Shown: positions 1 through 47,147 of the stretch, in pieces
How positions within the stretch are numbered: the stretch's first letter is position 1
How the letters are laid out: every line of letters starts with the position of its first letter
Sequence record: PZ787336.1
DNA from: a phage
Length of the DNA: 47,147 nt
Strand: one strand, 5' to 3'
The notes under the pieces: model-generated
The model's database searches: none
Told to the model about the DNA's origin: nothing
The model's input: the letters and a program-made list of their open reading frames with translations, nothing else
Position numbers and translations under genes: made by a program

Positions 1-584
<584 letters not shown>

Positions 585-585
<1 letters not shown>

Positions 586-2960
586 TATTCGGTTGCTCTC
601 CTGTTGGTGTTGTAGTTTCTTGAGATGGCTTGCCCTATTGGGCCATTTTCCGAAATATCACTCACAATCGTCTCAATTGTTACGCTGCCGTCACCATTAT
701 CTCTGGCGCTGCTGCTAACCTGCGCTGAGCTGTTATTGATAATGCTATTATAAACTACAACGCCACTGCTGCCGCCTGTCAGGTCTTTGTTGCTGATAAC
801 TGAGCCATCGTTACCGGGAATCATATACTGGCGACCGTTGGACGCCTGGAATATTTCAGGCAAGCCATTTTCGCCCACTTCGTACATACTTCCGGCACTA
901 ACAGGGCCACCATTTTTACGCTTGCCAGCAATGCCCATCGCCAGAGCTCCGAGAACGGCACCTACCCCAATTGCAGCTGCCCCGCCGAATGAGCCGATTG
1001 ATGCTACGATTGCTGCAGGAGTCCATGCTGCCGTGGTAGTGGCTGCTGCCGCCGTGGATGCTGCTGTTGTGGTTGCCAGCCCTGCTGTTTGCGCCGCCGT
1101 TGTGGTTGCTGTTGCCGCAACCTGCGCAGTCTGTCCCATAACAGCAGATTTAACCCACTGCACACCCATTTCGACGAAACTATTTACCAGAGAGTTCAGC
1201 ACTGTAGATCCTAGACTGCGCATGGCATCCTGAACGCTCATTGTGCCTGTTAGCAATCCGGTGATGCTATTTGATGCCGTGCTCATTGCAGAATCAAGCG
1301 CCGTACCGAACAATTGCGCCCCGAGGCTTTGCTGCTGCCACTCTGCCCACATGGCGTCCATTCGCTGCTGGCGGTATTGTGCTTCAATTGCTGCGCGAGT
1401 CTGCTCAATCTCCTTGATTTTTTGTGGATATGCTGCGGCGTATGCGTCAAGGTCAGCCATACGTTGCTGGTATTCACTGTCAATGCCAGTCGTTGGCGAC
1501 GCAATAGCGCGCAACCCCTGATATGATTTTTCTATGCGCTGCTTTTCCTTCTCCGCTTCTGCCTGCTCCTTCAGTGCATTCTTCTGGTCCCAAATTTTCG
1601 CAGCGTACTCACCAGCCAGTTTTATTTGCTCCTGAGTGGCAGCTTTGCCAAGCGATTGCTGCGCGTTGAGAATAGCTTGTTCGCGGGAGAGTTCGCTGGT
1701 AGATGTGGCATTAAGCATGGTTTGCTGGCGTAATTTCTCCAGCTTTTCAGCAACTGACTCAGCTTGCCGTTCTTCGGCGCTTTTGCCCTTTCCTTTGCCT
1801 TTCTTGTCTTTGGTTGGTGCTTGTGCAATCTTCAGGTGTTTTGTTGCTTCAGCCTGTTTCTTTGTCTGCTCGTAACCTTCTTTTGAAGCCTTAACGAATC
1901 GCTCGACTTGATCGTTATATTGTTTTTGCTTCTCAATATCATCATCACCGAAAAGCGCATCAACCCCCATTTGTGCCCATGCGCCTGGGTTTAGCTTCGA
2001 GATAACCGTGGCGAGAGATAGAATCTTGTCGCTCGTGCTGGTTGATTTGTCGCCGAGGAAATCAATGTATTTTGCCAGCTGGTCGATAATCTCTACTGCT
2101 GTTTTTGATGCACCAGTGGCATCGTTAACGGCAACCACAAGTTTGGAGAATGAAACTTCAAGAGAACCAACAGCCTGATCCATTGTGCGAGGAAGTTTTT
2201 CAAACTCAGCATTAACGATGCTTGTCCTGTCCTGAATAGCGTTCAGTGCATCCTCTGCTGTCAGTTTGCCATCGAGCATTCTTGCGCGAAGTTCACCCAT
2301 TGAAATGCCAAGCCCAGCCGCTATCTGGCGTGCAAGCTCAGGCATCTGCTCAAGGATGGAGTTGAACTCTTCCGCACGTATTGTGCCGGATGCGATTGAC
2401 TGACCGAACTGGCGCAGGGCGTTAGCCATTTCCTCAGTTGATGACCCGCCGATTCGACCTATTTTTTGCAGGGTATCGGTAAGATTAAGAACCTGAGCAT
2501 TTGTTGCACCAGCCTCTTTCAGTGATGACGTCAATGTCTCCCACAACTTCGTAGTATCACTCAGGCTTGCACCAGTGGTTGAGGCGATATTTGCCAGTGT
2601 GCTGAATGTTTCGTTTGCTGTTTTCGCGTCAGTTGACAGGCGAGCAATCCTTGCCTGAAGTTGAGTCATGTTATCGGCAACCTCAAGGAATCGCTTGCCC
2701 CATTCGATAATCAGTGACACGGATATTGCGCCAGCAAGAGCTGTCATCTGAGTTTTTAAACCAGAAACAGAGCCAGACAGTCCGCCAAATGTTTTGCCAG
2801 TTTTTTTTGCTGCGTTATCAACACCATTAAGTGTATCGGTTGCTGACGCTCCTGATTTAACGAATCGTCCAAATTCATCTCTCGCGCGTTGCGTGCCTTT
2901 TTTTAGCCCCTCAACATCCATCCCGACTTCATAGACGATTCCGCCGACTTCTTCAGCCAT
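585..2960 (-). CDS. tail tape measure protein
   Basis: 791 aa, long alpha-helical/coiled-coil-like sequence, Ala/Thr/Gly-rich hydrophobic C-terminal region; sits between chaperone-like gene and minor tail genes. Confidence 0.9.
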
Positions 2961-3676
2961 TATGTATTCCTCGCTTTTTTCGCTTTGCGTTCAGCCAGTG
3001 CTTTCATGCGCTCGCGGTCTGCTTTGGCCTGATCGTACTCTGCCGCGCGCTCTTCTTTCGTTAACCCTTTCGGCTCTGGGTATTTATTCTTAATCATCAT
3101 CTGAAACTCTGTCATAGACAGGTTTTCTGCCTCATCGCGCGTCATGTCGAAATGCGTGCGTGCTGAGATGATATATTGCGACGCATGAAACTCGTTTGTG
3201 GTTTTTTTGCCCCGCTCCTCCAGACGCTCAGGAACTTTGAGTGGAGACTTGCCAATGATGCCGTGCTGCATCAGATTGCGCGCAATAATAATAATGTCGC
3301 TCACTGGCATGATGCCAGGCACGTATCGCACGCCGCGAGGTGTTGGTTTCCATCCACCAATCAGTACGGAAATATCATCTTCACAGCATGACTGCATAAC
3401 GATATAGGCAGCACTCAGTACGTGCCGACCATACACGGGCTTACTGATGGTCTTCATGACCTGCATCTGTGCGCCAAATGGCAGGTATTCGACGTGCTGC
3501 AACGGCGCAACATAATCAATGCCGTTGAGCTTAGCGTATACCTCGACGATTTCTTTTGGTGTGCCGATTTCATTCATGGCACGGAATGATGGCTTGAAGA
3601 AAAAACTCCTGTCAGAAAGCGAGATGCGCATCTCCCCGATTTCTGTTAGTGGCGTGCGATTGCTCATGTTTTGCAT
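2960..3676 (-). CDS. putative tail assembly chaperone
   Basis: 238 aa ORF directly upstream of the tape measure gene, Lys/Glu-rich C-terminus; position-based. Confidence 0.4.
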   Translation of the reverse strand: MQNMSNRTPLTEIGEMRISLSDRSFFFKPSFRAMNEIGTPKEIVEVYAKLNGIDYVAPLQHVEYLPFGAQMQVMKTISKPVYGRHVLSAAYIVMQSCCEDDISVLIGGWKPTPRGVRYVPGIMPVSDIIIIARNLMQHGIIGKSPLKVPERLEERGKKTTNEFHASQYIISARTHFDMTRDEAENLSMTEFQMMIKNKYPEPKGLTKEERAAEYDQAKADRERMKALAERKAKKARNT

Positions 3677-3693
3677 CCTGAATTTGACTGATG

Positions 3694-3707
3694 TTGATTA
3701 TATCATC
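3694..3707 (-). promoter_or_regulatory. extended -10 promoter (TGATATAAT on minus strand) upstream of the chaperone/tape-measure genes
   Basis: plus-strand ttgattatatcatc = minus TGATATAAT, about 20 nt upstream of the ATG at 3676. Confidence 0.45.
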
Positions 3708-3716
3708 TCAGTGGTG

Positions 3717-3745
3717 TTGACACCTGCGAGGTGGTGATGTAGATT
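3717..3745 (+). promoter_or_regulatory. sigma70-like promoter TTGACA-N17-TAGATT driving the plus-strand Imm island
   Basis: TTGACA at 3717-3722, 17-bp spacer, TAGATT at 3740-3745, 35 nt upstream of the ATG at 3781; member of a repeated promoter family. Confidence 0.5.
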
Positions 3746-3780
3746 CAAATCATCGAAACGATATATGAATGAGGTGAGTT

Positions 3781-3975
3781 ATGGACGTTGTTATTTTGTT
3801 ACTTTTCGCTGGATTGGTTATATTTGCTTATCTTCTCCCGTCATTTGTGGCATTGCAAAGAAAGCACACAAATACGACCGCAATCTGTGTATTGAATATT
3901 CTTGTCGGATGGAGCTTTATTGGATGGGTTGCGGCACTTGTTTGGGCGTTGGTTAACAGTGGCGACAAAAAATGA
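3781..3975 (+). CDS. superinfection immunity protein (Imm family), small membrane protein
   Basis: 64 aa, two predicted transmembrane helices, conserved GWSFIGWVAALVWAL motif typical of the Imm_superinfect family. Confidence 0.75.
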   Translation: MDVVILLLFAGLVIFAYLLPSFVALQRKHTNTTAICVLNILVGWSFIGWVAALVWALVNSGDKK

Positions 3976-4115
3976 ACGAACAAACAAAAGCTGACCTGAT
4001 TTTCTATACTGATTTGTATGTCGATGCTGGTTATGACTACGAAGAAGCTGAACGCATGGCGAAAGACTTGCTTCGTGTGATTGGTGTGATTTTTGATGAG
4101 GATAAGGTGATATGA
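3972..4115 (+). CDS. hypothetical small acidic protein (47 aa)
   Basis: ATG overlaps the stop of the Imm gene (ATGA), ends overlapping the next start; below the ORF-track length cutoff. Confidence 0.35.
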   Translation: MNEQTKADLIFYTDLYVDAGYDYEEAERMAKDLLRVIGVIFDEDKVI

Positions 4116-4471
4116 ACAATTATGAAGAGATTAGTGATTTTGAGATTAATAAGGCGGTGGCACTAATTGTTGGTGCGACATTTAATGATGATGGCGAGCC
4201 GGTTAGATTTGTCGAATGTGATACAGGTGCTTACGCCGACTTTAATGAGATTGAATTTGACCCATGCAATAAACCAGAGGATGCGTGGCCAATTATCACT
4301 GAAAACAAAATCAGCATAATGTTTGATAGCACCGATACGAGATATGAAGGTGAATATCACGAATGGTGTGACGCGATTTCACATTGCCAAAAGTTCGGAA
4401 TTCAGCATCAGTCTAACCCACTCCGCGCCGCCATGATCGTCTTCCTGAAAATGAATGAGGATAAGTTATGA
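4112..4471 (+). CDS. hypothetical phage protein
   Basis: 119 aa ORF translationally coupled to neighbours in the plus-strand island. Confidence 0.55.
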   Translation: MNNYEEISDFEINKAVALIVGATFNDDGEPVRFVECDTGAYADFNEIEFDPCNKPEDAWPIITENKISIMFDSTDTRYEGEYHEWCDAISHCQKFGIQHQSNPLRAAMIVFLKMNEDKL

Positions 4472-4662
4472 GCAAGTGGATTAAGTGTAGTGAGCGAATG
4501 CCAAACGAAGAAGATGTTTTGGTTTATTGCTCAGACACAAAAGAGCAGATGGTTGGATTCCATAAGGGGAAAGGACTATTTCAATTTTTCTATATGAATG
4601 GAGTTGAGGGAGTCTGTGAGCCAACACACTGGATGCCACTACCAGAGCCACCACAAGAATAA
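4468..4662 (+). CDS. DUF551-like phage protein
   Basis: 64 aa with C-terminal HWMPLPEPP motif characteristic of DUF551. Confidence 0.55.
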   Translation: MSKWIKCSERMPNEEDVLVYCSDTKEQMVGFHKGKGLFQFFYMNGVEGVCEPTHWMPLPEPPQE

Positions 4663-4665
4663 AAC

Positions 4666-4689
4666 AAAGCCCCTTTCGGGGCTTTTTCT
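4666..4689. terminator. bidirectional rho-independent terminator
   Basis: aaaGCCCCtttcGGGGCttttt hairpin with A-run before and T-run after, between convergent genes. Confidence 0.7.
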
Positions 4690-5409
4690 TTATCCGGTTA
4701 CAGTGCAAGCTGTACTGATGATGATTTCAGGGTCGGTAGACGAATCCGTGACAGTAACGGTGTACACACCAGCTGTAGGGCTTGCCAGTGATGCGCCTGA
4801 TTCGCCACCAACAACTACGCCATCTTTTCGCCACACATAGGTGTATGGTGATACGCCGCCTTCAACAGCAACAGTTAACGGGCTTCCAGTGCTGCCAGTT
4901 GGCGATAAGTCGGTAGTGAACGCCAGAGGTTCAAGGCTTTCGACGGTAACGCTGTCAGAATCGTAAACCTTAAACTCAAGGCTGCCAGTAACAATGTCGT
5001 TCGTGCCACCTTCGTAGCTGATGCTGGTGATGTTGCAGTACGCGGTAACGATAGTTGCACCAGTTACCTGACGCACCCACAAGGAAGGCTGGCGACGCGC
5101 TTTCAGTTCAGTGGCGTAAATCTCAACCAGACGATGGAAGCCAAATTCATCGCTCGGGTCATTCTTGCGGATTTCAACCTCTGCACTGATGGTCATGTCA
5201 GAGCTGGTAACGAGAGTGGAAACAAAGCCGCCAGCGGTATCCGCTTCCGACGTAGTGGTCTGTGGCGAGTAGTCAACGCCTTTACTGGTGGTTGAGCCTA
5301 AATACTTCCAGTCGCCTGCATCCGGAACTGCGTCGCCGCACCCTTCAGCAAGGAACAGTCGGGTCATGCGACCGACCAGAACGCCTTTATCATTTGCACA
5401 AATAGCCAT
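4690..5409 (-). CDS. major tail protein with C-terminal Ig-like domain
   Basis: 239 aa; Thr/Ser/Gly/Val-rich C-terminal region typical of Ig-like (Big_2) domains on siphovirus tail tube proteins; position in tail module. Confidence 0.8.
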   Translation of the reverse strand: MAICANDKGVLVGRMTRLFLAEGCGDAVPDAGDWKYLGSTTSKGVDYSPQTTTSEADTAGGFVSTLVTSSDMTISAEVEIRKNDPSDEFGFHRLVEIYATELKARRQPSLWVRQVTGATIVTAYCNITSISYEGGTNDIVTGSLEFKVYDSDSVTVESLEPLAFTTDLSPTGSTGSPLTVAVEGGVSPYTYVWRKDGVVVGGESGASLASPTAGVYTVTVTDSSTDPEIIISTACTVTG

Positions 5410-5442
5410 TTCGATCTCCGAATTGTGTTAGCTGCTAACGTG

Positions 5443-5457
5443 GTGATTATATCACAG
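5443..5457 (-). promoter_or_regulatory. extended -10 promoter (TGTGATATAAT on minus strand) for the major tail protein gene
   Basis: plus gtgattatatcac; same 13-mer recurs at 23028-23040. Confidence 0.5.
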
Positions 5458-5460
5458 GTG

Positions 5461-5489
5461 TTGACAGTGATTATTTTGTGGTGTAGATT
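5461..5489 (+). promoter_or_regulatory. sigma70-like promoter TTGACA-N17-TAGATT, divergent from the major tail protein promoter
   Basis: TTGACA 5461-5466, TAGATT 5484-5489; no ORF downstream before the terminator at 6009-6034. Confidence 0.5.
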
Positions 5490-6034
5490 GTATTTCAGAT
5501 AGTTTTCGTGAGCGACTTTGCGGACTTTTTAGAAACTGACCACAAAGATAAATGCAAACGATGATGTTGTTCTGATGGCGGCGTAATAGCCTGTAAGTCA
5601 GCAAGGTCTTCCGATTCCTTGTAAACAAATTCGGCGCACTGGCCCGGTGTGATTAATAATGGGCACGCAACAGGTAAGAGCATTGAGAGGTTCGATTCCT
5701 CTTGGTTATTGAGGCCGCGAGGCGCGCTGGAATTGATCAACCAGTGTGAAATCCAATAGGCATAGGTTCAGTGCTCTTTCCGTTGTGGTGAATGCGCAGG
5801 TCGATGCGCAAGTAAGCAACCGATGGCGAGGTAGTGTATAAGGCGGTCGCTGCAAGCCTTGAACTGAAAATCCCGTCACGCCGGAGTTCGACACCGGCCA
5901 CCATAACACTTAACATTCAGCGTTATCGCAATCATATGTAGGGGTATGTATGGGTTACGGGGCTGGATGTTAAGAAAGCATGCTGGCAATGCTTAAACCA
6001 GCAATAAGGCCGCTTCGTGCGGCTTTATTTATTT
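5490..6034 (+). other. promoter-to-terminator plus-strand locus without ORF; candidate non-coding RNA
   Basis: no plus-strand ORF longer than 17 codons; bounded by promoter and hairpin terminator; contains a tRNA-like T-arm GAGAGGTTCGATTCCTCT. Confidence 0.25.
6009..6034. terminator. rho-independent terminator
   Basis: GCCGCttcgtGCGGC followed by tttatttattt. Confidence 0.6.
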
Positions 6035-6403
6035 CACAACCCGCAAAAGTAACTCATGCACAGGTCTTTTCTCTTCCGTTAACATCGGCCTACCGAGCGG
6101 CGCTTGCAACTGGATGTAGTTAACGCATGAATCAATCGGGTGTGTTTTGATGTATTCGATAATCTCATTGGCCTTCGAATCAACATCAGCAACATTGTAT
6201 TGGCCTTGTTTGCCAACAACATACAGCGAAAAATAGAAGTCACCGCCGAGGCCATCCATAACCTGAGTGCCACCGTTGGATTGCAGAACAATAAATTGCT
6301 CACTTCCATCTCCGGTGTCATTCCAGAACTGCAGCTGCGAAGTCCAGCCATCGTACAATCCTGCATCCTGAAGATATGCATCAACCAGTTCAAGCATATT
6401 CAT
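6029..6403 (-). CDS. putative tail terminator / neck protein
   Basis: 124 aa ORF between head-tail joining genes and major tail protein; position-based. Confidence 0.45.
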   Translation of the reverse strand: MNMLELVDAYLQDAGLYDGWTSQLQFWNDTGDGSEQFIVLQSNGGTQVMDGLGGDFYFSLYVVGKQGQYNVADVDSKANEIIEYIKTHPIDSCVNYIQLQAPLGRPMLTEEKRPVHELLLRVVK

Positions 6404-6801
6404 TAGAGTGTCATCTCCTTCTTAATCACGCTATCAACAAGGTCTTTTGTGCGTTGCGCTGCTTTGGTCAGGAATTGTGGTTCACCACCCGGCGACCAAT
6501 ACGTGCCGTTGCCGTTGCTGCGCGGTTTCCCTGCAAGTTTACCGCTGGCATTGTGGACGTACAGTGCATATTTTGCAGAGTAGCCAACCTTGCCAGTGAT
6601 TCGCGTTCCGCTAACTTCCACGGTATCAAACTGACTGTTAATTAGCGTTGATGTATCAATTGGCGTTAGCGTGGCTGATTCGGTGCGGATGATGTATGTC
6701 GCTGACTTAATTGCACGCACAGCTTTCGTGGCGATTATCTCATCCACAATCTGCGATGTTCTCTCTACGGCCTGTCGGACGCCTCTTAATTTCGCTGGCA
6801 T
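6403..6801 (-). CDS. putative head-tail joining protein (HK97 gp10-like position)
   Basis: 132 aa, translationally coupled in the head-tail connector block. Confidence 0.5.
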   Translation of the reverse strand: MPAKLRGVRQAVERTSQIVDEIIATKAVRAIKSATYIIRTESATLTPIDTSTLINSQFDTVEVSGTRITGKVGYSAKYALYVHNASGKLAGKPRSNGNGTYWSPGGEPQFLTKAAQRTKDLVDSVIKKEMTL

Positions 6802-7148
6802 TATGTCACCAGTGCAAAGTCAGGTGGCTCTGACCTGTTGAAAGTTGAGCCATAGTTAATCACATTCAGAATCTGATTTGCGCCAGCCGCCAGCGGGTCA
6901 GCTTCTGTCACCGTGCCAATCATGATGTAATCACCAACATTAGCGTCAGTGTATTCTGTCCAGAATGTATTTTTCTGCACAATCTCATTGCCTTTCGCAT
7001 CGGTCGATACATCATCGTTAAAGCCATAATCGCACATGATGCTCACTGGCGCGTCAAAAGTTGGCTTGCCGTACTTGTCAGTGCCTCTTTTGTGCCAGAT
7101 GGTGCATGGTTGCGTGTAGCTCCAGTTAGCCAGTGAAGTCATTTGCAT
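6801..7148 (-). CDS. putative head closure / head-tail adaptor protein
   Basis: 115 aa, coupled to neighbours; position-based. Confidence 0.5.
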   Translation of the reverse strand: MQMTSLANWSYTQPCTIWHKRGTDKYGKPTFDAPVSIMCDYGFNDDVSTDAKGNEIVQKNTFWTEYTDANVGDYIMIGTVTEADPLAAGANQILNVINYGSTFNRSEPPDFALVT

Positions 7149-7567
7149 TTACTCCCACGCACAACCGCAAACCACGGCTTGCCGCCGCCGTCCGGGTCTT
7201 CCACTAAATCGCCAGTGCATCCTGCTGTATCCAGTAGTTTCATCTGATTGTATAGCGCCACCCACGGCTTGCTGCCATAAGCGAATGATTGCGATGCGCC
7301 AGATGGTGCGCTCTGACTGGTGACGTAGCGCCCTGCGGTATTTGCGCTAATCAGGATGGAAGCCCACAGCATGATCGCATTTTGCCGGCATTCATCATTG
7401 GGGTAGTTCAGCTCAAGGCATTCACTGATTGATGCCACAAGACACAGAATACCAGACGCATCCGTTGTGGTGATAGTCATTCCACGTGATGCCATCTGGC
7501 TTACTAATTCTTCAGGTGTTGGTGCTGCCATTTTTTTTTGACTCCCGTACCTTCCACCACATTTCAA
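7139..7567 (-). CDS. putative head-tail connector protein
   Basis: 142 aa; likely true start at internal Met (about 7531); position-based. Confidence 0.5.
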   Translation of the reverse strand: MKCGGRYGSQKKMAAPTPEELVSQMASRGMTITTTDASGILCLVASISECLELNYPNDECRQNAIMLWASILISANTAGRYVTSQSAPSGASQSFAYGSKPWVALYNQMKLLDTAGCTGDLVEDPDGGGKPWFAVVRGSKCK

Positions 7568-7796
7568 AGAGGTTCTTTATTACCAGAGACAGGGCGCCGA
7601 GGATTGACGCTACTGCCGCCCACTCTGTCAGACTGTGTGGAATCATAGCCTCAAAATAAGACTGCGTGACAGGCGTTTGCTCTGCAACTTTCAGTCCAAT
7701 ACCAGTACCAATGGAGGCATATCCAGCCTTGTCAATCACCTGCCCCGTCGTCCCGCTTATAACTTGCTCTGCGGCCTGTCTTAGTGTTTCGTTCAT
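7512..7796 (-). CDS. hypothetical protein with C-terminal transmembrane segment
   Basis: 94 aa ORF; hydrophobic stretch AAVASILGALSLVI. Confidence 0.35.
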   Translation of the reverse strand: MNETLRQAAEQVISGTTGQVIDKAGYASIGTGIGLKVAEQTPVTQSYFEAMIPHSLTEWAAVASILGALSLVIKNLFEMWWKVRESKKNGSTNT

Positions 7797-7828
7797 TGCG
7801 AGTCTCGCTGATAATATGTTTCCAGCAC

Positions 7829-8269
7829 TTATAGATTTGAATCAGCGAAAAAACGATGGCAACCACGCCAAGAATAATGTCCAATTTCGCCGCCCCATTT
7901 AAAAGTGATGGAAAGGATGAACAGATGGATGCCGATAATAATAAATGCGTACTGCGCATGAAGCGGCGTTTCTACAGGCGTGATAAATTCCCATACGAAT
8001 GACTCTATCGCAACCAGCCATTCGTAAAGGCTCATCGTCAGCACGCAGAGCGCCATCTTTGTACTTTTACGCAGCGCAATAGCCGGAAACAACCAGACCA
8101 TACACTGCGCAAGGTAATACAGATATTCGGCGGGAAATGAATCAACAAGCACCCATCCAAGATACACAGACATCACCATTGCCGGAATGAACACCAGAAA
8201 CGCAACCATGCCCGTGCAGGCAAATCCAAGCACATACATGATCATGATGGCAACATCTGCGCCGAACAT
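7829..8269 (-). CDS. hypothetical polytopic membrane protein
   Basis: 146 aa, several hydrophobic helices; first larger gene of the minus operon starting near 8388. Confidence 0.5.
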   Translation of the reverse strand: MFGADVAIMIMYVLGFACTGMVAFLVFIPAMVMSVYLGWVLVDSFPAEYLYYLAQCMVWLFPAIALRKSTKMALCVLTMSLYEWLVAIESFVWEFITPVETPLHAQYAFIIIGIHLFILSITFKWGGEIGHYSWRGCHRFFADSNL

Positions 8270-8388
8270 TATTTTTTACCGCGCGATGGTGAACGGGTAG
8301 AGCCGTTTGGCTTCACCACGCCAGTTTTGCCGCCAGTTTTTGTGTTGCCAGTAGCGCGCGAACGAGATGGTGAGTTGGTTGAACCCAT
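8269..8388 (-). CDS. hypothetical small basic Ser/Thr/Lys-rich protein (39 aa)
   Basis: GGAG RBS 8 nt upstream of the ATG; stop overlaps the ATG of the membrane protein (TAATG). Confidence 0.35.
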   Translation of the reverse strand: MGSTNSPSRSRATGNTKTGGKTGVVKPNGSTRSPSRGKK

Positions 8389-8435
8389 GTTTAAATCTCC
8401 TGTTGTTTGATTAGCATGATTTTAGCATATTCCTG

Positions 8436-8464
8436 TTGACGTAGATTGATGTGGCGTTTATAGT
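8436..8464 (+). promoter_or_regulatory. sigma70-like promoter TTGACG-N17-TATAGT for the ParB/methyltransferase island
   Basis: TTGACG 8436-8441 followed directly by tagattga; TATAGT 8459-8464. Confidence 0.5.
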
Positions 8465-8505
8465 TAGTGACGTAGAAACAACAATAAATGTTAGAGGTGA
8501 TGAAG

Positions 8506-9129
8506 ATGAGTAGTAACGCAAAACATTATGATTATTACATGGTTGAAGGTGATGATGTTAAGAAACTAATCGACGCATACGATGACATCAAGAATCGCCG
8601 CAATGAAATTCTCGGTGACGCAATGAAAAAGGTTGGAGCTGTCGCATTTACCACAACGCGCAGTTGGGGCGCTGTTGGCGGTGGCCTGCTTGAGAGTTTT
8701 GCGTGGAGCAATAAATTTGAATTTCCATGCCCTGTAACAATAAAACGTGAAGATTTTTGGGAAGGTCAGCGCGTGGTTATTGTTCGTGGGAAAGGAAACA
8801 CAAAGGATGGTCGTGAATACAACAAAAAGCTGGACGCAGTGATGCGCGAGGCAAACGAGAAATTAAAGTTATTGCCAGAATGGAAGGACTACATTGTTAA
8901 CCATTATGGCATCGCACGTACCGGCATTGGTGAGCAATCTGGTCGCGGATTTGGTTTTGCAATGCTTTCTACTTATGGAGGCAAACACCCGAAAAAGGAT
9001 GATTGTTTGATTTTTGCTGTGCCAAATACAAAAGATGAAGGTCACGGACGGGTAACGATACCTGATAACTTTAAGCAGATAACCTACGGTCAGTTTTACG
9101 ATATTGCTAATTCTGGTGATGAGGATTAA
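8506..9129 (+). CDS. hypothetical protein (207 aa), first gene of an accessory island
   Basis: ATG at 8506 preceded by AGAGGTGA RBS; ORF track gives 8488; no recognised domain. Confidence 0.6.
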   Translation: MSSNAKHYDYYMVEGDDVKKLIDAYDDIKNRRNEILGDAMKKVGAVAFTTTRSWGAVGGGLLESFAWSNKFEFPCPVTIKREDFWEGQRVVIVRGKGNTKDGREYNKKLDAVMREANEKLKLLPEWKDYIVNHYGIARTGIGEQSGRGFGFAMLSTYGGKHPKKDDCLIFAVPNTKDEGHGRVTIPDNFKQITYGQFYDIANSGDED

Positions 9130-9131
9130 TC

Positions 9132-9323
9132 ATGGCAAACATGTCCTACTGTCGATTTCGTAATACAGAGCAAGACTTCAATGATTGTGTTGATGCAATT
9201 GGCAACATTGAGTCTATTGGTGACTTAAGTAATGCAGAACGCAAGTCTGCTGAGCGCCTGTACCATCTTGCTAATGAGTACGTCGCATATTACGAGCAAT
9301 TATTGGAAGAAAGTGGTGAATGA
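9132..9323 (+). CDS. hypothetical small acidic protein
   Basis: 63 aa ORF tightly packed between neighbours. Confidence 0.5.
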   Translation: MANMSYCRFRNTEQDFNDCVDAIGNIESIGDLSNAERKSAERLYHLANEYVAYYEQLLEESGE

Positions 9324-9324
9324 T

Positions 9325-10134
9325 ATGAAAACACTTAGCAAAATCTATTCAGACAAAGAAACGCGCAACGGAATCGCTGTTAACAAAACCTATCTCGTGC
9401 CAGTGGAGCAAATCTATCTGGAGCCGGGATACAACATCCGCGAAGCAGACGAGCAGCATGTGGAGTATTTCGCGCAGTGCTGGGAATCAGGTCAGCCATT
9501 ACCAGCATTAACAGTTATTCCTGATGAGAAGGGAATCCGCATTCTTGATGGTCAGCATCGCTATCTAGGCGCATTGCGTGCCATTGAGCGTGGCGCACCA
9601 ATTGTTCGTATTGAGTGCAAGGATTTCACAGGAGGCGAAGCAGATAAAATCGCCTTCATGGTGTCGTCCAGTCAGGGTAAGCAGCTTGACCCGTTTGAAC
9701 GCGCAAAGGCTTACACGCGACTGAAGGGTTTTGGCTGGACCAACGAGGAAATCGCCAAGAAGGTAGGGCGCTCAGTTTCTGACGTGCAGATGCACCTGTC
9801 ACTGGGTGATGTGCCAGCCGAAGTAAAAGCGCGAATCAGTGCAGGGCAAATCAGCTATGCAAATGCCGTAGCAGTAACTCGCGAACATGGCGATGATGCG
9901 GTTAAAGTTATCGACGAGGCAGTCGAAGAAGCGAAGGCGCAAGGCAAGGATAAGGTAACGGCGAAGGTGCTTAAGTCGAAAAAGATTAAGCCAGTAGACC
10001 GACTGATTGAGTTACTGAAGCCAGCTGACCACGTTATTCTTCCTGCTGGTCATGTAGTGGCAGAGAATGAGGAGTTTATCCAGATTCCTGTTGCTGATAT
10101 TCACGAGGTGATGGCAATTCTGGAGAAGATGTGA
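9325..10134 (+). CDS. ParB-like nuclease domain protein
   Basis: N-terminal ParB/Srx-like region with the GIRILDGQHRYLGA-type motif; start at ATG 9325 directly after the upstream stop. Confidence 0.7.
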   Translation: MKTLSKIYSDKETRNGIAVNKTYLVPVEQIYLEPGYNIREADEQHVEYFAQCWESGQPLPALTVIPDEKGIRILDGQHRYLGALRAIERGAPIVRIECKDFTGGEADKIAFMVSSSQGKQLDPFERAKAYTRLKGFGWTNEEIAKKVGRSVSDVQMHLSLGDVPAEVKARISAGQISYANAVAVTREHGDDAVKVIDEAVEEAKAQGKDKVTAKVLKSKKIKPVDRLIELLKPADHVILPAGHVVAENEEFIQIPVADIHEVMAILEKM

Positions 10135-10931
10135 TGATGGTCCACTATTACAATGAGTGGGACAAGGGCGCAGCGGCATGGCTGCGTGAATTAATTAACA
10201 ATAAACTAATTCCTTACGGATATGTCGATGAACGATCAATCACCGAAGTCACCCCTTCAGACCTGGAAGGATTTACACAGTGTCACTTCTTTGCCGGAAT
10301 CGGAGGGTGGCCCCTTGCACTCCAGCTGGCAGGAATACCAGAAAGCACTCGACTCTGGACAGGATCACCACCTTGCCAGCCGTTTAGCGTTGCCGGTAAG
10401 TCTCTCGGATTTGACGACGATCGACACCTTGCCCCAGCATTTCTCAGGCTCATCAGAGAGTGCAAGCCTGAATTGCTGTTTGGAGAGCAGGTTGCAGCAG
10501 CAATTGGGAAGCACTGGCTCGATTTTGTATTCCTTAACCTGGAAGACAAAGGCTACGCCTGCGGGGCGTCAGTATTGCCAGCTTGCAGCGTCGGCTCTCC
10601 ACAGGAAAGGAAAAGAATCATCTTTGGCGCGAGGATGGGCGACACCAACGGCGCGAGGATGGAAGGATTACGGGAATCTCAGCAAGTCATTTTACAGAAA
10701 GGACGGGAAATTCAGGAACGATACTCTTTATCGCCAGATGTGGCTTCATGTTTATGGGATTCATGGAAACCCAACCATGGAGCAGATAAGGAAACTAGAG
10801 TCATACCAGGCGGATTTTGCGAGGCAACTCATGGGGTATCCGCAAGAGTGGGACGATTGCGCGGTTATGGTAATGCCATAGTTCCACAAGTCGCAGCAGA
10901 ATTCATTAAAGCATTCATGAGGTCCGTTTAA
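10131..10931 (+). CDS. DNA cytosine-5 methyltransferase (orphan); reading frame in the middle part uncertain
   Basis: motifs FAGIGG (I), PPCQPFS (IV), SPQERKRIIF (VIII), GNAIVP (X) in this frame; RQLMGYPQEW (motif IX-like) lies in the overlapping frame 10222..10881. Confidence 0.75.
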   Translation: MMMVHYYNEWDKGAAAWLRELINNKLIPYGYVDERSITEVTPSDLEGFTQCHFFAGIGGWPLALQLAGIPESTRLWTGSPPCQPFSVAGKSLGFDDDRHLAPAFLRLIRECKPELLFGEQVAAAIGKHWLDFVFLNLEDKGYACGASVLPACSVGSPQERKRIIFGARMGDTNGARMEGLRESQQVILQKGREIQERYSLSPDVASCLWDSWKPNHGADKETRVIPGGFCEATHGVSARVGRLRGYGNAIVPQVAAEFIKAFMRSV

Positions 10932-11104
10932 TGACACCAGAACAATTCATTGAAAAACAACTTCGCACCAAGCTGCCTGACATTGACCAGATGGCAATTG
11001 ATGCGGCGATTCAGTATTACAAGCGCAATCAGAGCGCAAAGAAGGGTGGCATTTTTGAAGAATGCCTGAAGGTTGCAAAACAACACATGATTAAGGTGAA
11101 GTGA
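10931..11104 (+). CDS. hypothetical small protein (57 aa)
   Basis: ATG overlaps the methyltransferase stop (TAATGA); coupled to the next ORF. Confidence 0.3.
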   Translation: MTPEQFIEKQLRTKLPDIDQMAIDAAIQYYKRNQSAKKGGIFEECLKVAKQHMIKVK

Positions 11105-11244
11105 TGAAACTAAAAATTAGCAAATTATTACTTGAATCAGCATTAATATTTCAGGGTCGCAATGATGTGCGATATTACCTGAATGGAATCTGCTTCATGC
11201 CTGATGGTCGCATTGCATCAACTGACGGTCATCGCGCGTGGTGA
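11104..11244 (+). CDS. 46-aa ORF resembling a fragment of the DnaN beta sliding clamp
   Basis: NDVRYYLNGICFMPDGRIASTDGHR matches the conserved DnaN stretch QDVRYYLNGMLF...ATDGHRLA; stops after 46 codons, terminator follows. Confidence 0.4.
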   Translation: MKLKISKLLLESALIFQGRNDVRYYLNGICFMPDGRIASTDGHRAW

Positions 11245-11279
11245 ATATGTCGTATCTTACAGCCATAGAAACCCCCAAT

Positions 11280-11306
11280 AAAAAACCCGCATTATGCGGG
11301 TTCAGT
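11280..11306. terminator. rho-independent terminator (strong on minus strand)
   Basis: CCCGCATtATGCGGG hairpin flanked by A6 on plus, which is T6 on minus. Confidence 0.65.
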
Positions 11307-11504
11307 TTACTCTGCTTTCTTTTTCTTTGTCGTCTTTTCCTGCGGGGTTGCGACTTCGAAAGACTTTTCCAGTTCTGGCATGATGCGCAGCTTTGGTAGC
11401 AGATGCTCGGCTGGTTCGGTAATCACCTCGCCAAGCTGCAATTCACGAATCTTGCCTTTCTCTTTAACAAAGATTCCGCGTGCGATGACTTCGTATTTAG
11501 CCAT
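11307..11504 (-). CDS. hypothetical protein downstream of major capsid gene
   Basis: 65 aa ORF, Lys-rich C-terminus, followed by terminator. Confidence 0.4.
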   Translation of the reverse strand: MAKYEVIARGIFVKEKGKIRELQLGEVITEPAEHLLPKLRIMPELEKSFEVATPQEKTTKKKKAE

Positions 11505-11547
11505 TATTCACCTCAAATTCACAAAGGGGCTATTCGCCCCTTTTCGA

Positions 11548-12618
11548 TTACTTCGGAGTTTGCGTACCGTAGCCGTTGAACACTTTTGACTTGCCGGTGA
11601 AATCCTTACGAATTTGCAAACCGAAAGCTGACCACACCATAAAGTTAAAGTTATCGTGCGGATTGTCACGGGCTGCCGCATAGGTGGAAACAGGCTGAGC
11701 AACACGCGGACGGATGTACATGTCGTTGCGAACGTAGCCAACGAAGTGGTTGCCAGTCAGCAGGAAGTTGGTGCCAATCTTGCCGATGCGACCATTGCCG
11801 AACTGCGTGATGTACTGCTCAACTGTGCCGCCTTTGAAGCCAGCCGCATCAGAATACGGACGCATGAAGCTACGACGCACTGCCGGGGAAACCCACAGAG
11901 TCACCTGCTCAAATACGTTCTGCGCATCCAGAATAGCCTGAAAATTCTGATTGAAGAAGGTCACGATTTCGTCTGGCGTTGCGGTTTGCAGGTCGATATT
12001 CAGACCGCCGGAAGCATTCAGGTTAACCTGAACAGTGTTCGGGTGGTTGGTGATACCGTAGCCAGTGTAAACGCCGTTCACGTTCAGAGTCTGGTCGCCA
12101 GTCAGCAGGTATTGCGCCATATCTGAACGCAGGTTGAAGGTGACGTTAGCCTGATCATCCAGCAGCGGGTCGAAACCTTCAGACTGCATACCCAGAAGTT
12201 CTCGCCATTCGCGGCTGTAGCCAGTCTTGAAAATTGGAATTACATCGCCAGTGTAATCGTAGCGAGTTTTATCCAAATCTTCCGGCTCCTGACCAGACAG
12301 AGTGCGAACAACCTTACCAGCATCGGAAGCAATGCGGCTGATTGCCACAGTCTTACCGATATTGATGTTTGCCGCGATACCCATCAGGTCAGCCATCATA
12401 TCCTGACCAGCTTCGTTGCGGAAAACGCGGGTGGTGACGTTATCAACATCGCGCCAGTAATCCTTCGTTACCAGTGCGGTGGCGTTAACACCATAGGTTT
12501 TCGCCAGTTCAGCCTCTGCATTGCAGAATACCTTGCGGTCGATAGTGAGATGTTTCCACTGGTCAGCCACCACTGCGGAGTTGGCTACCAGGTCTTTGGT
12601 AAAAATAATCTTTTCCAT
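11548..12618 (-). CDS. major capsid protein
   Basis: 356 aa ORF following protease-scaffold and decoration-like genes; size and position typical. Confidence 0.7.
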   Translation of the reverse strand: MEKIIFTKDLVANSAVVADQWKHLTIDRKVFCNAEAELAKTYGVNATALVTKDYWRDVDNVTTRVFRNEAGQDMMADLMGIAANINIGKTVAISRIASDAGKVVRTLSGQEPEDLDKTRYDYTGDVIPIFKTGYSREWRELLGMQSEGFDPLLDDQANVTFNLRSDMAQYLLTGDQTLNVNGVYTGYGITNHPNTVQVNLNASGGLNIDLQTATPDEIVTFFNQNFQAILDAQNVFEQVTLWVSPAVRRSFMRPYSDAAGFKGGTVEQYITQFGNGRIGKIGTNFLLTGNHFVGYVRNDMYIRPRVAQPVSTYAAARDNPHDNFNFMVWSAFGLQIRKDFTGKSKVFNGYGTQTPK

Positions 12619-12629
12619 TATTAGATTCC

Positions 12630-13097
12630 TTACGCAGCAGGTCTGGAAGCATTGCCCGCGCGACGAACTGCAACCAGCTCAGCGCCATCAGAGGCAACGG
12701 TATAAGTTTCGTTGGAATAGAACAGGATGTTCTCACCAGTTGCGGCAACTTTCAGCGCACCAGTACCATCACTTGCCAACGGGGTGCCTTTCTTCAGTTC
12801 GGAAGATGCAGCAACCAGTGCGTGATAGGTGACGCCAAATTCACACTGCACAGCCATGCCAGTAGCATTAGCCGGAACAGCTTCAGACACATCACCACCG
12901 CCAATGTAGTTGTGCTGAAGCACGTAAGGGAAACCCTGACCGCCAGCGGTAGCGTGTGCGATGATTTTGTCATCAGCAGTATCGAAGTCAACCAGTGCTC
13001 CCGGCTTCAGCGCTACCTTCATGATGCCTTCGCGAATCTGCGGGTCGTTCTTGCGAGCTGGGCCACCAATGATGGTGCCATAACGGATAGTAGCCAT
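12630..13097 (-). CDS. putative head decoration protein
   Basis: 155 aa Gly/Ala-rich ORF between protease-scaffold and capsid genes. Confidence 0.45.
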
Positions 13098-14509
13098 TAT
13101 TCCGGTGCCTCCATATCAAAATCGTCATCAGCGTGGTTCGGCTGGAAGCCACCCTTCAGCGCGGCAGGCTTGCTGGTCAGCGCATAGGTTTCACGCAGTG
13201 CTTCGCCTTTCAGCGCATTCACGGCGGATTCCGGCAGTTTCAGTTCAGCGATGATAGCAGCACGCATCGCAGTTTCTTCCTGCTCGGTATTCGCCTGCAA
13301 TTGCTCTTTCAGCTTAACATTTTCAGCTTCGATGTCGGTCAGCTTCTGGTTGACAGCTGTCAACGATTCCTGAACCGGCTTGAGGGCATCAGCGAGTGCC
13401 GCCTGTAATTCCTCGTTCGTCATTGAGATTTCCCCTTCAGTTGATTTTACCGGCTCAAGTTCAGTCTTATAAACAGCCTTGACCCGCTCACCGACCAATT
13501 TTACCACATCATCTTCAACGATGTAGAACTGCTGAAAAATCTGGCCTTTGATTTCAAACCCGACACGGTCGTCGTAAACAGCCACAATGTAAGGCCATAC
13601 ATCTTCACCGACTTCAGCTTTCAGAATCTGGCGAATCTGCTCACTGATGTTCTCAAACGACAGGTCTGATTTGTTGGTGATGTAGTTGATGGCTTTGTGT
13701 AGCCACGATTTATAATTAATTTTGTTGGCGCTTTCGTCTGGCACGGTTGAATCCTCAAGATTTACAGTGATGCGTTCGATTTGCTCGCCGTTGGTGGCGA
13801 AGATTCCCACGCCATCTTCTGGAGTTCCGGCCCCCGGCACTCCCGGTGGCAGGATGGCGAGATGATCCCACTCCATGTTGCGTGCAATCCATGTGTATTT
13901 CTTGCCTTTACTTGTGCCTTCCGCAGCTTCGCGGTTGAGCAGCAAGCCAGTGGATACGTGGATTGGCTCAGCGCCTTCTGCGGAGTTCATTAGCGCCTCA
14001 ATGCGACCGAGCAACTCCCGTCCTTTCTCTGAGCGTTCGGCAATGACCTTGTTAACCTTCAGGTCTACCAGCGCCTTGCTACCATCATGGGATGAGTTTT
14101 CAATCCATGCCCCAACACTGAATTGGTTAGCAGCGCGCGTCATGCTTGCGGAGACATATTTACCATCAATCATCGGGTGATTGTATGGCGCAGGCTTACC
14201 ATCAAGGCCGTGATAGCTCTTGCGAATTTCCTCGCCAGGATACAAGCCGTTATTCATCACAACATCGTCAACAACTGGCACGACGTTTTTAATCACGTAG
14301 TGCGGGTCGCCATCAATGATTTGCTCACTGATATTTCTGGCTGAATTGATGGTCGTCAGTACGTTAACCTGCAATTTATTATTCATGTGCTTGAACGCTT
14401 CCACTTCTGTGAGGCGTTTTTTGGCGGCTTCTTCTGTATCGTATTCGCCAAATTGCTGTGAGCCATCTGTCGACTTGACCACCCACTTATCGCCAATCTT
14501 GACAATCAT
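13097..14509 (-). CDS. putative prohead protease / scaffolding fusion protein
   Basis: about 470 aa; C-terminal third is a charged coiled-coil-like scaffold region; ATG at 14509 preceded by GGAGAG; the track ORF extends to 14587 from a TTG. Confidence 0.55.
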
Positions 14510-14511
14510 GG

Positions 14512-14637
14512 TTAACTCTCCACGGTTAGTTTGTGGTCGAATTATAACACAGGGAGATATAGCACCATGAGGCGGTAGCCAGTGCAAACAATGGCGAATT
14601 GGTGAGTGCGTATAGCGTGAGAAAGTAAGTGATAGGG
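14512..14637 (-). CDS. hypothetical small hydrophobic protein (41 aa)
   Basis: AGGAGG RBS 5 nt upstream of the ATG; stop 2 nt before the protease-scaffold ATG. Confidence 0.3.
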
Positions 14638-14703
14638 ATTATATTCATGGGCTACCTCCTGATTAAATGATAGCAGCCCATGATGAACAAAAGATATACG
14701 GAG

Positions 14704-14850
14704 TTAGTCTGAAATCACATCATCCATAAATGCAAGGGCAGCACCTGACAGGCAGAACAGAGCGCCATAGCAAATCATCTGGTATAGAGTGTCAGCATCA
14801 AATACTCTCGCGAATGCGTAGGATGATAATATCCACAGTAATGGAATCAT
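14704..14850 (-). CDS. hypothetical small membrane protein (48 aa)
   Basis: GGAGGGG RBS; hydrophobic sequence; start overlaps upstream stop (ATGA). Confidence 0.3.
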   Translation of the reverse strand: MIPLLWILSSYAFARVFDADTLYQMICYGALFCLSGAALAFMDDVISD

Positions 14851-14960
14851 GCTCTACCCCTCCATGCTCTAATCAATTCTTCTAGGCCAGCAAATAATAA
14901 ATAGCAGAAGAATAAAGTTAAAATCCAGTGGTCAGCGAACCAGTTCAGGAAGTCCATCAT
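14847..14960 (-). CDS. hypothetical small membrane protein (37 aa)
   Basis: start overlaps the stop of the 14957..15283 gene; hydrophobic. Confidence 0.3.
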   Translation of the reverse strand: MMDFLNWFADHWILTLFFCYLLFAGLEELIRAWRGRA

Positions 14961-15283
14961 AACCCAGCCTCCTGTTTTGCGCGGTGAACGTACGACATGA
15001 ACTTGCCAATCGGCATTTCCTTGCGGATTTGCGCCAGTATCGCGCCATGCAAATATCTTTCCTCGCCGTAATACAGCTTATCGAGACGCGTTTTAATAAG
15101 CGCTCGCGTGCGCTTCATATGGTCGCGCGCCTTAAGTGCTTTCTCGTGCCAGACGCGGTCATTCTTCTTATCTGCATATTGCAGTTGACGCTCAACGGTT
15201 TCTATTTCAAACGCCAGTTGCACGTCATAATCTTCAAGTTGAATAATGTCTGCTTTCATGATGTCGTTTAACTGGATAATCAT
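14957..15283 (-). CDS. hypothetical protein
   Basis: 108 aa ORF in a tightly coupled minus-strand operon. Confidence 0.45.
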   Translation of the reverse strand: MIIQLNDIMKADIIQLEDYDVQLAFEIETVERQLQYADKKNDRVWHEKALKARDHMKRTRALIKTRLDKLYYGEERYLHGAILAQIRKEMPIGKFMSYVHRAKQEAGL

Positions 15284-15558
15284 TTTTTTATATTCTCCTC
15301 TAATGCATTGATTATGGATCTGGTCATGATGCCTTCGCCATTTACTGCGACGTGAGCACGAATCTCACTTAATGCCGCTTTAAGGACTCCAACATTCACA
15401 GAGACAATTCTCTGATTTTCTTTATTATTGATTTTCATTCTTTCGTATGCAGTTAACTCTTCCACTATCCAACCCATCTCTTTACGGTTATTGGCAATAA
15501 ACTCATCCGATGTTACAAACAGAGTTCTGCCTGATTTATGCTTAATAGCCCATCTCAT
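15280..15558 (-). CDS. hypothetical protein
   Basis: 92 aa ORF, overlapping start/stop with neighbours. Confidence 0.45.
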   Translation of the reverse strand: MRWAIKHKSGRTLFVTSDEFIANNRKEMGWIVEELTAYERMKINNKENQRIVSVNVGVLKAALSEIRAHVAVNGEGIMTRSIINALEENIKK

Positions 15559-15817
15559 TTAGTACGTCCTCAGCAAGTTTGCGGAACATGATTTGCACTC
15601 TTGCCACTTTGCGCCACTCAGCTTCGGTGAGAATCACATCCTCCTGCTGCGGAATTCCCGACATTTCGCATGGCGGTAATGGCTCATACTCTTGCTTCTT
15701 GCGTTTGGCTTTTCCCATGCTGACCTCTTGCGCTGCGAAGAAGTAAATTAAACAGGTTGCTGACATTAACCTCCTGCTCATGCCATGAGTAACGCCACAG
15801 CTTCTTGTGGTGGTCAT
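15542..15817 (-). CDS. hypothetical protein (start uncertain; may begin at internal Met)
   Basis: ORF begins inside a 19-bp tandem duplication. Confidence 0.4.
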   Translation of the reverse strand: MTTTRSCGVTHGMSRRLMSATCLIYFFAAQEVSMGKAKRKKQEYEPLPPCEMSGIPQQEDVILTEAEWRKVARVQIMFRKLAEDVLNEMGY

Positions 15818-15842
15818 AGCTTCTTGTGGTGGTCATAGCTTC
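15799..15842. repeat. perfect 19-bp tandem direct repeat (agcttcttgtggtggtcat x2 plus partial third copy)
   Basis: two identical adjacent copies at 15799-15817 and 15818-15836 straddling a gene boundary. Confidence 0.6.
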
Positions 15843-16245
15843 GCGTCACATCACCGTTATGAAACATAATGCGGATGCGGCTTTTCACGATGCGATAATC
15901 AATGCCAGTGGTGGTACTGATTTCTTTCACTTCCGCGCCAGCGTTATCAAGCAAATGGCACTTAATAGCATCATCAATACCGGCTGCATCATCAGAGATG
16001 AAATATTTATACTGCCACTTGCCGCCGCGAATCACTGACTTCTCGCGACGAATGAATCCAAGAGCAAGCATCTCATGTAAGCGATGCGTTGTGGTGCTTG
16101 AATGCTTACCTCCGCAATGCTTCTCAATGTATGCGCGCGTTGCTCCGGGGTGATTCATAATCACGCGCATGATTTGTGATTTATAGTCCATAATCACGCT
16201 CCTCTGCTGCCTGATTGAAGTCGTCGGAAGTGTAGAGGTGTCCAC
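15814..16245 (-). CDS. hypothetical protein, possibly truncated by the tandem duplication
   Basis: 143 aa; stop codon lies in the second repeat copy. Confidence 0.45.
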   Translation of the reverse strand: MDTSTLPTTSIRQQRSVIMDYKSQIMRVIMNHPGATRAYIEKHCGGKHSSTTTHRLHEMLALGFIRREKSVIRGGKWQYKYFISDDAAGIDDAIKCHLLDNAGAEVKEISTTTGIDYRIVKSRIRIMFHNGDVTRSYDHHKKL

Positions 16246-16426
16246 CTCTTGTGTTCCATTTCTTCATTGCCGTGGATGCGCAGCAATACGAGTCAGTGCG
16301 GCAAAAACAATCTCCGCACTCAACGTGCAACCATTCGCCGTCATCAATAACACTTACGTCATCACAACCACAAAACGGGCATTCAAGTAATTTCTCATCG
16401 TTCATTAGTAGTGTCATATTGCTCAC
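16181..16426 (-). CDS. Lar-like restriction alleviation protein (zinc-ribbon)
   Basis: 81 aa with CPFCG...C..C pattern and C-terminal KKWNTR, as in Lar-family proteins. Confidence 0.5.
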   Translation of the reverse strand: MSNMTLLMNDEKLLECPFCGCDDVSVIDDGEWLHVECGDCFCRTDSYCCASTAMKKWNTRGGHLYTSDDFNQAAEERDYGL

Positions 16427-16933
16427 CTTTTGTATTCAAAAATTTCCCGTGAACCATCTTTATGAGCCTGTTCCTCTCCTCTTTTGCTTGTGTTATTGAC
16501 GAGAATCTACCTCCATAATAATGCTTGCCATTGGCTGTAATTTGAACCCTCCACCTTTCTCGCGAAGAGTCCCAAACAACATCCTTAACTCCGCTTGTAT
16601 TATTGTTTTTCACGCCTACATTCATAACATTTTGACCTCTTGTGACCAATCTTAGGTTGCTGATGCGATTATCTTTCTTGTTCCCATTTATGTAATCAAT
16701 CTCATATCCGTTTGGTATATCTCCATTGCAAACAATCCACGCCATTCTGTGTGCGTAAAACCTCCCGATGGGGAGTTGAATTCTCCAATACCCATGCGAT
16801 GTAATACCTCCAGCCACCTTCCCTTTCTTTGATTTTCTTGAGAAATATCAATCCATAGAAAGTTTCCTGTATTTTCATCATACTGGAGGAACTTTAAAAT
16901 GCTTTCCTGACTAATGTTGCTCATTTCAACCAT
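16395..16933 (-). CDS. HNH-AP2 homing endonuclease, apparent frameshift
   Basis: N-terminal part (LQYDENTGNFLW...) in ORF 16688..16933, HNH (GYEIDYINGNKKDNRISNLR) and AP2 parts in ORF 16395..16817; frames differ by one base at a short A-run near 16819. Confidence 0.65.
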
Positions 16934-17115
16934 TCTCCCAGATTGTTAAATTTAGGTGTACCCCCAGACCAGTCGATGACATCTCTTTGCTGACTGCGCT
17001 TGCGTTGCAGGCGGTTGCGCACTTCTCGTAACTCGCACTCCAGCCATTCGCGAGTGCGCTCAACTTCATTCAACCTCTGGATTAACGATTCTTCGTACAG
17101 TTCGTCATGCGCCAT
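16921..17115 (-). CDS. hypothetical protein
   Basis: 64 aa ORF in operon. Confidence 0.4.
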   Translation of the reverse strand: MAHDELYEESLIQRLNEVERTREWLECELREVRNRLQRKRSQQRDVIDWSGGTPKFNNLGEWLK

Positions 17116-17175
17116 TTATAATTTCTCCCGTAGAATTTGATAACAACGTGCTCAACGCACAGATAACCTTCATCT

Positions 17176-17373
17176 TCAACCGTTACTGGTTGAACTATAA
17201 ACCACCGCAGATATAAGTTCGTCAGCCTTTTCACGACCCGCAACCTCCGCTTCAAGCGCCAGTGAACACATGGCGGTTTCCACAAACTTAATGGTATCCT
17301 CGCGAACGTTAAGGATTTCCATAACCTCGCGAACTTCCTTCTGGTATCTCGCTGCTATTTCTTTGTATCGCAT
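17176..17373 (-). CDS. hypothetical protein (start at ATG 17373)
   Basis: track ORF starts at a TTG at 17403 inside the promoter region; first ATG is at 17373. Confidence 0.4.
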   Translation of the reverse strand: MRYKEIAARYQKEVREVMEILNVREDTIKFVETAMCSLALEAEVAGREKADELISAVVYSSTSNG

Positions 17374-17384
17374 TTCCACATCAC

Positions 17385-17448
17385 CTTTTCCGTTGTGGTA
17401 CAATCTACGTCAACAAGTATTGACTAAATGATGTAGAAACGTCAAGAT
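17385..17448. promoter_or_regulatory. divergent promoter region (plus TTGACT at 17420-17425; minus-strand TTGACG-TAGATT element at 17401-17413)
   Basis: contains caatctacgtcaa and gatgtagaaacgtcaa, both members of the repeated motif family. Confidence 0.4.
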
Positions 17449-17472
17449 GTTTTTCGAGAAGGAGTAGTAAAT

Positions 17473-17679
17473 ATGCCAAGACCACGACGCGAGCCGATGG
17501 ACATTATCACCAGCATTGTGGAGAAGCGACAACCGCTGACACTCCGTGATGTTCGCTACTTCGCCCGTTGCTATGTGGCGCTGGCTGATATGCCTAAGGA
17601 AGATATGTATGATTTGATTCGGGCCAACTTCAGTGTTGACGAGAATAATAGAGTGACAATGAAAGAGGATGAGAAATGA
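17473..17679 (+). CDS. hypothetical protein
   Basis: 68 aa ORF with GAAGGAG RBS. Confidence 0.45.
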   Translation: MPRPRREPMDIITSIVEKRQPLTLRDVRYFARCYVALADMPKEDMYDLIRANFSVDENNRVTMKEDEK

Positions 17680-18186
17680 GGCATAGGAGAGATGAGCCGA
17701 GTAGGGAGTTTATATTGAGTTACCTTTACTACAATCCACTAACTGGGGAATTTAAATGGCTAAAGACAAGGAATAGGATTGCAGAAAAGGGAGTGTGGCT
17801 GGCTACTTAAAGCCAGATGGATATGTGCAAATAATTCTTTGCGGTAGGGCTTTTCTTGCTCACAGATTGGCATGGATATGCATTCATGGCGCGCCAGCAA
17901 GTGAAATGATTGACCACATAATGGCATTCGCAATGACAACAGGGCGTGCAATTTAAGGGAGGCCAGCAAATTTGAGAATAGCCACAACAAAGCAATGAAC
18001 AAAAACAACACTAGCGGTATCAAGGGGGTTAACTGGAGTTCATCGCACAACAAGTGGCATGCAAGAGTTGGAGTAAATGGCAAAAGATTCACAGTTGGTT
18101 ACTTTTCCGACATAAGAGAAGCAGAAGCAAAAATAAAAGAATTCAGGAGAATGCATCACAATGAGTTCACAAATCACGGGCGATAA
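17676..18186 (+). CDS. HNH-AP2 homing endonuclease, two apparent frameshifts
   Basis: N-terminal YYNPLTGEFKW in frame 1, GYLKPDGYVQI...AHRLAW...IDHI in a second frame, AP2 domain (GIKGVNWSSSHNKWHARVGVNGKRFTVGYF) in ORF 17995..18186; shifts at aaaaggg (17785-17791) and ataatgg (17918-17924). Confidence 0.65.
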
Positions 18187-18463
18187 GCGCCATACTGACG
18201 CAACAGAGCGACTCATCACCGAACGCGGTAGTCGATACGGTAAATTCAAAGACGGCGCTGAAATTATGCAGGAGTTGAAAGATGTGATGCGCGAGGTAGA
18301 TGGCTGGCGCAATCTCACACCAAGTCAACGCGAGGCGCTCGACATGATTCAGCACAAGATTGGGCGCATTCTGAATGGCGACCCGACTTATGATGACAGC
18401 TGGAAAGATATTGCTGGCTATGCAACGTTAATTGTTAATGAACTGAACGGAGAGATTAAATAA
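18161..18463 (+). CDS. hypothetical protein
   Basis: 100 aa ORF. Confidence 0.45.
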   Translation: MSSQITGDKRHTDATERLITERGSRYGKFKDGAEIMQELKDVMREVDGWRNLTPSQREALDMIQHKIGRILNGDPTYDDSWKDIAGYATLIVNELNGEIK

Positions 18464-18738
18464 TGTCTTTTTGCGACATCACAATCGCGCAGCGAAACGC
18501 GAACTTCACCAACATTACTGACACTTCCGCACAACTTGTATCACTGAACAGCGACGGCAGCGCAGTGCTGAAAATCGGCACAGAAACAGCGCAATTCATC
18601 GTGCAGAATCTGTCGCAGGCAAACGCGAAGCAGGTGCTTATTAGCACTGGTAGCGTGCTGTTTCTGGCTGGTAATTACAATGCACCGAATCTTGAGTGCT
18701 CACTGGTGCGGATTGTGGAGGATCATAATGGCGAGTAA
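18463..18738 (+). CDS. hypothetical protein
   Basis: 91 aa ORF coupled to upstream stop. Confidence 0.4.
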   Translation: MSFCDITIAQRNANFTNITDTSAQLVSLNSDGSAVLKIGTETAQFIVQNLSQANAKQVLISTGSVLFLAGNYNAPNLECSLVRIVEDHNGE

Positions 18739-19105
18739 GCCGATTCTTACGGAGGGTAGGCGCGGTAAGTCATGGCTATCCTACCCAAGTCAGTATATGT
18801 ACGATGGCTGGAGAATCGCATTCCCTGCAAAGCATTCCAATGGCAACCCAAGATTGGCTATCCTGTTCAATGAACGTAGCAATGAATGCAGCGGAACGGA
18901 AATTCAAACATTCGATTTGTATCTGCCAGCGAGTGGGAGGATGTATGAAGGGAGTGATGACGAAGCCAGATTTAGGAAGGAAAACTCACCAGCTGCCTAC
19001 ATCGTTACGGATAATCGAGGTAAACGCTATCTGGTGTTTTCTGGTAGCACTGAGCATCAGAATGCAATTATGTTTGGGTACAAGATGGAGGCGCTTTATG
19101 CGTGA
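18728..19105 (+). CDS. hypothetical protein
   Basis: 126 aa from ATG 18728 with GGAGG RBS; the track ORF starts earlier at 18680. Confidence 0.45.
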   Translation: MASKPILTEGRRGKSWLSYPSQYMYDGWRIAFPAKHSNGNPRLAILFNERSNECSGTEIQTFDLYLPASGRMYEGSDDEARFRKENSPAAYIVTDNRGKRYLVFSGSTEHQNAIMFGYKMEALYA

Positions 19106-19130
19106 CATTGGCTACGGAGAAGGTTAAAAC

Positions 19131-19156
19131 AAAGCCCCATCACGGGGCTTTTTTAT
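19131..19156. terminator. bidirectional rho-independent terminator
   Basis: GCCCCatcacGGGGC followed by tttttt, preceded by A-run. Confidence 0.65.
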
Positions 19157-19631
19157 TACGCAGAGAATTATACTGTGCCTCACACGTCAATCCTGCCTCT
19201 CTCGCCCTGTCAGCGTAATCTGCCAGCTGTTGATTTCTTTCGACAGATTTGCGGAGCACGTCTGCAAGCAAAACTCCGGTTTCTGCGGCTGGGTTGCCAA
19301 TGGACTCAGCGGTGGAATATCCGACGAGCTGCTTGCGGATACTGGTGAGTTGTTGCTGCAACCTGCCAGACTTAGCGACAGCATTAACAGCATCATTGCG
19401 CGCAGCATCAATCCTTTGCTGTGCGTCGGCCTGAATCTTTTGCAGTTCTGCATTGCGTCGTTGCTCCTCTTGTTCGTCTGCGGCCTTCTGTTCTGCGACT
19501 GCCTTCGCGTATCCGGCGGCATATTGTTGCTCGCCATAACCGGACACTTTATTTGCCACCCACAACGCGCCAGCGGCAACAATTATAATAATTGCCAGCG
19601 GTCGCCAGTATTTAACGAGAATCGACATCAT
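19140..19631 (-). CDS. Rz: i-spanin (Rz-like)
   Basis: 163 aa, N-terminal transmembrane helix, Ala/Gln/Arg-rich coiled-coil-like periplasmic region; follows endolysin and holin candidate. Confidence 0.65.
   Translation of the reverse strand: MMSILVKYWRPLAIIIIVAAGALWVANKVSGYGEQQYAAGYAKAVAEQKAADEQEEQRRNAELQKIQADAQQRIDAARNDAVNAVAKSGRLQQQLTSIRKQLVGYSTAESIGNPAAETGVLLADVLRKSVERNQQLADYADRAREAGLTCEAQYNSLRNKKAP
19187..19408 (-). CDS. Rz1: o-spanin (Rz1-like lipoprotein) embedded in the Rz gene in another frame
   Basis: MLRAMMLLMLSLSLAGC signal with LAGC lipobox, Pro-rich mature part, fully nested in 19140..19631. Confidence 0.5.
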   Translation of the reverse strand: MLRAMMLLMLSLSLAGCSNNSPVSASSSSDIPPLSPLATQPQKPEFCLQTCSANLSKEINSWQITLTGRERQD

Positions 19632-19851
19632 TGCGCAGCCTCCGGTTTTCCTTCCTCATGCCGTGCATTTTGCCGAGGATGCCGACAAGCATAATTGAGT
19701 AACTCACACCTTTGACCACGATTGGCGGTAGCGCTGCTTTCAGGTCATCCGGCATCATTACCCACACATGCATCATTGCATCAGGCCATAGTTGTAACAG
19801 CGAGCAGAATGAAATCCACGCGGCGAGCAGCCAGTTGCTTAGCTTTTTCAT
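19612..19851 (-). CDS. putative holin (two transmembrane segments, charged C-terminus)
   Basis: 79 aa membrane protein between endolysin and Rz; ATG overlaps the endolysin stop (ATGA). Confidence 0.4.
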   Translation of the reverse strand: MKKLSNWLLAAWISFCSLLQLWPDAMMHVWVMMPDDLKAALPPIVVKGVSYSIMLVGILGKMHGMRKENRRLRNDVDSR

Positions 19852-20311
19852 GCCACAGCTCCGCCAGCCTCTTTGTATACCTGAATCAGCTTATCCAGCT
19901 TCTGCTCATGCTGACCATACCCAGCGCCCGGCAATGAGGCCCAGCGGGAGCGGCATTTATGGATGGCATCAGCAATGCGACCAGCCTCAATATCAGCGGT
20001 GGCCTTGCATTCACGGATTAGCTGCATTGCAATGGCGTCCTGCGATGCGGGGAGAAGTCCGGTAAACGCAATTGCTTTTTGTACGCATCATAAAACTTAG
20101 CCAGTACCTGATAGCGACCGGCGGCGGTGGATTTAATGCCCAGCCTTGGCAGGCTAATCAGCTTGCGCGGGTGGTCGGAATAGTCGGTAAACAGTGAGCC
20201 GCCAACAATCACATCATAACCATGATTATTGGTTTTCTGCCGCCCGTTATCAGTGCCCTCGCTGTACGCCAGCATATCCAGAAACGCCTTCATGTTTTTA
20301 CTAATAGCCAT
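19848..20311 (-). CDS. endolysin, lambda R-like lytic transglycosylase, apparent -1 frameshift
   Basis: N-terminal KAFLDMLAYSEGTDNGRQKTNNHGYDVIVGG...DFSP closely matches lambda R; the C-terminal SQDAIAMQ...WASLPGAGYGQHE continues in another frame after a C4 run (plus 20049-20052). Confidence 0.8.
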
Positions 20312-20579
20312 ACCAGTAAACCTCTTTTTCAGCTTTGCGTTTTGCTTTGTCGCCAGTCTTCTCGCCCCACGCGATGAAATGCGCAACAGCACATGAGAAG
20401 CAGCGGAGGTTGTGCTTCTTCAGAAGCGTTGATTTACGGAACGCGTAAATGCCAATGTCGGTGGCAAGACTTGCCAGCGCGTCGAACTGATTCTGCGTTG
20501 TCTCGGTAGTGATGTAAGGCGATACATCCACGGCATCGGTAATTCCAAACGTCTCCACGCCTCGTTGCGATAGTTTCAT
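20301..20579 (-). CDS. hypothetical protein upstream of endolysin
   Basis: 92 aa with GGAGG RBS; stop overlaps the endolysin ATG; no clear transmembrane helix, so not called holin. Confidence 0.4.
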   Translation of the reverse strand: MKLSQRGVETFGITDAVDVSPYITTETTQNQFDALASLATDIGIYAFRKSTLLKKHNLRCFSCAVAHFIAWGEKTGDKAKRKAEKEVYWYGY

Positions 20580-20605
20580 TCTGCCTCCAGTTCAAATAAT
20601 GATTA

Positions 20606-20616
20606 ATTCTATCACA
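20606..20616 (-). promoter_or_regulatory. extended -10-like promoter (TGTGATAGAAT on minus) for the lysis operon
   Basis: about 20 nt upstream of the ATG at 20579. Confidence 0.4.
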
Positions 20617-20623
20617 ATGACTA

Positions 20624-20654
20624 TTGACGTAGATTGAGTGGTGGTGCATAGTAT
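20624..20654 (+). promoter_or_regulatory. sigma70-like promoter TTGACG...TAGTAT
   Basis: TTGACG 20624-20629 followed by tagattga; TAGTAT 20649-20654; 30 nt upstream of the ATG at 20685. Confidence 0.5.
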
Positions 20655-20684
20655 CTACATCAAATGATGAGTGAGGGAGAAATC

Positions 20685-20828
20685 ATGGCAATAGTCAAAT
20701 TCAAAGAAAGCGGTTGTCGCAGAATGTTCAGCCTTGAGCAAATCAAAATCCGTCCGTGCGGCAAGGTGGTTGCGCCATTTAGTCTGGTGCAGATGCGCGA
20801 AGTTGAGATTGTTGAATATATTAAGTGA
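20685..20828 (+). CDS. hypothetical small protein (47 aa)
   Basis: GAGGGAG RBS; below the track length cutoff. Confidence 0.35.
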   Translation: MAIVKFKESGCRRMFSLEQIKIRPCGKVVAPFSLVQMREVEIVEYIK

Positions 20829-20836
20829 GGTTGGTG

Positions 20837-21088
20837 ATGAAAGAATTTAAAGGAATCCCTGGGTCGTGGCATTACGATGATGAACTTGGTGGGGTCTATA
20901 GTAATGGCGACCAATTCGTGTGCGATGTTACCAATAAGGATGATGCCAACGTCATCGCTGCAGCACCTGAGCTTCTGGAGGCTTTGCAGAAAATGCTCAG
21001 TAAAGCGTATAAGCAAAACTGGAATGACGCATACCCAGAAGTGATTAAATCAGCACAGGATGCAATCAACAAAGCGCTAGGAGAATGA
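20837..21088 (+). CDS. hypothetical protein, paralog of 38762..39043
   Basis: shared EFKG..G(A/S)W, IAAAPELL.ALQ and AINKALG motifs with the second copy. Confidence 0.5.
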   Translation: MKEFKGIPGSWHYDDELGGVYSNGDQFVCDVTNKDDANVIAAAPELLEALQKMLSKAYKQNWNDAYPEVIKSAQDAINKALGE

Positions 21089-21089
21089 A

Positions 21090-21740
21090 ATGAAACTTAT
21101 CGAACTGTTAGTTCAAGAATTACCTAAGCGTGGTGGGTGGAACGAAAACTGGGTGGTGGTTACGCAAGATGCCGACGGCTATTTCTGTTGCTGGCGTTAT
21201 GATGACCCAAGATACAATGGATTTGGCTGGAGACACAGAACAGGAAAGGGTTTAGTTGGATACTGGCGAGTTGATAATGATGTTGTTTTATCATGCGACA
21301 GTACGAAGGCAATGGTAACTAGAAGCCAATACGAATCCGCACTCGCAGCATCACAAAAGCCAACATGGAGCGGCGAAGGCCTACCTCCAGTTGGTGCAAA
21401 AGTAGAATTCTTCATCAATCCAAAGTTAGGATACCGCAATGCCTGGATTCCTGATGCCGGCACTGAAATGGAAGTTGTGGCGCACAAGACAACAACGGAC
21501 GGAAACGATGTTGCTGTTTGCTATTGGGATGAAGGTGGTGCTGGTCGGTCATGCTGCTTCGTACCGGAAAGCCTAAAACCACTACGCACAGAAGCAGAAA
21601 GGAAACATGAGGCCGTACTTGAATCTATCTGTGCGGTATTAGAAATGGTGGCGCAAGATTACAAGCGCGAGGATGGGGCCAAGCTAATTTATGAAGCCAT
21701 CGCAGCAGGCAAAATTCCCGGCGTGAAACTTGATGATTAA
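21090..21740 (+). CDS. hypothetical protein (216 aa)
   Basis: ORF followed by a terminator; no recognised domain. Confidence 0.5.
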   Translation: MKLIELLVQELPKRGGWNENWVVVTQDADGYFCCWRYDDPRYNGFGWRHRTGKGLVGYWRVDNDVVLSCDSTKAMVTRSQYESALAASQKPTWSGEGLPPVGAKVEFFINPKLGYRNAWIPDAGTEMEVVAHKTTTDGNDVAVCYWDEGGAGRSCCFVPESLKPLRTEAERKHEAVLESICAVLEMVAQDYKREDGAKLIYEAIAAGKIPGVKLDD

Positions 21741-21814
21741 AACAATATTCAGCGTCGTAGAGATATTGTGCTATGCGATAATAGTATTTGTTCTGTGCAT
21801 GCTGATAAGATAAA

Positions 21815-21845
21815 ACCAAGCCCTCACTTAGAGGGCTTTTTGTTT
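21815..21845. terminator. bidirectional rho-independent terminator
   Basis: AAGCCCTCacttaGAGGGCTT followed by tttttgttt. Confidence 0.65.
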
Positions 21846-21858
21846 ACCGATTGCCATG

Positions 21859-22946
21859 CTAATTATTCATTATTTCATTCATTAATTCCGGTGAATACTT
21901 TAGCCACTCGGTGCATCCATTGAACCCACTAAGTCCAGCGGACTCATATCTATTATGATAATCGCTCTCCATTGATATTGCATCAACGCCTGAAAGTTTT
22001 ACGTACTTAATCACCTCAAACTCAAATGGCGTACTGCTTCTTAGTTGCATAATGCGTTGCTTTATTTTATTGGTTATCCCCACCTTTATTCCTTTCTCGC
22101 TCATTAGGAAGTAAACATACGATTTCTTATTCTTATCAAATCCTGTTACAGCGCATGATGGACATCCAGAACCTTGTATATGATGTGATGCTCGCTGTAC
22201 GAATACTCCATGGATGGGGCATGTTATTGACACGTTGGAGAGGGAGTTCTTGTAGCCGCACTTATCATAAATGTATTTATCTCCATGGACCGCCATTGAT
22301 TTTCTAGCAAAATCAGCTTCACTATCAGTTTGTGATTTTACTTGCTTGCTCTTACCGCAGGACGGACATCCACATCCAATCAGATGCACTGATGGTTTTT
22401 GCAATAAAACCCCATGAATTTCGCAAAGTATCATTACTTCTTTATTGTTTGCCTCATACTTAACGAGTGAGTAATCATATCTGTCACCATGAATGCCCTT
22501 TGATTTCTCAATAAACAGATCATTGCCAAGAGAATAAGACTTTGCTCTCTTTATGAGTCCGCAGCTAGGGCATCCCTGGCCATGTAAGTGATCTGATGGT
22601 CTTTGTTCAAATTCACCATGTCTTCGACAAACTATTACAACTTTTGATTCGCAATCTTTGTATTTAACTTTCGAGTATTCGTATGTATTAGAATGGATTT
22701 TTTTGCTTTTAATATAAACGATTCTGCATCGCTTCTTTTTGCGTTGCCTCTTCTGATGCACGCACACGCCGGACATCCATTACCAGCTAAATGATTTGAT
22801 GGTGATTGCATAAAATCACCATGCTCGCGACAGGTAATGATGACTTTAGTTTTTGAATTTTTGTAATTAGTCTTTGAATAATCATAACGATCGCCATATC
22901 GACAGATTACTTCAGAGATAAAGCGTGATGTCTTTTCTTTTGACAT
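21859..22946 (-). CDS. homing-endonuclease-like protein with tandem CPxCG zinc-ribbon repeats and C-terminal T5orf172 (GIY-YIG-like) domain, apparent frameshift
   Basis: first repeat unit in ORF 22635..22946, further units and the YVYFLMSEKGIKVGIT...TEW domain in ORF 21859..22776; frames meet at an A7 run (plus T7 at 22698-22704). Confidence 0.6.
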
Positions 22947-23027
22947 GATAACCTCGTGTAGGTTCGTGATGAAGATTGCAGCAGGGCGTCACGTTCACCT
23001 TTTCGACTGGCCGGTCTAGCTGCACTT

Positions 23028-23042
23028 GTGATTATATCACTT
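23028..23042 (-). promoter_or_regulatory. extended -10 promoter (GTGATATAAT on minus strand)
   Basis: identical 13-mer gtgattatatcac to the one at 5443-5455; upstream of the endonuclease-like gene. Confidence 0.45.
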
Positions 23043-23990
23043 CTCGTGCTGTGATTCCCATTTTTCTCTTGCCATCACCATCTTATTAAGAGATGACTCA
23101 AGCATGATTACATTGCCATTTTCATCTAACATGCATGGTGTTTGCGCACAGTGGCAGCGATAGCGATTTCCGTCCTTTGAGTAAAATTCCTCTACATCCT
23201 CCGGGCTAAAAGCGCGTGCGTGTCTGGCTGAGTGCGTGGCGCGGGTGGTTTTTAATAATGCCGACACCCAAAAAAGCGCGCTATTTAGCCCCAAAATAAT
23301 CTTTGATTCCTGAACTTCGTCAGACTGCGACTTACGTAAAATGCCTGTAAGCTCGGTTTGGGCAATATTTTTTGCTCGTGATTCACTTACACCGACGCGC
23401 TTAATGATGTCTGATTCAATATCTCTCGGATTAGAACCAACGGCGATAGCATTCATGATCACTTGAGATAAATCATTTCTCGCCGCGTCACCAATGCCAA
23501 CCCAATCACTGTAAGTGGTGGCATTGGCAATAGATAGACGCTGCAAATATGGCTCCGAGTAAATAATGTCTGCAATTGAACGGCGCTCAGCATAGAGTGG
23601 AGACATAGCTGCCAGTTGTTGTTGCGCCTCGACCGTTCCAGCCGAATAGGCGTCAGCGACATAAATTGACATCCAGAACTGACCTGCATTCATTGGCTGT
23701 GTGTCGTCAAGCAGGATTTCATCAATTAGCTGTTGCAACGCCTCATTGAATTGAGCCGCCCGAGCAGCTGAAAAATCATACCTGTAACCATAGGCATCAA
23801 TGGAGTTAATTGCGGCAACTGGGATTGACCTGAATAAGTCTATGACTGAAGATTTAAGGCGCTTGTATCGCGCCTCAATCTGTTTATTTGCCTTGCTTAG
23901 TCTCCTGTTGGCTCCAACAGGGTCTGTTTTGCTGGTTGGTATTTTCGGACCAACCAGTCTGGCACTAACCTTAAAGATTTTGATTTTCAT
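23037..23990 (-). CDS. head morphogenesis protein (minor head protein, SPP1 gp7 / Mu F-like position)
   Basis: about 318 aa immediately downstream of the portal gene; the track ORF extends to 24065. Confidence 0.6.
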
Positions 23991-25374
23991 CGTCAGGATT
24001 ACCCTCAGTGACGACCTGGATTTCTTCAATCGGCTCCATACCAACCATACCGCGAGCCTCATCAACGGTCAGCAGCGCAGATTGACCAGCATCAAAGAAC
24101 GACTTATTAGCAGTGGCGAGCTTGGACAGCAATTCCGCTTTATCCAGCTCTGAAGGTGCAAGCAGGTCATCCCACTTAACCTTGTAGCCATTTGTCGGTG
24201 CTTTATCGACAATGCCAAACTGAATCATGCGCTCAACGAACATTGAGATAACATAGTCAACCCACGTTTCGCGTCGCTGCTTGGCGGTCATCGCCTCCTG
24301 CATCTTGTCTTCATCGCTCGCAAGGCGTCCGGTTTGCTGACCAAAAATGACGGTGAACGGAAGCGCCATTGATGCAGCGAACTGGTTGGCAGCCACTTCC
24401 CACGTAGGTTTTGGGTCGGCGGGCGTCACAGCGAGCACCTTTGCATCCGCGCCCATTGTGAACATGGCTGCGTCAATCCCGGAGTTCAGCGCCTCAATAT
24501 TCTCATTCATGATATCGGTGAGTTCTTCAATATCGACACCCATAGACTGCGCAAGGCTTGCTGGCGTTACGTTGTCCTTCGTGTAGTTAACAGCCAGTTG
24601 ACGGCTGGCATTCTTCAGGAATCCTTCCGCAGAGCTGCCGGAAACTTTAGCCATGTCGATAAGGCTATTGTAACCAGCACGCAGCATCGGGATGCCGCTG
24701 AACATGCTGCCATCAAAACTACCCTCAGCAAGAATAATGATGCGGTCAGGATGAATCTGCACGGAACGCTCAGGTTTGCCGTCGCTGTCGAAATCTTCCA
24801 CGGCGCTTTCCTGATACTCGTACATCTCAGGCATTCCGTAGTCTTCGCTGGTTTCGTCGTTATTCCATGCGCTAACGCGTAGCTGCTCTTCCCATACCGG
24901 AATAAAGCGAACGATGGATTTATCTTTAATGCGGCGGGTTTTGGTGATGTCTACCGGCTCACTCCATTGCTTGCCATCACGGATTTGCAGGATAACGGCG
25001 GAATAGCGGTTGATGGCATTGCGCTTGTCGGCCTCCTTGATGAATGGATAAGCACGCTTCATCATTTCGTTGATGGACAGCTCCCACGTCGTGGAGTTCT
25101 TGTCATCCTCGCCATCTTCTACCACTTCAGGGTATTTCTGCCAGCATTTATTAATAATGCGGTTAATACCAGCGGCGGCTGCTGGATGTCGCTCGTAGGC
25201 ATAGCGGAACATCTCAGCAGTGATTTCTTGCGGGTATCCCAGCTCCTTCCACATGAACTCACGTTTCTGGTCTAGATTCTTCCCGCCAGCACAAAGCCGC
25301 TGCTGCTGAATAGCCCGGTTATTGTTCGCTACGCGGTCGCGAATATAGGCGTTTAGTGCATCAATTTTGGACAT
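23971..25374 (-). CDS. portal protein
   Basis: 467 aa acidic protein between terminase region and head morphogenesis gene; size and position typical. Confidence 0.7.
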
Positions 25375-25420
25375 ATGTCACCAATAAAAAATCCCTCACG
25401 ATGGAGGGATTATAGCATGG

Positions 25421-25672
25421 TCACTTGTTGCGATTTCGATTTCTGTAGGCCGGATAGAATTTTGACAGAGGCCACACCCAGAATTTCCACAGCATCTCAT
25501 CGTAGCCCGGTAGCGCCTCATGGAATCTCTTGCCTGCTGCGTATCCATTAGGGTCTTCTTCATAGAAGAACTTTATAAACCCAATTCTCGCATCAGCAAC
25601 TGCGTTGTTCCTAACAAGCATATAAGCAATGAACACCATAACGATAAGACCAAAAATCATAACTGCCATCAT
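25421..25672 (-). CDS. hypothetical membrane protein
   Basis: N-terminal transmembrane helix MMAVMIFGLIVMVFIAYML; the track ORF starts at 25717. Confidence 0.4.
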   Translation of the reverse strand: MMAVMIFGLIVMVFIAYMLVRNNAVADARIGFIKFFYEEDPNGYAAGKRFHEALPGYDEMLWKFWVWPLSKFYPAYRNRNRNK

Positions 25673-25679
25673 CACACCT

Positions 25680-25841
25680 CTATTTGAAATATTGATACAG
25701 CAAGCATGGCACAACACCAGTTACCACAGCGAAAAATGAACCAACTATAAAGTGAATCCATCTCGGTTCATTCACTCCGGCAGCCATAGCCCACCAGAAC
25801 ATAAAGTTAAGTGGAATCCAGAACGACCAGAATATAGCCAT
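25680..25841 (-). CDS. hypothetical small membrane protein (53 aa)
   Basis: AAGGTGGAG RBS; Trp/Phe-rich hydrophobic sequence; start overlaps upstream stop. Confidence 0.35.
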   Translation of the reverse strand: MAIFWSFWIPLNFMFWWAMAAGVNEPRWIHFIVGSFFAVVTGVVPCLLYQYFK

Positions 25842-26050
25842 CACTCCACCTTTTCGAATTTATCAAAAATAACAGAAAGATTAAAAGCACCTCTTTCAGT
25901 GATTGACTGAATTTCTTTCACCTGCGCTCTCATGGCATCTTCATATGCACTAACTGCATCAGGTCCAATTGATAATCCGCAGAAACCACCAACGCTCGCC
26001 ACGATTCCTTGTCGCTCAATGTGACCGCAATAAAAATAAACGCTCATCAC
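25841..26050 (-). CDS. hypothetical protein
   Basis: 69 aa ORF coupled to neighbours. Confidence 0.4.
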   Translation of the reverse strand: MMSVYFYCGHIERQGIVASVGGFCGLSIGPDAVSAYEDAMRAQVKEIQSITERGAFNLSVIFDKFEKVE

Positions 26051-26214
26051 TCAATCTCCTCACCGTTAACCCAGCGTTGCAGGACTTCTATTAACTGAGC
26101 GGCTTGGTGTTTGTCAATCCTGACATAATCGCCAGTGAAATCCTGCACGCAAATGGTATCGTAATCCGTGAACGCATTAATCGCCATGCAGTTAACCGTT
26201 TCCTCAATTTTCAT
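26047..26214 (-). CDS. hypothetical small protein (55 aa)
   Basis: GAGGTGA RBS; stop overlaps next ATG (ATGA). Confidence 0.35.
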   Translation of the reverse strand: MKIEETVNCMAINAFTDYDTICVQDFTGDYVRIDKHQAAQLIEVLQRWVNGEEIE

Positions 26215-26222
26215 CGCTCACC

Positions 26223-26630
26223 TCAACAAAGCTCACCATCAGTTATCATCAACAACTTCTGCCATTTAGCCACCGGCCTGCACAGTTCGGCCTTCAGTCT
26301 GCTTAACGAGCCTGTGATATCAGGCCACTCGGTAAAAGGAATAAATCGCACAAACCGGTAATCAGCACCAGACCAGTGCCAGCCTAGCGTGTAATCAACA
26401 TAAGAGCCGTCTGACTGCATATTAATGTAATGTGCTGTTGCGCTATCATCATTAATCATAACTACCTCAACCACTGCGCACGAACTACCATCGCGAGCCT
26501 TGTTCACTGCATTCAGATGACAGGCGTGATTGTACAGGCCAGCGCCATCAATGAATGAGATATCAATCTTTTTGGTGTATTTCTTATCCGCAGCGTCGCG
26601 GATTATTTTCTTTAATTTCGATTTAATCAT
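26223..26630 (-). CDS. hypothetical protein
   Basis: 135 aa ORF. Confidence 0.45.
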   Translation of the reverse strand: MIKSKLKKIIRDAADKKYTKKIDISFIDGAGLYNHACHLNAVNKARDGSSCAVVEVVMINDDSATAHYINMQSDGSYVDYTLGWHWSGADYRFVRFIPFTEWPDITGSLSRLKAELCRPVAKWQKLLMITDGELC

Positions 26631-26859
26631 TGTTGTTAAACCTGTAGTCCCTACGCGCCGCTAAACTGTTTGTTTTATACTCATGGCCGCAATTTCGGCA
26701 TCTGCAAAAGTAATAATTTCCAACCCTCTTTACAGCATCGACGTTTTCCCAAACAATGCCGCCAAGCCCTAAAATGTAGTTACTGATGTTTTCGTTATAG
26801 CACCTGCTACACCTTAAAGACCTCTTCCTTCTACAGCTTCCTCGACCACCCATAATCAC
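26623..26859 (-). CDS. hypothetical Cys-rich (zinc-ribbon-like) protein
   Basis: CxxC ... CxxC pattern (CSRC...CRCRNCG). Confidence 0.4.
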   Translation of the reverse strand: MIMGGRGSCRRKRSLRCSRCYNENISNYILGLGGIVWENVDAVKRVGNYYFCRCRNCGHEYKTNSLAARRDYRFNNND

Positions 26860-26870
26860 CCTCTAAAAAA

Positions 26871-27068
26871 TCAGTTAACCATATAGTAAATATCATCACG
26901 AGCAAACTCATCAGCATCCTCCTGGCATTCAATTGCAACATCTTCATCATAATATGATGCTAACTGCCGCGCCGTAGCTCTGCGCTTTTTCTTGCTATTA
27001 CGCATATCTCTGAATACGCACAGTTCTTTATCATATGCCCGGACCATTCTTTTCATTATGCTTTTCAT
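26871..27068 (-). CDS. hypothetical protein
   Basis: 65 aa ORF. Confidence 0.4.
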   Translation of the reverse strand: MKSIMKRMVRAYDKELCVFRDMRNSKKKRRATARQLASYYDEDVAIECQEDADEFARDDIYYMVN

Positions 27069-27072
27069 GTTT

Positions 27073-27279
27073 TCACCATCTCAAAAAATCATTCTTGCAG
27101 CAGATACCCTTATATCCGCGCTTCTCTTGCAGGTTAACGAAAACATCATCCAGAACGCGCAGCAGAAAATCCTCGTCGATATCATACCGACGGCAAATAA
27201 CCTCATCAGGCACACCAGCTCGCGCCAGTGAATAAACCTGTTCTTTTTCCTCCTGTGTGAATCCTGCATAGCTGCGCAT
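27073..27279 (-). CDS. hypothetical protein
   Basis: 68 aa ORF, first gene after promoter at 27310-27338. Confidence 0.4.
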   Translation of the reverse strand: MRSYAGFTQEEKEQVYSLARAGVPDEVICRRYDIDEDFLLRVLDDVFVNLQEKRGYKGICCKNDFLRW

Positions 27280-27309
27280 AGTGATATCTCCGATAAGCCT
27301 GATGTAGAT

Positions 27310-27338
27310 ATACTATGCGCTCGGTGTAGATTTGTCAA
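27310..27338 (-). promoter_or_regulatory. sigma70-like promoter TTGACA-N17-TAGTAT on minus strand
   Basis: plus tgtcaa 27333-27338 and atacta 27310-27315; immediately downstream of the terminase large subunit stop. Confidence 0.5.
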
Positions 27339-27354
27339 GTGTGGTGATGCAGAT

Positions 27355-28779
27355 TTATCGCCTGCGCCGGATTAGCATTCCGCTACCGCGTTGAACGATA
27401 TGGTCATTGAGCGCGTAACGAACCGCATCCCAGAAGTGGTTGAATGCATCAACAATATCGGTCAGCACATTCCCTGTCAGCTTATCAACTTTGTAACTGT
27501 ACATTGCAGCTTCATTCTGTATTTCCTTGCATCGTTCGTGAATGACAATGCTGTCACAGCCGCGTAACCATGTCACGCCATCCTCAACGCTTCCCGGCCA
27601 TTTTGTGCATGGATGAATGTCAAACCCGGAACGCTTGATGTGACTGATGGTTTCTGGTCGAGCGCAGTCTGCATACCATCGTGCGCGCTTAGCCATCGGG
27701 AATGATTGCTCCATCGCCGCTGGCGTATCGGTAATCTCAAGGCCAACCTTGCCATACTCGCGATTAATATAAATGTTGCGCCGTCCGCCTGGTAACTCTT
27801 TGATGTACACTTCAACCATTGCGGTAGGATCGGTGGAAAACCCGAAGTCCATTCCGAAATATGGACCGTGCCATTCAGGTTTGACTTCGAAGTTATCAAT
27901 GCGCCATTTGCCGCCGAAGACCTGCTCATCACTGCGTTTGTTAAATTTGCCTTCCCATATCCACATGTAGCGGTCGAAATCGACGCGCTTCATTTGCTCC
28001 ATAGCGGATGGCAACGGCGTATCCCAGAACCACGGGTTGTCTGAATAGTTACATTCGATAACCAGAATTTCATCGTTTTCGAATATGCCATCAACCATTT
28101 GTGAGTGGTAGGGAGCAATCCAGTTTTTCCATGTCGGGTCTGTATCTTTGTTGGGGTTAAATGAGCACCACAACTCGGAATTAGCAGTACGGATGGTAGG
28201 CACAAGAATATCCCAGCTTGTCTGGCTGACGTTCTCTGCTTCCTCTACCCAGCCAACGGTAATGCCAGCAAAACCCTTGACTGTAGTCTGGTTGCGATAC
28301 AGCCCCTTGAAGCGAAATTTAGCCTTAGTCTTTTTGTGAGTTATCTCGTTGTTGATAACGCGAAACTCTGCCGATTCTCCCTTGCGGGCTATTTCGTCAA
28401 CAAGCTCCTGATAGCTTGAATCCTCAATGGATTGCTGAATCTCGCGAAAGCAGGCGAAGCGGTCAGGACGAAACCTTGCTCGCTCGGTAAGGATAGTGAT
28501 AATCGTTCTTGTCTTACCTGACCCACGACCACCGTAGACAAACTTGAAACGCTTCGGATAAAGCAGTCGCTCCAGTTTTGCCGGAATAAGGTGGTCGGCA
28601 TGAGTGGTTGCATTGGTTACGTCATCAACGCCAGTAGCGGTCATCCTTAACCGCTTAATGACGTTCTTCTGCATGTCGCAGATTCCAAAGATGGCGGACT
28701 CGGCTACTTCGGTCATTGCATCATCAATCTGCGCTTCCAGCTTTTCGATTGCCAGTGCGGATAGGCGTTTACGAGCCAT
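27355..28779 (-). CDS. terminase large subunit
   Basis: Walker A VYGGRGSGKT, conserved size; ATG at 28779; the track ORF starts at a TTG at 28818. Confidence 0.85.
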   Translation of the reverse strand: MARKRLSALAIEKLEAQIDDAMTEVAESAIFGICDMQKNVIKRLRMTATGVDDVTNATTHADHLIPAKLERLLYPKRFKFVYGGRGSGKTRTIITILTERARFRPDRFACFREIQQSIEDSSYQELVDEIARKGESAEFRVINNEITHKKTKAKFRFKGLYRNQTTVKGFAGITVGWVEEAENVSQTSWDILVPTIRTANSELWCSFNPNKDTDPTWKNWIAPYHSQMVDGIFENDEILVIECNYSDNPWFWDTPLPSAMEQMKRVDFDRYMWIWEGKFNKRSDEQVFGGKWRIDNFEVKPEWHGPYFGMDFGFSTDPTAMVEVYIKELPGGRRNIYINREYGKVGLEITDTPAAMEQSFPMAKRARWYADCARPETISHIKRSGFDIHPCTKWPGSVEDGVTWLRGCDSIVIHERCKEIQNEAAMYSYKVDKLTGNVLTDIVDAFNHFWDAVRYALNDHIVQRGSGMLIRRRR

Positions 28780-28919
28780 ATCGAACACGCCCCCAAGCGA
28801 TAACAAATCCTGATACAAGGAACATAGATGCGAATATGCTACCAGCGAAATCCCCTGATGGCATAATGGCGCTAACCATGCTCATAGCGATAGATGCCAC
28901 AAAACACCACGTAACAACA

Positions 28920-29363
28920 TCACGCATTCTGCTGCTCCAGTAATTTCTCCAGTCGCTCAAGTCGCGCTGCGAGTTCGGTGATTTCCTGAATATCAAGGCC
29001 AGACTTGATAATGTCAGCCATCATCTTGCCGATGTCAGCAGGCACGACGCCAGTGGAGACACCCTTGATGATTGCATCCATTTTCTGAACCGGAGTTCCG
29101 TCAGCAGGGAAGTCAAACTCCACAGGAGGAGCTACAGGCTTAGGAATTGGGTTGAGCCGCAGGAATATCTCTCGAAGCATACCAGTTGCCTGAGCGTCTT
29201 CGCATGTCATGGCCCTATTGATGTAATACGTGACGAATTCAATCTCATTCATCGGTGTATTTGCAGCACGAAGCGCCTCAAGCAGCACTGTGCGATAACT
29301 CTTACCGCGCGGAGGCGGTTGATTTGTAGAGGAAAACTTGTGTTTTGGATTTGGATTCGCCAT
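28920..29363 (-). CDS. terminase small subunit
   Basis: 147 aa ORF immediately upstream of the large subunit, C-terminal coiled-coil-like LERLEKLLEQQ; position-based. Confidence 0.6.
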   Translation of the reverse strand: MANPNPKHKFSSTNQPPPRGKSYRTVLLEALRAANTPMNEIEFVTYYINRAMTCEDAQATGMLREIFLRLNPIPKPVAPPVEFDFPADGTPVQKMDAIIKGVSTGVVPADIGKMMADIIKSGLDIQEITELAARLERLEKLLEQQNA

Positions 29364-29421
29364 GTCTTTTTGTGTTCTTTGAGTAACTCACATACGCTAA
29401 TTTTAACACATAGACGTAGAC

Positions 29422-29447
29422 AAAAAAGAACCCGCACAAGGCGGGTT
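29422..29447 (-). terminator. rho-independent terminator after the HNH gene
   Basis: minus strand AACCCGCCttgtGCGGGTT followed by cttttttg. Confidence 0.5.
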
Positions 29448-29543
29448 AAAGGTTGGGTGATGATATAAGTGAAAGCAATGGTGGTTATGCGTTTATTGTA
29501 CACCATCATTATCGCGCTTGCCAACAGAGCATCATAAACACAT

Positions 29544-30011
29544 TTATTTTTTTTCGTTCTCTTCCTGGTATTTCTCAAACCAGAAAACAACTGGTCTCTC
29601 CACCACGGCGATAAGACCGAAACGCTCTGCAGTGCGGAAATTCATGCTGCTTTTGCGCCCACGAGCAACCTGAAGAGATACCTGCTTCCTGAACATTTCC
29701 AGGGAATAGGAAGTTTTCATCAGATTGCAGGGGGCGCACGCAGGGTAAAGGTTTTCCAGTCGCTCGGCTTCTGGTCGATATAGCTCACCGGTTGCCTTCA
29801 GCTTGAAAATCCCTTTCGCCGCTGCCTTCATGCACTGCTCAGATTTACGTAGCACTGGTTCAACATGGTCTGCATGCCAACCTTTCTCGGGTAGCTCACA
29901 CCCACAATAAGCACAGCGACCACCGAACTTCATGCGTAGCTCTTCGCGTTGTTTTTTTGTTAGCTTCATTTCATCTACCATTTGTATGATTTTTTGTGTA
30001 GCACCATGCAT
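29544..30011 (-). CDS. HNH endonuclease (terminase-associated)
   Basis: CAYCGCEL...WHADHVEPV...CAPCN HNH motif; located directly upstream of the terminase small subunit; the track ORF extends to 30068. Confidence 0.75.
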   Translation of the reverse strand: MHGATQKIIQMVDEMKLTKKQREELRMKFGGRCAYCGCELPEKGWHADHVEPVLRKSEQCMKAAAKGIFKLKATGELYRPEAERLENLYPACAPCNLMKTSYSLEMFRKQVSLQVARGRKSSMNFRTAERFGLIAVVERPVVFWFEKYQEENEKK

Positions 30012-30124
30012 TTTCATTTCGCGTCTGCACATGAACGACTTCAAGCGCGTCAGGGAATGTCTTTGCAACCTTCTCGATGAAATCGTCTAATTCGTGCTGC
30101 TTTGCGAGTTGCCAGACTTTCTGT

Positions 30125-30304
30125 TTAGTGGTTTGCATTAGCATAATCCCTCGTTGAGCACATGTACTTAATGTCGTGCACACCATTGTCAGGAGCAACC
30201 TCAATGTAACTACCTATCTGTACCATCATGTAGTGACATGTCTTCATGCTGTTCCAGTAGCGTTCCCACATGTTCTGCATTGCGTCGCTGATATCGTTAA
30301 ACAT
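30125..30304 (-). CDS. hypothetical protein
   Basis: ATG 30304 overlaps the stop of the upstream small ORF; the track ORF extends to 30355. Confidence 0.35.
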   Translation of the reverse strand: MFNDISDAMQNMWERYWNSMKTCHYMMVQIGSYIEVAPDNGVHDIKYMCSTRDYANANH

Positions 30305-30404
30305 AATGCACAACTCCTGCAATGGCTGCTGCCAGTGCCAGCACATAAACAGCAAGGAAAATTTTAGCGCCAGTGGTGTATCGGCGTCGTTGCTGCCTGG
30401 TCAT
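30297..30404 (-). CDS. hypothetical small membrane protein (35 aa)
   Basis: GGAG RBS; Arg-rich N-terminus then hydrophobic helix. Confidence 0.3.
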   Translation of the reverse strand: MTRQQRRRYTTGAKIFLAVYVLALAAAIAGVVHYV

Positions 30405-30416
30405 AAAAATCTCCTG

Positions 30417-30641
30417 TTAGCTATGTTTAAGAGGCCATAATGCAAACTTCTGCCTAATGGAATTCTCTTTTCTCTTGTGAAGATGAGACTCCTCCATTAC
30501 AACCTCTGATGCTTCATCAAGAAGGTTTGCAAGTTCCATTGGAGTTTTTCTGCTAAGTGCCTCCATGTCCATAATGACTGAGGACAACTCAGCTAGCTTA
30601 TAAGAAATATCACGAAGATATTCGCTTCTTGTTATCATCAA
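30417..30641 (-). CDS. hypothetical protein
   Basis: 74 aa ORF. Confidence 0.4.
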   Translation of the reverse strand: MMITRSEYLRDISYKLAELSSVIMDMEALSRKTPMELANLLDEASEVVMEESHLHKRKENSIRQKFALWPLKHS

Positions 30642-30701
30642 TACATCTCCACTAAAGCGTGCGCCGCATAGAGCGCACTGGTAATTAATATGAACGTGTA
30701 G

Positions 30702-30917
30702 CTATTCACTTTTAGACAGGCTTTCGAATTGATGGTTGGTGGTGTCATTCTCCACCTCAGCAAGCATATCATCAAGAATCTTCCTTGACTCATCAACGAG
30801 TCTGTTAAATCCAGCATCATTAATGACAGGAACTGGCACAAATCCGATGCCTTCTGATGCAAGCGAATTAGCCATTTCAAGAGACTGCCTCAACTCAACT
30901 GGCGATGCTTTGTTCAT
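30702..30917 (-). CDS. hypothetical protein
   Basis: 71 aa; start overlaps the stop of 30914..31309. Confidence 0.4.
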   Translation of the reverse strand: MNKASPVELRQSLEMANSLASEGIGFVPVPVINDAGFNRLVDESRKILDDMLAEVENDTTNHQFESLSKSE

Positions 30918-31309
30918 TGTTTTGCTCCTTGTTCTTCCAGAAAAATACGCATAGCCTCAAGCATCTCTTCTGTGTCATACGGTGACAACTTGTCACGCAG
31001 GATGTGTTCAATGCTGTTAATGAACTTGCGGATTGCTTTGCGTTCAATTTCAGCCAGGAAAGCGTCGGTGGCTGGGGTTTCAGTGAAGTTGTCCTCCCAA
31101 CCGTAGTACTCCTGACGACAGAAGTTATTAAATTCCTTCTCCGACTGTTTAAGCGCCGCATTCTCCGCTGCCAGCTCCGCGCATTTAGTTTCGAGTGCTG
31201 CATAGTCCTTGTATTTAACGAACTGCCCGAGCCTCAGCTCTTCTCCATGCTTAAAATTAAGAATCTCTTTTTCGCCCATAACCAATGTGTATATCTTCAC
31301 TTCACTCAT
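30914..31309 (-). CDS. hypothetical protein
   Basis: 131 aa ORF, coupled to neighbours. Confidence 0.45.
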   Translation of the reverse strand: MSEVKIYTLVMGEKEILNFKHGEELRLGQFVKYKDYAALETKCAELAAENAALKQSEKEFNNFCRQEYYGWEDNFTETPATDAFLAEIERKAIRKFINSIEHILRDKLSPYDTEEMLEAMRIFLEEQGAKQ

Positions 31310-31539
31310 ACCATAACCCCCATTATTTCTTCGTAATAGCCATCTTCTTCAAACTCAATCTTTGCGATTGTGAGTGCATCCTCATCTGTGATGTCAATCG
31401 CTTTGAATTTGCACTTTGCCAGCACGATGCAGCCAGACATGATTAACCACTTATTCCACCAGCGCACTCGCTTGATTGTTTTGATTGCATACATTTTGTT
31501 CTGAACAAACCAGAACTCGTATGTTTTCACTTTTGCCAT
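31306..31539 (-). CDS. hypothetical protein
   Basis: 77 aa ORF. Confidence 0.4.
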   Translation of the reverse strand: MAKVKTYEFWFVQNKMYAIKTIKRVRWWNKWLIMSGCIVLAKCKFKAIDITDEDALTIAKIEFEEDGYYEEIMGVMV

Positions 31540-31575
31540 ATCATCACCATTAAAAATAAAAGCGCTGAATCGATG

Positions 31576-31758
31576 TCAGAACACGACAATCAGCTCATCC
31601 ATTACTCTTCGCTTTCCTTCACCATTAAACACGCGCACAACGCGATTTACGCGGATAGATTCCATTGCATTGCGTGCCTGCTTGCTCATGAAGTTCTGCG
31701 CGCCAACGTGACCGAGTTCCTGCTCCAGTTTCTCGCGACGATAGATAGTCTTTGCCAT
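31576..31758 (-). CDS. hypothetical protein
   Basis: 60 aa ORF. Confidence 0.4.
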   Translation of the reverse strand: MAKTIYRREKLEQELGHVGAQNFMSKQARNAMESIRVNRVVRVFNGEGKRRVMDELIVVF

Positions 31759-31938
31759 TTATTGCACCTCGCAAGAGTTAATGATTGACTTAATGCGACG
31801 GCGATACAGCTGCATGATGTGTTCGTTATGCCAGTTGCTCATCTTATTACTCCTTATACCCTGATTTGGAAACTGCCACTGCGATAATGATGAATGCCAC
31901 GGTAACAAGACTGGCAATAAGTTCGAATGCTGCGCCTG

Positions 31939-32085
31939 TCATTTGCTTAACCCATACGCTGAGATTAAAGCCTGCATTGCTGCGTTCCAGAATGCTTCTG
32001 CAGGAATGCTTTTGTTTGTGCGCTCAACTGCAATGCGTGCCATTGCCTGTGCATCTTCAAATTCTTCACGGTCTTTGATTTTCAT
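31939..32085 (-). CDS. hypothetical small protein, first gene of the leftward early operon
   Basis: about 48 aa, starts about 30 nt downstream of the minus promoter at 32116-32144. Confidence 0.3.
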   Translation of the reverse strand: MKIKDREEFEDAQAMARIAVERTNKSIPAEAFWNAAMQALISAYGLSK

Positions 32086-32115
32086 CTCTTCACTCTCGTT
32101 TGTTCCGATGAGTTC

Positions 32116-32144
32116 AATCTACATCAATGATGATTCTACGTCAA
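32116..32144 (-). promoter_or_regulatory. sigma70-like promoter TTGACG-N17-TAGATT on minus strand
   Basis: plus cgtcaa 32139-32144 and aatcta 32116-32121; adjacent to the iteron region. Confidence 0.5.
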
Positions 32145-32159
32145 CATAAATGCGTTAAA

Positions 32160-32475
32160 AACGTGCTCGTGGGGTAAATTTTTGCCCGTGGGGCAGGTCG
32201 TGGGGAAGGTGGTATGCCCCACGGGAAACCCTTGCGCCATGCGGCTTTTAACATGTTTGGGTAAGTGGGGCAGATTTCATACCCATCCCCTTATAAATAT
32301 ATTCAAATAATCCATTTGTTAATATTATGTTAATTACTATCTATAATATGAATAATAATATTACCCATTACCCCAAATAATAATAATTTTATTATATTAC
32401 ATATACTTAGAGTAAAAGTTCGTGGGGAAGGTGATGTTCCCCACGGCTGCCCCACGTTACCCACGCGAGTCGTAT
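32160..32475. other. putative origin of replication: CGTGGGG/CCCCACG iterons flanking an AT-rich stretch
   Basis: at least 8 copies of the 7-mer in both orientations on either side of a roughly 130-bp AT-rich segment, immediately upstream of the replication protein gene. Confidence 0.55.
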
Positions 32476-32520
32476 TTGATGTTGCATGAATCAATACTTA
32501 TGATATGATTCAATCATAAT

Positions 32521-32760
32521 TTGTTGCTGTTGGAGGCTTTTGTGAAACTTGATAAGTACGGCAAAAAGAATGCAGCTCTTTCTGGGTTGTCGGCGGTTTC
32601 AATAGGTGAGACTGTGATGATTAATTCGAAGAGGTTTGGAGGAATTGCAAACCTGAGGAACGCATTAAACTACTTCATGCGCAGGAATGAAGGCATGAAA
32701 TTCTCAACAAAGGTTGGGTATCCTGACAAAGACATGGTTTACGTAAAAAGGATTTCATGA
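32521..32760 (+). CDS. hypothetical protein preceding the replication protein
   Basis: track ORF; probably starts at an internal GTG after a GGAGG RBS. Confidence 0.4.
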   Translation: MLLLEAFVKLDKYGKKNAALSGLSAVSIGETVMINSKRFGGIANLRNALNYFMRRNEGMKFSTKVGYPDKDMVYVKRIS

Positions 32761-34313
32761 TGATCACAGCGCAAGACATCTTCAACGAAGCAAGGGAGTT
32801 AAAAGTATCTCCGGCTCGCGTTGCCTTCCATCATGGCATGACACCAAGTTCTAACATGTGGCTTGACATCAAGGAAGGAAAGGAGCGCGATGTAACGTAC
32901 TCAGAAACAGAACTGACCAGTGAGCACCGGACTGATTTGCTGTCTCGTTATGCAATCGCTGCAGCTCGCGCAGTTCAGTTCCCAATAAATACATCGTTCA
33001 TGCATTTACTTGGGTGCGTTGCCAGCGCAATGACGAGAAACTTTAGCGTTGAGTATTACCATTCAGAACTTCCAGTCTCTCTTTACGTGGTGACTTCTCA
33101 GCCTCCATCAGCAGGGAAAACAGCCATCAACTCAATGCACATGAATCCGGTGAAGATTGAATATGACAACCTTTCTAAAAAGATGGAAAAGCAAATCATA
33201 AAAATAAATCTTCGCATCGAAGAACTGATGAAGGCATACAAAGAGGCCAGTAATCAGAATGCAAAGGCACTAATCGGAGATGATATTGCTCGCGAAAAGG
33301 AGAAGCTGGAGGAGCTTTATACGATCACATATCCACTGACGGACGCAACTCCGGAGGCTGTTCAGCATCAGGCCATTCATGAAGGTGGTTTTTTTAATCT
33401 GATAAGTGACGAGGCAAGCGTTCTTAACACATGCCTTGGCCTTTCTTACGGAAAAGAAGGTGGAAAGGCAAACGCCGAAGTAATCCTGAAGGGATGGGAT
33501 GGCGGATTCATTGGCTCTGCTCGTGTTGGTCGTGGCGTTTCATCTGGTTACGTGCTTGGAAACATAAGTGTGATTGCGCAGGATGAAAGTATTGATGCCA
33601 TTCTTGCCGCTGGCGACAGGGGGAACGGTCTTTCTGAACGTTTCCTGATGTTGCGAGAGCAATCAATGCTTGGCTATCGCGAACACTGGGACATGGTTAA
33701 TGATTGCCCTGTAAGCAAGCCAATGCCAGACAGCTTGAGGTCGGAATATGCAAGATTTATACATAATGTTGTGTCAGCAGAAAAAACAAAACTGACGCTT
33801 CACAATGACTCAGCAAGAATGATCGGCCTGTTACGAAATCAGTGGGAGAAAAACTTCCTTCCCGGCGGTAAGTGGGACCACGTTCTTCTTCGTGGCGCGA
33901 TGGGTAAAGCTGATAAGCAAATAATACGTCTGGCAGCAATATTTCACGCTGCTGAAAACTGGTGCGATGGAGGAAAGCGTTCAAAGATTATCGGTGAAAA
34001 TGAAATTAGTCGCGCCATCAGTGTTTATGACGCACTGACAAAAACGTTCACTGATGCTGTTGAATCAAATGGGTATGCTGGTGAACGATCTGAGTTTGAT
34101 GTTGTTGCCGAAAAACTACGCTCCGCCGCTCAGAAAGGGAAAAATAGCGTAACGGTGAAGTGGCTTTATGATTCACTTAAAAACGTGCGACCATTCAAAG
34201 GGATACCTAAAATTTATGACCGACTCAGATCAAGTGTATTGCCATCACTTGAAGAGGATGGTTACTGCGTATTTATCGGAAACACTGTTCACATAAATCC
34301 GAGGTTGAAATGA
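32757..34313 (+). CDS. putative replication protein with P-loop (DUF3987-like)
   Basis: 518 aa, P-loop-like SQPPSAGKT, directly downstream of the iteron origin. Confidence 0.55.
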   Translation: MMITAQDIFNEARELKVSPARVAFHHGMTPSSNMWLDIKEGKERDVTYSETELTSEHRTDLLSRYAIAAARAVQFPINTSFMHLLGCVASAMTRNFSVEYYHSELPVSLYVVTSQPPSAGKTAINSMHMNPVKIEYDNLSKKMEKQIIKINLRIEELMKAYKEASNQNAKALIGDDIAREKEKLEELYTITYPLTDATPEAVQHQAIHEGGFFNLISDEASVLNTCLGLSYGKEGGKANAEVILKGWDGGFIGSARVGRGVSSGYVLGNISVIAQDESIDAILAAGDRGNGLSERFLMLREQSMLGYREHWDMVNDCPVSKPMPDSLRSEYARFIHNVVSAEKTKLTLHNDSARMIGLLRNQWEKNFLPGGKWDHVLLRGAMGKADKQIIRLAAIFHAAENWCDGGKRSKIIGENEISRAISVYDALTKTFTDAVESNGYAGERSEFDVVAEKLRSAAQKGKNSVTVKWLYDSLKNVRPFKGIPKIYDRLRSSVLPSLEEDGYCVFIGNTVHINPRLK

Positions 34314-34501
34314 TAACAATATCAGGCGAACTTTGCCGCTCAGAAGGCTCATGGAATTTCAGACCGTATGGTTATTCGACGTGGTTTTTCTGGTCTGGGA
34401 TTAACAAAGTATGGATTCGATCTAATTACCACGTACTTGATGATTACTGGCACAGATTTTCTGTTGGTTATGTTGACATTTCAAAATTGATGATTAAGTG
34501 A
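34310..34501 (+). CDS. hypothetical Trp/Tyr-rich small protein
   Basis: 63 aa ORF. Confidence 0.35.
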   Translation: MITISGELCRSEGSWNFRPYGYSTWFFWSGINKVWIRSNYHVLDDYWHRFSVGYVDISKLMIK

Positions 34502-34511
34502 GGGTAAGGAA

Positions 34512-34769
34512 ATGGATGTAAAAGAGAAGGTTTTGCAGGTGATGCGTTCCCGGGCTGCCCTGCAAGAGAAAGCTCTCGGCGGGGAATATCCATTCAGGAT
34601 AGCAACATGGAATTTGCGGTTGGCAATGGAGAAGGAATTTCCTGATGAAGAATGGCGTTCGGCAGATTTGCGAAAAATTCTTATGGAGCTGGCTAAAGAC
34701 GGAGCGGTATCCAAAGACACCTATGCCAGCCGGATTGGTCAGGCGGTATGGAGACTGGAGGCGCGGTAA
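34512..34769 (+). CDS. hypothetical protein
   Basis: 85 aa ORF. Confidence 0.4.
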   Translation: MDVKEKVLQVMRSRAALQEKALGGEYPFRIATWNLRLAMEKEFPDEEWRSADLRKILMELAKDGAVSKDTYASRIGQAVWRLEAR

Positions 34770-35074
34770 TGGCTAACCTGCAACTTGCTGTCAAAGGTGA
34801 ATACTTCGATGCCATGATTCGCGGAGAGAAAACGGAAGAGTATCGCCTTTTTAATGACTACTGGAAGAAGCGCCTTATTAACTTTAAAGACAGCGGACAG
34901 ATTGGAAGGAAGTACGAAAGGTTAATTATCACAAAAGGATATCCAAAGAAGGACGATAAATCCAGGCGTATTGATATCCCATACGATGGATGGACGGTTA
35001 AGACCATCACCCACCCACACTTCGGTCCTGACCCGGTGGAAGTGTTCGCAATAAAAGTTAACATCAAAGCATAA
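34769..35074 (+). CDS. ASCH-domain-like protein
   Basis: about 100 aa, pattern LAVKGEYFDAMIRGEKTEEYR resembles ASCH/PUA-like domain proteins; the track ORF starts at 34748. Confidence 0.45.
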   Translation: MANLQLAVKGEYFDAMIRGEKTEEYRLFNDYWKKRLINFKDSGQIGRKYERLIITKGYPKKDDKSRRIDIPYDGWTVKTITHPHFGPDPVEVFAIKVNIKA

Positions 35075-35075
35075 C

Positions 35076-35105
35076 AAAAACCCTCCAGTCGGAGGGTTTA
35101 TTTTA
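35076..35105. terminator. bidirectional rho-independent terminator
   Basis: aaaaaCCCTCCagtcGGAGGGtttatttt. Confidence 0.7.
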
Positions 35106-36056
35106 TCTGCTTACTGGCATTTTCTCTATCAGCTCGCCAGCGTCATAAATCTTTCTCCTGATTCTCTTTGCCATCCTTATTGTTTCAGCATCATCAGGAA
35201 GCATCACCGGAAGCCCTGCATTTTCCGCAGCGCAAAGTTCGTCGAATTTATAATTAACTATGCAGCGCAATCTCGCCTTCGTTTCATCGCTAACCGAGCG
35301 CACAACCTCCCACATGTTTTCCGGCGACCAGCAGCACCAGGCATGAGCGCCAGTGAAGTAGTGGCATTTCCACGCATCGGCATAATCAGATACCAGGTAA
35401 ATGAACTTCCCGTTGTCTTCTCCGATTGGGCTTATCGCGCCGCGCGTGAGTTTGCCGTTGATGGCTGAGTCCTTGTTGTATCCTGCGCGGAAAAACGTTC
35501 TGATTGAATCACCATCCATGCCAATGAATGCCACGTTGCACAGTTTCATTGTGTCAGCTCGCATCATCTCAACCGCAATAAGTTCTCCAGATTTGCCTCT
35601 GGTGACGTTAACGTCGCAACCAATACCATTTATCAAAGTCCACTCATTCATCGCGACACGAGTCGTTTTAGCCATGATTGCTGCGACTTCCTGCTCGGTG
35701 ATGAAGTCATCGCTGTGATTTATCTTCGGTAGCTCTTTCCTGATTGCCTCCAGCTTTTCACGCGGGTGCATATTCAGGAATCCACCAAGTGCCTCCAGCG
35801 CTTCAGGAAAGCTCATTCCGGAGAGTTTCATCAGCCAATTCATGCCGCTGCCGGAACCGCACTGATTGCAGATTGCGCCGCCATCGCCTTTTGTTTCGAA
35901 GTTGTCATCAAAGCGATACCTGTCTTTTCCTGAGCATGACGGGCATGGCTGGTGCTTGCCATTGAAAACTCTGCTATCCACATTGACGATAGACATGATG
36001 GCAGCTTGCCAATTTCCGATCATTTTTGGCTCAATGTCTTTCCAGTCGTATCTCAT
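35103..36056 (-). CDS. DNA primase (zinc-finger plus Toprim-like)
   Basis: CPSCSGKDRYRFDD...CNQCG zinc-binding motif typical of phage/plasmid primases; ATG at 36056 with AAGGG RBS; the track ORF extends to 36167. Confidence 0.7.
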   Translation of the reverse strand: MRYDWKDIEPKMIGNWQAAIMSIVNVDSRVFNGKHQPCPSCSGKDRYRFDDNFETKGDGGAICNQCGSGSGMNWLMKLSGMSFPEALEALGGFLNMHPREKLEAIRKELPKINHSDDFITEQEVAAIMAKTTRVAMNEWTLINGIGCDVNVTRGKSGELIAVEMMRADTMKLCNVAFIGMDGDSIRTFFRAGYNKDSAINGKLTRGAISPIGEDNGKFIYLVSDYADAWKCHYFTGAHAWCCWSPENMWEVVRSVSDETKARLRCIVNYKFDELCAAENAGLPVMLPDDAETIRMAKRIRRKIYDAGELIEKMPVSR

Positions 36057-36066
36057 AAATTTACCC

Positions 36067-36094
36067 TTGATTGTTGGTGTAGATTGAGTATAAG
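36067..36094 (+). promoter_or_regulatory. sigma70-like promoter TTGATT-N16-TATAAG
   Basis: contains gtagattga; the divergent minus promoter for the primase uses the gacgtagaaacatcaa element at 36101-36116. Confidence 0.45.
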
Positions 36095-36131
36095 CTAACT
36101 GACGTAGAAACATCAATAAAAGGATATAGCA

Positions 36132-36395
36132 GTGTTCCTTGATAGCATTTTTAAGAGGATTTTTCATGGCAAGCCAATCCCTGTTGCCTTCGGATACCCG
36201 CCACGAAGCAATACATGGCTAACCATATACAGAAGACAGAGAACTGGAGAATGGATTTTTGAGTGGGATGATTTGTTTGCCGATGAGCGACCAGAAGATT
36301 ATCTATGGAATCTTAGTTATATGTATTTTTATAGCGGAATAGATGATGAAACAAAGAAACAAACAATTGAACGTCTTGGTGCGAGGATTTGGTAA
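36132..36395 (+). CDS. hypothetical protein (GTG start)
   Basis: 87 aa ORF; stop overlaps the helicase ATG (TAATG). Confidence 0.4.
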   Translation: MFLDSIFKRIFHGKPIPVAFGYPPRSNTWLTIYRRQRTGEWIFEWDDLFADERPEDYLWNLSYMYFYSGIDDETKKQTIERLGARIW

Positions 36396-38317
36396 TGCAT
36401 AAAATCGACAAAATGATTTCAGAGATTGATATTAATCTGCTGAAATCTTATCTGGATACTGGTGATATCGAGCCAAGACCCTATCAGTGGTTGATATATA
36501 AGTTAACTGGCGATGTGATTCGTCATTATGTTGGCCCAAGCTATGTAACAGCAAGTGTCGGTAGCGGAAAGTCACTGATGATTGCCATGATAGCAAAGCG
36601 TTTTCAGGAGATGGGCTATTCAGGGATGATTTTATCAAGACAGGGCGAAATAGTGGAGCAAGATGCGGAAGAGCTATGGTTGCTTGGTGTTAGAAACTCG
36701 CTATTCAGTGCTTCGTTGGGTAGGAAAAGTTCTACGTACCCAATAATCTGTGGTTCTGAGGGTACTGTTGTAAATGCTTTGTTTGATAAAAAAGATGAGC
36801 ATGGGAATGTTATTGCAAAAGGTGCGCTCTCTGACTTTTGCCCAAGATTCCTGCTGATCGATGAAAATCATATGGTTAATGACATTGATGTTGTTAATAA
36901 TGGTGATACGCAGTATGCAGTGATAATTAATGAGCTAATGAAAAGGTGTAAAGATAAGCATGGCCATGAGTTGAGAATAATAGGTTATACAGGCTCACCG
37001 TTTCGCGGAACTACATCAATAAAAGGCGCTTTCTGGAAGAAAGAGATTATCAACATAGACACCAAGTACATGGTTGAAAACGGTTTTCTTGTTCCAACAA
37101 TTTTTGGTCTTCGTGATGTTGATAGTCTGCATTATGACCTTTCGGATTTTCATGGTTCAGATGTTGATGGTACTCAGGACTTTACCGCCGAGCAGCTCAA
37201 GCAGATGCAGAAAGAAATTCTTGAGCAAGGTACGTTGACGCAGAAAATCATGCTCAAGGTTATGGAGTTGACTAAAAACAGAAACGGCGTACTGATTACA
37301 TGTGCTGGTAAAAAACATTGTCAGGAGGCGGCAAAATACCTACCCGAAGGAAGTTATTCAATAGTTACAGAAGATATGGGGTCAAAAGCCAGAAGGAAGG
37401 CTCTAAAAGATGCATACACCGGGCGTAAAAAATTCACATTCCAGATAGCCGCCCTTACCACTGGCGTAAATATACCGTTATGGGATACGAGCTGCATATT
37501 GCGAAAAATAATGTCGCTAACTCTCCTTGTCCAGCTTCTTGGTCGCGGAATGCGCCTACTGAAGAAAGAGCAAATTGATGCCGGGTATCATAAAGAAGAC
37601 CATCTGGTTCTTGATTTCTCTGGCACGATGTTTGAGCTTGGTCAGCTGTATGAAGACCCGATTCTGGAAGAGGCTGAAGCGCAACGTTCAAAACGCAGTG
37701 GCGAACAAGTTCCGTGTCATACATGTGGAACAATGAACAGCCCATATGCGCGTCGATGCATAGGGAAAGACCCGCTATCTCCAGATGGTCGCTGCGAAGA
37801 ATTTTTCAGTTACATCCGTTGCGGTTTTGATAAGCACGGAATCCGGATTTTTGATGATGGTTGCGGCACTAAAAACGACCCCACTGCGCGCTATTGCAGA
37901 CATTGCGATCACGTGTTGCGCGACCCTAATTCGGCACTGAATGAGCGTGCTTATACAGATAACGAGTGGGCTGATGTTATGGATTTCAAGGTTCAACTAA
38001 CGAAGGACGGAGAGGGGATTTTATATCGCTACTGGATTAACCGTTGTGATGGCAAAGAAGGCTGGGCTAATGAAGTTTTCTACCCTTATGGCGGCGCAAC
38101 TCACATGAAAAACATGTTCAAGGCAAAGGCGGTTTTTCCTCACCTTGATGATAAGTCAATGGCTTGGAAAATACTGAAATGCCAGAACGCCAAGCAATTC
38201 ATGATGTATGCGGGATTAATTAAAGCGCCAAAACGCATAACGCATCGAATTAATGATAAAGGCAGAGACATAATCCACCGCAAAGAATTTAAAGGAGAAC
38301 AAAGTGAAGCAGCTTGA
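36395..38317 (+). CDS. SF2 DEAD/DEAH-box-type helicase with Cys-rich C-terminal region
   Basis: Walker A ASVGSGKS, LLIDENH DExH box, LGRGMR motif VI; several CxxC pairs in the C-terminal third; the track ORF starts at 36389. Confidence 0.8.
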   Translation: MHKIDKMISEIDINLLKSYLDTGDIEPRPYQWLIYKLTGDVIRHYVGPSYVTASVGSGKSLMIAMIAKRFQEMGYSGMILSRQGEIVEQDAEELWLLGVRNSLFSASLGRKSSTYPIICGSEGTVVNALFDKKDEHGNVIAKGALSDFCPRFLLIDENHMVNDIDVVNNGDTQYAVIINELMKRCKDKHGHELRIIGYTGSPFRGTTSIKGAFWKKEIINIDTKYMVENGFLVPTIFGLRDVDSLHYDLSDFHGSDVDGTQDFTAEQLKQMQKEILEQGTLTQKIMLKVMELTKNRNGVLITCAGKKHCQEAAKYLPEGSYSIVTEDMGSKARRKALKDAYTGRKKFTFQIAALTTGVNIPLWDTSCILRKIMSLTLLVQLLGRGMRLLKKEQIDAGYHKEDHLVLDFSGTMFELGQLYEDPILEEAEAQRSKRSGEQVPCHTCGTMNSPYARRCIGKDPLSPDGRCEEFFSYIRCGFDKHGIRIFDDGCGTKNDPTARYCRHCDHVLRDPNSALNERAYTDNEWADVMDFKVQLTKDGEGILYRYWINRCDGKEGWANEVFYPYGGATHMKNMFKAKAVFPHLDDKSMAWKILKCQNAKQFMMYAGLIKAPKRITHRINDKGRDIIHRKEFKGEQSEAA

Positions 38318-38729
38318 TAGCGGCATATGGGTATTTGATAGCGGTTATCGTGGTGAGTGTCCTAAAGAGGAGACTGACCAGATGGGTTACGGAACATGGA
38401 TGCAACACCGCTTCCCTGATGTTCTGTGGTTTCATGTACCCAACGAAACTGGCACATCAAGCAGGGTGCAGTTTGTGCTGAAGCGCCAGAAGATGGGGGT
38501 TAAGGCTGGTATAGGCGACAATGTGATAATGACTCCGGGGGTAAATCACAGTTGTGGGATGATTGAAGCAAAGCGTCGCGATAAAAGCAAAAGCAGGGTG
38601 AGCAAGGAGCAATCGTCCGTGTTAACTGAGATGTGCAGGCTTGGTCATTATGCCGCCATCGCTTACGGTCTTGATGAACTAAAAAAAGCCACACTTTTCT
38701 ATTTTGGCTTGCCTTTCGATGTAGATTGA
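38304..38729 (+). CDS. VRR-NUC domain nuclease
   Basis: 141 aa with GIGDNVIMTPGV...GMIEAKRRD...SKEQ pattern consistent with the VRR-NUC fold; the 3' end runs into the promoter motif. Confidence 0.65.
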   Translation: MKQLDSGIWVFDSGYRGECPKEETDQMGYGTWMQHRFPDVLWFHVPNETGTSSRVQFVLKRQKMGVKAGIGDNVIMTPGVNHSCGMIEAKRRDKSKSRVSKEQSSVLTEMCRLGHYAAIAYGLDELKKATLFYFGLPFDVD

Positions 38730-38737
38730 TGTAGATT
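38709..38737 (+). promoter_or_regulatory. sigma70-like promoter with tandem GTAGATTGA / GTAGATTCA elements
   Basis: TTGCCT 38709-38714, N17, TAGATT 38732-38737; 24 nt upstream of the ATG at 38762. Confidence 0.45.
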
Positions 38738-38761
38738 CAACTGACAATAACAAGTGAGGTA

Positions 38762-39043
38762 ATGAAGATGAGTAACGAATTCAAAGGTACTAAAGGTGCG
38801 TGGAGAGTAGTGGTTGGTGATGACAATTCGCCTGATATTGTAGCTGATGGTGGAGTTGATATTGCCAGCACGCCAACATATAACGGGGATAAAGATGAGC
38901 AGTGGCACAATGCATACCTCATAGCCGCCGCCCCAGAACTCTTGAGTGCTTTGCAAGCATGTCTAGGATGGGTAAATAATGGTATTTCTCGTGACGCACA
39001 TAATCAAGCGATTACAGCAATCAACAAAGCGTTAGGCAAATAA
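38762..39043 (+). CDS. hypothetical protein, paralog of 20837..21088
   Basis: shared motifs EFKGTKGAW, IAAAPELLSALQ, AINKALG. Confidence 0.5.
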   Translation: MKMSNEFKGTKGAWRVVVGDDNSPDIVADGGVDIASTPTYNGDKDEQWHNAYLIAAAPELLSALQACLGWVNNGISRDAHNQAITAINKALGK

Positions 39044-39045
39044 CT

Positions 39046-39984
39046 ATGAAAGTCTACTTCAACAATGAACTCACAAACGAACAGTACCATGCCGACACAG
39101 AGCACATTAATGGTTCTGGATTATGGAATATACTTGACAGATGCCCAGCAGCATGGCGCTACAAAGACGAAGAAGATGAGCAATCAAAAGCTCTTATCTT
39201 CGGAACTGGAAGCCATACTGCACTACTTGAACCTGAGCGTTTCGATGCAGAATATGCGCGAATGCCAACAAAAGAAGATTTTGGTGATGACCTGCTTGTT
39301 ACAGTTAGTGACATGAACTCATGGGCGAAAGAGCGTGGCATTAAAGGACTATCAGGGAAGTCGAAAGCTGAGGTAATCAAAATTATTCAGGCGACTGGCG
39401 AACCAGTGAAAATTTACGATGTCATCCGTGAAGATGCTGAAAAAGCTGCTGCAGGAAAGCAGATGCTGGAAGGTAGTGATTATGACGCAATTCAGCAAAT
39501 GCGTGCTGTAATACACGCAAACAGCTACTACAGCAGCCTTCTTGCTGGCGCTTATGCTGAAGTGTCAATTCTCGGTGAACTTAACGGAGAAAAAGCAAAA
39601 GTTCGTTTTGACTGCCTGACAAAAGGTGGTGACATTATTGACTACAAAACGGCAGTGAGCGCCAAGCCTGAAGAGTTTTTCCGTCATGCTGCGCGACTTG
39701 GCTACTTTATGAAAATGGCTATGCAACACGATATGTTTGTTGCTGCATACGGTTATGCGCCACGCTCTGTTAATCTTCTCGTTCAGGAAAAGAAAGCACC
39801 ATTTATTCCTGCGTTAATTCGCTTGACTGAAGAGCAATTACGCATCGGTCGAATTCAGTTGCATGGCGCTATGGAAATTTACAAGGCGTGCAAAAAAGCC
39901 AATTCGTGGCCCGGTTATTCAATGGGTAATCCTGTCATAGAAATGGAAACGCCTGAATGGTTCAAAAAACAGTTTAATTTATAA
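39046..39984 (+). CDS. PD-(D/E)xK family exonuclease (RecE/YqaJ-like recombination nuclease)
   Basis: 312 aa with D...DIIDYKT-type nuclease motif; lies in a recombination module upstream of the ATPase and SSB genes. Confidence 0.6.
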   Translation: MKVYFNNELTNEQYHADTEHINGSGLWNILDRCPAAWRYKDEEDEQSKALIFGTGSHTALLEPERFDAEYARMPTKEDFGDDLLVTVSDMNSWAKERGIKGLSGKSKAEVIKIIQATGEPVKIYDVIREDAEKAAAGKQMLEGSDYDAIQQMRAVIHANSYYSSLLAGAYAEVSILGELNGEKAKVRFDCLTKGGDIIDYKTAVSAKPEEFFRHAARLGYFMKMAMQHDMFVAAYGYAPRSVNLLVQEKKAPFIPALIRLTEEQLRIGRIQLHGAMEIYKACKKANSWPGYSMGNPVIEMETPEWFKKQFNL

Positions 39985-39992
39985 TTAGTGAG

Positions 39993-41042
39993 GTGATGAA
40001 AATGGGTATTCTCAATATTAAACCAGCAGAGCGTTCAGGTTCTCGTGTAGTCATCGGTATTTCAGGCCAGTCTGGTAGCGGAAAAACATACAGCGCACTT
40101 AAGCTGGCTCGCGGGATGGTTGACTCACCAGAAGAAATCGGATTCCTTGATACTGAAAATGGTCGCGGTCGCCTGTACTCAAACATCCTTGATGGCAAAT
40201 TCCTGCACGCTGATATGTATGCTCCATTCAGCCCGGCCCGTTACCGTCAGGCCATTGAAGAGTTTCAGGCTGCCGGCGTTAAGGTTCTTGTTATTGATTC
40301 AGGTTCGCATGAATGGGAAGGTGAAGGCAGTTGCACGGAGATTGCTGAAAAGCCGCTGCTTAACGGTAAAAAGATGGCTGACTGGAAGCGCGCCAAAGCT
40401 GAACACAAGAAGTTCATGAATGCCATGCTACAAAGCAATATGCATATCATTGTCTGTCTTCGCGCTCGCCAGAAAACTGACTTCGCAAACCCGAAGGAAC
40501 CTGTATCACTTGGGTTACAGCCAGTGTGCGAGAAAGATTTCATGTTCGAGATGACCGTGAGCATGATGATGCACGATGGAGGAAAAATTCAGGAGTTCAC
40601 CAAATTACCAGAAGAGCTACGCCCCATCTTCTTTGAGTCTGGTCGTGAAAGCGTTCGTCATGGCTATATTGGAGAGGCTCATGGTCGAGGACTCATCAAA
40701 TGGGTGGACTCTGGTGTTAAAGTTGACGAAGAGTTTGAATCATGGCGCTCACGACTTCAGCTTTCAGCAGCAAAAGGAATGGAAGGACTGAAGGAAGAGG
40801 CGAAATCAATACCTGATAACCTGAAAGATAAGATTCGTGCAATATGGCCTTCTCTCGCTGCTTCTGCTGCTGAATATGATCGCATTGAGTCTTTTATCAA
40901 TGATGAGCAATTATCTCCTGTGGTAATAACTCCGCAGGATAATTTCGACCCTGCAAAACTGGCTAAACCGCAACCACAACAGCCAGAGCCACAGGAAGAA
41001 ACCAAAACCGAACATAAACCAACTCCAATTGAAGGATTTTAA
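39993..41042 (+). CDS. RecA-like / AAA ATPase (Sak4-like recombination ATPase candidate)
   Basis: Walker A GQSGSGKT and Walker B VLVIDSG; Pro/Gln-rich C-terminal tail. Confidence 0.6.
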   Translation: MMKMGILNIKPAERSGSRVVIGISGQSGSGKTYSALKLARGMVDSPEEIGFLDTENGRGRLYSNILDGKFLHADMYAPFSPARYRQAIEEFQAAGVKVLVIDSGSHEWEGEGSCTEIAEKPLLNGKKMADWKRAKAEHKKFMNAMLQSNMHIIVCLRARQKTDFANPKEPVSLGLQPVCEKDFMFEMTVSMMMHDGGKIQEFTKLPEELRPIFFESGRESVRHGYIGEAHGRGLIKWVDSGVKVDEEFESWRSRLQLSAAKGMEGLKEEAKSIPDNLKDKIRAIWPSLAASAAEYDRIESFINDEQLSPVVITPQDNFDPAKLAKPQPQQPEPQEETKTEHKPTPIEGF

Positions 41043-41045
41043 TAA

Positions 41046-41552
41046 ATGGCACGCGGCGTAAATAAAGTAATTATTGTCGGCACTCTCGGAAACGACCCTG
41101 AAGTTAAATATTCAGCATCAGGCTCTGCAATTGCCAACCTTTCTGTTGCAACATCTGAGCAGTGGAAAGATAAGCAGACAGGAGAAAAGAAAGAACAGAC
41201 CGAGTGGCATCGCGTGGTCATCTTCGGGAAACTTGCTGAGATTGCAGGCGAATACCTTCGCAAAGGTTCTCAGGTTTATATCGAAGGCCAGCTACGCACT
41301 CGTAAGTGGACTGACAGCAACGGCGTGGACAAATACACCACTGAGATTGTCATTCCGCAGATGGGTGGTGTTATGCAGATGCTTGGTGGTAGACGTGATG
41401 ATTCTGATCAGCAACAACCACGCCAGCAATCAGGACAGCAACCTCAAGGTGGATGGGGGACAAATCCGCAACAACAACAGCCACAAAAACAACAAAGCCC
41501 ACAAGGAGGCAATGAGCCGCCGATTGACTTCGACGACGACATTCCGTTCTGA
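41046..41552 (+). CDS. ssb: single-stranded DNA-binding protein
   Basis: OB-fold N-terminal region, Gln/Pro/Gly-rich linker and acidic C-terminal tail DFDDDIPF. Confidence 0.9.
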
Positions 41553-41561
41553 TGATAAAAC

Positions 41562-41586
41562 AAACCCCGCCTGGGCGGGGTTTTAT
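41562..41586. terminator. bidirectional rho-independent terminator
   Basis: aaaCCCCGCCtgGGCGGGGtttt between convergent ssb and tailspike genes. Confidence 0.7.
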
Positions 41587-41620
41587 ACCTTGACTACTGA
41601 TCTAACCGTACTAGTATTAC

Positions 41621-43888
41621 TCACTTAGACATAACAGCTAATGCTTCCTGCATACGCTTAATAGTACGCCGCATCAACGCAGCCTCTAATATCAGTACTT
41701 CCTCGTAACGAATACCGTAGCGGGAACCTGCTGGTGTAATCAGTTTACGAGAGCCATTGGCATCTTCCTCGTATACATCATCCCAACTGTCGAAGCACAG
41801 GAAGCCATAGCGATGTGCATCTATACCGTGACGTTCGAATGCCTCCTTAGCTCGCTGAGCGATGATGCCGAAGTGCCATCTAGCTGAGTCTGCACCCTTC
41901 TCCTCAATTCGGTACAAGTACTGAAATTGCACAAAGTCAACTTCAGACCAAGCATCCAGTAAAGCATCTGAGATAATAAGAGGCTCTGTTTTATCCCTAG
42001 CATCTGAGACAACAGTGAATGCTGATTGAGTAAAACCGCCAGACCATGCTCGACTTGCGGAACCTAATGCGTATGTATCAGTACTATCTGGGGTCATTGC
42101 ATTAGAACCTAACTGCAAATAACCTGTGCTACTGGTGGGAAGACGCACGTTACCGTTGGTGAGTGATACTGCCCGAGAAGTACCATCAGAAGTAAATAGG
42201 CGAACTTGAGAAGAAGTACCCCCACCTACAGCTAATGACACAGCACCATCCCCAAGCATTCTGTACTTATCAGCCGAGGTAAGAACGCCTGACGGAAGTG
42301 ACATGGACTTAATCCGCCATTCGAACCTACCGGACATACTGCCTATGTACTGTCCTAATGCAGGAGCGTGCACTACGTTGCTATTACTGGTGCCGTCAAT
42401 AGTAACTGCACCTTCAATAGTACCAGCAGCACCGAGAAGGTCGTTTCTCCTTCCCGGATGCTTTACCTCTACGAAGTTACGGGTAGAACCTGATTCGAAA
42501 GTAATAACACCTGTAGCACTGTAGCTAGGAAATACAGACGCATAGTTGTTATTAGCTGTATCTATAAAGCGCGCAATTGTAGCAGTTTGAGCTTGCCCTA
42601 AAGAGTTAGTACCATCACATCCTGACATAAGCACATTGCTTATTACGTTATCAGAGCCTTCTACTGTAACACCGTGAGCCTGACTAGCATCAGAGATTGA
42701 GAAATCTACAAGCACATCTGAGATTAAGTTGGCACTACCTTTGCCTGCAACAACCGCTGCATATTTAGGATTATTAGCCACTACCCCATTGATAAGGTTG
42801 TTAGAGGGAGCTATTGACCCTTCTGTACCGTTGTAAGTTACATGCTGGCAGTCTGCCCCTATAACATTGCTGACTATGTTATAACTGGCTGTACCTTTCA
42901 GTTCTACAGCCCCGAACTGAGGGTAGTCCTTAGCAATGACGTTATTTATGAGGGAGTTAACCGAGGAATCAGCAAGTATGCATCCAGCCGCCTTATTAGC
43001 AGCATAGCCGGAGTAGCTACCTCGAATGCCTTTAATCATAAGCCCATCAGAGGGTGCATCATTAGGGTATGTGATTAAACTGAAACCAATGCCCTTAACG
43101 TTTGAGAAATTAACATCACTTATAGTAACATCACTACCACCAGCAAGAGATACCTGCTGCCCTTGAGTGGTATCGGTCGCCTTATTACTTTCTACCGTAA
43201 TATTACTTAAGCGACCTGAGCGTAGATTGTTAAATACTAAGTAGTTACCTGTACTTGAACGGTGACTTAGTACACCACTGCCTCTACCGTCTAAGTTACA
43301 GTAATTACTATTAATACCAGAACTAGAGAATACACCGTCTGATGCTACGACAGCTTTTTGAGAATTTAGTGAAGCAGCTATATTCTCCGTACTATCCGTT
43401 ACACCATCCCCTTTAGCACCCCAGCCTCGAACATCACCCTCATCACGCCATCTTGCCATCTGCAATTCAGGGTAACTGGACGCACCATCCGGGTCTGAAA
43501 TCTGGCTGCGCAGGGCTGCATCACCAACACTCAACCATTTCCCAATTCCAACACCGCCAGCGGATGCAGGAGCTGAACCAGAAGCGACTGTTTTAGGGAA
43601 TTCACCATCCCAGCGGTAATATTCTCCAGTAGCTTCATAGCGCAAAACCTGATTCGGTAACGTCAGCGTCGCTCCATCTTCAAAACTGTCCATTGTGATG
43701 TAGCCATAATTACGGATTGCTTCTTCTGCGGTGTATTGGAATCCAGCAATTGTCCAGCGGCGTACACCGAAGCGATCGGTATAGTAATGTGCATCAGATG
43801 TCACTACCTCGTCGATCTTACCGGCATTAAATTTCAGGTCGCGCGGGTCTTCTGACGGAATTGGTTTATTGGTTGGTGTGGTAGCCAT
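41621..43888 (-). CDS. tailspike / tail fibre protein with C-terminal intramolecular chaperone (peptidase S74-like) domain
   Basis: 755 aa; Gly/Ser/Asn-rich repetitive beta-helix-like middle region; C-terminal ...DARDKTEPL...FDSWDDVYEE... resembles the autoproteolytic chaperone domain of endosialidase-type tailspikes. Confidence 0.8.
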   Translation of the reverse strand: MATTPTNKPIPSEDPRDLKFNAGKIDEVVTSDAHYYTDRFGVRRWTIAGFQYTAEEAIRNYGYITMDSFEDGATLTLPNQVLRYEATGEYYRWDGEFPKTVASGSAPASAGGVGIGKWLSVGDAALRSQISDPDGASSYPELQMARWRDEGDVRGWGAKGDGVTDSTENIAASLNSQKAVVASDGVFSSSGINSNYCNLDGRGSGVLSHRSSTGNYLVFNNLRSGRLSNITVESNKATDTTQGQQVSLAGGSDVTISDVNFSNVKGIGFSLITYPNDAPSDGLMIKGIRGSYSGYAANKAAGCILADSSVNSLINNVIAKDYPQFGAVELKGTASYNIVSNVIGADCQHVTYNGTEGSIAPSNNLINGVVANNPKYAAVVAGKGSANLISDVLVDFSISDASQAHGVTVEGSDNVISNVLMSGCDGTNSLGQAQTATIARFIDTANNNYASVFPSYSATGVITFESGSTRNFVEVKHPGRRNDLLGAAGTIEGAVTIDGTSNSNVVHAPALGQYIGSMSGRFEWRIKSMSLPSGVLTSADKYRMLGDGAVSLAVGGGTSSQVRLFTSDGTSRAVSLTNGNVRLPTSSTGYLQLGSNAMTPDSTDTYALGSASRAWSGGFTQSAFTVVSDARDKTEPLIISDALLDAWSEVDFVQFQYLYRIEEKGADSARWHFGIIAQRAKEAFERHGIDAHRYGFLCFDSWDDVYEEDANGSRKLITPAGSRYGIRYEEVLILEAALMRRTIKRMQEALAVMSK

Positions 43889-43927
43889 TATAATAAATGC
43901 TCCTTTGTGAATTTGATGTATATTGTA

Positions 43928-47147
<3,220 letters not shown>

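What the first reader, a model, noticed from the sequence alone, without database searches (positions are those of the whole stretch)
3717..4689. Superinfection-immunity island inserted between major tail protein and tail chaperone genes
A plus-strand cassette with its own promoter and a bidirectional terminator encodes an Imm-family membrane protein (GWSFIGWVAALVWAL motif), a 47-aa acidic ORF, a 119-aa protein and a DUF551 protein, all transcribed against the tail operon. Such islands often carry exclusion or defence functions.
Basis: partly seen in the sequence, partly recalled or inferred. Interest (0 to 1): 0.45.

Follow-up and report, generated by a model that had tools for sequence, protein, structure and literature searches.

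The report
Imm-led accessory operon inside tail genes
A four-gene accessory operon that begins with a homologue of the phage T4 superinfection-immunity protein sits backwards inside the tail genes of this Skatevirus-like phage; it is real, but the same cassette is already annotated in over a hundred related phage genomes, so it is ordinary.

Summary
Window 3717-4689 holds a plus-strand operon: promoter TTGACA-17-TAGATT, four ATGA-coupled genes, and a bidirectional terminator.

The genes are:
- Imm, 64 aa (PF14373, 66 bits)
- p47, an acidic 47-aa protein
- DUF551, 64 aa (PF04448)

The operon lies between the major tail protein gene and a DUF6246 gene followed by the tape measure gene.

The window is a virulent Skatevirus-like siphophage. 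All 37 related loci compared carry the cassette, and GenBank already annotates it. It is a fixed, modular slot, not a recent insertion:
- promoter, terminator and p47 are constant
- Imm (30/38), a secreted 97-aa protein (22/38) and NinX (16/38) are optional
- DUF551 is hypervariable

Here NinX and the DUF551 allele were swapped in; the closest copies are in E. coli prophage genes.

Imm aligns with T-even Imm and keeps both residues (R27, W44) that a 2026 preprint reports as needed for T4 exclusion. The likely function is a block of DNA entry by secondary phages. This is untested.

Separately, 0.8 kb away (5496-6023) lies an unannotated, covariation-supported tmRNA-like RNA. It is far more interesting than the island.

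The parts
3697..3705 (-). Extended -10 promoter-like element TGATATAAT, facing the DUF6246/tape-measure genes. It sits back-to-back with the island promoter.
   Evidence: Own motif scan. The surrounding TTGATTATATCA block is invariant in 38 genomes. Annotated as a promoter in phage ASO78B. Prediction only.
3717..3745 (+). Island promoter, TTGACA-17 nt-TAGATT (sigma-70 type).
   Evidence: 10 of 12 matches. Hexamers conserved in 36 of 38 genomes; the other two have TTGACA-18-TAGATT. An identical core occurs at 5461-5489. Not verified experimentally.
3771..3777 (+). Shine-Dalgarno sequence GAGGTGA for the first gene.
   Evidence: Read from the sequence. Conserved upstream of whichever gene occupies the first slot in relatives.
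3781..3975 (+). Imm: 64-aa basic (pI 9.1) membrane protein with two hydrophobic helices; homologue of T4 Imm.
   Evidence: PF14373 at 66 bits and phrog_1039. BLASTP against RB3 Imm: 34% identity, E 3e-12. RB3 R33 and W50 align with R27 and W44. Hydropathy profile. dN/dS 0.06. 100% identical to the ZCEC08 protein.
3972..4115 (+). p47: 47-aa acidic protein (pI 4.1). It is the invariant core gene of the slot and is specific to this phage lineage.
   Evidence: phrog_17424 only. Present in all 38 genomes at 91-100% aa identity. dN/dS 0.05. Only 10 clusters, all at least 78% identical, in 5.8 billion proteins.
4096..4106 (+). Junction repeat ATGAGGATAAG, copy 1, at the 3' end of p47. It contains the ribosome-binding site for the next gene.
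   Evidence: Read from the sequence. The same junction is conserved in relatives.
4112..4471 (+). NinX/DUF2591 family protein: 119 aa, acidic. An optional module.
4455..4465 (+). Junction repeat ATGAGGATAAG, copy 2, at the 3' end of NinX. Recombination between the two copies would excise NinX precisely.
   Evidence: Read from the sequence. Spacing to copy 1 is 359 nt. ZCEC08 goes straight from p47 to DUF551 at this junction. All NinX-bearing relatives carry the same 3' junction.
4468..4662 (+). DUF551 protein: 64 aa, a small five-stranded beta-barrel with conserved termini and a hypervariable centre.
4666..4685 (.). Bidirectional intrinsic terminator shared by the island and the convergent major tail protein gene.
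   Evidence: 8-bp stem with 5 G-C pairs and T-runs on both strands. The stem is conserved in all 38 genomes, with variation in the loop.
4690..5409 (-). Major tail protein with a C-terminal Ig-like domain (right flank, convergent with the island).
   Evidence: phrog_853, E 9e-87. 91-97% identical in relatives.
2960..3676 (-). DUF6246 protein, 238 aa (left flank, divergent from the island). It occupies the tail-assembly-chaperone position, but that function is unverified.
   Evidence: PF19759, E 1.5e-73. No similarity to the SETP7 chaperones. The only PDB sequence match is weak, E 0.012.
585..2960 (-). Tape measure protein, 791 aa, with a hydrophobic segment near residues 648-680. It is the candidate target class for Imm, by analogy with T4.
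   Evidence: PF20155 and phrog_1538. Hydropathy profile. The T4 analogy comes from bioRxiv 10.64898/2026.03.06.709160.

Best explanation
**What it is.** This is an accessory operon read by the host RNA polymerase. It is embedded backwards in the tail-gene block of a virulent Skatevirus-like siphophage, at a slot that the whole lineage keeps.

**Shown here:**
- One promoter-like site, four translationally coupled genes and a shared bidirectional terminator form the unit.
- The first gene encodes a small two-helix inner-membrane protein homologous to T4 Imm.
- The slot is modular. Promoter, p47 and terminator are fixed. Imm, a secreted 97-aa protein and NinX are optional. DUF551 is swapped among very divergent alleles, and conserved ribosome-binding-site junction sequences mark the module boundaries.

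**Inferred:**
- The infected cell makes Imm in the inner membrane.
- As reported for T4, where Imm binds the incoming phage's tape measure protein, it stops the channel that carries DNA across the membrane from forming. A second phage of the same or a related kind then adsorbs but cannot deliver its genome.
- This protects the ongoing infection from competitors.

**Not explained:**
- The three downstream acidic cytoplasmic proteins (p47, NinX, DUF551) have no assignable function.
- The most that can be said is that p47 is under core-gene-like constraint and that DUF551 is a Tudor/SH3-like binding-type barrel shared with prophage Ead/Ea22 proteins.

**Confidence.** The figure of 0.6 applies to the exclusion function. 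The anatomy and the family assignments are near certain.
For: **Operon anatomy**
- ORFs, ATGA overlaps, promoter and terminator.
- These signals are conserved in 38 genomes.

**Imm homology**
- PF14373 at 66 bits against a cut-off of 27.9, and phrog_1039 'immunity to superinfection'.
- tblastn reaches T-even imm genes directly.
- Pairwise alignment with RB3 Imm: 34% identity over 62 aa, E 3e-12.
- The motif YxxPxxxALxR...W....W.....W is conserved.
- RB3 R33 and W50 align with window R27 and W44. The preprint 10.64898/2026.03.06.709160 reports that R33A and W50A weaken T4 exclusion and that Imm co-purifies with the tape measure protein.

**Membrane character and selection**
- Two hydrophobic segments with a basic loop QRKH between them.
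- Purifying selection on Imm and p47.

**Accessory character**
- GC 41.4% against 49-52% in the flanking tail genes.
- Optional modules.
- An analogous Imm-first counter-oriented cassette occupies the same position in the unrelated Jerseyvirus SETP7.

**Target and lifestyle**
- The phage's own tape measure protein has a hydrophobic segment of the kind proposed to form the channel.
- No integrase or repressor is annotated in the 95.6%-identical genome ZCEC08. Skatevirus isolates are described as lytic.
Against: - No exclusion phenotype, expression timing or transcript end has been measured for any phage of this group. Promoter and terminator are sequence predictions.
- Eight of 38 related genomes lack Imm and are viable phages.
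- The Imm core is nearly invariant whether the tape measure C-terminal hydrophobic region is of type A or type B. There is therefore no sign of Imm/TMP co-adaptation.
- The T4 mechanism comes from a single preprint on a myovirus. Its TMP domain has not been shown to exist in this siphovirus TMP.
- PF14373 proteins are widespread (1,789 phage records), and only T4 Imm has been tested.
- Three of the four genes remain functionally unexplained.
Confidence: 0.6

Rival explanations
1. The operon is mainly a host-takeover or anti-defence unit. The constant p47, together with the exchangeable NinX and DUF551 proteins, binds host or prophage factors. Imm is just one optional passenger in the first slot.
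For: - p47 is the only coding element present in all 38 genomes, at 91-100% identity and dN/dS 0.05.
- Imm is missing in 8 genomes.
- DUF551 has conserved ends and a hypervariable centre on a Tudor/SH3-like barrel. That pattern fits a binding surface that is diversified or repeatedly replaced.
- Its closest alleles are C-terminal domains of prophage Ead/Ea22-like early proteins, described as portable domains in PMC10834534.
- The cassette was kept in nearly all genome-reduced seszw mutants, down to 36.6 kb.
Against: - No match to any defence or anti-defence model.
- No solved homologue of known function.
- DUF551 is dispensable in the laboratory.
- Retention in the reduced genomes may only mean that the genes were not targeted; the supplementary tables were not available.
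- This reading is not exclusive of Imm-mediated exclusion.
Confidence: 0.2
2. The Imm-like protein does not exclude phages. As a small two-helix membrane protein it instead modulates the membrane, for example lysis timing (holin or antiholin-like) or membrane potential.
For: - It is small and has two hydrophobic helices and a charged C-terminus, features shared with class II holins.
- There is a weak sub-threshold match to DUF3302 and to a 2TM-TIR membrane anchor.
Against: - Homology to T4 Imm is specific, including both residues reported as functionally required.
- The lysis cassette (holin, lysin) is annotated elsewhere in the closest genome.
- The gene is optional in the lineage, whereas lysis genes are not.
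Confidence: 0.08
3. The cassette is selectively neutral cargo picked up by recombination with prophages and has no current function.
For: - Low GC.
- Mosaic joints and high nucleotide identity to prophage genes.
- Optional modules.
- The DUF551 gene can be deleted.
Against: - dN/dS is about 0.05-0.06 for Imm and p47.
- Promoter, ribosome-binding sites, ATGA coupling and terminator are conserved across 38 genomes.
- The slot is never empty.
Confidence: 0.04

Closest known systems
Bacteriophage T4 Imm (immunity to superinfection; Pfam PF14373 Imm_superinfect)
   Same: - Small inner-membrane protein made by a virulent phage.
- Sequence homologue: 34% identity to the T-even (RB3) protein.
- Conserved Y-P-AL-R and W-W-W motif.
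- Both residues whose mutation weakens T4 exclusion are kept.
   Different: - 64 aa against 83 aa: it lacks the N-terminal extension and the C-terminal tail.
- Encoded by a siphovirus that uses O-antigen as receptor.
- Located inside the tail genes, next to the tape measure operon.
- No Spackle homologue.
- Function untested.
Imm-first counter-oriented cassette of Jerseyvirus (e.g. Salmonella phage SETP7 gp23-gp21)
   Same: - Same position, between the tail tube gene and the chaperone/tape-measure genes.
- Same opposite orientation.
- An Imm homologue is the first gene (41% identity).
   Different: - The downstream genes differ: a DNA repair exonuclease and a hypothetical protein, instead of p47, NinX and DUF551.
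- The flanking chaperones are two annotated genes rather than a single DUF6246 gene.
Morons of lambdoid phages (Hendrix-type: an extra gene with its own promoter and terminator inside the late operon)
   Same: - Own promoter-like site and terminator.
- Lower GC than its neighbours.
- Lies between structural genes.
- The content is accessory.
   Different: - The host is a virulent phage, so there is no expression from a prophage.
- The slot as a whole is fixed in the lineage, and only its sub-modules come and go.
- It is transcribed against the flanking genes and splits the tail genes into separately promoted units.
HK97 gp15-type superinfection exclusion. Cited from the preprint read as acting on the tape measure protein.
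   Same: A small inner-membrane protein proposed to stop genome entry by acting on the incoming tape measure protein.
   Different: - No sequence comparison was done here.
- HK97 gp15 is expressed from a prophage.
nin-region NinX and ea-region Ead/Ea22 C-terminal DUF551 domains of P22-like and lambda-like prophages
   Same: - Same Pfam families.
- The DUF551 gene is 86-87% nt and 92-97% aa identical to prophage copies.
- The NinX core is about 90% nt identical to prophage copies.
   Different: - Here they are free-standing small genes in a virulent siphophage tail region.
- In prophages DUF551 is often the C-terminal domain of a larger early protein.

Membership tests
Imm_superinfect (PF14373; T4 Imm) | Profile match above the curated cut-off | tested here: met
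   66 bits against 27.9, covering profile positions 2-42 of 42. phrog_1039 E 5.5e-24.
Imm_superinfect (PF14373; T4 Imm) | Direct similarity to an experimentally studied T-even Imm | tested here: met
   RB3 imm (83 aa): 34% identity over 62 aa, E 3e-12 pairwise. tblastn E 2e-4 against the whole phage collection.
Imm_superinfect (PF14373; T4 Imm) | Small membrane protein with hydrophobic helices | tested here: met
   64 aa, GRAVY 1.22. Two hydrophobic stretches, roughly residues 3-25 and 33-58, separated by QRKHTNTT. Hydropathy only; no topology predictor was run.
Imm_superinfect (PF14373; T4 Imm) | Residues reported as needed for T4 exclusion (R33, W50) are conserved | tested here: met
   They align with R27 and W44, which are invariant in the 5-sequence alignment. 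The mutational data come from the preprint read.
Imm_superinfect (PF14373; T4 Imm) | Blocks genome entry of superinfecting phage / binds the tape measure protein | not testable with these tools
   Needs plating, DNA-entry and co-purification experiments. A covariation test of Imm against TMP alleles gave no signal.
Phage_P22_NinX (PF10765, formerly DUF2591) | Profile match above the cut-off over the full length | tested here: met
   56.7 bits against 22.6, profile positions 1-113 of 114. All 120 listed homologues carry PF10765. The family's function is unknown.
DUF551 (PF04448) | Profile match above the cut-off, with the conserved N-terminal W-I-x-x-x-x-x-x-P and C-terminal HWMPLPEPP motifs | tested here: met
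   74.3 bits against 22. Motifs seen in the 38-sequence alignment. The family's function is unknown.
Moron (autonomous extra transcription unit in a late operon) | Own promoter and terminator | tested here: inconclusive
   Consensus matches that are conserved in 38 genomes. No transcript data.
Moron (autonomous extra transcription unit in a late operon) | Present in some but absent from otherwise similar genomes | tested here: not met
   The cassette as a whole is present in all 37 related loci. Only Imm (30/38), the 97-aa secreted protein (22/38) and NinX (16/38) are polymorphic.
Moron (autonomous extra transcription unit in a late operon) | Base composition different from the neighbours | tested here: met
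   GC 41.4% against 52.5% (tail tube), 49.2% (DUF6246) and 50.0% (TMP). It is, however, within the range of 1-kb windows of this genome, 39-52%.
Tail assembly chaperone (label given to the left neighbour 2960-3676) | Gene immediately upstream of the tape measure gene | tested here: met
   The stop codon overlaps the TMP start at 2960.
Tail assembly chaperone (label given to the left neighbour 2960-3676) | Sequence or profile similarity to known chaperones, or a G/GT-type frameshift partner ORF | tested here: not met
   The only significant Pfam/PHROG matches are DUF6246 and phrog_791 (unknown function), plus the likewise uncharacterised phrog_29657 and a sub-threshold VIT hit. No BLASTP similarity to SETP7 gp24 or gp25. 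No overlapping alternative-frame ORF longer than 41 aa. No structure was predicted for this protein.
Known anti-phage defence systems (PADLOC) | Match of any cassette protein to a defence model | tested here: not met
   The only hit is a 15.7-bit match of Imm to the membrane anchor of 2TM-TIR. Nothing for the other three proteins.

The most novel reading that the evidence does not exclude
The slot is a lineage-wide, promoter-to-terminator 'plug-in' operon with three functional layers:
- An envelope layer in the first positions (Imm and/or a secreted 97-aa protein) that blocks entry of competitors at the tape-measure step.
- An invariant small acidic protein (p47) with an essential-like role.
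- A terminal DUF551 beta-barrel whose hypervariable face is repeatedly replaced from the prophage Ead/Ea22 pool, to match factors of the resident prophages or host.

On this reading, conserved ribosome-binding-site junctions such as ATGAGGATAAG are the recombination joints that let virulent phages and prophages trade these modules.
Probability: 0.15. Interest if true: 0.5.

Novelty: new member of a known kind. Interest (0 to 1): 0.2.

Why it matters
As it stands the finding matters little. It is a correct reading of a cassette that public annotations already label 'superinfection immunity protein / DUF2591 / DUF551' in Skate-like phages.

Two modest points are useful:
1. Skate-like and Jersey-like phages are being developed for Salmonella and E. 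coli biocontrol. An Imm-type exclusion gene that is present in some isolates and absent from others could affect how phages behave together in cocktails.
2. If Imm proteins act on tape measure proteins, as now proposed for T4, this small siphovirus gives a simple system to test how general that mechanism is. Natural Imm-plus and Imm-minus relatives and two tape-measure C-terminal types are available.

Tried and rejected
1. **Defence and naming libraries.** PADLOC and NCBIfam gave nothing useful for any cassette protein.
2. **PDB sequence searches.** NinX, DUF551, DUF6246 and the relatives' 97-aa secreted protein gave nothing significant.
3. **Structure route.**
   - The NinX model matches only two uncharacterised structural-genomics proteins.
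   - Neither gives a function.
4. **Is the 97-aa secreted protein of relatives a Spackle analogue (which would make a T4-like Sp+Imm pair)?** There is no sequence or profile similarity. It is not encoded in this window and could not be submitted for structure prediction.
5. **Imm/tape-measure co-variation.**
   - Imm-less phages mostly have long (877 aa or more) tape measures: 7 of 8.
   - The length difference lies in the mosaic N-terminal half, 1-3 kb from Imm, so physical linkage explains it.
   - The C-terminal hydrophobic region (types A and B) does not track Imm presence or Imm sequence.
   - I rejected this as evidence.
6. **Distant homologues of p47.** None were found. The search tool is word-limited.
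7. **DUF6246 against the Jerseyvirus chaperones.** No similarity.
8. **Essentiality data from the seszw genome-reduction paper.** The supplementary tables are not held. I used the deposited mutant genomes instead.
9. **A tRNA-like domain for the neighbouring tmRNA-like RNA.**
   - ARAGORN calls a 'permuted tmRNA' only at a lowered threshold, and it places its 5' tRNA part upstream of the promoter.
   - A candidate acceptor helix with a G-U pair at position 3 is not conserved as G-U in other copies.
   - The question is left unresolved.
Full report
**What is there.** ORF listing and direct reading of window 3300-5200 show four plus-strand ORFs:
- 3781-3975 (64 aa)
- 3972-4115 (47 aa)
- 4112-4471 (119 aa)
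- 4468-4662 (64 aa)

Each junction is an ATGA overlap. The first three downstream-gene starts are preceded by ribosome-binding sites: GAGGTGA for the first gene, AAGGTGA for the third and GAGGA for the fourth.

The consensus scan finds TTGACA-17-TAGATT at 3717-3745. It also finds one hairpin, AAAGCCCC-TTTC-GGGGCTTT at 4666-4685, that scores as a terminator on both strands.

The flanking genes are all on the minus strand:
- the major tail protein (4690-5409, phrog_853, E 9e-87)
- a DUF6246 protein (2960-3676)
- the tape measure protein (585-2960)

**Family assignments.**

| Gene | Match | Score / cut-off |
|---|---|---|
| 1 | Imm_superinfect PF14373; phrog_1039 'immunity to superinfection' | 66 bits / 27.9 |
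| 2 | phrog_17424 only (47-aa family, unknown function) | — |
| 3 | Phage_P22_NinX PF10765 (formerly DUF2591) | 56.7 bits / 22.6 |
| 4 | DUF551 PF04448 | 74.3 bits / 22 |

Defence-system models and NCBIfam add nothing.

**Which phage, and is this known?**
- The window is about 92-96% identical to Skate-like siphophages of Salmonella, E. coli and Shigella. The closest is Escherichia phage vB_Eco_ZCEC08 (95.6% over 85% of the first 25 kb).
- The ICTV genus is Skatevirus.
- The BASEL-collection paper describes these as small O-antigen-dependent siphoviruses. Several isolate papers call them lytic.
- GenBank records of relatives already annotate the same cassette as 'superinfection immunity protein', 'DUF2591 domain-containing protein' and 'DUF551 domain-containing protein'. 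One record (ASO78B) even annotates the two divergent promoters and the terminator.
- The kind of feature is therefore already on record. No paper in the searchable library analyses it.

**Architecture across relatives.** I compared 37 related loci: 3 GenBank and 34 IMG/VR, with one phage present twice. Every genome has the counter-oriented slot between the tail tube gene and the DUF6246 gene. Counts below are out of 38, including the window.

| Element | Occurrence |
|---|---|
| 93-aa C-terminally anchored protein | optional, 2 of 38 |
| 97-aa protein with a signal peptide | optional, 22 of 38 |
| Imm | optional, 30 of 38 |
| p47 | always present, 91-100% aa identity |
| NinX | optional, 16 of 38, only 35-70% identical to the window's |
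| DUF551 | 37 of 38, only 31-49% identical to the window's |

The elements appear in this order along the slot.
- Every genome has at least one envelope-directed protein (Imm or the secreted protein) in the promoter-proximal position.
- The promoter hexamers, the leader with its ribosome-binding site, and the terminator stem are conserved throughout.
- Imm and p47 evolve under strong purifying selection: dN/dS 0.06 and 0.05, with dS 0.62 and 0.37.
- The slot is thus a fixed lineage feature with exchangeable modules, not an island inserted into this genome.

**What is particular to this window.**
- Against ZCEC08 the sequence is collinear (93%) from 2901 to 4115, the last base of p47. It is then unrelated until 4642, about 20 nt before the DUF551 stop.
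- ZCEC08 has Imm (100% identical protein), p47 and a different DUF551 allele, and no NinX.
- The NinX module is bounded by an 11-nt direct repeat, ATGAGGATAAG (4096-4106 and 4455-4465). The repeat doubles as the ribosome-binding region of the following gene. All NinX-bearing relatives carry the same 3' junction.
- The window's DUF551 gene is 86-87% nt identical to the 3' end of P22-like ST104 orf8 and of E. coli prophage 'DUF551' and 'ead/Ea22-like' genes. At the protein level it is 92-97% identical to them.
- The central part of NinX is about 90-91% nt identical to E. coli prophage NinX genes.
- The right half of the cassette has therefore been exchanged recently with the lambdoid prophage gene pool.

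**Imm.**
- The protein aligns with T-even Imm (RB3, 83 aa) at 34% identity over 62 residues (E 3e-12 pairwise). It aligns with Jerseyvirus Imm at 41%.
- It has two hydrophobic stretches separated by the basic loop QRKHTNTT.
- A 2026 preprint (10.64898/2026.03.06.709160, read) reports three things. T4 Imm co-purifies with a fragment of the T4 tape measure protein. Cryo-EM places an Imm loop against the TMP helical bundle. R33A and W50A reduce exclusion.
- In my alignment these residues correspond to R27 and W44 of the window protein. Both columns are invariant.
- The window's tape measure protein has a strongly hydrophobic segment near residues 648-680.
- From this I infer, but cannot show, that the window's Imm blocks genome entry of secondary phages at the tape-measure/inner-membrane step.
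- A test for co-variation between Imm and tape-measure alleles was negative. The Imm core is almost invariant with both C-terminal TMP types. The association of Imm-less genomes with long TMPs is explained by linkage to the mosaic N-terminal half.

**The other three genes.**
- p47 is restricted to this phage group: 10 clusters, all at least 78% identical, among 5.8 billion proteins.
- The DUF551 family alignment shows conserved termini (MSKWIKCSERMP......THWMPLPEPP) around a hypervariable centre.
- The literature treats DUF551 as a portable domain of unknown function, found in Stx-phage Ea22 variants and in YfdS.
- Experimental hint: among the genome-reduced mutants of Skatevirus seszw deposited with PMC9825161, clone 160L (37.7 kb) has the DUF551 gene precisely deleted. 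The secreted-protein gene and p47 are intact in essentially all mutants, down to 36.6 kb.
- seszw carries no Imm, so these data say nothing about Imm.

**The neighbours.**
- The 'tail chaperone' label is not verified. The 238-aa protein is DUF6246, has no similarity to annotated chaperones and has no frameshift partner ORF.
- On the minus strand, 12 nt from the island's -35 element, lies a perfect extended -10 (TGATATAAT, 3705-3697). It faces the DUF6246/tape-measure genes and is invariant in all genomes.
- The cassette and its terminator therefore appear to split the tail genes into separately promoted units. This is a prediction only.
- Jerseyvirus SETP7, a different subfamily, has an analogous counter-oriented cassette at the same position, and it too begins with an Imm homologue.

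**Verdict on the finding.**
- The Imm call and the operon anatomy are right.
- 'Inserted island', 'tail chaperone' and the extension of an immunity role to all four genes are not supported.
- It is a new allele combination of a known, already annotated kind of cassette.
- Interest is low (0.2).

**Noticed outside the finding.**
- The same divergent promoter module is duplicated upstream of the tail tube gene: 5441-5489 against 3692-3745.
- The plus-strand copy there drives a roughly 530-nt non-coding stretch, about 5496 to the terminator at 6009-6023. In relatives this stretch ends with tRNA genes; this window has none.
- The stretch carries a tmRNA-like tag frame with no start codon: AUAAAU-GCA AAC GAU GAU GUU GUU CUG AUG GCG GCG UAA, which reads ANDDVVLMAA-stop. 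The frame starts at 5554.
- Rfam scores it below threshold: tmRNA_permuted 27.3 bits, E 0.0013; beta_tmRNA E 0.0016.
- ARAGORN reports it only at a lowered threshold.
- An exact 18-mer from it occurs in at least 120 IMG/VR contigs.
- The 167-nt core matches 515 GenBank phage records. These include Skate-like siphoviruses, N4-like podoviruses, Felix-O1-like and Vi1-like myoviruses, and part of the phage P1 ban leader. It is almost never annotated.
- Across 93 distinct copies the peptide stays tag-like while the nucleotides change: ANDDVVLMAA, ANEEMYLAVA, ANDDLMLMAA, ANDEQFLAVA and others.
- A stop-codon hairpin, a following hairpin and a loop-to-downstream pseudoknot are 97.6% paired. Nine of 15 pairs show compensatory double changes, and no shuffle of 500 reaches this.
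- I found no convincing tRNA-like domain.
- The phage tmRNAs I found listed in the literature are those of mycobacteriophages and Bacillus phage G, in the 2014 tmRNA-database paper. The 2025 update counts 79 bacteriophage sequences but does not name them in the passages read.
- This element deserves its own evaluation.

Noticed in passing
window 5496-6023 (+); tag frame 5554-5586; hairpins 5572-5575/5598-5601 and 5602-5606/5617-5621; pseudoknot 5611-5614/5631-5634: An unannotated structured RNA with a tmRNA-like proteolysis-tag frame.
- The frame reads ANDDVVLMAA-stop. It has no start codon and is preceded by AUAAAU.
- It is followed by a stop-codon hairpin and an H-type pseudoknot.
- Rfam tmRNA models hit it only below threshold (E about 0.001). 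ARAGORN calls a 'permuted tmRNA' only at -ps80.
- The core occurs in 515 GenBank phage records from unrelated groups (Skate-like, N4-like, Felix-O1-like, Vi1-like, part of the P1 ban leader) and in at least 120 IMG/VR contigs.
- The tag peptide is conserved across different nucleotide versions.
- In 93 distinct copies, 97.6% of tested base-pair cells are paired and 9 of 15 pairs show compensatory changes.
- No tRNA-like domain was identified.

   Followed up: partly
window 5441-5489 compared with 3692-3745: The back-to-back promoter module is duplicated. It consists of a minus-strand extended -10 (TG.TGATTATATCA) and a plus-strand TTGACA-17-TAGATT. One copy sits between the DUF6246 gene and the Imm cassette. 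The other sits between the tail tube gene and the tmRNA-like RNA. The tail tube gene would then be a single-gene unit bounded by its own promoter and the shared terminator.
   Followed up: partly
window 5662-5790, 5880-5898, 5909-5974; L003 4730-5050: Downstream of the tag module are long-stem units with hypervariable loops.
- The stem is CAACAGGTAAGAGCATTG ... CAGTGCTCTTTCCGTTGTGG.
- The loops often contain tRNA T-arm-like GGTTCGAWTCC (window 5686-5702).
- The units are repeated 2-3 times in Bas81 and carry compensatory changes.
- In many non-Skate phages CAGTGCTCTTTCC lies directly 5' of the tag module, which suggests a circularly permuted order.
- The 3' arm is also complementary to the 5' half of the relatives' tRNA-Arg.
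- The meaning is unresolved.

   Followed up: partly
window 5410-6030 versus L001 4565-4734, L003 5251-5417, L040 22621-22694: The window has no tRNA gene at all (ARAGORN, and Rfam at gathering threshold). Close relatives carry tRNA-Ser plus tRNA-Arg, or tRNA-Ile, just before the same terminator. VSt472 has a homing endonuclease in this region.
   Followed up: partly
window 585-2960 (-) and the homologous genes in L004-L037: The tape measure proteins of the group are mosaics.
- The N-terminal half comes in at least four unrelated types, with total lengths of 778 to 1003 aa or more.
- The C-terminal 380 aa are shared, but the hydrophobic segment has two alleles.
- Seven of 8 Imm-less genomes have long tape measures. 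The hydrophobic allele does not track Imm.

   Followed up: yes
L003 2368-2661 (Bas81), L038 1296-1589 (seszw); also L016 and L025: In 22 of 38 genomes the first slot of the cassette holds a 97-aa protein with a signal peptide and two cysteines (phrog_2315, unknown function), with or without Imm. Two genomes add a 93-aa C-terminally anchored protein with a weak tail-spike N-terminal domain match. These may be further envelope-acting exclusion factors. There is no similarity to T4 Spackle.
   Followed up: partly
L039 (MZ375325, seszw_160L) versus L038 (MZ375295): In the CRISPR-reduced genomes of Skatevirus seszw, the DUF551 gene of the cassette is precisely deleted in one viable 37.7-kb mutant. 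The secreted-protein gene and p47 remain 100% intact in about 70 deposited records, down to 36.6 kb.
   Followed up: partly
L044 2486-4085 (Salmonella phage SETP7, Jerseyvirus): A different siphovirus subfamily has an analogous counter-oriented cassette at the same place in the tail module. It starts with an Imm homologue, followed by a DNA repair exonuclease gene and a hypothetical gene.
   Followed up: no
window 2960-3676 (-): The gene in the tail-assembly-chaperone position is a single 238-aa DUF6246 protein with a highly charged C-terminus. There is no frameshift partner ORF and no similarity to known chaperones. The only PDB sequence hit is a weak one (E 0.012) to a virion protein of jumbo phage phiKp24 (8bfk).
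   Followed up: partly
L165 992-1177 (phage P1, record 68791-68976): In phage P1 the partial match to the tmRNA-like core lies in the C1-controlled ban operon leader. It comes immediately after the annotated 'dicF-like region' and upstream of tRNA-Asn and tRNA-Thr.
   Followed up: no

What the first reader, a model, noticed from the sequence alone, without database searches (positions are those of the whole stretch)
5490..6034. Plus-strand promoter-to-terminator unit with no ORF, between tail genes: candidate non-coding RNA
A TTGACA-N17-TAGATT promoter at 5461-5489 fires away from the major tail protein gene into about 540 bp that contain no plus-strand ORF longer than 17 codons and end at a hairpin terminator (6009-6034). 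The region holds a near-perfect tRNA T-arm (AGAGG-TTCGATT-CCTCT at 5686-5702) and a related TCCGATTCCT element about 80 nt upstream. A 620-bp gap is unusual inside an otherwise compact structural operon.
Basis: seen in the sequence. Interest (0 to 1): 0.6.

Follow-up and report, generated by a model that had tools for sequence, protein, structure and literature searches.

The report
Phage anti-tmRNA with own tag template
The gap holds a widespread, unannotated phage RNA that copies the message part of the bacterial ribosome-rescue RNA (tmRNA) but has no tRNA part; its front end is antisense to the host's tmRNA, so the phage may silence or rewrite the host's protein-degradation tag.

Summary
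The transcription unit is real: a conserved promoter (5461-5489), about 540 nt, and a terminator hairpin (6009-6023).

The conserved core lies upstream, at 5498-5664.

- **Message part.** It is a tmRNA-type mRNA-like domain: invariant U-5/A-4, resume codon GCA at 5554, ten codons (ANDDVVLMAA), and a stop inside a hairpin, followed by two H-type pseudoknots. Covariation supports the fold: 95% of cells paired and 13 of 21 pairs with double changes. The tag frame shows codon periodicity (6.4/4.3/10.0).
- **No tRNA part.** No tRNA-like domain was found anywhere in the 47-kb window.
- **Antisense arm.** The 5' arm (5498-5541) is antisense to host tmRNA nt 53-108, which span pseudoknot 1, the resume codon and codons 1-6. 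None of 1000 shuffles reached its alignment score. The target is the same in E. coli and Klebsiella, and in Salmonella apart from one extra A.
- **Distribution.** Homologues occur in 867 phage records (P1, Felix O1, Kuttervirus, lambdoid prophages) and in 12.6% of complete E. coli genomes. None is annotated.

The best reading is a trans-acting RNA that docks on host tmRNA, masks its tag template and offers its own. This step is inferred, not shown. I found no prior description.

The parts
5461..5489 (+). Sigma-70-type promoter, TTGACA-N17-TAGATT. The inferred start is about 5496.
   Evidence: One search gives a 10/12 match. The promoter is conserved in L001, L007, L014, L016 and L151, directly upstream of the conserved RNA 5' end. 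The start site is inferred, not mapped.
5498..5541 (+). 5' arm antisense to host tmRNA nt 53-108. Blocks: TAGTTTTCGT 5500-5509 pairs with host 97-106; GCGAC 5512-5516 with host 87-91 (includes the resume codon); TTTGCGG 5517-5523 with host 75-81; CTTTTTAG 5525-5532 and CTGACC 5536-5541 with the host pseudoknot 1 loop and stem.
   Evidence: The reverse complement aligns to E. coli SsrA 53-106 with score 38, against a shuffle maximum of 32 (0/1000). The score against the phage's own sense region is 19. In 54 of 56 distinct arms the longest perfect match falls at host 96-106.
5542..5553 (+). Twelve-nucleotide A-rich spacer (ACAAAGATAAAT) with invariant U at -5 and A at -4 before the resume codon.
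   Evidence: Alignment A1 has invariant columns T8, A9 and A10. A86 at -4 is essential in E. coli tmRNA (PMC2481249).
5554..5589 (+). tmRNA-type tag reading frame without a start codon: GCA AAC GAT GAT GTT GTT CTG ATG GCG GCG TAA TAG, encoding ANDDVVLMAA**.
   Evidence: Sub-threshold Rfam matches to tmRNA families cover this region. There are 22 tag variants, and 132 of 133 have exactly 10 codons. Entropy by codon position is 6.36/4.33/10.04, and the other frames carry stops.
5572..5601 (+). Hairpin equivalent to tmRNA helix 5, with the stop codons in its loop. The outer stem is 5572-5575 with 5598-5601.
   Evidence: helix 1: 99.5% of cells paired. Pair 34/57 switches between G-C (31 sequences) and A-U (23).
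5602..5634 (+). H-type pseudoknot a. S1 is 5602-5606 with 5617-5621; S2 is 5611-5614 with 5631-5634.
   Evidence: helices 2 and 3: 98.5% and 98.6% of cells paired. Six pairs show changes on both sides.
5636..5664 (+). H-type pseudoknot b. S1 is 5636-5639 with 5647-5650; S2 is 5642-5645 with 5661-5664. Its loop is the invariant TGATTAATAA.
   Evidence: helices 4 and 5. S1 is 99.5% paired with CG/UA/GC switches. The S2 alignment is imperfect (79%), but every longer variant is self-complementary.
5668..5785 (+). Long hairpin, the 'H1 cassette'. The stem is CAACAGGTAAGAGCA 5668-5682 with TGCTCTTTCCGTTG 5772-5785.
   Evidence: The stem covaries across phages and the tip differs even in close relatives. 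This is judged by eye and was not counted formally.
5782..5907 (+). Degenerate tRNA-like module: GTTGTGGTG 5782-5790, a hairpin at 5793-5807, the T-like hairpin GCCGG-AGTTCGACA-CCGGC at 5880-5898, and CACCATAAC at 5899-5907.
   Evidence: Searches show relatives with a canonical T-arm and an anticodon-like arm. The module has no G3:U70 and no encoded CCA, and it gets no Rfam hit in the window. At least 25 of 119 loci carry it.
5909..5974 (+). Thirteen-base-pair hairpin, CTTAACATTCAGC 5909-5921 with GCTGGATGTTAAG 5962-5974. Its role is unknown.
   Evidence: Read from the sequence. It is conserved in L001 and L014.
6009..6034 (+). Intrinsic terminator hairpin (6009-6013 with 6019-6023) plus a T-rich tail. 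It overlaps the end of the minus-strand gene 6029-6403.
   Evidence: The same hairpin ends the unit in swi2, after an extra tRNA-Met.

Best explanation
The locus encodes a phage non-coding RNA of about 170 nt (core 5498-5664, followed by variable structured modules). It is a tmRNA derivative without a tRNA-like domain.

**Shown**
- It carries a tmRNA-type tag template: U-5/A-4, resume codon GCA, 10 codons, and a stop in a helix-5-like hairpin.
- Two covariation-supported pseudoknots follow the template.
- The tag frame evolves like a translated frame.
- The 5' 44 nt are antisense to the host tmRNA from pseudoknot 1 through tag codon 6.
- The window has no tRNA-like domain of its own.

**Inferred**
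- The free 5' arm seeds on the single-stranded host tag codons 3-6 (10-11 contiguous Watson-Crick pairs).
- Pairing then zips across the resume codon into pseudoknot 1. This masks the host template and tethers the phage RNA to the host tmRNA-SmpB particle.
- The phage resume codon, a constant 12 nt after the duplex, is then presented in place of the host's.
- Ribosomes rescued by the host tRNA-like domain would add a phage-specified tag (…LMAA, …LAVA, …MVAA) instead of …ALAA. That tag would probably have altered ClpXP/SspB recognition.
For: **tmRNA-like template**
- Rfam sub-threshold hits to tmRNA_permuted and beta_tmRNA fall on 5533-5635.
- Among 133 elements there are 22 tags. All but one have 10 codons, with consensus AN[DE]x x[FYVM]L[AM][AV]A.
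- Entropy by codon position is 6.36/4.33/10.04. Half of single-nucleotide codon differences are synonymous. The other two frames carry stops in 54/55 and 42/55 sequences.
- U-5 and A-4 are invariant, and A86 is essential in E. coli tmRNA (PMC2481249).

**Structure**
- 95.2% of cells are paired and 134 cells are compensatory. No shuffle of 500 reached the observed value, and slid controls gave 33-47%.

**Antisense arm**
- The best host site is nt 56-108 for most of the 55 distinct 5' domains tested, with dG of -39 to -48 kcal/mol.
- Local alignment scores are 38-47 against shuffle maxima of 32-38. No shuffle of 1000 reached the score for the window, P1, ECBP1, Kuttervirus and a lambdoid prophage.
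- Scores against the phage's own sense copy are only 18-22, which is about the shuffle mean.
- In 44 of 56 arms the perfect complement is at least 9 nt, and in 54 of 56 it lies at host 96-106.
- Lineages use different pairing solutions for the same host stretch.

**Target conservation**
- The target is identical in E. coli and Klebsiella; the two Salmonella copies differ only by one extra A in the A-tract. It is nearly invariant in 31 ssrA variants.

**No own tRNA-like domain**
- Searches find none.
- No constant downstream partner exists across 119 loci.

**Expression context**
- The element always lies on the sense strand of known transcripts: the P1 ban leader, the lambdoid late region after Q, and the Felix O1 tRNA cluster.
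Against: - There is no experimental evidence of the transcript, of a duplex with host tmRNA, or of the tag on proteins.
- A ribosome using a template held only by base pairing to the tmRNA body, rather than covalently, has a precedent only in two-piece tmRNAs.
- A roughly 50-bp imperfect duplex could instead be an RNase III substrate.
- The codon periodicity could be partly inherited from an ancestral bacterial tmRNA, or confounded by helix-5 constraints on codons 7-10.
- Arms of some lineages (L027, L031, L045) match the host only weakly beyond block 1 (52-57 of 1000 shuffles reach the score).
- A whole-RNA duplex energy against host tmRNA was not better than shuffles.
- Cross-host compensatory changes (Erwinia, Serratia) could not be tested.
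Confidence: 0.45

Rival explanations
1. Pure anti-tmRNA. The RNA only inhibits host trans-translation. It would do so by masking the resume codon and tag template, by unfolding pseudoknot 1, or by guiding RNase III cleavage. The tmRNA-like body would act as a decoy for S1, SmpB or ribosomes, and its frame would not be translated.
For: The antisense arm is the best-supported trans-acting feature. Pairing around the resume codon is known to abolish tmRNA activity (A86C structure, PMC2481249). A phage RNA that carries only the tRNA-like domain (DS6A) is reported to inhibit endogenous tmRNA (PMC4131195; PMC11915505).
Against: The tag frame shows third-position-biased variation, a constant 10-codon length, a conserved stop and conserved U-5/A-4. 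A decoy does not need these. The 12-nt spacing between arm and resume codon is constant.
Confidence: 0.27
2. A complete phage tmRNA in an unusual gene order (two-piece or permuted). A downstream tRNA-like module (window 5782-5907, or neighbouring tRNA-like genes in other phages) would be processed, receive CCA, be aminoacylated, and work with the upstream template piece.
For: With relaxed thresholds ARAGORN calls tmRNAs with exactly this tag. In prophage L017 the Rfam tmRNA model matches a tRNA-like-domain piece about 230 nt downstream (E=3e-6). The module has a covarying T-arm and anticodon-like arm in L017, L028 and L114. Many loci lie next to tRNA genes.
Against: The module has no G3:U70 and no CCA. 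In the window it has a 9-nt 'T-loop' and gets no Rfam tRNA or tmRNA hit. At least 40 of 119 loci lack both the module and a tRNA within 1 kb. The module also occurs alone, as in ENT47670. The Felix O1 candidate looks like a decayed tRNA-Arg. The acceptor pairings from relaxed ARAGORN are at chance level. This reading does not explain the arm's complementarity to the host tmRNA.
Confidence: 0.13
3. A decaying relic. Fragments of a captured tmRNA gene and dead tRNA genes persist in a phage RNA-gene 'junkyard', or are mobile-cassette debris, with no present function.
For: The surrounding modules (H1 tips, tRNA-like pieces) are hypervariable and shuffled between phages. The window has lost the tRNA-Met that relatives keep.
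Against: The core is conserved across unrelated phage families in 867 records, with compensatory changes in five helices and an intact frame in 132 of 133 copies. The arm is kept complementary to the host rather than to the phage's own copy.
Confidence: 0.06
4. The gap is protein-coding on the minus strand. Bas80 annotates 'hypothetical proteins' there, and the window has an 81-codon minus-strand ORF at 5495-5740.
For: Minus-strand ORFs exist and were annotated in Bas80.
Against: There are no Pfam hits. The conserved core occurs in unrelated genomes in other contexts where these ORFs are not kept. The conservation pattern is RNA-like (paired covariation) and fits a plus-strand frame.
Confidence: 0.02

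Closest known systems
Bacterial tmRNA (SsrA; Rfam RF00023)
   Same: A-rich upstream tract with U-5/A-4, resume codon GCA, tag starting AND and ending in hydrophobic-Ala-Ala or -Val-Ala, 10 codons, stop codon in the loop of a helix-5-like hairpin, and H-type pseudoknots downstream.
   Different: It has no acceptor stem, T-arm or CCA of its own and no pseudoknot 1. It has two pseudoknots instead of three after the tag. It carries an extra 5' arm that is the reverse complement of tmRNA nt 53-108. It scores far below the Rfam thresholds (27 against 47 bits).
Two-piece (permuted) tmRNAs of alpha- and betaproteobacteria and cyanobacteria (RF01849-51, RF04321)
   Same: The template is not covalently continuous with the whole tRNA-like domain, and the pieces are held together by base pairing. 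The best Rfam similarity is to the coding piece of beta_tmRNA (model positions 206-304).
   Different: In known two-piece tmRNAs both pieces come from one gene and together rebuild a normal tRNA-like domain. Here the proposed partner is the host's own complete tmRNA, and the pairing masks the partner's template.
tmRNA carrying only the tRNA-like domain, from mycobacteriophage DS6A, and full tmRNA genes of mycobacteriophages and Bacillus phage G
   Same: A phage-encoded derivative of tmRNA. The DS6A-type form is reported to inhibit endogenous tmRNA (PMC4131195, PMC11915505).
   Different: This is the mirror image: it keeps the mRNA-like half and loses the tRNA-like half. It is found in phages of Enterobacterales, where surveys reported no phage tmRNA.
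Prophage-encoded base-pairing RNAs that target host small RNAs (anti-sRNAs such as AgvB and AsxR of EHEC prophages; own knowledge)
   Same: A phage RNA with a 5' seed complementary to an abundant host non-coding RNA. In lambdoid prophages it is encoded in the late region after Q.
   Different: The target is tmRNA, the complementarity spans about 50 nt, and the antisense arm is fused to a functional-looking copy of the target's own template.

Membership tests
tmRNA (one-piece, RF00023) | tRNA-like domain: a 7-bp acceptor stem with G3:U70, a T-arm and a 3' CCA | tested here: not met
   ARAGORN at default settings finds none. An Rfam E-value scan of the whole 47-kb window finds no tRNA or tmRNA tRNA-like-domain hit. 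The candidates at 5686-5709 and 5782-5907 lack G3:U70 and CCA.
tmRNA (one-piece, RF00023) | Tag reading frame with a resume codon and no start codon, preceded by conserved U-5/A-4, and ending at a stop in helix 5 | tested here: met
   PMC2481249.
tmRNA (one-piece, RF00023) | Pseudoknot 1 upstream of the tag and pseudoknots 2-4 downstream | tested here: inconclusive
   Two downstream H-type pseudoknots are supported by covariation. There is no pseudoknot 1, and RNAalifold finds no conserved structure in the 5' 55 nt.
tmRNA (one-piece, RF00023) | Score at or above the Rfam gathering threshold | tested here: not met
   The best scores are 27.3 bits (RF04321, threshold 47) and 18.1 bits (RF01850, threshold 84).
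Two-piece / permuted tmRNA | An acceptor piece and a coding piece encoded together, rebuilding a chargeable tRNA-like domain | tested here: not met
   There is no constant partner piece: at least 40 of 119 loci have neither the module nor a tRNA within 1 kb. The acceptor pairings from relaxed ARAGORN are at chance level.
tRNA | Cloverleaf recognised by ARAGORN or Rfam RF00005 | tested here: not met
   The T-arm at 5686-5702 is isolated and not conserved.
Trans-acting antisense (base-pairing) RNA | Conserved, significant complementarity to a defined target RNA at an accessible site | tested here: met
   The target is the same in E. coli and Klebsiella, and in Salmonella apart from one extra A in the A-tract. 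The single-stranded state of host tag codons is from established knowledge, not tested here.
Trans-acting antisense (base-pairing) RNA | A physical duplex with the target in vivo, and an effect on the target | not testable with these tools
   This needs RIL-seq, CLASH, or genetics with compensatory mutations.
Trans-translation template in use | The tag peptide is found on rescued proteins and depends on SmpB and an alanyl-charged tRNA-like domain | not testable with these tools
   Only indirect evidence exists: codon periodicity and constant frame length.

The most novel reading that the evidence does not exclude
The phage RNA is a template-swap device. It hybridises to the host's tmRNA, silences the host tag template, and makes the host's ribosome-rescue machinery append a phage-encoded peptide tag with different proteolytic fate to rescued proteins. 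This would be a trans-acting reprogramming of trans-translation, present in P1, Felix O1, Kuttervirus, lambdoid prophages and many siphoviruses.
Probability: 0.4. Interest if true: 0.95.

Novelty: categorically new. Interest (0 to 1): 0.9.

Why it matters
**What would be new**
- This would be the first RNA known to carry only the message half of tmRNA.
- It would be the first viral RNA found to be aimed at the host's tmRNA.

**Scale of what it explains**
- It would account for a conserved, never-annotated block in hundreds of phage genomes.
- These include the model phages P1 and Felix O1, therapeutic Kuttervirus and Felixounavirus phages, and prophages or phage-plasmids in about one complete E. 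coli genome in eight.

**Questions it makes testable**
- Can a tmRNA template work in trans?
- Do phages manipulate ribosome rescue and tag-directed proteolysis during infection?

**Practical use**
- It suggests a simple tool for re-coding the SsrA tag in vivo without touching ssrA.

**Effect on annotation**
- 'Hypothetical proteins' called across this locus are probably spurious.
- Reports of '0 tmRNAs' in phage genome announcements miss this class.

Tried and rejected
1. **The T-arm at 5686-5702 as part of a tRNA or tRNA-like domain.** Rejected. There is no cloverleaf. The following TGGTTAT finds only a weak G-U-rich partner. The hairpin tip differs in Bas80, DS8 and swi2.
2. **The upstream GTGGTG (5477-5482) as the acceptor 5' strand pairing with CACCAT (5899-5904).** It lies in the promoter spacer and is absent in L015, P1, Felix O1 and Kuttervirus.
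3. **The Felix O1 tRNA-like RNA with G3:U70 and ACCA as a split tRNA-like domain.** It aligns as a tRNA-Arg(UCU) without a D-arm, and a genuine tRNA-Arg sits at that place in L057. It is most likely a decayed tRNA.
4. **A docking helix between GUUUUCGUC and GAUGGAAGC next to a T-arm (L017, P1, Serratia 3M).** In L017 that motif belongs to a covarying anticodon-like hairpin. No compensatory change is seen in L028 or L114.
5. **Relaxed ARAGORN tmRNA calls.** The tag is right, but the acceptor pairings are no better than chance.
6. **Whole-molecule RNAduplex against host tmRNA.** Uninformative: -88.5 against a shuffle mean of -90.9. Only the 5'-domain analysis was informative.
7. **Pairing of the 5' end with host pseudoknot 3 (GUGGAAGCCCU).** It is the best site only for P1-type arms. 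It was superseded by the tag-codon site.
8. **Cross-host covariation.** ssrA of E. coli and Klebsiella is identical in the target, and Salmonella differs only by one extra A.
9. **RNAalifold on the core.** It recovered only the nested stems. The pseudoknots had to be specified by hand.
10. **Literature.** Nine searches and six papers found no description of this element.
Full report
**What is at the coordinates**

The 619-bp gap (5410-6028) lies between two minus-strand tail genes: the major tail protein (4690-5409) and the gene at 6029-6403.

- On the plus strand there is a TTGACA-N17-TAGATT promoter at 5461-5489.
- A GC-rich hairpin at 6009-6023 is followed by TTTATTTATTT.
- The T-arm-like AGAGG-TTCGATT-CCTCT is exactly at 5686-5702.
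- ARAGORN finds no tRNA or tmRNA in the whole window.
- The claim that no plus-strand ORF exceeds 17 codons is not accurate. There are GTG-initiated ORFs of 31-36 codons, and an ATG ORF of 47 codons starts at 5980. Minus-strand ORFs of 59-81 codons also exist. None matches Pfam.

**The conserved part is a tmRNA-like tag template**

- A permissive Rfam scan gave only sub-threshold matches, all to tmRNA families and all over 5533-5635. They align GCA AAC GAT GAT GTT GTT CTG ATG GCG GCG TAA to the tag-coding region.
- blastn against 50,697 phage records found 867 records with a match.
- The shared core is roughly window 5498-5665. It is present in unrelated phages, always unannotated:
  - Swiduovirus- and Deseoctovirus-type siphoviruses;
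  - Felix O1, inside its tRNA cluster;
  - P1, in the ban operon leader between the dicF-like region and tRNA-Asn;
  - Kuttervirus and other Ackermannviridae;
  - Schitoviridae and Jedunavirus;
  - Erwinia phage Y2.
- In E. coli, 684 of 5,426 complete genomes carry it. There are 187 chromosomal copies and 548 on P1-like plasmids.
- In lambdoid prophages it lies between the Q antiterminator and the holin gene.
- A pattern scan of one genome per species found true members only in Enterobacterales: Rosenbergiella, Erwinia, Pantoea, Rouxiella and Pseudocitrobacter.

**The tag frame behaves like a translated frame**

- Across 133 elements there are 22 different peptides. In 132 of them the frame has exactly ten codons plus a stop. 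The consensus is AN[DE]x x[FYVM]L[AM][AV]A.
- Four further lineages give ANDSEVLMAA, ANDNTFLAVA, ANDNAFLMAA and ANDNEMRAAA.
- In 55 distinct nucleotide versions, summed entropy by codon position is 6.36, 4.33 and 10.04.
- Half of all single-nucleotide codon differences are synonymous. The other two frames contain stops in 54/55 and 42/55 sequences.
- There is no start codon in frame.
- The two nucleotides at -5 and -4 (U, A) are invariant in the alignment. In E. coli tmRNA, A86 at -4 is essential and sets the frame (PMC2481249).

**Structure**

On an alignment of 55 distinct sequences (A1) I specified five helices:
- the outer stem of a helix-5-like hairpin that holds the stop codons in its loop (5572-5575 with 5598-5601);
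- pseudoknot a, S1 5602-5606 with 5617-5621 and S2 5611-5614 with 5631-5634;
- pseudoknot b, S1 5636-5639 with 5647-5650 and S2 5642-5645 with 5661-5664.

The counts support this fold:
- 95.2% of cells form standard pairs, against 33-47% when partners are slid.
- 13 of 21 pairs show changes on both sides, and 134 cells are compensatory.
- None of 500 shuffles reached the observed values.

**No tRNA-like domain**

- An E-value-mode Rfam scan of the entire 47-kb window, which is essentially the whole phage genome, found no tRNA or tmRNA tRNA-like domain.
- The T-arm at 5686-5702 lies in the tip of a long hairpin (stem 5668-5682 with 5772-5785). That stem covaries between phages, but the tip is different even in Bas80, DS8 and swi2.
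- Downstream is a degenerate tRNA-like module (5782-5907). Some relatives have a canonical T-arm and a covarying anticodon-like arm there. In prophage L017 the Rfam tmRNA model matches a tRNA-like-domain piece with E=3e-6.
- This module lacks G3:U70 and CCA. It also occurs without the template, and the template occurs without it. Of 119 loci, at least 25 have the module, 60 have a real tRNA within 1 kb, and about 40 have neither.
- With relaxed thresholds ARAGORN reports tmRNAs with exactly this tag in nearly all loci, including window 5402-5710. Its acceptor pairings are at chance level.
- The Felix O1 G3:U70 tRNA-like RNA is best read as a decayed tRNA-Arg.

**The 5' arm is antisense to the host tmRNA**

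The invariant 5' end AGUUUUCGU had no partner within the phage RNA. Tested against E. coli SsrA (L139 94-456; structure), it pairs with the tag codons.

In the window the blocks are:
- TAGTTTTCGT (5500-5509) is a perfect complement of SsrA 97-106 (ACGAAAACUA, codons Asp-Glu-Asn-Tyr).
- GCGAC (5512-5516) complements 87-91 (GUCGC, including resume codon G90).
- TTTGCGG (5517-5523) complements 75-81.
- The rest of the arm, to 5541, pairs with the loop and 5' strand of pseudoknot 1.

The comparative tests are:
- For most of the 55 distinct 5' domains tested, the best RNAduplex site is SsrA 56-108, with dG of -39 to -48 kcal/mol.
- The reverse complement of the arm aligns to SsrA 53-106 with scores of 38-47. 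Dinucleotide-shuffle maxima are 32-38. No shuffle of 1000 reached the score for the window, ECBP1, P1, L017 and PhaxI, and 1-6 of 1000 did for L024, Felix O1, Serratia 3M and Erwinia Y2. L027 and L031 are weaker, at about 5%.
- The score against the phage's own sense copy is only 17-26, which is about the shuffle mean.
- The longest perfect complement is at least 9 nt in 44 of 56 arms, and it lies at SsrA 96-106 in 54 of 56. Only 1.1% of shuffled arms reach 10 nt.
- Lineages use different solutions for the same host stretch. The window type pairs GCGAC+UUUGCGG. The ECBP1 type pairs GCGAUUA+UGCGG. Felix O1 pairs GCGUCUAUUUUGC contiguously across the A-tract.
- The target (SsrA nt 45-125) is identical in E. 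coli and Klebsiella pneumoniae. Two Salmonella copies have one extra A. It is nearly invariant among 31 ssrA variants recovered from prophage flanks.
- The spacer between the end of the arm and the phage resume codon is 12 nt in nearly all of the window-type lineages inspected.

**Interpretation**

*Shown.* The RNA is a tmRNA-derived template with two pseudoknots. Its frame is under coding-type constraint. It has no tRNA-like domain of its own. Its 5' arm is kept complementary to host tmRNA rather than to its own copy.

*Inferred.* The arm seeds on the single-stranded host tag codons and extends across the resume codon into pseudoknot 1. This inactivates the host template. Pairing around the resume codon is known to abolish activity. 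The duplex also tethers the phage template to the host tmRNA-SmpB particle, so rescued ribosomes would read the phage tag.

The phage tags keep the AAND…aromatic/hydrophobic part of the host tag. They replace the C-terminal ALAA by LMAA, LAVA or MVAA. From established knowledge of ClpX and SspB recognition, this should change proteolysis. That was not tested here.

*Rivals.*
- A pure antisense inhibitor or RNase III guide. This does not explain the coding signature.
- A complete two-piece phage tmRNA that uses the downstream tRNA-like module. This has no constant partner and no Ala identity, and it does not explain the arm.
- A relic, which is contradicted by the conservation.
- Minus-strand protein coding, which has no support.

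**Comparison with what is known**

- The 2014 tmRNA survey found ssrA among phages only in mycobacteriophages and Bacillus phage G, plus a form in DS6A that carries only the tRNA-like domain and inhibits tmRNA (PMC4131195).
- The 2025 tmRNA database lists 79 bacteriophage sequences. It requires a tRNA-like 3' end with CCA positions (PMC11915505).
- Genome announcements for Kuttervirus and Felixounavirus phages report no tmRNA.
- No paper in nine full-text searches describes a template-only tmRNA-like RNA or a phage antisense RNA to tmRNA.
- The element fails the defining tRNA-like-domain test for tmRNA membership. It shares the template features of tmRNA. It meets the sequence criterion of a trans-acting antisense RNA.

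**Verdict**

The element appears to be a new class. The mechanism is a well-motivated inference that simple genetics and mass spectrometry can test.

Noticed in passing
window 5909-6008, compared with L014 1349-1425 and L001 3066-3142: Close relatives (swi2, Bas80) carry a tRNA-Met between the long hairpin and the terminator of this RNA unit. The window has a clean deletion of it.
   Followed up: partly
window 5668-5785; L017 3920-3990 and 4180-4250; L023, L024, L028, L046, L050: A repeated 'H1 cassette' (GGTAAGAGCATTG, variable tip, CAGTGCTCTTTCC) flanks the tmRNA-like unit on one or both sides in many phages. The stems covary: AAGAGCA/TGCTCTT, AAGCTGC/GCAGCTT, AATTGCA/TGCAATT, AAGGGCGC/GCGTCCTT. 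The tips are hypervariable and often look like tRNA debris. They may be processing stems or insertion sites for mobile RNA cassettes.
   Followed up: partly
L017 4233-4376; L028 and L114 (about +630 nt from the unit); L011 1490-1640: A family of tRNA-like modules has the acceptor GTTGTGGTG/CACCACAAC and A73. In some members there is a canonical T-arm and a covarying anticodon-like arm with the conserved loop CAGCGCA. The module also occurs alone in Cronobacter phage ENT47670. Its function is unknown.
   Followed up: partly
L002 (phage P1) 1483-1494 and 1926-1937: In P1 the 5' end AGGGUUUUCGUC can form a 12-bp helix with GGUGGAAGCCCU about 425 nt downstream. The segment GUGGAAGCCCU is identical to E. 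coli tmRNA nt 202-212 (pseudoknot 3). P1 may therefore retain more of an ancestral tmRNA.
   Followed up: partly
L001 2543-3046 (Bas80_0055 and Bas80_0056); window 5495-5916 minus strand: 'Hypothetical protein' genes are annotated on the minus strand across this RNA locus in Bas80, and equivalent ORFs exist in the window. They have no Pfam match and are probably spurious calls.
   Followed up: partly
window 3781-4662 (+): A small island of plus-strand genes sits between minus-strand tail genes. It includes a 64-aa membrane protein (3781-3975) that corresponds to the 'superinfection immunity protein' of Bas80. This is a second moron-like insertion in the tail operon.
   Followed up: no
window 22961-23026 (-): A near-threshold Rfam match to int-alpA RNA, 31.5 bits against a gathering score of 35.8.
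   Followed up: no
L016 1290-1350; L005 1265-1320; L028 (end of the stretch shown): Another conserved non-coding module (CCAGACGATATCTGAGTGAC…AACAGATGG…) is shared by DS8, ECBP1-like phages and a siphovirus contig in the same RNA arrays.
   Followed up: no

What the first reader, a model, noticed from the sequence alone, without database searches (positions are those of the whole stretch)
7512..8388. Membrane-protein mini-operon between the accessory island and the head-tail connector genes
A 39-aa basic Ser/Thr-rich peptide, a 146-aa polytopic membrane protein and a 94-aa protein with a C-terminal hydrophobic helix are encoded upstream of the connector genes. Membrane proteins are not normal components of this structural block.
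Basis: inference. Interest (0 to 1): 0.35.

Follow-up and report, generated by a model that had tools for sequence, protein, structure and literature searches.

The report
Accessory holin-like membrane module in phage
Three small genes at the start of this phage's neck/tail operon encode a dispensable inner-membrane module whose core protein looks like a distant relative of the small "class II" phage holins, so it more likely tunes membrane permeability or lysis timing than builds the virus particle.

Summary
The window is a Skatevirus-type siphophage, 99.5% identical to Escherichia phage HC6. On the minus strand lie three real genes under purifying selection. They are a 39-aa basic peptide (8388..8269), a 146-aa five-helix membrane protein (8269..7829) and a 94-aa protein with one strong C-terminal transmembrane helix (7796..7512).

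They do not form a separate mini-operon. They are the 5' end of the neck/tail operon: p39 and p146 share a TAATG junction, and p94 overlaps the DUF7370 "adaptor" gene by 20 nt.

- **p146:** the "lipoprotein" label is wrong, because the cysteine is not conserved.
- **p94:** it founds a family with the architecture of class II holins such as P21 S and T7 gp17.5. Its only recurrent remote matches are to those holin families, all below curated thresholds. Membership is therefore likely but unproven.
- **Pairing:** p94-like genes usually follow a small polytopic membrane gene, next to neck genes, lysis cassettes or on their own.
- **Dispensability:** laboratory genome reduction of the relative seszw deleted p146. 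A natural Roufvirus deletion removed p39 and p146. ES18 has the same neck gene without the module.

Best reading (about 0.45): an accessory holin-like lysis-timing or membrane module. Main rival: superinfection exclusion. This is a modestly interesting new variant of a known kind.

The parts
8419..8427 (-). Putative extended -10 promoter element (TGCTAAAAT on the minus strand) for the p39-p146-p94-neck operon
   Evidence: Read directly from the sequence. The element is conserved as TGCTAAAAT in seszw and as TGATAAAAT in Roufvirus KP591P1. The strict two-hexamer sigma-70 scan did not report it. This part is inference only.
8397..8401 (-). Shine-Dalgarno sequence AGGAG, 7 nt upstream of the p39 ATG
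   Evidence: Sequence. It reads AGGGG in seszw.
8269..8388 (-). p39: a 39-aa basic, Ser/Thr/Gly-rich peptide, presumably disordered. It has a GST(N/R)SPSR motif at both ends, and its stop overlaps the p146 start (TAATG).
   Evidence: It matches PHROG phrog_34767 at E 5e-26. dN/dS is 0.03-0.19. The C-terminal S-P-(S/G)-R-G motif is kept with different codons in distant loci L017, L023 and L025. The ORF is absent from Roufvirus. It is truncated and fused to p94 in the viable mutant seszw_180S.
7829..8269 (-). p146: a 146-aa polytopic inner-membrane protein with five predicted helices, probably N-out/C-in. It is mislabelled 'lipoprotein' in databases.
   Evidence: Hydropathy. AlphaFold2 gives five helices, mean pLDDT 69.7. 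It matches phrog_14688 at E 1.5e-96. Cys18 is not conserved across 20 homologs, whereas YEW..ESF.WQFITPVET...KWGGEIG is strongly conserved. There is no Pfam hit, no solved-structure fold hit, no solved-structure sequence hit and no PADLOC hit. It is precisely deleted in the viable mutant seszw_290S. Only about 95 nt of its 3' end remain in Roufvirus.
7512..7796 (-). p94: a 94-aa holin-like bitopic membrane protein. It has an N-terminal helix, a conserved Gly-rich weakly hydrophobic segment (GQVIDKAGYASIGTGIGLKVA), an acidic linker, a strong transmembrane helix (59-77) and a basic tail. Its 3' end overlaps the DUF7370 start by 20 nt.
   Evidence: It matches phrog_13738 at E 1.7e-60. It gives a sub-threshold Pfam hit to Phage_holin_2_1 (13.5 bits against a cut-off of 26). 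That hit recurs in 11 of 24 and 5 of 19 family members. Family member P0125 hits phrog_20 at E 1.4e-6, and phrog_20 is the P21 S family. hhalign against an S21 alignment gives 32-46% probability.
7139..7531 (-). Context only: the DUF7370 protein, annotated 'head-to-tail adaptor', which is the next gene in the operon and appears translationally coupled to p94
   Evidence: Pfam PF24085 at E 5e-36. The p94-like to DUF7370 order, mostly with a 17-23 nt overlap, is seen in the window, Roufvirus L005, P400 L006, L021 and L023. In L011 the two genes are adjacent without overlap.

Best explanation
The three genes encode an accessory inner-membrane module made from the late neck/tail operon.

Components:
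- **p94 (core):** a divergent relative of the class II holin superfamily (P21 S, T7 gp17.5). I infer that it inserts with its strong C-terminal helix N-out/C-in, leaving the acidic linker in the periplasm and the basic tail in the cytoplasm. Its Gly/Ala/Ser/Thr-rich first segment would behave like the weakly hydrophobic first transmembrane domain of S21.
- **p146:** a five-helix polytopic partner that modulates p94 in an antiholin-like or chaperone-like way.
- **p39:** a conserved basic peptide whose translation is coupled to that of p146.

Proposed mechanism: p94 accumulates in the inner membrane in step with neck and tail proteins and alters membrane permeability or proton-motive force. It thereby tunes when the separate lysis cassette fires. 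That cassette lies at about 20579..19140 and holds an endolysin, a DUF7940 'holin' and Rz/Rz1.

Shown: gene reality, membrane character, operon position, conservation, dispensability of p146 and p39, and recurrent pairing with a polytopic protein.

Inferred: topology, holin homology and any effect on lysis.
For: - **Architecture matches class II holins.** The first segment has 60% G/A/S/T with mean hydropathy 0.94, against 60% and 0.63 for the S21 first transmembrane domain. The linker has net charge -3 and the tail +2.
- **Remote matches fall mainly on holins.** In PHROGs they are phrog_20, 4237, 1350 and 920, plus one family of unknown function. S21 itself hits phrog_20, 4237 and 1350, and T7 gp17.5 hits phrog_920. 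In Pfam they are Phage_holin_2_1, 2_2 and 2_3, alongside scattered single hits to unrelated families. BLASTP of p94 against S21 gives E 9e-5.
- **Two different lysis cassettes end with this pair.** One has an M15_4 endolysin and a GTA_holin_3TM protein. The other has an Amidase_2 endolysin. Both end with a four-transmembrane protein followed by an overlapping p94-like gene.
- **One relative sits just upstream of the small terminase gene**. I recall the same position for T7 gene 17.5.
- **Pairing with a polytopic protein is recurrent.** A 130-165-aa polytopic protein precedes the p94-like gene in about 10 of 14 contexts examined, from at least two sequence families.
- **The module is not required for assembly.** p146 is deleted in viable seszw mutants. 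The N-terminal 29 residues of p94 are lost in viable seszw_180S. Roufvirus lacks p39 and p146. ES18 and CobraSix lack the whole module.
- **The annotated holin rests only on position and a PHROG label.** It is Pfam DUF7940, a family of unknown function.
Against: - All holin matches for p94 itself are below curated thresholds: 13.5 bits against 26 in Pfam and 32-46% hhalign probability confined to the second transmembrane helix and tail. Transmembrane segments can give convergent similarity.
- S21 does not hit phrog_13738 in the reverse direction.
- The phage and its Roufvirus relatives already carry an endolysin, putative holin and spanin cassette about 12 kb away.
- p94 has no dual-start motif.
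- Other family-B pairs sit in a nin-like region (L035) or as an isolated cassette (L022), which looks more like a mobile moron.
- No experiment links any of these genes to lysis timing.
- Retention of the p94 3' half in all reduced genomes may only reflect its overlap with the DUF7370 start.
Confidence: 0.45

Rival explanations
1. The module is a superinfection-exclusion or other host-takeover 'moron'. The membrane proteins sit in the inner membrane and block DNA entry of later-arriving phages, or otherwise modify the envelope. They would have no role in lysis.
For: - PHROGs files p94 under 'moron, auxiliary metabolic gene and host takeover'.
- The pair of a polytopic protein and a p94-like protein occurs as a mobile cassette in several unrelated positions: the head/neck junction, after lysis genes, a nin-like region, and isolated between opposite-strand blocks.
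- p146 and p39 are dispensable in the laboratory and in nature.
- Known exclusion proteins such as T4 Imm and Sp, HK97 gp15 and P22 SieA are also small inner-membrane proteins (my own knowledge).
Against: - No sequence similarity to any defence or exclusion family was found. PADLOC gave nothing, and the remote hits for p94 are to holins.
- p94 is kept in essentially every Skatevirus, Roufvirus and P400-type record that matched: 205 records, the same number as the DUF7370 matches at 60% identity or more. Its dN/dS is as low as that of the neighbouring DUF7370 gene. That is unusual for a sporadic moron.
- Relatives carry an Imm_superinfect-family gene elsewhere.
Confidence: 0.27
2. p94 is the phage's real primary holin, of the T7 gp17.5 type that releases a soluble endolysin. 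The DUF7940 protein in the lysis cassette would then be something else, such as an antiholin or an accessory protein.
For: - The annotated holin is Pfam DUF7940, and only its position and a PHROG label support a holin role.
- p94 is universally conserved in this phage group.
- p94 was never fully lost among the genome-reduced seszw records.
- T7 gp17.5 is likewise encoded among late structural genes, far from its lysozyme gene (my own knowledge).
Against: - The DUF7940 gene sits in the classical holin position between the endolysin and Rz, and it is also retained in the minimal genome.
- It has two hydrophobic segments and a charged tail.
- The viable mutant seszw_180S lacks the most conserved N-terminal part of p94.
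- ES18-type relatives lack p94 altogether.
Confidence: 0.12
3. p94, possibly with p146, is a membrane-anchored morphogenetic factor or a virion component that works with the DUF7370 neck protein.
For: - The p94-like to DUF7370 gene order holds down to about 26-44% protein identity. It is mostly accompanied by a 17-23 nt overlap that suggests translational coupling.
- The p94 3' part is retained in all genome-reduced seszw mutants.
- Selection on p94 is as strong as on the DUF7370 gene.
Against: - ES18 and CobraSix have DUF7370 without any membrane gene upstream.
- p94-like genes also occur far from any structural gene.
- No solved virion structure contains a homolog.
- The retention in mutants is explained by the overlap with the DUF7370 ribosome-binding site and start.
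- I found no virion proteomics listing it.
Confidence: 0.08

Closest known systems
Phage 21 S (S21 pinholin; Pfam PF04971 Phage_holin_2_1; PHROG phrog_20)
   Same: Both are small bitopic membrane proteins. Both have a first segment that is weakly hydrophobic and 60% G/A/S/T, a strong second transmembrane helix preceded by an S-x-x-(Q/E)-W-A-A motif, and a basic tail. A p94-family member matches the S21 PHROG at E 1.4e-6.
   Different: - p94 has about 20 extra N-terminal residues and a 20-residue acidic linker.
- It has no dual start.
- It is below the Pfam gathering score, and hhalign gives only 32-46% probability.
- It is not next to an endolysin.
- The phage's lambda-R-like endolysin has no hydrophobic N-terminal (SAR-type) signal-anchor sequence that a pinholin would serve.
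- It is paired with a polytopic protein.
T7 gp17.5 (class II holin; Pfam PF10746 Phage_holin_2_2; PHROG phrog_920)
   Same: Both have a Gly-rich first segment (APIVGTGVADV against ASIGTGIGLKV) and an S-L-(N/T)-E-W motif before the transmembrane helix. By my own knowledge, gp17.5 is also encoded inside the late structural and packaging gene block, is unlinked to the lysozyme gene and is non-essential. One p94-family member hits phrog_920, and another lies just upstream of a small terminase gene.
   Different: The similarity is weak: hhalign gives 32% probability over the transmembrane helix and tail only. T7 has no polytopic partner and no leader peptide.
P2 LysA, and antiholin-type polytopic lysis regulators in general (my own knowledge)
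   Same: Like p146, these are small, non-essential polytopic inner-membrane proteins. They are encoded within a late operon between head-completion and tail-completion genes and affect lysis timing rather than being required for lysis.
   Different: No sequence or profile similarity was detected. p146 has no Pfam hit at all, so the resemblance is purely analogical and was not tested.
Superinfection-exclusion membrane proteins (T4 Imm and Sp, HK97 gp15, P22 SieA; my own knowledge)
   Same: They are small inner-membrane proteins, dispensable for growth, often encoded as inserts inside structural operons.
   Different: No homology was found. In contrast to typical morons, p94 is universally conserved within its phage group and shows holin-family affinities.

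Membership tests
Class II holins / holin superfamily II (P21 S, T7 gp17.5, HP1 holin) | Small membrane protein of about 60-120 aa | tested here: met
   p94 is 94 aa. Family members range from 76 to 118 aa.
Class II holins / holin superfamily II (P21 S, T7 gp17.5, HP1 holin) | Two transmembrane domains, N-in/C-in, with the first weakly hydrophobic and G/A/S/T-rich in S21 | tested here: inconclusive
   The second helix is clear (residues 59-77, mean hydropathy 1.70). The candidate first segment (24-38, AGYASIGTGIGLKVA) has mean hydropathy 0.94 and 60% G/A/S/T, against 0.63 and 60% for S21. AlphaFold2 gives this region low confidence. No topology experiment exists.
Class II holins / holin superfamily II (P21 S, T7 gp17.5, HP1 holin) | Charged, net-basic cytoplasmic C-terminal tail | tested here: met
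   The tail KNLFEMWWKVRESKKNGSTNT has net charge +2. Fifteen of the 19 aligned family members have a net-positive tail.
Class II holins / holin superfamily II (P21 S, T7 gp17.5, HP1 holin) | Sequence match above the curated family threshold | tested here: not met
   Pfam PF04971 gives 13.5 bits against a cut-off of 26, and the best family member reaches E 0.001. hhalign against an S21 alignment gives 32-46% probability. Supporting but indirect: P0125 matches phrog_20, the S21 family, at E 1.4e-6. I therefore do not file p94 as a confirmed member.
Class II holins / holin superfamily II (P21 S, T7 gp17.5, HP1 holin) | Genetic linkage to an endolysin | tested here: not met
   In the window the endolysin lies about 12 kb away, at roughly 20320..19850. 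Linkage is seen for relatives in L012 and L013/L014. This feature is not universal among holins: T7 gene 17.5 is unlinked (my own knowledge).
Class II holins / holin superfamily II (P21 S, T7 gp17.5, HP1 holin) | Dual-start motif giving holin and antiholin isoforms (S21, lambda S) | tested here: not met
   p94 starts MNETLRQ and has no second in-frame start within the first residues.
Class II holins / holin superfamily II (P21 S, T7 gp17.5, HP1 holin) | Timed, energy-poison-triggerable lethal hole formation | not testable with these tools
   This needs expression and physiology experiments.
Bacterial/phage lipoproteins (database label of p146) | Signal peptide ending in a lipobox with an invariant Cys | tested here: not met
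   Cys18 is replaced by F, V, I or L in homologs. The protein continues as five hydrophobic helices. The label traces to a PROSITE PS00013 pattern hit and a SignalP prediction recorded in the Vi II-E1 annotation.
Virion neck or structural proteins | Obligatory co-occurrence with the neck genes, or presence in solved or proteomically defined virions | tested here: not met
   ES18 and CobraSix have DUF7370 necks without the module. There are no matches to solved structures. p146 and part of p94 are deletable. No virion proteomics for this phage group was found.
Known anti-phage defence or exclusion systems | Profile match to a described defence protein | tested here: not met
   PADLOC gave no hit at E 0.1 or better for p39, p146, p94 or five partner proteins. 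Functional exclusion was not testable.

The most novel reading that the evidence does not exclude
The pair of a small polytopic membrane protein and an S21-like, p94-type protein is an unrecognised, mobile two-component phage membrane system. It occurs in several unrelated genome positions, with partners from at least two sequence families. In Skatevirus-type phages it has been fixed at the head/neck junction together with a conserved basic leader peptide. There it would act either as a lysis clock tied to morphogenesis gene expression or as a new exclusion device based on controlled depolarisation.
Probability: 0.25. Interest if true: 0.55.

Novelty: new variant of a known kind. Interest (0 to 1): 0.35.

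Why it matters
If p94 really is a holin-type protein made from the neck/tail operon, these common Salmonella, E. coli and Klebsiella phages would carry two unrelated candidate holins. They would also carry a polytopic modulator, which gives a tractable case for asking how lysis timing is coupled to particle assembly. Many of these phages are being developed for biocontrol.

Practical consequences:
- The widespread "lipoprotein" label on p146 is wrong.
- The module marks a roughly 0.9-kb stretch, and the p39-p146 part of it is demonstrably removable for phage engineering.
- The 3' part of p94 must be kept, or its overlap with the DUF7370 start must be rebuilt.

Tried and rejected
- **Lipoprotein (p146):** rejected, because the Cys is not conserved and the protein has five helices.
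- **Fold match for p146:** Foldseek against the PDB gave nothing with E at or below 0.001. Profile searches against PDB sequences gave nothing for p146, p94 or DUF7370.
- **p94 structure:** the AlphaFold2 model is low-confidence outside the transmembrane helix (mean pLDDT 58), so I did not fold-search it.
- **Firm membership of the S21 family:** not reached.
- **p94 as a paralog of the phage's own 79-aa holin:** no similarity, hhalign probability 0.2%.
- **Homology between partner families A (p146-like) and B (L012, L013, L022):** not demonstrable, hhalign probability 0.2-12%.
- **Defence systems:** PADLOC was empty. NCBIfam gave only scattered noise hits.
- **Sigma-70 promoter scan:** it found no canonical minus-strand promoter upstream of p39. 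Only an extended -10 element, read by eye, is proposed.
- **Collecting more distant contexts:** the whole-family alignment was too divergent for the search for related loci. One clade returned no relatives in viral contigs and another returned only two, which were not examined. The single metagenome scan added one informative locus, L035.
- **Literature:** no virion proteomics or functional work on these genes was found. The supplementary gene tables of the genome-reduction paper are not held, so I read gene essentiality from the deposited mutant genomes instead.
- **Spanin role:** rejected. Rz/Rz1 are present elsewhere, and p94 has the wrong topology.
Full report
**What the window is.** The 3.2 kb around the finding is 99.5% identical to Escherichia phages HC6, 6947 and HC8A. 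It is 87-97% identical to many Salmonella, E. coli and Shigella siphophages of the Skatevirus / Vi II-E1 group, and more distantly related to Klebsiella phages of the Roufvirus type. The annotated relative Bas79 shows the overall layout. It has a head module, a reverse-oriented block (an EaC-like gene, a ParB-like gene, a methylase and RusA), then the genes of the finding. The neck, tail, replication and recombination genes follow, and a separate lysis cassette lies elsewhere.

**Check of the observation.** All three ORFs lie on the minus strand as described.
- p39, 8388..8269: pI 12.0, 13 Ser/Thr, 9 Lys/Arg and no acidic residue.
- p146, 8269..7829: strongly hydrophobic. AlphaFold2 gives five helices (2-19, 23-44, 48-65, 70-96, 105-128) with mean pLDDT 69.7. 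From the loop charges I infer an N-out/C-in topology.
- p94, 7796..7512: one strong hydrophobic helix at 59-77, followed by a basic tail.

The genes are real.
- p39 has an AGGAG Shine-Dalgarno sequence 7 nt upstream of its start.
- The p39 stop overlaps the p146 start in TAATG, in the window and in five relatives.
- dN/dS against relatives is 0.03-0.19 for p39, 0.15-0.50 for p146 and 0.01-0.11 for p94. The next gene gives 0.01-0.08.
- p94 overlaps the start of the DUF7370 gene (PF24085, E 5e-36) by 20 nt. The trio is therefore the 5' end of the neck/tail operon and not a separate mini-operon.

**Where the module belongs.** Yersinia phage P400 has these genes contiguous, with no reverse-strand island: major capsid gene, a 77-aa ORF, a 47-aa p39-like ORF, a p146 homolog, a p94-like gene, then the neck genes. 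Metagenomic contigs L023 and L021 show the same order. The accessory island of the window was therefore inserted upstream of an older arrangement. The module is still not part of the conserved neck. ES18 and CobraSix share the decoration, coat and DUF7370 genes. Between coat and DUF7370 they have only a small ORF, plus a terminator in ES18 and an HNH endonuclease in CobraSix.

**p146.**
- The family is restricted to this phage group: 103 phage records and 48 protein clusters, almost all 146 aa long.
- The database label "lipoprotein" traces to a PROSITE pattern and a SignalP call in Vi II-E1. Cys18 is not conserved.
- The C-terminal half (YEW..ESF.WQFITPVET...H....KWGGEIG) is highly conserved, including several polar residues.
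- p146 has no Pfam hit, no solved-structure fold match, no solved-structure sequence match and no PADLOC match.

**p94 and its family.**
- Close homologs occur in 205 phage records. These include the Klebsiella, Vibrio and Aeromonas phages that lack p146.
- A profile search of 1.84 billion representative proteins found 25 relatives. The full-length ones are 76-118 aa.
- They share an N-terminal stretch, a conserved (I/V)DK.G..S.G.G.G(L/I) segment, a linker, an (L)(T/S)(D/E)WAA..SI.G.....IKN helix and a charged tail.
- p94 gives a sub-threshold Pfam hit to Phage_holin_2_1. The hit recurs in 11 of 24 close members and 5 of 19 diverse members. Two members hit Phage_holin_2_3 and one hits Phage_holin_2_2.
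- In PHROGs, every annotated secondary hit of the family is a holin family: phrog_20 (four members, best E 1.4e-6 over residues 19-113 of P0125), phrog_4237, phrog_1350 and phrog_920. Two members also hit phrog_12246, which has no assigned function.
The S21 sequence was validated at 100% identity to a PF04971 protein. The gp17.5 sequence matches phrog_920 over its full length at E 1.2e-30.
- S21 falls in phrog_20, 4237 and 1350, and T7 gp17.5 falls in phrog_920. The secondary hits of the p94 family are therefore exactly the class II holin set.
- NCBIfam gave only scattered noise, which shows what chance hits look like for these sequences.
- Direct tests remain borderline. BLASTP of p94 against S21 gives E 9e-5 over the second helix and tail. 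hhalign gives 32-46% probability against an S21 alignment and 32% against T7 gp17.5.
- Composition agrees with the comparison. The first segment of p94 is 60% G/A/S/T with mean hydropathy 0.94, against 60% and 0.63 for S21. The linker is acidic and the tail basic.
- My conclusion is that p94 works like, and is probably remotely related to, class II holins, but membership is not proven.

**A recurrent partner.** I recovered genomic contexts for the distant relatives.

| Context | Loci |
|---|---|
| p146-family protein (146-163 aa), p94-like, then DUF7370 where the contig extends that far | window, P400 (L006), L021, L023, L017 |
| Family-B four-transmembrane protein (152-165 aa) followed by an overlapping p94-like gene, at the end of two different endolysin cassettes | L012 (M15_4 endolysin, GTA_holin_3TM), L013/L014 (Amidase_2) |
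| Family-B pair as an isolated cassette between opposite-strand blocks | L022 |
| A 163-aa four-transmembrane protein that looks like family B (homology not tested), then an overlapping p94-like gene, in a nin-like region | L035 |
| A 132-aa four-transmembrane protein, then p94-like, upstream of the small terminase gene | L019/L020 |
| Partial polytopic ORF overlapping a p94-like gene | L016 |
| p94-like without a polytopic partner | L011, Roufvirus L005, L018 |

Family-B partners are homologous to one another (E 1e-21 to 3e-9). Families A and B are not demonstrably homologous. About 10 of 14 contexts therefore pair a p94-like gene with a small polytopic membrane protein. The contexts are partly non-independent, but they include at least three separate associations.

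**Dispensability.** The genome-reduction study of Skatevirus seszw (PMC9825161) deposited its mutant genomes.
- The smallest mutant, seszw_290S (35,993 bp), has an exact deletion of the p146 homolog. It keeps p39, lengthened by two residues, and keeps p94.
- Record counts suggest that about 52 Salmonella-phage records, mostly these mutants, lack p146 but keep p94. That is 76 records with p146 against 128 with p94.
- One viable small-plaque mutant, seszw_180S, carries a 592-nt in-frame deletion. It fuses p39(1-28) to p94(30-94). This removes the p39 C-terminal motif, all of p146 and the most conserved N-terminal part of p94.
- In nature, Roufvirus KP591P1 keeps the conserved upstream region and then only the last ~95 nt of the p146 gene, still encoding GGEIGY, before p94. 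p39 and most of p146 were therefore deleted in that lineage.
- No sequenced seszw mutant lost the 3' half of p94. That half carries the ribosome-binding site and start of the DUF7370 gene, so its retention does not prove that p94 is needed. The paper's supplementary gene table is not held.

**p39.**
- It is conserved as a peptide and not merely as a spacer.
- The C-terminal S-P-(S/G)-R-G motif is kept with different codons in L017, L023 and L025.
- The motif GS(T/S)N(S/G)PSR occurs at both ends of p39 and of the P400 47-aa protein.
- Its function is unknown. I infer that it is a disordered basic peptide whose translation delivers ribosomes to the p146 start.

**The lysis cassette.** It lies on the minus strand at about 20579..19140 and holds four elements.
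- A 92-aa lysozyme fragment.
- A lambda-R-like endolysin without an N-terminal hydrophobic signal.
- A 79-aa 'holin'. It is Pfam DUF7940, and its holin label rests on position and on PHROG annotation.
- Rz with an embedded Rz1.

The 79-aa protein is unrelated to p94. Roufvirus carries the same kind of cassette.

**Interpretation.**

| Reading | Confidence |
|---|---|
| Accessory holin-like inner-membrane module expressed with the neck/tail genes, tuning membrane permeability or lysis timing. p146 is a modulator and p39 a coupled leader peptide. | about 0.45 |
| Superinfection exclusion or other host-takeover moron. It fits the mobility and dispensability, but has no homology support and fits poorly with the universal conservation of p94. 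| about 0.27 |
| p94 is the true primary holin. | about 0.12 |
| Membrane-anchored assembly factor or virion component. | about 0.08 |

None of these has experimental support. The decisive experiments are listed separately.

**Novelty and score.** The genes are annotated in databases as hypothetical, membrane protein, lipoprotein or, occasionally, holin. I found no functional study of them. The new points are:
- the correction of the lipoprotein label;
- the link of the p94 family to class II holins;
- the recurrent pairing with polytopic partners in several genomic contexts;
- the laboratory and natural deletion evidence.

This is a new variant of a known kind, of modest interest (0.35).

Noticed in passing
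window about 20049-20053 (minus strand), within the endolysin gene at roughly 20320..19850: Compared with Bas79, the lambda-R-like endolysin gene has one C fewer in a C5 run (TTCTCCCCCGC against TTCTCCCCGC). The reading frame therefore stops at 20018, and the C-terminal third of the protein falls in another frame. This is either a homopolymer sequencing error or a genuine frameshift.
   Followed up: partly
window 20301-20579 (minus strand): A 92-aa ORF heading the lysis cassette matches only positions 55-114 of Pfam Phage_lysozyme, so it lacks the N-terminal catalytic part. Relatives conserve it and annotate it as 'endolysin'. It is even retained in the 36-kb minimal seszw genome. It could be a domesticated lysozyme fragment or a remnant.
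   Followed up: partly
window 8437-8476, 17404-17437, 20625-20662, 32118-32143, 36100, 38727 and other sites: The 9-mer TGACGTAGA (TGAYGTAGA) is over-represented: 17 matches at up to one mismatch against 7.1 expected, and no shuffle out of 100 reached 17. It occurs mostly as pairs in intergenic regions. The first copy forms a TTGACG -35-like box, and the second lies 20-30 nt downstream. It looks like a phage-specific promoter/operator design for the plus-strand early-type genes, including the EaC/ParB block divergent from p39.
   Followed up: partly
L029 (MZ375330.1, seszw_180S), DUF7370 gene codon 23; L007/L036 (PP216514.2, PHA46_2), corresponding to window 7507-7310: Two deposited genomes of apparently viable phages carry a disrupted DUF7370 'adaptor' gene. 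seszw_180S has a 2-nt deletion. PHA46_2 has a 198-nt internal deletion, together with deletions of 127 nt in p146 and 189 nt in p94. Either these are assembly artefacts or DUF7370 is not an essential adaptor.
   Followed up: partly
p94 codons 25-30 (window about 7709-7724); L007, L029 and L037: Three independent rearrangement breakpoints fall within codons 25-30 of p94, just after GQVIDKAG. They occur in PHA46_2, in the JGI contig carrying P0131, and in seszw_180S. This could be a recombination-prone spot or a coincidence.
   Followed up: no
L005 (Klebsiella phage KP591P1) 3380-3500: This Roufvirus retains only the last ~95 nt of the p146 gene, still reading GGEIGY, between the conserved promoter region and p94. 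It is a footprint of a natural deletion of p39 and p146.
   Followed up: yes
window 19612-19851 (minus strand): The protein annotated as the phage's holin belongs to Pfam DUF7940, a family of unknown function. Its holin role rests on its position between endolysin and Rz and on a PHROG label.
   Followed up: partly
window 8411-8521 (minus strand): A 36-aa TTG-start ORF lies across the divergent promoter region. Its counterpart is annotated as a gene in Bas79 (Bas79_0045) and in PHA46_2. It is probably an annotation artefact.
   Followed up: no

What the first reader, a model, noticed from the sequence alone, without database searches (positions are those of the whole stretch)
8436..11306. Self-contained plus-strand island inside the head-tail region: unknown 207-aa protein, ParB-like nuclease, C5-methyltransferase, small ORFs
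The island has its own promoter (8436-8464) and terminator (11280-11306) and is transcribed against the surrounding structural genes. The ParB-like nuclease plus orphan methyltransferase pairing recurs in phages with unclear function, and the first gene (8506..9129) and the 63-aa ORF have no recognisable domain. This is a plausible anti-defence or host-modification module and a candidate for an undescribed system.
Basis: inference. Interest (0 to 1): 0.6.

Follow-up and report, generated by a model that had tools for sequence, protein, structure and literature searches.

The report
Phage accessory operon with nested methyltransferase

Summary
The plus-strand block 8436-11306 exists as described. 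It has a promoter-like site that is invariant in relatives, six tightly packed ORFs, and a hairpin shared with the converging head operon. It is not one "system". In Skatevirus-like relatives the same slot carries swappable cassettes around a constant backbone of a ParB-like gene, a 57-aa ORF and a clamp-like gene.

- **First gene:** it belongs to the EaC/DUF5420 family. The model is confident, but no solved structure resembles it and the function is unknown.
- **"ParB-like nuclease":** it is a ParB/Noc/KorB-type DNA-binding protein in which DGQHR replaces the GERR motif.
- **Methyltransferase:** the gene is dual-coding. Alpha (10134-10931) carries motifs I-VIII and X. Beta (10222-10881, +1 frame) is nested inside it and ends in a motif-IX-like LMGYPQEW. 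Both frames stay open and conserved in 84 viral and 79 of 80 bacterial homologous loci.
- **Selection:** substitutions fall on alpha wobble positions at the 5' and 3' ends. They fall on beta wobble positions in nt ~10626-10820.

The arrangement matches the two-subunit enzyme M.EcoHK31I, here as an orphan phage enzyme. Heterodimer formation, target site and protective role are inferred. This is a new member of a known kind and of moderate interest.

The parts
8436..8464 (+). Sigma-70-type promoter-like site, TTGACG-17 nt-TATAGT
   Evidence: The consensus scan gives a 10/12 match. Both hexamers are invariant in 7 relatives.
8437..8476 (+). Two direct copies of TGACGTAGA (8437-8445 and 8468-8476) bracketing the -10 hexamer; a candidate operator or shared promoter element
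   Evidence: The motif occurs 6 times in the window against 0.23 expected. The other copies lie in similar promoter-like intergenic contexts.
8506..9129 (+). EaC/DUF5420-family protein, 207 aa, function unknown
9132..9323 (+). 63-aa ORF, function unknown, optional among relatives
   Evidence: It matches phrog_8760 at E 3e-25. It is absent in Bas79 and KFSST1 and present in HC6, Bas77 and BS5.
9325..10134 (+). ParB/Noc/KorB-like DNA-binding protein, 269 aa, with an N-terminal ParB-type domain (DGQHR in place of GERR) and a ParB helix-turn-helix
   Evidence: HTH_ParB E 2.5e-11 and KorB E 4.5e-6. It aligns to Spo0J 1vz0 over residues 40-202 at E 6e-13, with GQHRY opposite GERRY. It is constant across relatives.
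10134..10931 (+). C5-cytosine DNA methyltransferase large subunit (alpha), 265 aa, with motifs I, IV, VI, VIII and X. Its start overlaps the ParB stop codon (TGATG).
   Evidence: PF00145 E 1e-21, covering motifs IV-VIII only. phrog_363 E 3e-75. hhalign against M.HhaI covers motifs I-VIII at E 3.6e-15. GNAIVPQ is seen by inspection.
10222..10881 (+). Nested +1-frame ORF (beta), 219 aa (217 if it starts at ATG 10228), the putative small subunit of the methyltransferase. It has a conserved LTWK..TPxGR..AS hairpin region, WxTPTA(R/x)D, and a C-terminal motif-IX-like LMGYPQEWDDC.
   Evidence: phrog_1008 E 8e-20. tblastn finds it in 223 phage records. The +1 frame is open and homologous in 84 viral and 79 of 80 bacterial loci. 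The codon-position switch is 23/3/2 in a166-230. HMMER finds 16,759 cluster representatives at E<=1e-10.
10931..11104 (+). 57-aa ORF, function unknown, constant among relatives
   Evidence: phrog_4439 E 4e-23. It is present in all relatives examined.
11104..11244 (+). Truncated 5' part (46-47 codons) of a 179-aa clamp-like gene (phrog_3007; weak similarity to the central domain of DnaN)
   Evidence: phrog_3007 E 2e-18 over profile positions 1-45 of 190. The window lacks 403 bp that relatives have, with a junction at 11237/11276. The full-length homolog hits TIGR00663 dnaN at E 1e-7.
11283..11303 (.). GC-rich hairpin shared by the converging island and head transcription units
   Evidence: The terminator scan flags it on the minus strand. 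Folding gives z -3.7 and -3.1. It is conserved in 6 relatives.

Best explanation
The region is a conserved, divergently oriented accessory operon of Skatevirus-like siphophages, assembled from independent cassettes rather than forming one system.

It is read from a promoter that belongs to a family of similar promoter/operator sites in this genome. It encodes, in order:
1. An EaC/DUF5420 protein of unknown function, in a slot that relatives fill with an acidic protein labelled 'anti-restriction'.
2. A 63-aa protein.
3. A ParB/KorB-like DNA-binding protein.
4. A C5-cytosine methyltransferase.
5. A 57-aa protein.
6. The remnant of a clamp-like gene.

The methyltransferase is made as two polypeptides from the same DNA. 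[quoted passage not shown] Beta is started internally at ATG 10222 or 10228 in the +1 frame. Beta contains the variable, probably DNA-recognition, segment and a motif-IX-like C-terminus.

By analogy with M.EcoHK31I, the two chains associate to form the active enzyme. That enzyme would methylate replicating phage DNA at a still unknown site and so blunt the subset of host restriction enzymes that C5-methylation at that site blocks.

Shown: the ORFs, their homologies, conservation of both frames, and the switch of purifying selection between frames. Inferred: translation of beta, heterodimer formation, enzymatic activity, target site and protective role.
For: Island anatomy and conservation.

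Dual coding:
- In six distant phages both frames give significant tblastn hits. Alpha is 41-58% identical and beta 30-40%, with beta always in the +1 frame.
- In the 80 IMG/VR loci kept from 580 relatives, the +1 frame is open for at least 207 codons in all of them, and 78 give a beta hit.
- In 79 of 80 bacterial species genomes alpha and beta overlap by a median of 626 nt, with beta at +1.
- Synonymous-codon shuffles of alpha give far lower beta similarity (median z 4.8) and much shorter +1 ORFs.
- Between motifs I and VI the +1 frame has no stop codon in 68 of 73 homologs, although shuffles rarely achieve this.
- The alpha frame stays open through the beta-constrained linker in 78 of 78, where beta-synonymous shuffles give 3.4 stops on average.

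Selection switch: against an 80%-identical relative, differences at alpha codon positions 1/2/3 are 11/6/29 in the alpha-type regions but 23/3/2 in a166-230 (b136-200), which is the wobble position of beta (p 2e-6). Four further relatives show the same switch.

Motif content: alpha aligns to M.HhaI motifs I-VIII. The only hhalign match of the beta profile to M.HhaI is beta 190-211 against HhaI 269-290, which is motif IX.

Precedent: in M.EcoHK31I the beta chain lies entirely within alpha in another frame, alpha has motifs I-VIII and X, beta has motif IX, and both are needed for activity (PMC2836561; PMC3404938).

Orphan status: no restriction endonuclease gene was annotated or matched in the contexts read. 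The gene sits among replication or early genes in unrelated phages and prophages.
Against: - No expression or activity data exist for this gene.
- Beta has only a weak Shine-Dalgarno-like sequence (ACGGAT).
- The beta profile's match to motif IX is short and not significant on its own (E 0.074). A second comparison, with M.HaeIII, did not reproduce it (E 0.77).
- The AlphaFold2 model of beta alone is poor (pLDDT 55), and Foldseek finds nothing.
- The secondary literature places the predicted target-recognition domain of M.EcoHK31I in alpha, whereas the selection pattern here points to beta.
- Sequence homology to M.EcoHK31I itself could not be tested.
- Relatives carrying the island are reported as markedly sensitive to the restriction systems tested in the BASEL study, so any protection is narrow.
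- The homologous sequences used in the shuffle tests share ancestry, so the combined probabilities are not independent.
Confidence: 0.75

Rival explanations
1. One reading: the whole island is one integrated, undescribed anti-defence or host-modification system in which the ParB-like protein, the methyltransferase and the unknown proteins work together.
For: The genes share one promoter, are tightly packed and translationally coupled. The first slot holds a protein labelled 'anti-restriction' in relatives. EaC and the small ORFs have no known function.
Against: Gene content is mosaic. The methyltransferase is replaced by an HNH endonuclease or a 120-aa ORF, EaC is replaced by or joined with the acidic protein, and the 63-aa ORF is optional. 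The methyltransferase is next to this ParB in only 2 of 86 other loci. The clamp-like backbone gene is deleted in this window without loss of the rest. No PADLOC match appears apart from generic methyltransferase models.
Confidence: 0.08
2. The nested ORF is not a gene. Its openness and similarity across phages would be a by-product of constraint on the alpha protein and of codon usage.
For: The first ~80 beta codons are poorly conserved and predicted to be disordered. The +1 frame of this gene has a low intrinsic stop density, 6.7 stops in shuffles against about 14 in the +2 frame. Beta has no Pfam, NCBIfam or PDB match.
Against: In nt ~10626-10820 substitutions concentrate on beta's third codon positions while alpha changes freely. 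Beta motifs are better conserved than alpha in the same DNA. The ORF is kept open in about 160 diverged loci across many phyla. The experimentally proven precedent M.EcoHK31I has the same layout.
Confidence: 0.03
3. A single canonical methyltransferase chain is produced by ribosomal frameshifting, from alpha to beta after motif VIII and back to alpha before motif X, rather than two subunits.
For: The order motif VIII (alpha), WPTPTA and motif IX (beta), motif X (alpha) would recreate a standard single-chain layout.
Against: This needs two efficient shifts. The beta frame is kept open about 90 codons upstream of where a shift would be needed, back to alpha codon ~26. The alpha frame is kept open through the whole linker. 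In M.EcoHK31I the two chains are separately translated and work when expressed from separate plasmids. None of the eight longest of the 150 listed beta-family proteins is a fusion with alpha; the two that have a Pfam domain are fused to downstream Dam or DUF2800 genes.
Confidence: 0.03
4. The alpha/beta methyltransferase is active, but its role is not protection from restriction. It could, for example, mark phage DNA for replication, packaging or gene regulation, counter a methylation-reading or other defence, or simply be a mobile selfish cassette.
For: It sits among replication genes in several phages. It is a swappable cassette exchanged with a homing-type HNH gene. Carriers remain sensitive to the tested restriction systems.
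Against: Protection from restriction is the established role of phage orphan methyltransferases in general (background knowledge). The restriction systems tested in BASEL need not overlap its specificity.
Confidence: 0.2

Closest known systems
M.EcoHK31I (and, from memory, its isoschizomer M.EaeI), a two-polypeptide C5-cytosine methyltransferase recognising YGGCCR
   Same: The small subunit is encoded inside the large-subunit gene in another reading frame. [quoted passage not shown] Internal ATGs start the small subunit (PMC2836561; PMC3404938).
   Different: Here the enzyme is an orphan in phages and prophages, with no restriction endonuclease gene annotated or matched nearby. Beta is longer (about 210-350 aa against 176). 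Selection analysis places the variable, probably target-recognising, segment in beta, whereas the literature predicts it in alpha for M.EcoHK31I. Alpha has a motif-II-like YNEWD before motif I. Sequence relatedness to M.EcoHK31I could not be tested.
M.AquI, a C5 methyltransferase with alpha/beta subunits
   Same: It is a naturally split C5 methyltransferase whose two chains are both required.
   Different: M.AquI is split within the variable region into consecutive genes, with motifs I-VIII in one and IX-X in the other. It is not a long nested overlap, and motif X lies in the small subunit.
Lambda Rz/Rz1 spanin genes (background knowledge)
   Same: This is a phage gene fully embedded in the +1 frame of another, and both products are subunits of one complex.
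   Different: The function is unrelated (lysis). Rz1 is much shorter (about 60 codons), whereas the overlap here is 219 codons and spans conserved catalytic motifs.
Monomeric orphan phage C5 methyltransferases of the Dcm, M.HhaI or M.HaeIII type
   Same: They share the catalytic motifs I, IV, VI and VIII and the presumed role of self-protection against restriction.
   Different: The single-chain enzymes carry the target-recognition domain and motif IX in the same frame between motifs VIII and X. Here alpha has only a weakly constrained linker there.
Chromosomal and plasmid ParB, Noc and KorB proteins
   Same: The ParB-like protein has the same N-terminal domain plus ParB-type helix-turn-helix architecture and aligns to Spo0J, ParB, Noc and KorB structures.
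   Different: The CTP-binding GERR box reads DGQHR. No ParA partner and no parS-like site were identified. The gene sits in a lytic-type siphophage accessory operon.
P22 EaC / DUF5420
   Same: The 207-aa protein is 52-90% identical to proteins named Eac or DUF5420 in enterobacterial prophages.
   Different: It is placed here at the head of a Skatevirus accessory operon instead of the P22 ea region. The function is unknown in both settings.

Membership tests
C5-cytosine DNA methyltransferase (PF00145 / Dcm superfamily) | Motif I (FxGxG, AdoMet binding) | tested here: met
   FFAGIGG at alpha residues 52-58 aligns to the FAGLGG of M.HhaI.
C5-cytosine DNA methyltransferase (PF00145 / Dcm superfamily) | Motif IV (PCQ, catalytic cysteine), motif VI (ENV) and motif VIII (QxRxR) | tested here: met
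   PPCQPFS, FGEQV and PQERKR align to GFPCQAFS, FMENV and PQKRER of M.HhaI (E 3.6e-15). PF00145 scores E 1e-21.
C5-cytosine DNA methyltransferase (PF00145 / Dcm superfamily) | Motifs IX and X in the same chain, downstream of a target-recognition domain | tested here: not met
   Alpha has GNAIVPQ (motif X, by inspection) but no motif IX, and the Pfam and hhalign matches stop at motif VIII. A motif-IX-like LMGYPQEW lies in the +1 frame.
C5-cytosine DNA methyltransferase (PF00145 / Dcm superfamily) | Transfers a methyl group to cytosine C5 in DNA | not testable with these tools
   This needs bisulfite, EM-seq or nanopore analysis of phage DNA or of a clone.
M.EcoHK31I-type nested alpha/beta methyltransferase | The small-subunit ORF lies within the large-subunit gene in another frame | tested here: met
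   Beta (10222-10881) lies inside alpha (10134-10931) in the +1 frame. The same holds in 84 viral and 79 of 80 bacterial loci.
M.EcoHK31I-type nested alpha/beta methyltransferase | The large subunit has motifs I-VIII and X; the small subunit has motif IX | tested here: inconclusive
   The alpha part is met (plus inspection). For beta, the only hhalign match to M.HhaI falls exactly on motif IX, but with E 0.074, and M.HaeIII did not reproduce it.
M.EcoHK31I-type nested alpha/beta methyltransferase | The small subunit is a real, selected protein | tested here: met
   The codon-position switch is 23/3/2 (p 2e-6), repeated in 4 more relatives. ORF maintenance tests agree.
M.EcoHK31I-type nested alpha/beta methyltransferase | Both polypeptides are required for activity, as a heterodimer | not testable with these tools
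   No multimer prediction or assay was available. Beta alone folds poorly.
M.EcoHK31I-type nested alpha/beta methyltransferase | Sequence homology to M.EcoHK31I alpha and beta | not testable with these tools
M.EcoHK31I-type nested alpha/beta methyltransferase | Part of a restriction-modification pair with a cognate endonuclease | tested here: not met
   No endonuclease gene is annotated or matched in the island or in the phage and prophage contexts read. The neighbours of the 80 bacterial loci were not screened.
ParB/Spo0J/Noc/KorB family | ParB-type helix-turn-helix DNA-binding domain | tested here: met
   PF17762 scores E 2.5e-11, above its cut-off. The protein aligns to Spo0J, ParB, Noc and KorB structures.
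ParB/Spo0J/Noc/KorB family | N-terminal domain with the GERRxR CTP-binding box | tested here: not met
   The N-terminal domain aligns, but the box reads DGQHRY where Spo0J has GERRY. Pfam ParBc was not matched at E<0.1. TIGR00180 scores below its cut-off.
ParB/Spo0J/Noc/KorB family | Cognate parS-type palindromic sites | tested here: inconclusive
   Two 16-bp perfect palindromes lie at 12017 and 13349, but 0.7 are expected by chance and they are absent from other relatives that carry this ParB.
ParB/Spo0J/Noc/KorB family | Nuclease activity (implied by the label 'ParB-like nuclease') | not testable with these tools
   The label is only the Pfam domain name. Nothing in the sequence tests it.
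EaC / DUF5420 | Sequence membership | tested here: met
   120 listed homologs, 51-91% identical to the query, include many that NCBI or UniRef name Eac protein or DUF5420 family. The Pfam model itself gives only E 0.02, below its cut-off. phrog_2260 scores E 1e-58.
Single multi-gene anti-defence system | The components co-occur as a unit across genomes | tested here: not met
   The cassettes vary independently among relatives, and the methyltransferase, EaC and ParB are unlinked elsewhere.

The most novel reading that the evidence does not exclude
The nested beta ORF may define a very large protein family that neither Pfam nor NCBIfam recognises: 16,759 cluster representatives at E<=1e-10, spread across many bacterial phyla and phage groups. 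On this reading beta is the obligatory second subunit of one of the commonest phage-borne C5-methyltransferase types and carries the target-recognition determinants. One piece of DNA would then be read in two frames, with purifying selection handing over from alpha to beta and back. Specificity could be changed by exchanging a segment that is meaningful only in the beta frame. Most public annotations record only one of the two genes, and sometimes the 'wrong' one.
Probability: 0.55. Interest if true: 0.6.

Novelty: new member of a known kind. Interest (0 to 1): 0.45.

Why it matters
- **Annotation.** The island itself is ordinary phage mosaicism. The methyltransferase, however, is one of the longest and best-supported same-strand nested gene pairs seen in phages: 219 codons, conserved from enterobacterial siphophages to Rhodobacter, Burkholderia, Xanthomonas and Vibrio phages and prophages of many phyla. 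In the records examined, annotation usually shows only one of the two genes, so methyltransferase inventories and 'hypothetical protein' counts are both affected.
- **Benchmarking.** It gives a clean natural test case for methods that detect overlapping genes, because selection visibly switches frame within one gene.
- **Enzymology.** It suggests that the M.EcoHK31I curiosity is a widespread design. It also gives a testable idea that target recognition resides in the small subunit.
- **Phage biology.** Knowing that two proteins are needed matters for anyone cloning these enzymes or predicting which restriction systems a phage can evade.

Tried and rejected
- **Beta structure.** AlphaFold2 with 73 sequences gave pLDDT 55, with residues 1-79 disordered. 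Foldseek against the PDB gave nothing below E 0.07. A sequence-profile search of the PDB gave no hit at E<=10. Beta's fold is therefore unresolved.
- **Motif IX in beta.** hhalign to M.HhaI lands on motif IX at E 0.074. hhalign to M.HaeIII does not (E 0.77, landing on ASGRQCQL at HaeIII residues 240-252). This is treated as inconclusive.
- **Single-chain relatives carrying a beta-like domain in frame.** Of the eight longest listed beta-family proteins, two are read-through fusions to downstream Dam or DUF2800 genes and six have no Pfam domain; none contains an alpha-type domain. P0042 is an alpha-to-beta frameshift chimera seen in a single contig. Erwinia tracheiphila L156 has the two frames joined, possibly as a pseudogene.
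- **parS sites for the ParB-like protein.** The palindromes are not conserved with the gene.
- **Other screens.** PADLOC found only generic methyltransferase models for alpha. Rfam found nothing. Repeats within the island were nothing beyond a 13-nt duplicate inside the methyltransferase.
- **M.EcoHK31I sources.** The original paper and the sequences were not held.
- **Target site.** No attempt was made to guess it from site frequencies, because that would not be informative for a self-methylating phage.

Full report
**What the window is.** The island region (8200-11600) is 97.8-98.9% identical to Escherichia phages HC6, 6947, HC8A and ZCEC08. It is 90-96% identical to BASEL phages Bas77-80 and to Salmonella and Klebsiella relatives. 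The BASEL authors place Bas77-81 in a Skatevirus cluster of 46-48-kb siphophages (PMC11990801). The gene order of HC6 shows the island between the head genes and the neck, tail-completion and membrane genes, on the opposite strand.

**Check of the observation.**
- The six plus-strand ORFs lie at the stated coordinates and are tightly packed.
- The promoter-like site TTGACG-17-TATAGT at 8436-8464 is the best hit in the scan. The scan shows no overall excess of such sites. This one, however, is invariant in seven relatives, down to an 82%-identical Klebsiella phage.
- The hairpin at 11283-11303 is stable on both strands and conserved.
- The T-run of that hairpin is on the minus strand, so it mainly ends the converging head operon and is at best bidirectional.
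- The last ORF (47 codons) is the 5' stump of a 179-aa clamp-like gene. The window lacks 403 bp that Bas79, Bas77 and BS5 have.

**The island is a mosaic, not a system.** Across relatives the backbone is ParB-like gene, 57-aa ORF and clamp-like gene. Everything else varies:
- *Slot 1*, directly after the promoter, holds EaC (window, HC6, Bas79). In Bas77 and BS5 it holds an 86-aa very acidic protein that PHROGs labels 'anti-restriction'. KFSST1 has both.
- The 63-aa ORF comes and goes.
- *Slot 2*, after ParB, holds the methyltransferase (window, HC6, Bas77-80, ZX4), an HNH endonuclease (BS5) or a 120-aa unknown (KFSST1).
- Cassettes are exchanged exactly at gene borders. The alpha start overlaps the ParB stop codon as TGATG.
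- Outside this phage group, only 2 of 86 loci with this methyltransferase also have this ParB.
- Elsewhere the methyltransferase sits between DNA polymerase and helicase (K1ind1 type), between nrd genes (a Krischvirus), or before gene A in P2/186-like prophages.

**The individual proteins.**
- *The 269-aa protein* has a ParB-type helix-turn-helix (E 2.5e-11). It aligns to Spo0J, ParB, Noc and KorB structures over the N-terminal domain and the helix-turn-helix, but DGQHRY stands where Spo0J has GERRY. It is best described as a ParB/KorB-like DNA-binding protein. Nothing supports a nuclease function.
- *The 63- and 57-aa ORFs* match only PHROG families of unknown function.

**The overlooked feature: a second gene inside the methyltransferase.** The ORF list shows a 219-codon ORF (10222-10881) in the +1 frame of the 265-codon methyltransferase ORF.
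- Its translation matches phrog_1008, labelled 'DNA methyltransferase', at E 8e-20.
- By tblastn it matches 223 phage records, 203 of them below 60% identity (30-58% in the diverged hits listed), from Klebsiella, Rhodobacter, Xanthomonas, Burkholderia, Vibrio and other phages.
- In six such phages both frames give significant matches, with the second always +1 to the first, and both are long open frames.
- Public records are inconsistent. Xanthomonas phage FoX4 annotates the +1 frame as the methyltransferase, K1ind1 annotates both (the second as 'Mte8-like'), and PGAP annotates only the first.

**Motif content of the two frames.**
- *Alpha* contains FFAGIGG (motif I), PPCQPFS (IV), FGEQV (VI), PQERKR (VIII) and GNAIVPQ (X). 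It aligns to M.HhaI motifs I-VIII at E 3.6e-15.
- Between motifs VIII and X, alpha has a segment that is variable in length and sequence.
- *Beta* has a poorly conserved first ~80 residues. After that come conserved L..RL...GS.LY.LTWK...TP.GR....AS..R, one or more WPTPTA.D units, a variable stretch, and a C-terminal LNP..SRWLMGYP.EWDDCA.
- The only hhalign match of the beta profile to M.HhaI is beta 190-211 against HhaI 269-290, the motif IX segment RKLHPRECARVMGYPDSY. It is short and only E 0.074, and M.HaeIII did not reproduce it.

**Is the second frame really under selection?**
1. In the 80 IMG/VR loci kept from 580 relatives (alpha 41-67% identical), the +1 frame is open for at least 207 codons in all. 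Seventy-eight give a beta hit, always in the +1 frame.
2. In 79 of 80 bacterial species genomes from many phyla, alpha and beta overlap by a median of 626 nt in the same relative frame.
3. Shuffling synonymous codons of alpha leaves much lower beta similarity (median z 4.8) and much shorter +1 ORFs (about 130 codons against about 270).
4. In the alpha-dominated stretch between motifs I and VI, 68 of 73 homologs have no +1 stop. This is rare in shuffles, and the beta frame typically opens at alpha codon ~26.
5. Conversely, the alpha frame is open through the linker in 78 of 78, although beta-synonymous shuffles give 3.4 stops on average.
6. The strongest evidence is the position of substitutions. 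Against an 80%-identical contig, differences at alpha codon positions 1/2/3 are 3/2/9 and 4/1/9 in the alpha-only ends and 4/3/11 in a31-110. In a166-230 (b136-200) they are 23/3/2, concentrated on beta's wobble position (p 2e-6). Four more relatives give 30/14/16, 34/17/17, 31/18/15 and 36/15/12.

Purifying selection therefore acts on alpha at the two ends, on both frames in a111-165 and a231-250, and mainly on beta in nt ~10626-10820. The homologous sequences share ancestry, so combined probabilities are overstated. The pattern itself is consistent throughout.

**Comparison with what is known.** M.EcoHK31I (YGGCCR) needs two polypeptides. [quoted passage not shown] Internal methionines start beta, and the two work when expressed from separate plasmids (PMC2836561; PMC3404938). 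The phage gene has the same layout and most likely works the same way.

Differences from M.EcoHK31I:
- It is an orphan, with no restriction endonuclease gene annotated or matched in the contexts read.
- Beta is longer.
- Selection analysis points to beta, not alpha, for the variable and probably specificity-determining segment. The window's beta subtype is shared with P2-like prophage versions.
- Alpha carries a motif-II-like YNEWD ahead of motif I.

Direct sequence comparison with M.EcoHK31I was not possible. Only 7 papers in the searchable library mention EcoHK31I, and none is about phages.

**Size of the beta family.** A full HMMER search found 30,650 cluster representatives at E<=0.001 and 16,759 at E<=1e-10. 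The protein has no Pfam, NCBIfam, PADLOC or PDB match. None of the eight longest listed members contains an alpha-type domain, and the two with a Pfam domain are fusions with downstream genes.

**Function.** The best-supported reading is an alpha/beta C5-methyltransferase that modifies phage DNA and protects it from a narrow set of host restriction enzymes. This is inferred, not shown. Relatives with the island remain markedly sensitive to the restriction systems tested in BASEL. Beta has only a weak ribosome-binding site. Beta alone does not fold confidently.

**Verdict.** The 'single novel system' interpretation is not supported. The island is an ordinary mosaic accessory operon whose methyltransferase is a new, orphan, phage-borne member of the rare nested alpha/beta type, belonging to a large family that public databases leave unannotated.

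Noticed in passing
window 8437, 8468, 17404(-), 20625, 32135(-), 36100; GTAGATTGA also at 32114(-), 36079, 38721: TGACGTAGA occurs 6 times (0.23 expected) and GTAGATTGA 5 times (0.35 expected). Most copies lie in intergenic TTGACGTAGATTGA...(T/C)ATAGT promoter-like contexts, sometimes with an inverted copy (TCTACATCA). Sites 8468 and 36100 share TGACGTAGAAACAnCAATAAA. This looks like a phage-specific promoter/operator family that would co-regulate the island with other early-looking units.
   Followed up: partly
window 11237-11276 (compare L002 5347-5749): A 403-bp deletion relative to Bas79, Bas77 and BS5 truncates the otherwise constant 179-aa clamp-like gene (phrog_3007, DnaN-central-domain-like) to 47 codons. 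The plus-strand terminator that KFSST1 and ZX4 carry here is also absent. HC6 instead carries extra genes at this spot, a 58-aa ORF and a 281-aa minus-strand ORF.
   Followed up: partly
window 10134-10300 (alpha residues 1-60): Alpha has a motif-II-like YYNEWDK and a motif-III-like VDERSI..V.P.DL ahead of motif I (FFAGIGG). This order differs from M.HhaI and suggests a permuted N-terminal arrangement in this whole family.
   Followed up: partly
window 10626-10638 and 10650-10662: The exact 13-nt direct repeat GGCGCGAGGATGG, spaced 24 nt apart, duplicates ARGW in beta and GARM in alpha. It sits at the start of the beta-constrained segment, where other family members carry repeated WPTPTA.D units.
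   Followed up: no
L006 (Xanthomonas phage FoX4 gp11), L003 (K1ind1 ORF28/29), L181 (E. coli EC6868 prophage), L094: Public annotation of this gene is inconsistent. FoX4 and several metagenome gene calls pick the beta frame. K1ind1 lists both, with beta as 'Mte8-like'. PGAP lists only alpha. Tatumella ptyseos names a beta homolog 'restriction enzyme'.
   Followed up: yes
L156 (Erwinia tracheiphila) and protein P0042: Two cases have the alpha N-terminus and beta in one frame. One is a single-contig chimera. The other is in a genome that, from memory, is rich in pseudogenes. These are probably frameshift mutants or assembly errors, not natural fusions.
   Followed up: partly
window 12017-12032 and 13349-13364: Two perfect 16-bp palindromes (TTCAGGTTAACCTGAA and GTTGACAGCTGTCAAC) lie inside the head genes. 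They are conserved only in the closest relatives, and about 0.7 are expected by chance, so they give no support as ParB binding sites.
   Followed up: yes
L090 1806-2066 (Bas77), same position as window 8506: Relatives place an 86-aa, strongly acidic protein (phrog_14587, labelled 'anti-restriction protein', no Pfam match) as the first gene after the island promoter, where the window has EaC. This makes slot 1 a likely place for counter-defence genes and gives EaC a weak guilt-by-position lead.
   Followed up: partly
window 7512-8269 (-): Two small membrane or lipoprotein genes (phrog_13738 'membrane protein, moron' and phrog_14688 'lipoprotein') lie between the neck genes and the island on the minus strand. 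They are transcribed away from the island promoter region, so the accessory zone extends beyond the reported coordinates.
   Followed up: no

What the first reader, a model, noticed from the sequence alone, without database searches (positions are those of the whole stretch)
10131..10931. Orphan C5-cytosine methyltransferase with a region where two frames both carry methyltransferase-like motifs
Frame 1 (10131..10931) has motifs I (FAGIGG), IV (PPCQPFS), VIII (SPQERKRIIF) and X (GNAIVP). The overlapping frame (10222..10881) has WATPTARGWKDYGN and a motif IX-like RQLMGYPQEW just before frame 1 resumes with GYGNAIVP. Either the target-recognition region is misread because of indels, or the gene is unusually compact. 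No cognate restriction enzyme is adjacent, so this is probably an anti-restriction or epigenetic methyltransferase.
Basis: partly seen in the sequence, partly recalled or inferred. Interest (0 to 1): 0.5.

Follow-up and report, generated by a model that had tools for sequence, protein, structure and literature searches.

The report
Methyltransferase gene with nested second gene
This phage cytosine-methyltransferase gene carries a second, 219-codon gene in its +1 reading frame, which evolution has kept intact and which encodes the one methyltransferase motif the main protein lacks, so the enzyme is probably made of two proteins read from the same DNA, as in the known E. coli enzyme M.EcoHK31I.

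Summary
Frame 1 (10131/10134..10931) encodes a C5-cytosine methyltransferase with motifs I, IV, VI, VIII and X. The +1 frame (10222..10881) is open for 219 codons and carries WATPTARGWKD and RQLMGYPQEW.

This is neither an indel artefact nor a coincidence. The +1 ORF is open across nearly the whole gene in about 80 of 87 related loci from E. coli, Klebsiella, Vibrio and Rhodobacter phages and prophages. In the window it is far longer than synonymous-codon shuffles allow (P<0.0005). Substitution patterns show purifying selection alternating between the two frames. Frame 2 is the better conserved frame in a beta-hairpin block, in the variable middle and marginally at the motif IX block. Frame 1 is better conserved at motifs I-VI, VIII and X.

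An internal ATG with a Shine-Dalgarno-like sequence is maintained in most relatives through the codon choice of frame 1. The frame-2 profile matches motif IX of a single-chain phage C5 methyltransferase (E 1.3e-5).

Best reading: a two-polypeptide enzyme, with alpha as the catalytic core and beta, nested in another frame, supplying motif IX and probably DNA-recognition modules. This is the architecture shown experimentally for M.EcoHK31I. It is a new member of a known kind, unannotated in this phage's close relatives, and the family is very large. Activity and translation of beta are untested.

The parts
10134..10931 (+). alpha gene: C5-cytosine methyltransferase catalytic polypeptide. An alternative GTG start lies at 10131. 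The ATG at 10134 overlaps the TGA stop of the upstream ParB-like gene by 1 nt.
   Evidence: ORF listed. Pfam PF00145 at 1e-21. M.HhaI is matched over motifs IV-VIII at 2e-15, and hhalign against M.HhaI gives E 1e-13. PHROG 363 at 3e-75. Homologues are annotated from the equivalent ATG in phages HC6 and Bas80.
10222..10881 (+). beta gene: nested +1-frame ORF of 219 codons. The second ATG at 10228 is the one conserved in relatives. Not annotated in the closest phage records.
   Evidence: ORF listed. It exceeds all 2000 synonymous-codon shuffles. More than 200 homologous predicted proteins were found, and 25,209 cluster representatives at E<=1e-3. It matches PHROG 1008. Selection on this frame is shown.
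10217..10230 (+). Putative beta translation start: GGA (10217-10219) followed by ATG 10222 and ATG 10228. These lie inside the alpha codons G-Y-V-D-E.
   Evidence: In relatives the ATG is created by the alpha codons GAT GAr, often as TAG-ATG, and is preceded by GGAG or AGG. Where Asp is GAC, a second ATG from GAT GTn is used, in several cases with AGGAG 8 nt upstream formed by Arg-Ser codons AGG AGY. The Shine-Dalgarno-like sequence in the window itself is weak.
10287..10310 (+). alpha motif I, FFAGIGGW (AdoMet binding)
10368..10388 (+). alpha motif IV, PPCQPFS (catalytic cysteine)
10479..10493 (+). alpha motif VI, FGEQV (an ENV variant)
10525..10593 (+). beta conserved block LYSLTWKTKATPAGRQYCQLAAS, predicted to be a beta-hairpin. 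It overlaps the variable alpha segment between motifs VI and VIII.
   Evidence: AlphaFold2 pLDDT is 76-85 here, the best part of the beta model. This block is 0.81 identical in the beta frame against 0.73 in the alpha frame across 340 pairs. The underlying alpha codons are xTG in 41 of 45 and GAA in 44 of 45 sequences, which preserves the beta residues W-K.
10596..10625 (+). alpha motif VIII, SPQERKRIIF
   Evidence: The substitution pattern here is that of frame 1, with second-position change near 0.00.
10636..10668 (+). beta W-x-T-P-x-A-x-D-type module, WATPTARGWKD. There is one copy here and up to 6 or more in relatives.
   Evidence: Alignments. The same kind of module lies in frame in the single-chain Mycobacterium phage Filuzino gp68.
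10626..10662 (+). 13-nt direct repeat ggcgcgaggatgg, two copies 24 nt apart, spanning the beta module (ARGW...ARGW)
   Evidence: Read directly from the sequence. Not analysed further.
10801..10851 (+). beta motif IX, SYQADFARQLMGYPQEW
   Evidence: hhalign of the beta profile hits motif IX of Filuzino gp68 (E 1.3e-5, probability 81%). Its only local hit on M.HhaI is HhaI motif IX, residues 270-290 (E 0.077). The alpha Val codon under the beta Trp is GTG in 56 of 63 sequences.
10869..10886 (+). alpha motif X, GNAIVP, preceded by RVGRLRGY
   Evidence: This block is 0.98 identical in the alpha frame against 0.75 in the beta frame. It aligns to the linker plus motif X of Filuzino gp68.

Best explanation
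The locus holds two genes in one stretch of DNA.

The alpha gene (frame 1) encodes the catalytic core of a C5-cytosine DNA methyltransferase, with motifs I, IV, VI, VIII and X, but it has no selected motif IX. Its stretch between motifs VIII and X is mostly the unselected shadow of the other frame.

The beta gene lies entirely inside alpha in the +1 frame. It most likely starts at its own internal ATG (10222 or 10228). Its first 40-75 residues appear disordered and unconstrained. They are followed by a conserved beta-hairpin block, one W-x-T-P-x-A-x-D module and a canonical motif IX.

By inference, alpha and beta associate to form the active enzyme. Beta would complete the small, DNA-recognition domain. 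This is what was shown experimentally for M.EcoHK31I, whose beta chain is encoded wholly within the alpha gene in another frame and carries motif IX.

The enzyme is an orphan phage methyltransferase and presumably protects phage DNA from restriction.

Shown here: both ORFs exist, both are under purifying selection in interleaved blocks, and the beta block is homologous to motif IX. Inferred: translation of beta, formation of a heterodimer, the requirement for both chains, and the biological role.
For: 1. The +1 ORF is conserved. It is open from about nt 55-200 to within 10-90 nt of the alpha stop in about 80 of 87 loci whose alpha proteins are as little as 39% identical. The longest open stretch in the +2 frame is only 150-350 nt. 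In the window, none of 2000 synonymous shuffles reached the observed length.

2. tblastn with the frame-2 peptide hits methyltransferase genes of Klebsiella phage SBP (6e-29), Vibrio phage Fayden (5e-8), K1ind1 (4e-5) and Rhodobacter phage RcDora (2e-3). In every case the hit is in the +1 frame of the annotated CDS.

3. Selection alternates between the frames. Mismatch rates by alpha codon position switch from 0.12/0.07/0.27 at motifs I-VIII to 0.22-0.36/0.10-0.17/0.10-0.15 at the hairpin block and 0.25-0.35/0.15-0.20/0.16-0.20 in the middle, then return to the frame-1 pattern from about 10 codons before GNA.

4. Amino-acid identity, alpha versus beta frame, across 340 pairs: motifs I-VI 0.88/0.66; hairpin 0.73/0.81; motif VIII 0.93/0.70; middle 0.69/0.77; motif IX block 0.86/0.88; motif X 0.98/0.75.

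5. Synonymous alpha sites are frozen where beta needs them. The Val codon is GTG in 56 of 63 sequences, the Glu codon is GAA in 44 of 45, and several Pro and Gly third positions have low entropy.

6. Within the window's own clade there are 14 alpha-synonymous changes in 10131-10342 but only 2 in 10343-10860 (Fisher p 7e-7). The three alpha replacements in the middle are radical, while the matching beta changes are conservative or silent.

7. Most relatives keep an internal ATG with a Shine-Dalgarno-like sequence, built from alpha codon choice.

8. The beta profile matches motif IX of a single-chain C5 methyltransferase. The alpha C-terminus aligns to the linker plus motif X, not to motif IX.

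9. The AlphaFold2 model of beta has a disordered N-terminus and its best-ordered parts at the hairpin and C-terminal helices, matching the selection map.

10. The precedent, M.EcoHK31I, is described in PMC2836561.
Against: There is no direct evidence here that beta is translated or that it binds alpha.

The Shine-Dalgarno-like sequence in this window is weak (GGA only).

The beta structure model has low overall confidence (mean pLDDT 56.7) and found no structural match. The alpha model failed (pLDDT 38), so the claim that the alpha middle is unstructured rests on sequence patterns alone.

The hhalign match to M.HhaI motif IX is weak on its own (E 0.077).

Alpha keeps a motif-IX-like string (R-x-V/I-x-P...G-V/I-P/S) at the same nucleotides, so some motif IX function in alpha cannot be excluded.

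The M.EcoHK31I sequence could not be obtained, so homology to it, as opposed to analogy, is untested.

The low diversity in the window clade could partly reflect recent recombination.
Confidence: 0.7

Rival explanations
1. Frame 2 is translated only through programmed ribosomal frameshifting. This would give either a single chain (frame 1, then 2, then 1) with the element order of single-chain phage enzymes, or a fusion of the alpha N-terminus to beta.
For: The single-chain Mycobacterium phage Filuzino gp68 has motifs I-VIII, the xPTP modules, motif IX and motif X in one frame in that order. One database protein, P0042, is a frame-1 N-terminus fused to frame 2.
Against: The selected beta hairpin block lies upstream of alpha motif VIII on the DNA, so a shift after motif VIII would miss it.

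Frame 2 stays open about 100 codons upstream of any useful shift site, with a conserved ATG and Shine-Dalgarno-like sequence in most relatives.

No conserved slippery motif was noticed at the junctions, although this was inspected only by eye.

P0042 comes from a single contig and lacks motifs VI-VIII.
Confidence: 0.1
2. Beta is a real protein, but its function is not to complete the methyltransferase. It could be, for example, a regulator, an anti-defence factor or a DNA-binding protein overprinted on the gene.
For: Beta matches no Pfam, PDB or NCBIfam family. In some genomes the beta ORF runs on into endonuclease VII, Dam or PD-(D/E)XK domains. Alpha retains a motif-IX-like string.
Against: The conserved C-terminal block of beta is homologous to motif IX of single-chain C5 methyltransferases, and its modules occur in frame in such enzymes. 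Beta is always nested in this methyltransferase family. The experimentally studied M.EcoHK31I has the same layout and needs beta for activity.
Confidence: 0.12
3. Frame 2 is a non-functional by-product. Its openness and motifs follow passively from conservation of the alpha protein and from base composition.
For: In G+C-rich relatives long +1 ORFs are not rare (synonymous-shuffle P of 0.03-0.09 for some). The extreme C-terminal frame-2 similarity (DDCAVM) does follow from alpha RLRGYGNA.
Against: In three blocks the beta frame is as well or better conserved than the alpha frame (hairpin and middle clearly, the motif IX block only marginally), and the most variable position is the beta wobble position. 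Four-fold degenerate alpha sites are frozen exactly where beta needs them. In relatives with about 50% G+C the ORF length exceeds all or nearly all shuffles.
Confidence: 0.04
4. Sequencing or assembly indels, or a decaying pseudogene, have put the target-recognition region in the wrong frame.
For: None beyond the first impression that motifs sit in two frames.
Against: Frame 1 is uninterrupted. The layout is the same in independently sequenced phages at 98-99% identity and in about 80 distant genomes. Both frames are under selection.
Confidence: 0.01

Closest known systems
M.EcoHK31I (E. coli HK31; Lee, Kam and Shaw 1995, as described in PMC2836561)
   Same: It is a C5-cytosine methyltransferase made of two polypeptides. 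[quoted passage not shown] The N-terminal 42 or so residues of beta are dispensable, and several internal Met codons can start beta. That fits the unconstrained, disordered beta N-terminus and the two ATGs seen here.
   Different: M.EcoHK31I belongs to a restriction-modification system (YGGCCR), whereas this gene is an orphan in a phage. The literature places the target-recognition domain of M.EcoHK31I in alpha. Here the alpha middle looks like an unselected shadow, and beta carries the conserved hairpin and W-x-T-P module.
M.AquI (natural two-subunit C5 methyltransferase; from established knowledge)
   Same: The catalytic and recognition parts lie on two polypeptides that must associate.
   Different: The two M.AquI genes are adjacent rather than nested in alternative frames, and its second subunit carries both motifs IX and X. 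Here motif X stays in alpha.
Single-chain actinophage C5 methyltransferases, e.g. Mycobacterium phage Filuzino gp68
   Same: They contain the same elements: motifs I-VIII, repeated xPTPxAxD modules, an L-x-x-x-F-x-E-W-M-M-G-x-P-x-G-W motif IX and G-N-G-V-x-P-Q-Q-A motif X. The beta profile matches their motif IX.
   Different: All elements lie in one reading frame and one polypeptide. Motifs I-II-III are in the canonical order.
Escherichia phage K1ind1 ORF29/ORF28, and PHROG families 363 and 1008
   Same: They are direct homologues of alpha and beta. The K1ind1 record annotates both overlapping ORFs as 'DNA methyltransferase', and PHROGs holds separate families for each frame.
   Different: These are annotations only. 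No interpretation as a two-subunit enzyme was found in the searched literature.

Membership tests
C5-cytosine DNA methyltransferase (Pfam PF00145) | Catalytic-domain motifs I (FxGxG), IV (PCQ), VI (ENV-like) and VIII (QxRxR) in one polypeptide | tested here: met
   Alpha matches PF00145 at 1e-21. It matches M.HhaI at 2e-15 by hmmsearch and E 1e-13 by hhalign, covering motifs I and IV-VIII.
C5-cytosine DNA methyltransferase (Pfam PF00145) | Motif X (GNxVxP) at the C-terminus | tested here: met
   GNAIVP lies at 10869-10886. It is invariant across 63 unique relatives and aligns to motif X of Filuzino gp68 (weak E of 0.04).
C5-cytosine DNA methyltransferase (Pfam PF00145) | Motif IX in the same polypeptide, between the target-recognition region and motif X | tested here: not met
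   The alpha C-terminus aligns to the linker plus motif X, not to motif IX. At the motif-IX-like alpha string, the positions that vary are those that leave beta unchanged. The selected motif IX is in the +1 frame.
EcoHK31I-type two-polypeptide C5 methyltransferase | Beta ORF lies entirely inside the alpha gene, on the same strand, in a different frame | tested here: met
   Beta (10222..10881) lies within alpha (10131/10134..10931) in the +1 frame. The same holds in about 80 of 87 related loci.
EcoHK31I-type two-polypeptide C5 methyltransferase | Beta carries motif IX | tested here: met
   The beta profile against Filuzino gp68 hits its motif IX (E 1.3e-5, probability 81%). Its only local hit on M.HhaI is HhaI motif IX (E 0.077).
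EcoHK31I-type two-polypeptide C5 methyltransferase | Beta is translated from its own start as a separate chain | tested here: inconclusive
   Most relatives keep an internal ATG with a Shine-Dalgarno-like sequence, and the ORF is open from about nt 90. There are no expression data, and the Shine-Dalgarno-like sequence in this window is weak.
EcoHK31I-type two-polypeptide C5 methyltransferase | Both polypeptides are required and associate for methylation | not testable with these tools
   This needs biochemistry or a complex prediction.
EcoHK31I-type two-polypeptide C5 methyltransferase | Sequence homology to M.EcoHK31I alpha and beta | not testable with these tools
   The original paper is not held, and a GenBank accession recalled from memory was not in the collections.
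M.AquI-type split methyltransferase | Two adjacent, non-overlapping genes, with the second subunit carrying motifs IX and X | tested here: not met
   The genes are nested, and motif X is in alpha.
Programmed-frameshift gene | A conserved slippery site at the frame junction, with the second frame needed only downstream of it | tested here: not met
   No conserved slippery motif was seen at the junctions, by eye only. Frame 2 is open and has a start codon about 100 codons upstream of the first selected beta block. The selected blocks of the two frames overlap on the same nucleotides.

The most novel reading that the evidence does not exclude
A very large class of phage and prophage 'Dcm-like' orphan methyltransferases are obligate alpha/beta enzymes encoded by nested overlapping genes. 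The class comprises at least 25,000 protein clusters at 50% identity, found in Enterobacteria, Vibrio, Rhodobacter and others, and includes P2-like prophages. In this reading the whole DNA-recognition part (hairpin, a variable number of W-P-T-P modules, motif IX) is read from the +1 frame, and what databases annotate as the target-recognition region of the enzyme is an untranslated-sense shadow. Specificity would then evolve by gain and loss of modules in a frame that current annotation ignores. Layouts such as Streptomyces phage Raleigh (modules in +1, motif IX in alpha) and Filuzino (all in one frame) would be stages of one evolutionary series.
Probability: 0.4. Interest if true: 0.7.

Novelty: new member of a known kind. 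Interest (0 to 1): 0.6.

Why it matters
Long same-strand overlapping genes are rare and often disputed in bacteria and phages. This one is about 660 nt long and has clear comparative evidence that both frames are selected.

If beta is needed for activity, several practical consequences follow:
- Cloning or annotating alpha alone would give an inactive or mis-specified enzyme.
- Predicting specificity from the alpha 'target-recognition region' would be meaningless.
- Synonymous recoding of the gene would damage a second protein.
- Gene callers that keep only one of the two ORFs (alpha in most phage records, beta in some prophages) lose half of the enzyme.

The work also links a 1995 curiosity, M.EcoHK31I, to a very widespread phage gene family.

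Tried and rejected
- The AlphaFold2 model of alpha, built on an alignment of 121 close homologues, failed (pLDDT 38). It therefore gave no structural evidence on the alpha middle region.
- A Foldseek search of the low-confidence beta model against the PDB gave no hit at E<=0.001.
- The beta profile found nothing in the PDB, Pfam or NCBIfam.
- The original M.EcoHK31I paper is not held. Its supplement-bearing follow-up has no supplementary files held. A remembered GenBank accession was not in the collections. Homology to M.EcoHK31I is therefore untested.
- Genomic context for the Tatumella 'restriction enzyme' beta homologue P0038 was not on record.
- Literature searches for a prior description of the overlap in phage methyltransferases found none. 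The Antonov 2013 frameshift survey and the E. coli out-of-frame remodelling paper do not mention it.
- An indel or pseudogene, coincidence, and simple frameshifting were each considered and rejected. The reasons are given under the rival explanations.
- One script misaligned phage Bas71 by 9 nt. It was redone correctly.
Full report
**What is in the sequence**

The window is a siphophage genome about 47 kb long. The stretch queried (window 9900-11200, which includes the gene) is 98-99% identical to Escherichia phages HC6, 6947, HC8A and Bas77-80.

At the reported position there are two long ORFs on the same strand. Frame 1 runs 10131..10931 (266 aa from GTG). Relatives annotate the ATG at 10134, which overlaps the stop of the upstream ParB-like gene. 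Frame 2 (+1) runs 10222..10881 (219 aa).

Frame 1 is a C5-cytosine methyltransferase: Pfam PF00145 at 1e-21, M.HhaI at 2e-15 over motifs IV-VIII, and hhalign E 1e-13. Frame 2 matches nothing in Pfam, PDB or NCBIfam.

**It is not an error**

Frame 1 is uninterrupted. Thousands of predicted proteins match it (7999 at E<=1e-10), and most of the closest listed match over 98-100% of its length. Close relatives annotate the same 265-aa product. The indel explanation therefore fails.

**Frame 2 is not a coincidence**

A tblastn search with the frame-2 peptide found methyltransferase genes in distant phages: Klebsiella SBP (6e-29), Vibrio Fayden (5e-8), K1ind1 (4e-5) and Rhodobacter RcDora (2e-3). In each, the hit lies in the +1 frame of the annotated methyltransferase CDS, and a +1 ORF of 224-348 aa spans almost the whole gene.

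Across 87 loci, the +1 frame is open in about 80 from roughly nt 55-200 after the alpha start to 10-90 nt before the alpha stop. That is 660-1380 nt. The longest open stretch in the +2 frame is 150-350 nt.

For the window, the 669-nt open stretch exceeds every one of 2000 synonymous-codon shuffles (mean 229, maximum 639) and every one of 2000 codon permutations. The test is weaker in G+C-rich relatives.

**Both frames are under selection, in alternating blocks**

I analysed 340 gene pairs at 72-98% nucleotide identity. The table gives the mismatch rate at alpha codon positions 1, 2 and 3.

| Region | Position 1 | Position 2 | Position 3 | Pattern |
|---|---|---|---|---|
| Motifs I-VIII (pooled) | 0.12 | 0.07 | 0.27 | ordinary frame 1 |
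| 35-20 codons before the end of motif VIII | 0.22-0.36 | 0.10-0.17 | 0.10-0.15 | beta wobble most variable |
| Motif VIII | not stated | about 0.00 | 0.22-0.37 | frame 1 |
| Variable middle | 0.25-0.35 | 0.15-0.20 | 0.16-0.20 | frame 2 |
| 35-15 codons before GNA | highest of the three | low | low | all low, frame 2 |
| About 10 codons before GNA to the end | — | — | — | frame 1 |

Amino-acid identity in the two frames tells the same story.

| Region | Alpha frame | Beta frame |
|---|---|---|
| Motifs I-VI | 0.88 | 0.66 |
| Hairpin block | 0.73 | 0.81 |
| Motif VIII | 0.93 | 0.70 |
| Middle | 0.69 | 0.77 |
| Motif IX block | 0.86 | 0.88 |
| Pre-X and motif X | 0.98 | 0.75 |
| Alpha C-terminus | 0.82 | 0.58 |

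Individual codons show the same constraint. The alpha Val in R-V-G is GTG in 56 of 63 unique sequences, which keeps the Trp of beta P-x-E-W. The alpha 'P' of G-I-P varies as P, A, S or T at its first base, while the overlapping beta Pro is invariant. The alpha L-E codons under beta W-K are xTG in 41 of 45 sequences and GAA in 44 of 45.

In the window's own clade there are 14 alpha-synonymous changes in 10131-10342 but only 2 in 10343-10860 (Fisher p 7e-7). The three alpha replacements in the middle (E>G, V>D, E>K) correspond to N>D, S>T and a silent change in beta. Recent recombination could contribute to this last pattern. The family-wide result does not depend on it.

**How frame 2 is probably expressed**

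In most relatives a +1-frame ATG is created by the alpha codons GAT GAr of the conserved V-D-E-R-S-I. It often follows a +1 stop directly (TAG-ATG) and is preceded by GGAG or AGG supplied by the conserved Gly codon.

Where Asp is GAC, a second ATG from GAT GTn is used. In several of those genes the alpha Arg-Ser codons are AGG AGY, which gives AGGAG 8 nt upstream.

In the window the candidates are ATG 10222 and ATG 10228, with only a weak GGA upstream.

Frameshifting is unlikely for three reasons:
- The selected beta hairpin block lies upstream of alpha motif VIII on the DNA.
- Beta motif IX and the alpha pre-X linker use the same nucleotides.
- Frame 2 is kept open about 100 codons before its first selected block.

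**What beta is**

Beta-type ORFs form a very large family. A profile search found 25,209 cluster representatives at E<=1e-3 and 7,916 at E<=1e-30. They lack any Pfam domain and are named 'hypothetical' or, in PHROG 1008, 'DNA methyltransferase'.

The conserved elements are a Y-x-L-T-W-K...T-P-x-G-R block, one to more than six W-P-T-P-x-A-x-D modules, and a C-terminal L-N-P-x-x-S-R-W-L-M-G-x-P-x-E-W.

The AlphaFold2 model has low overall confidence (mean pLDDT 56.7). It shows a disordered N-terminus (residues 1-77), a hairpin at 103-125 (pLDDT 76-85) and C-terminal helices. This mirrors the selection map.

The same kinds of module and the same C-terminal motif occur in frame in single-chain actinophage C5 methyltransferases. 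Mycobacterium phage Filuzino gp68 has PF00145 at residues 1-188, seven LLPTPxAxD modules, then RLTAAFPEWMMGWPAGW followed by GNGVCPQQA. The beta profile aligns to that motif IX (E 1.3e-5, probability 81%). Its only local hit on M.HhaI is HhaI motif IX (E 0.077).

The alpha C-terminus aligns to the Filuzino linker plus motif X, not to motif IX. So alpha lacks a selected motif IX and beta supplies one.

**Comparison with what is known**

This is the gene architecture reported for M.EcoHK31I. [quoted passage not shown] Alpha has motifs I-VIII, X and the target-recognition domain, beta has motif IX, and both chains are needed. The first 42 beta residues are dispensable in vitro, and internal Met codons can start beta.

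The layout features that can be tested here are met. The biochemical features cannot be tested, and neither can sequence homology to M.EcoHK31I.

There are differences. This gene is an orphan in a phage. Beta also appears to carry recognition modules, while the alpha middle looks like a shadow of the other frame.

I found no paper that connects phage methyltransferases with this architecture. The K1ind1 record does annotate both ORFs.

**Verdict**

The best explanation is an EcoHK31I-type two-polypeptide C5 methyltransferase with a nested beta gene. I put confidence that beta is a selected coding sequence at about 0.9, and confidence in the full two-subunit model at about 0.7.

Novelty: a new member of a known kind. 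Interest is moderate to high, because the overlap is long, demonstrably selected, very widespread and largely unannotated.

Noticed in passing
L003 1822..3159 (Klebsiella phage ZX4); proteins P0241 and P0248: In some relatives the beta-frame ORF has no stop before the next gene. In ZX4 it runs on as one 445-aa ORF into an endonuclease VII/HNH-type domain that the record annotates separately. Other beta-type proteins continue into a Dam domain (P0241) or a DUF2800/PD-(D/E)XK nuclease domain (P0248). It is unclear whether these are real fusions or read-through calls by gene finders.
   Followed up: partly
L089 163..1722 and 803..1537 (Streptomyces phage Raleigh): The layout is intermediate. A nested +1 ORF of 244 aa carries LLPTP-type modules, but motifs IX and X are both in the annotated methyltransferase frame. 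The annotated protein's middle is low-complexity 'shadow' sequence.
   Followed up: partly
window 10140-10310 (alpha residues 4-60): The alpha N-terminus YYNEWDKGAAAWLR resembles M.HhaI motif II (YSNEWDKYA), and VDERSITEV...DL resembles motif III, but both lie before motif I (FFAGIGGW). hhalign to M.HhaI needs a 36-residue gap between motifs I and IV, exactly where HhaI has motifs II-III. This suggests a permuted order II-III-I-IV. The local HMMER score for the motif II match is not significant.
   Followed up: no
window 10626-10638 and 10650-10662: A 13-nt direct repeat, ggcgcgaggatgg, with copies 24 nt apart, brackets the single W-x-T-P module of beta (…ARGWATPTARGWKD…). It may be a footprint of module gain or loss by recombination.
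   Followed up: no
L091 3892..4698 (metagenome contig carrying a P2/186-like prophage): The same short alpha/beta pair sits between a DUF5405 gene and the gpA replication gene of a P2/186-like prophage. The gene caller kept only the beta ORF and dropped the methyltransferase frame.
   Followed up: yes
window 10880 compared with L088 (phage Bas71): In Bas71 the beta stop codon TAG is changed to TCG and a new stop appears 4 codons later. Both changes are silent in alpha, so the exact C-terminal end of beta is not conserved.
   Followed up: no
window 10144-10922 compared with phages Bas71, Bas75, Bas76 and XY2: The methyltransferase gene alone is 97% identical in phages whose flanking genes differ (a Holliday junction resolvase and a helicase instead of ParB-like and small ORFs). 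The alpha/beta cassette therefore moves between phage backbones as a unit.
   Followed up: partly
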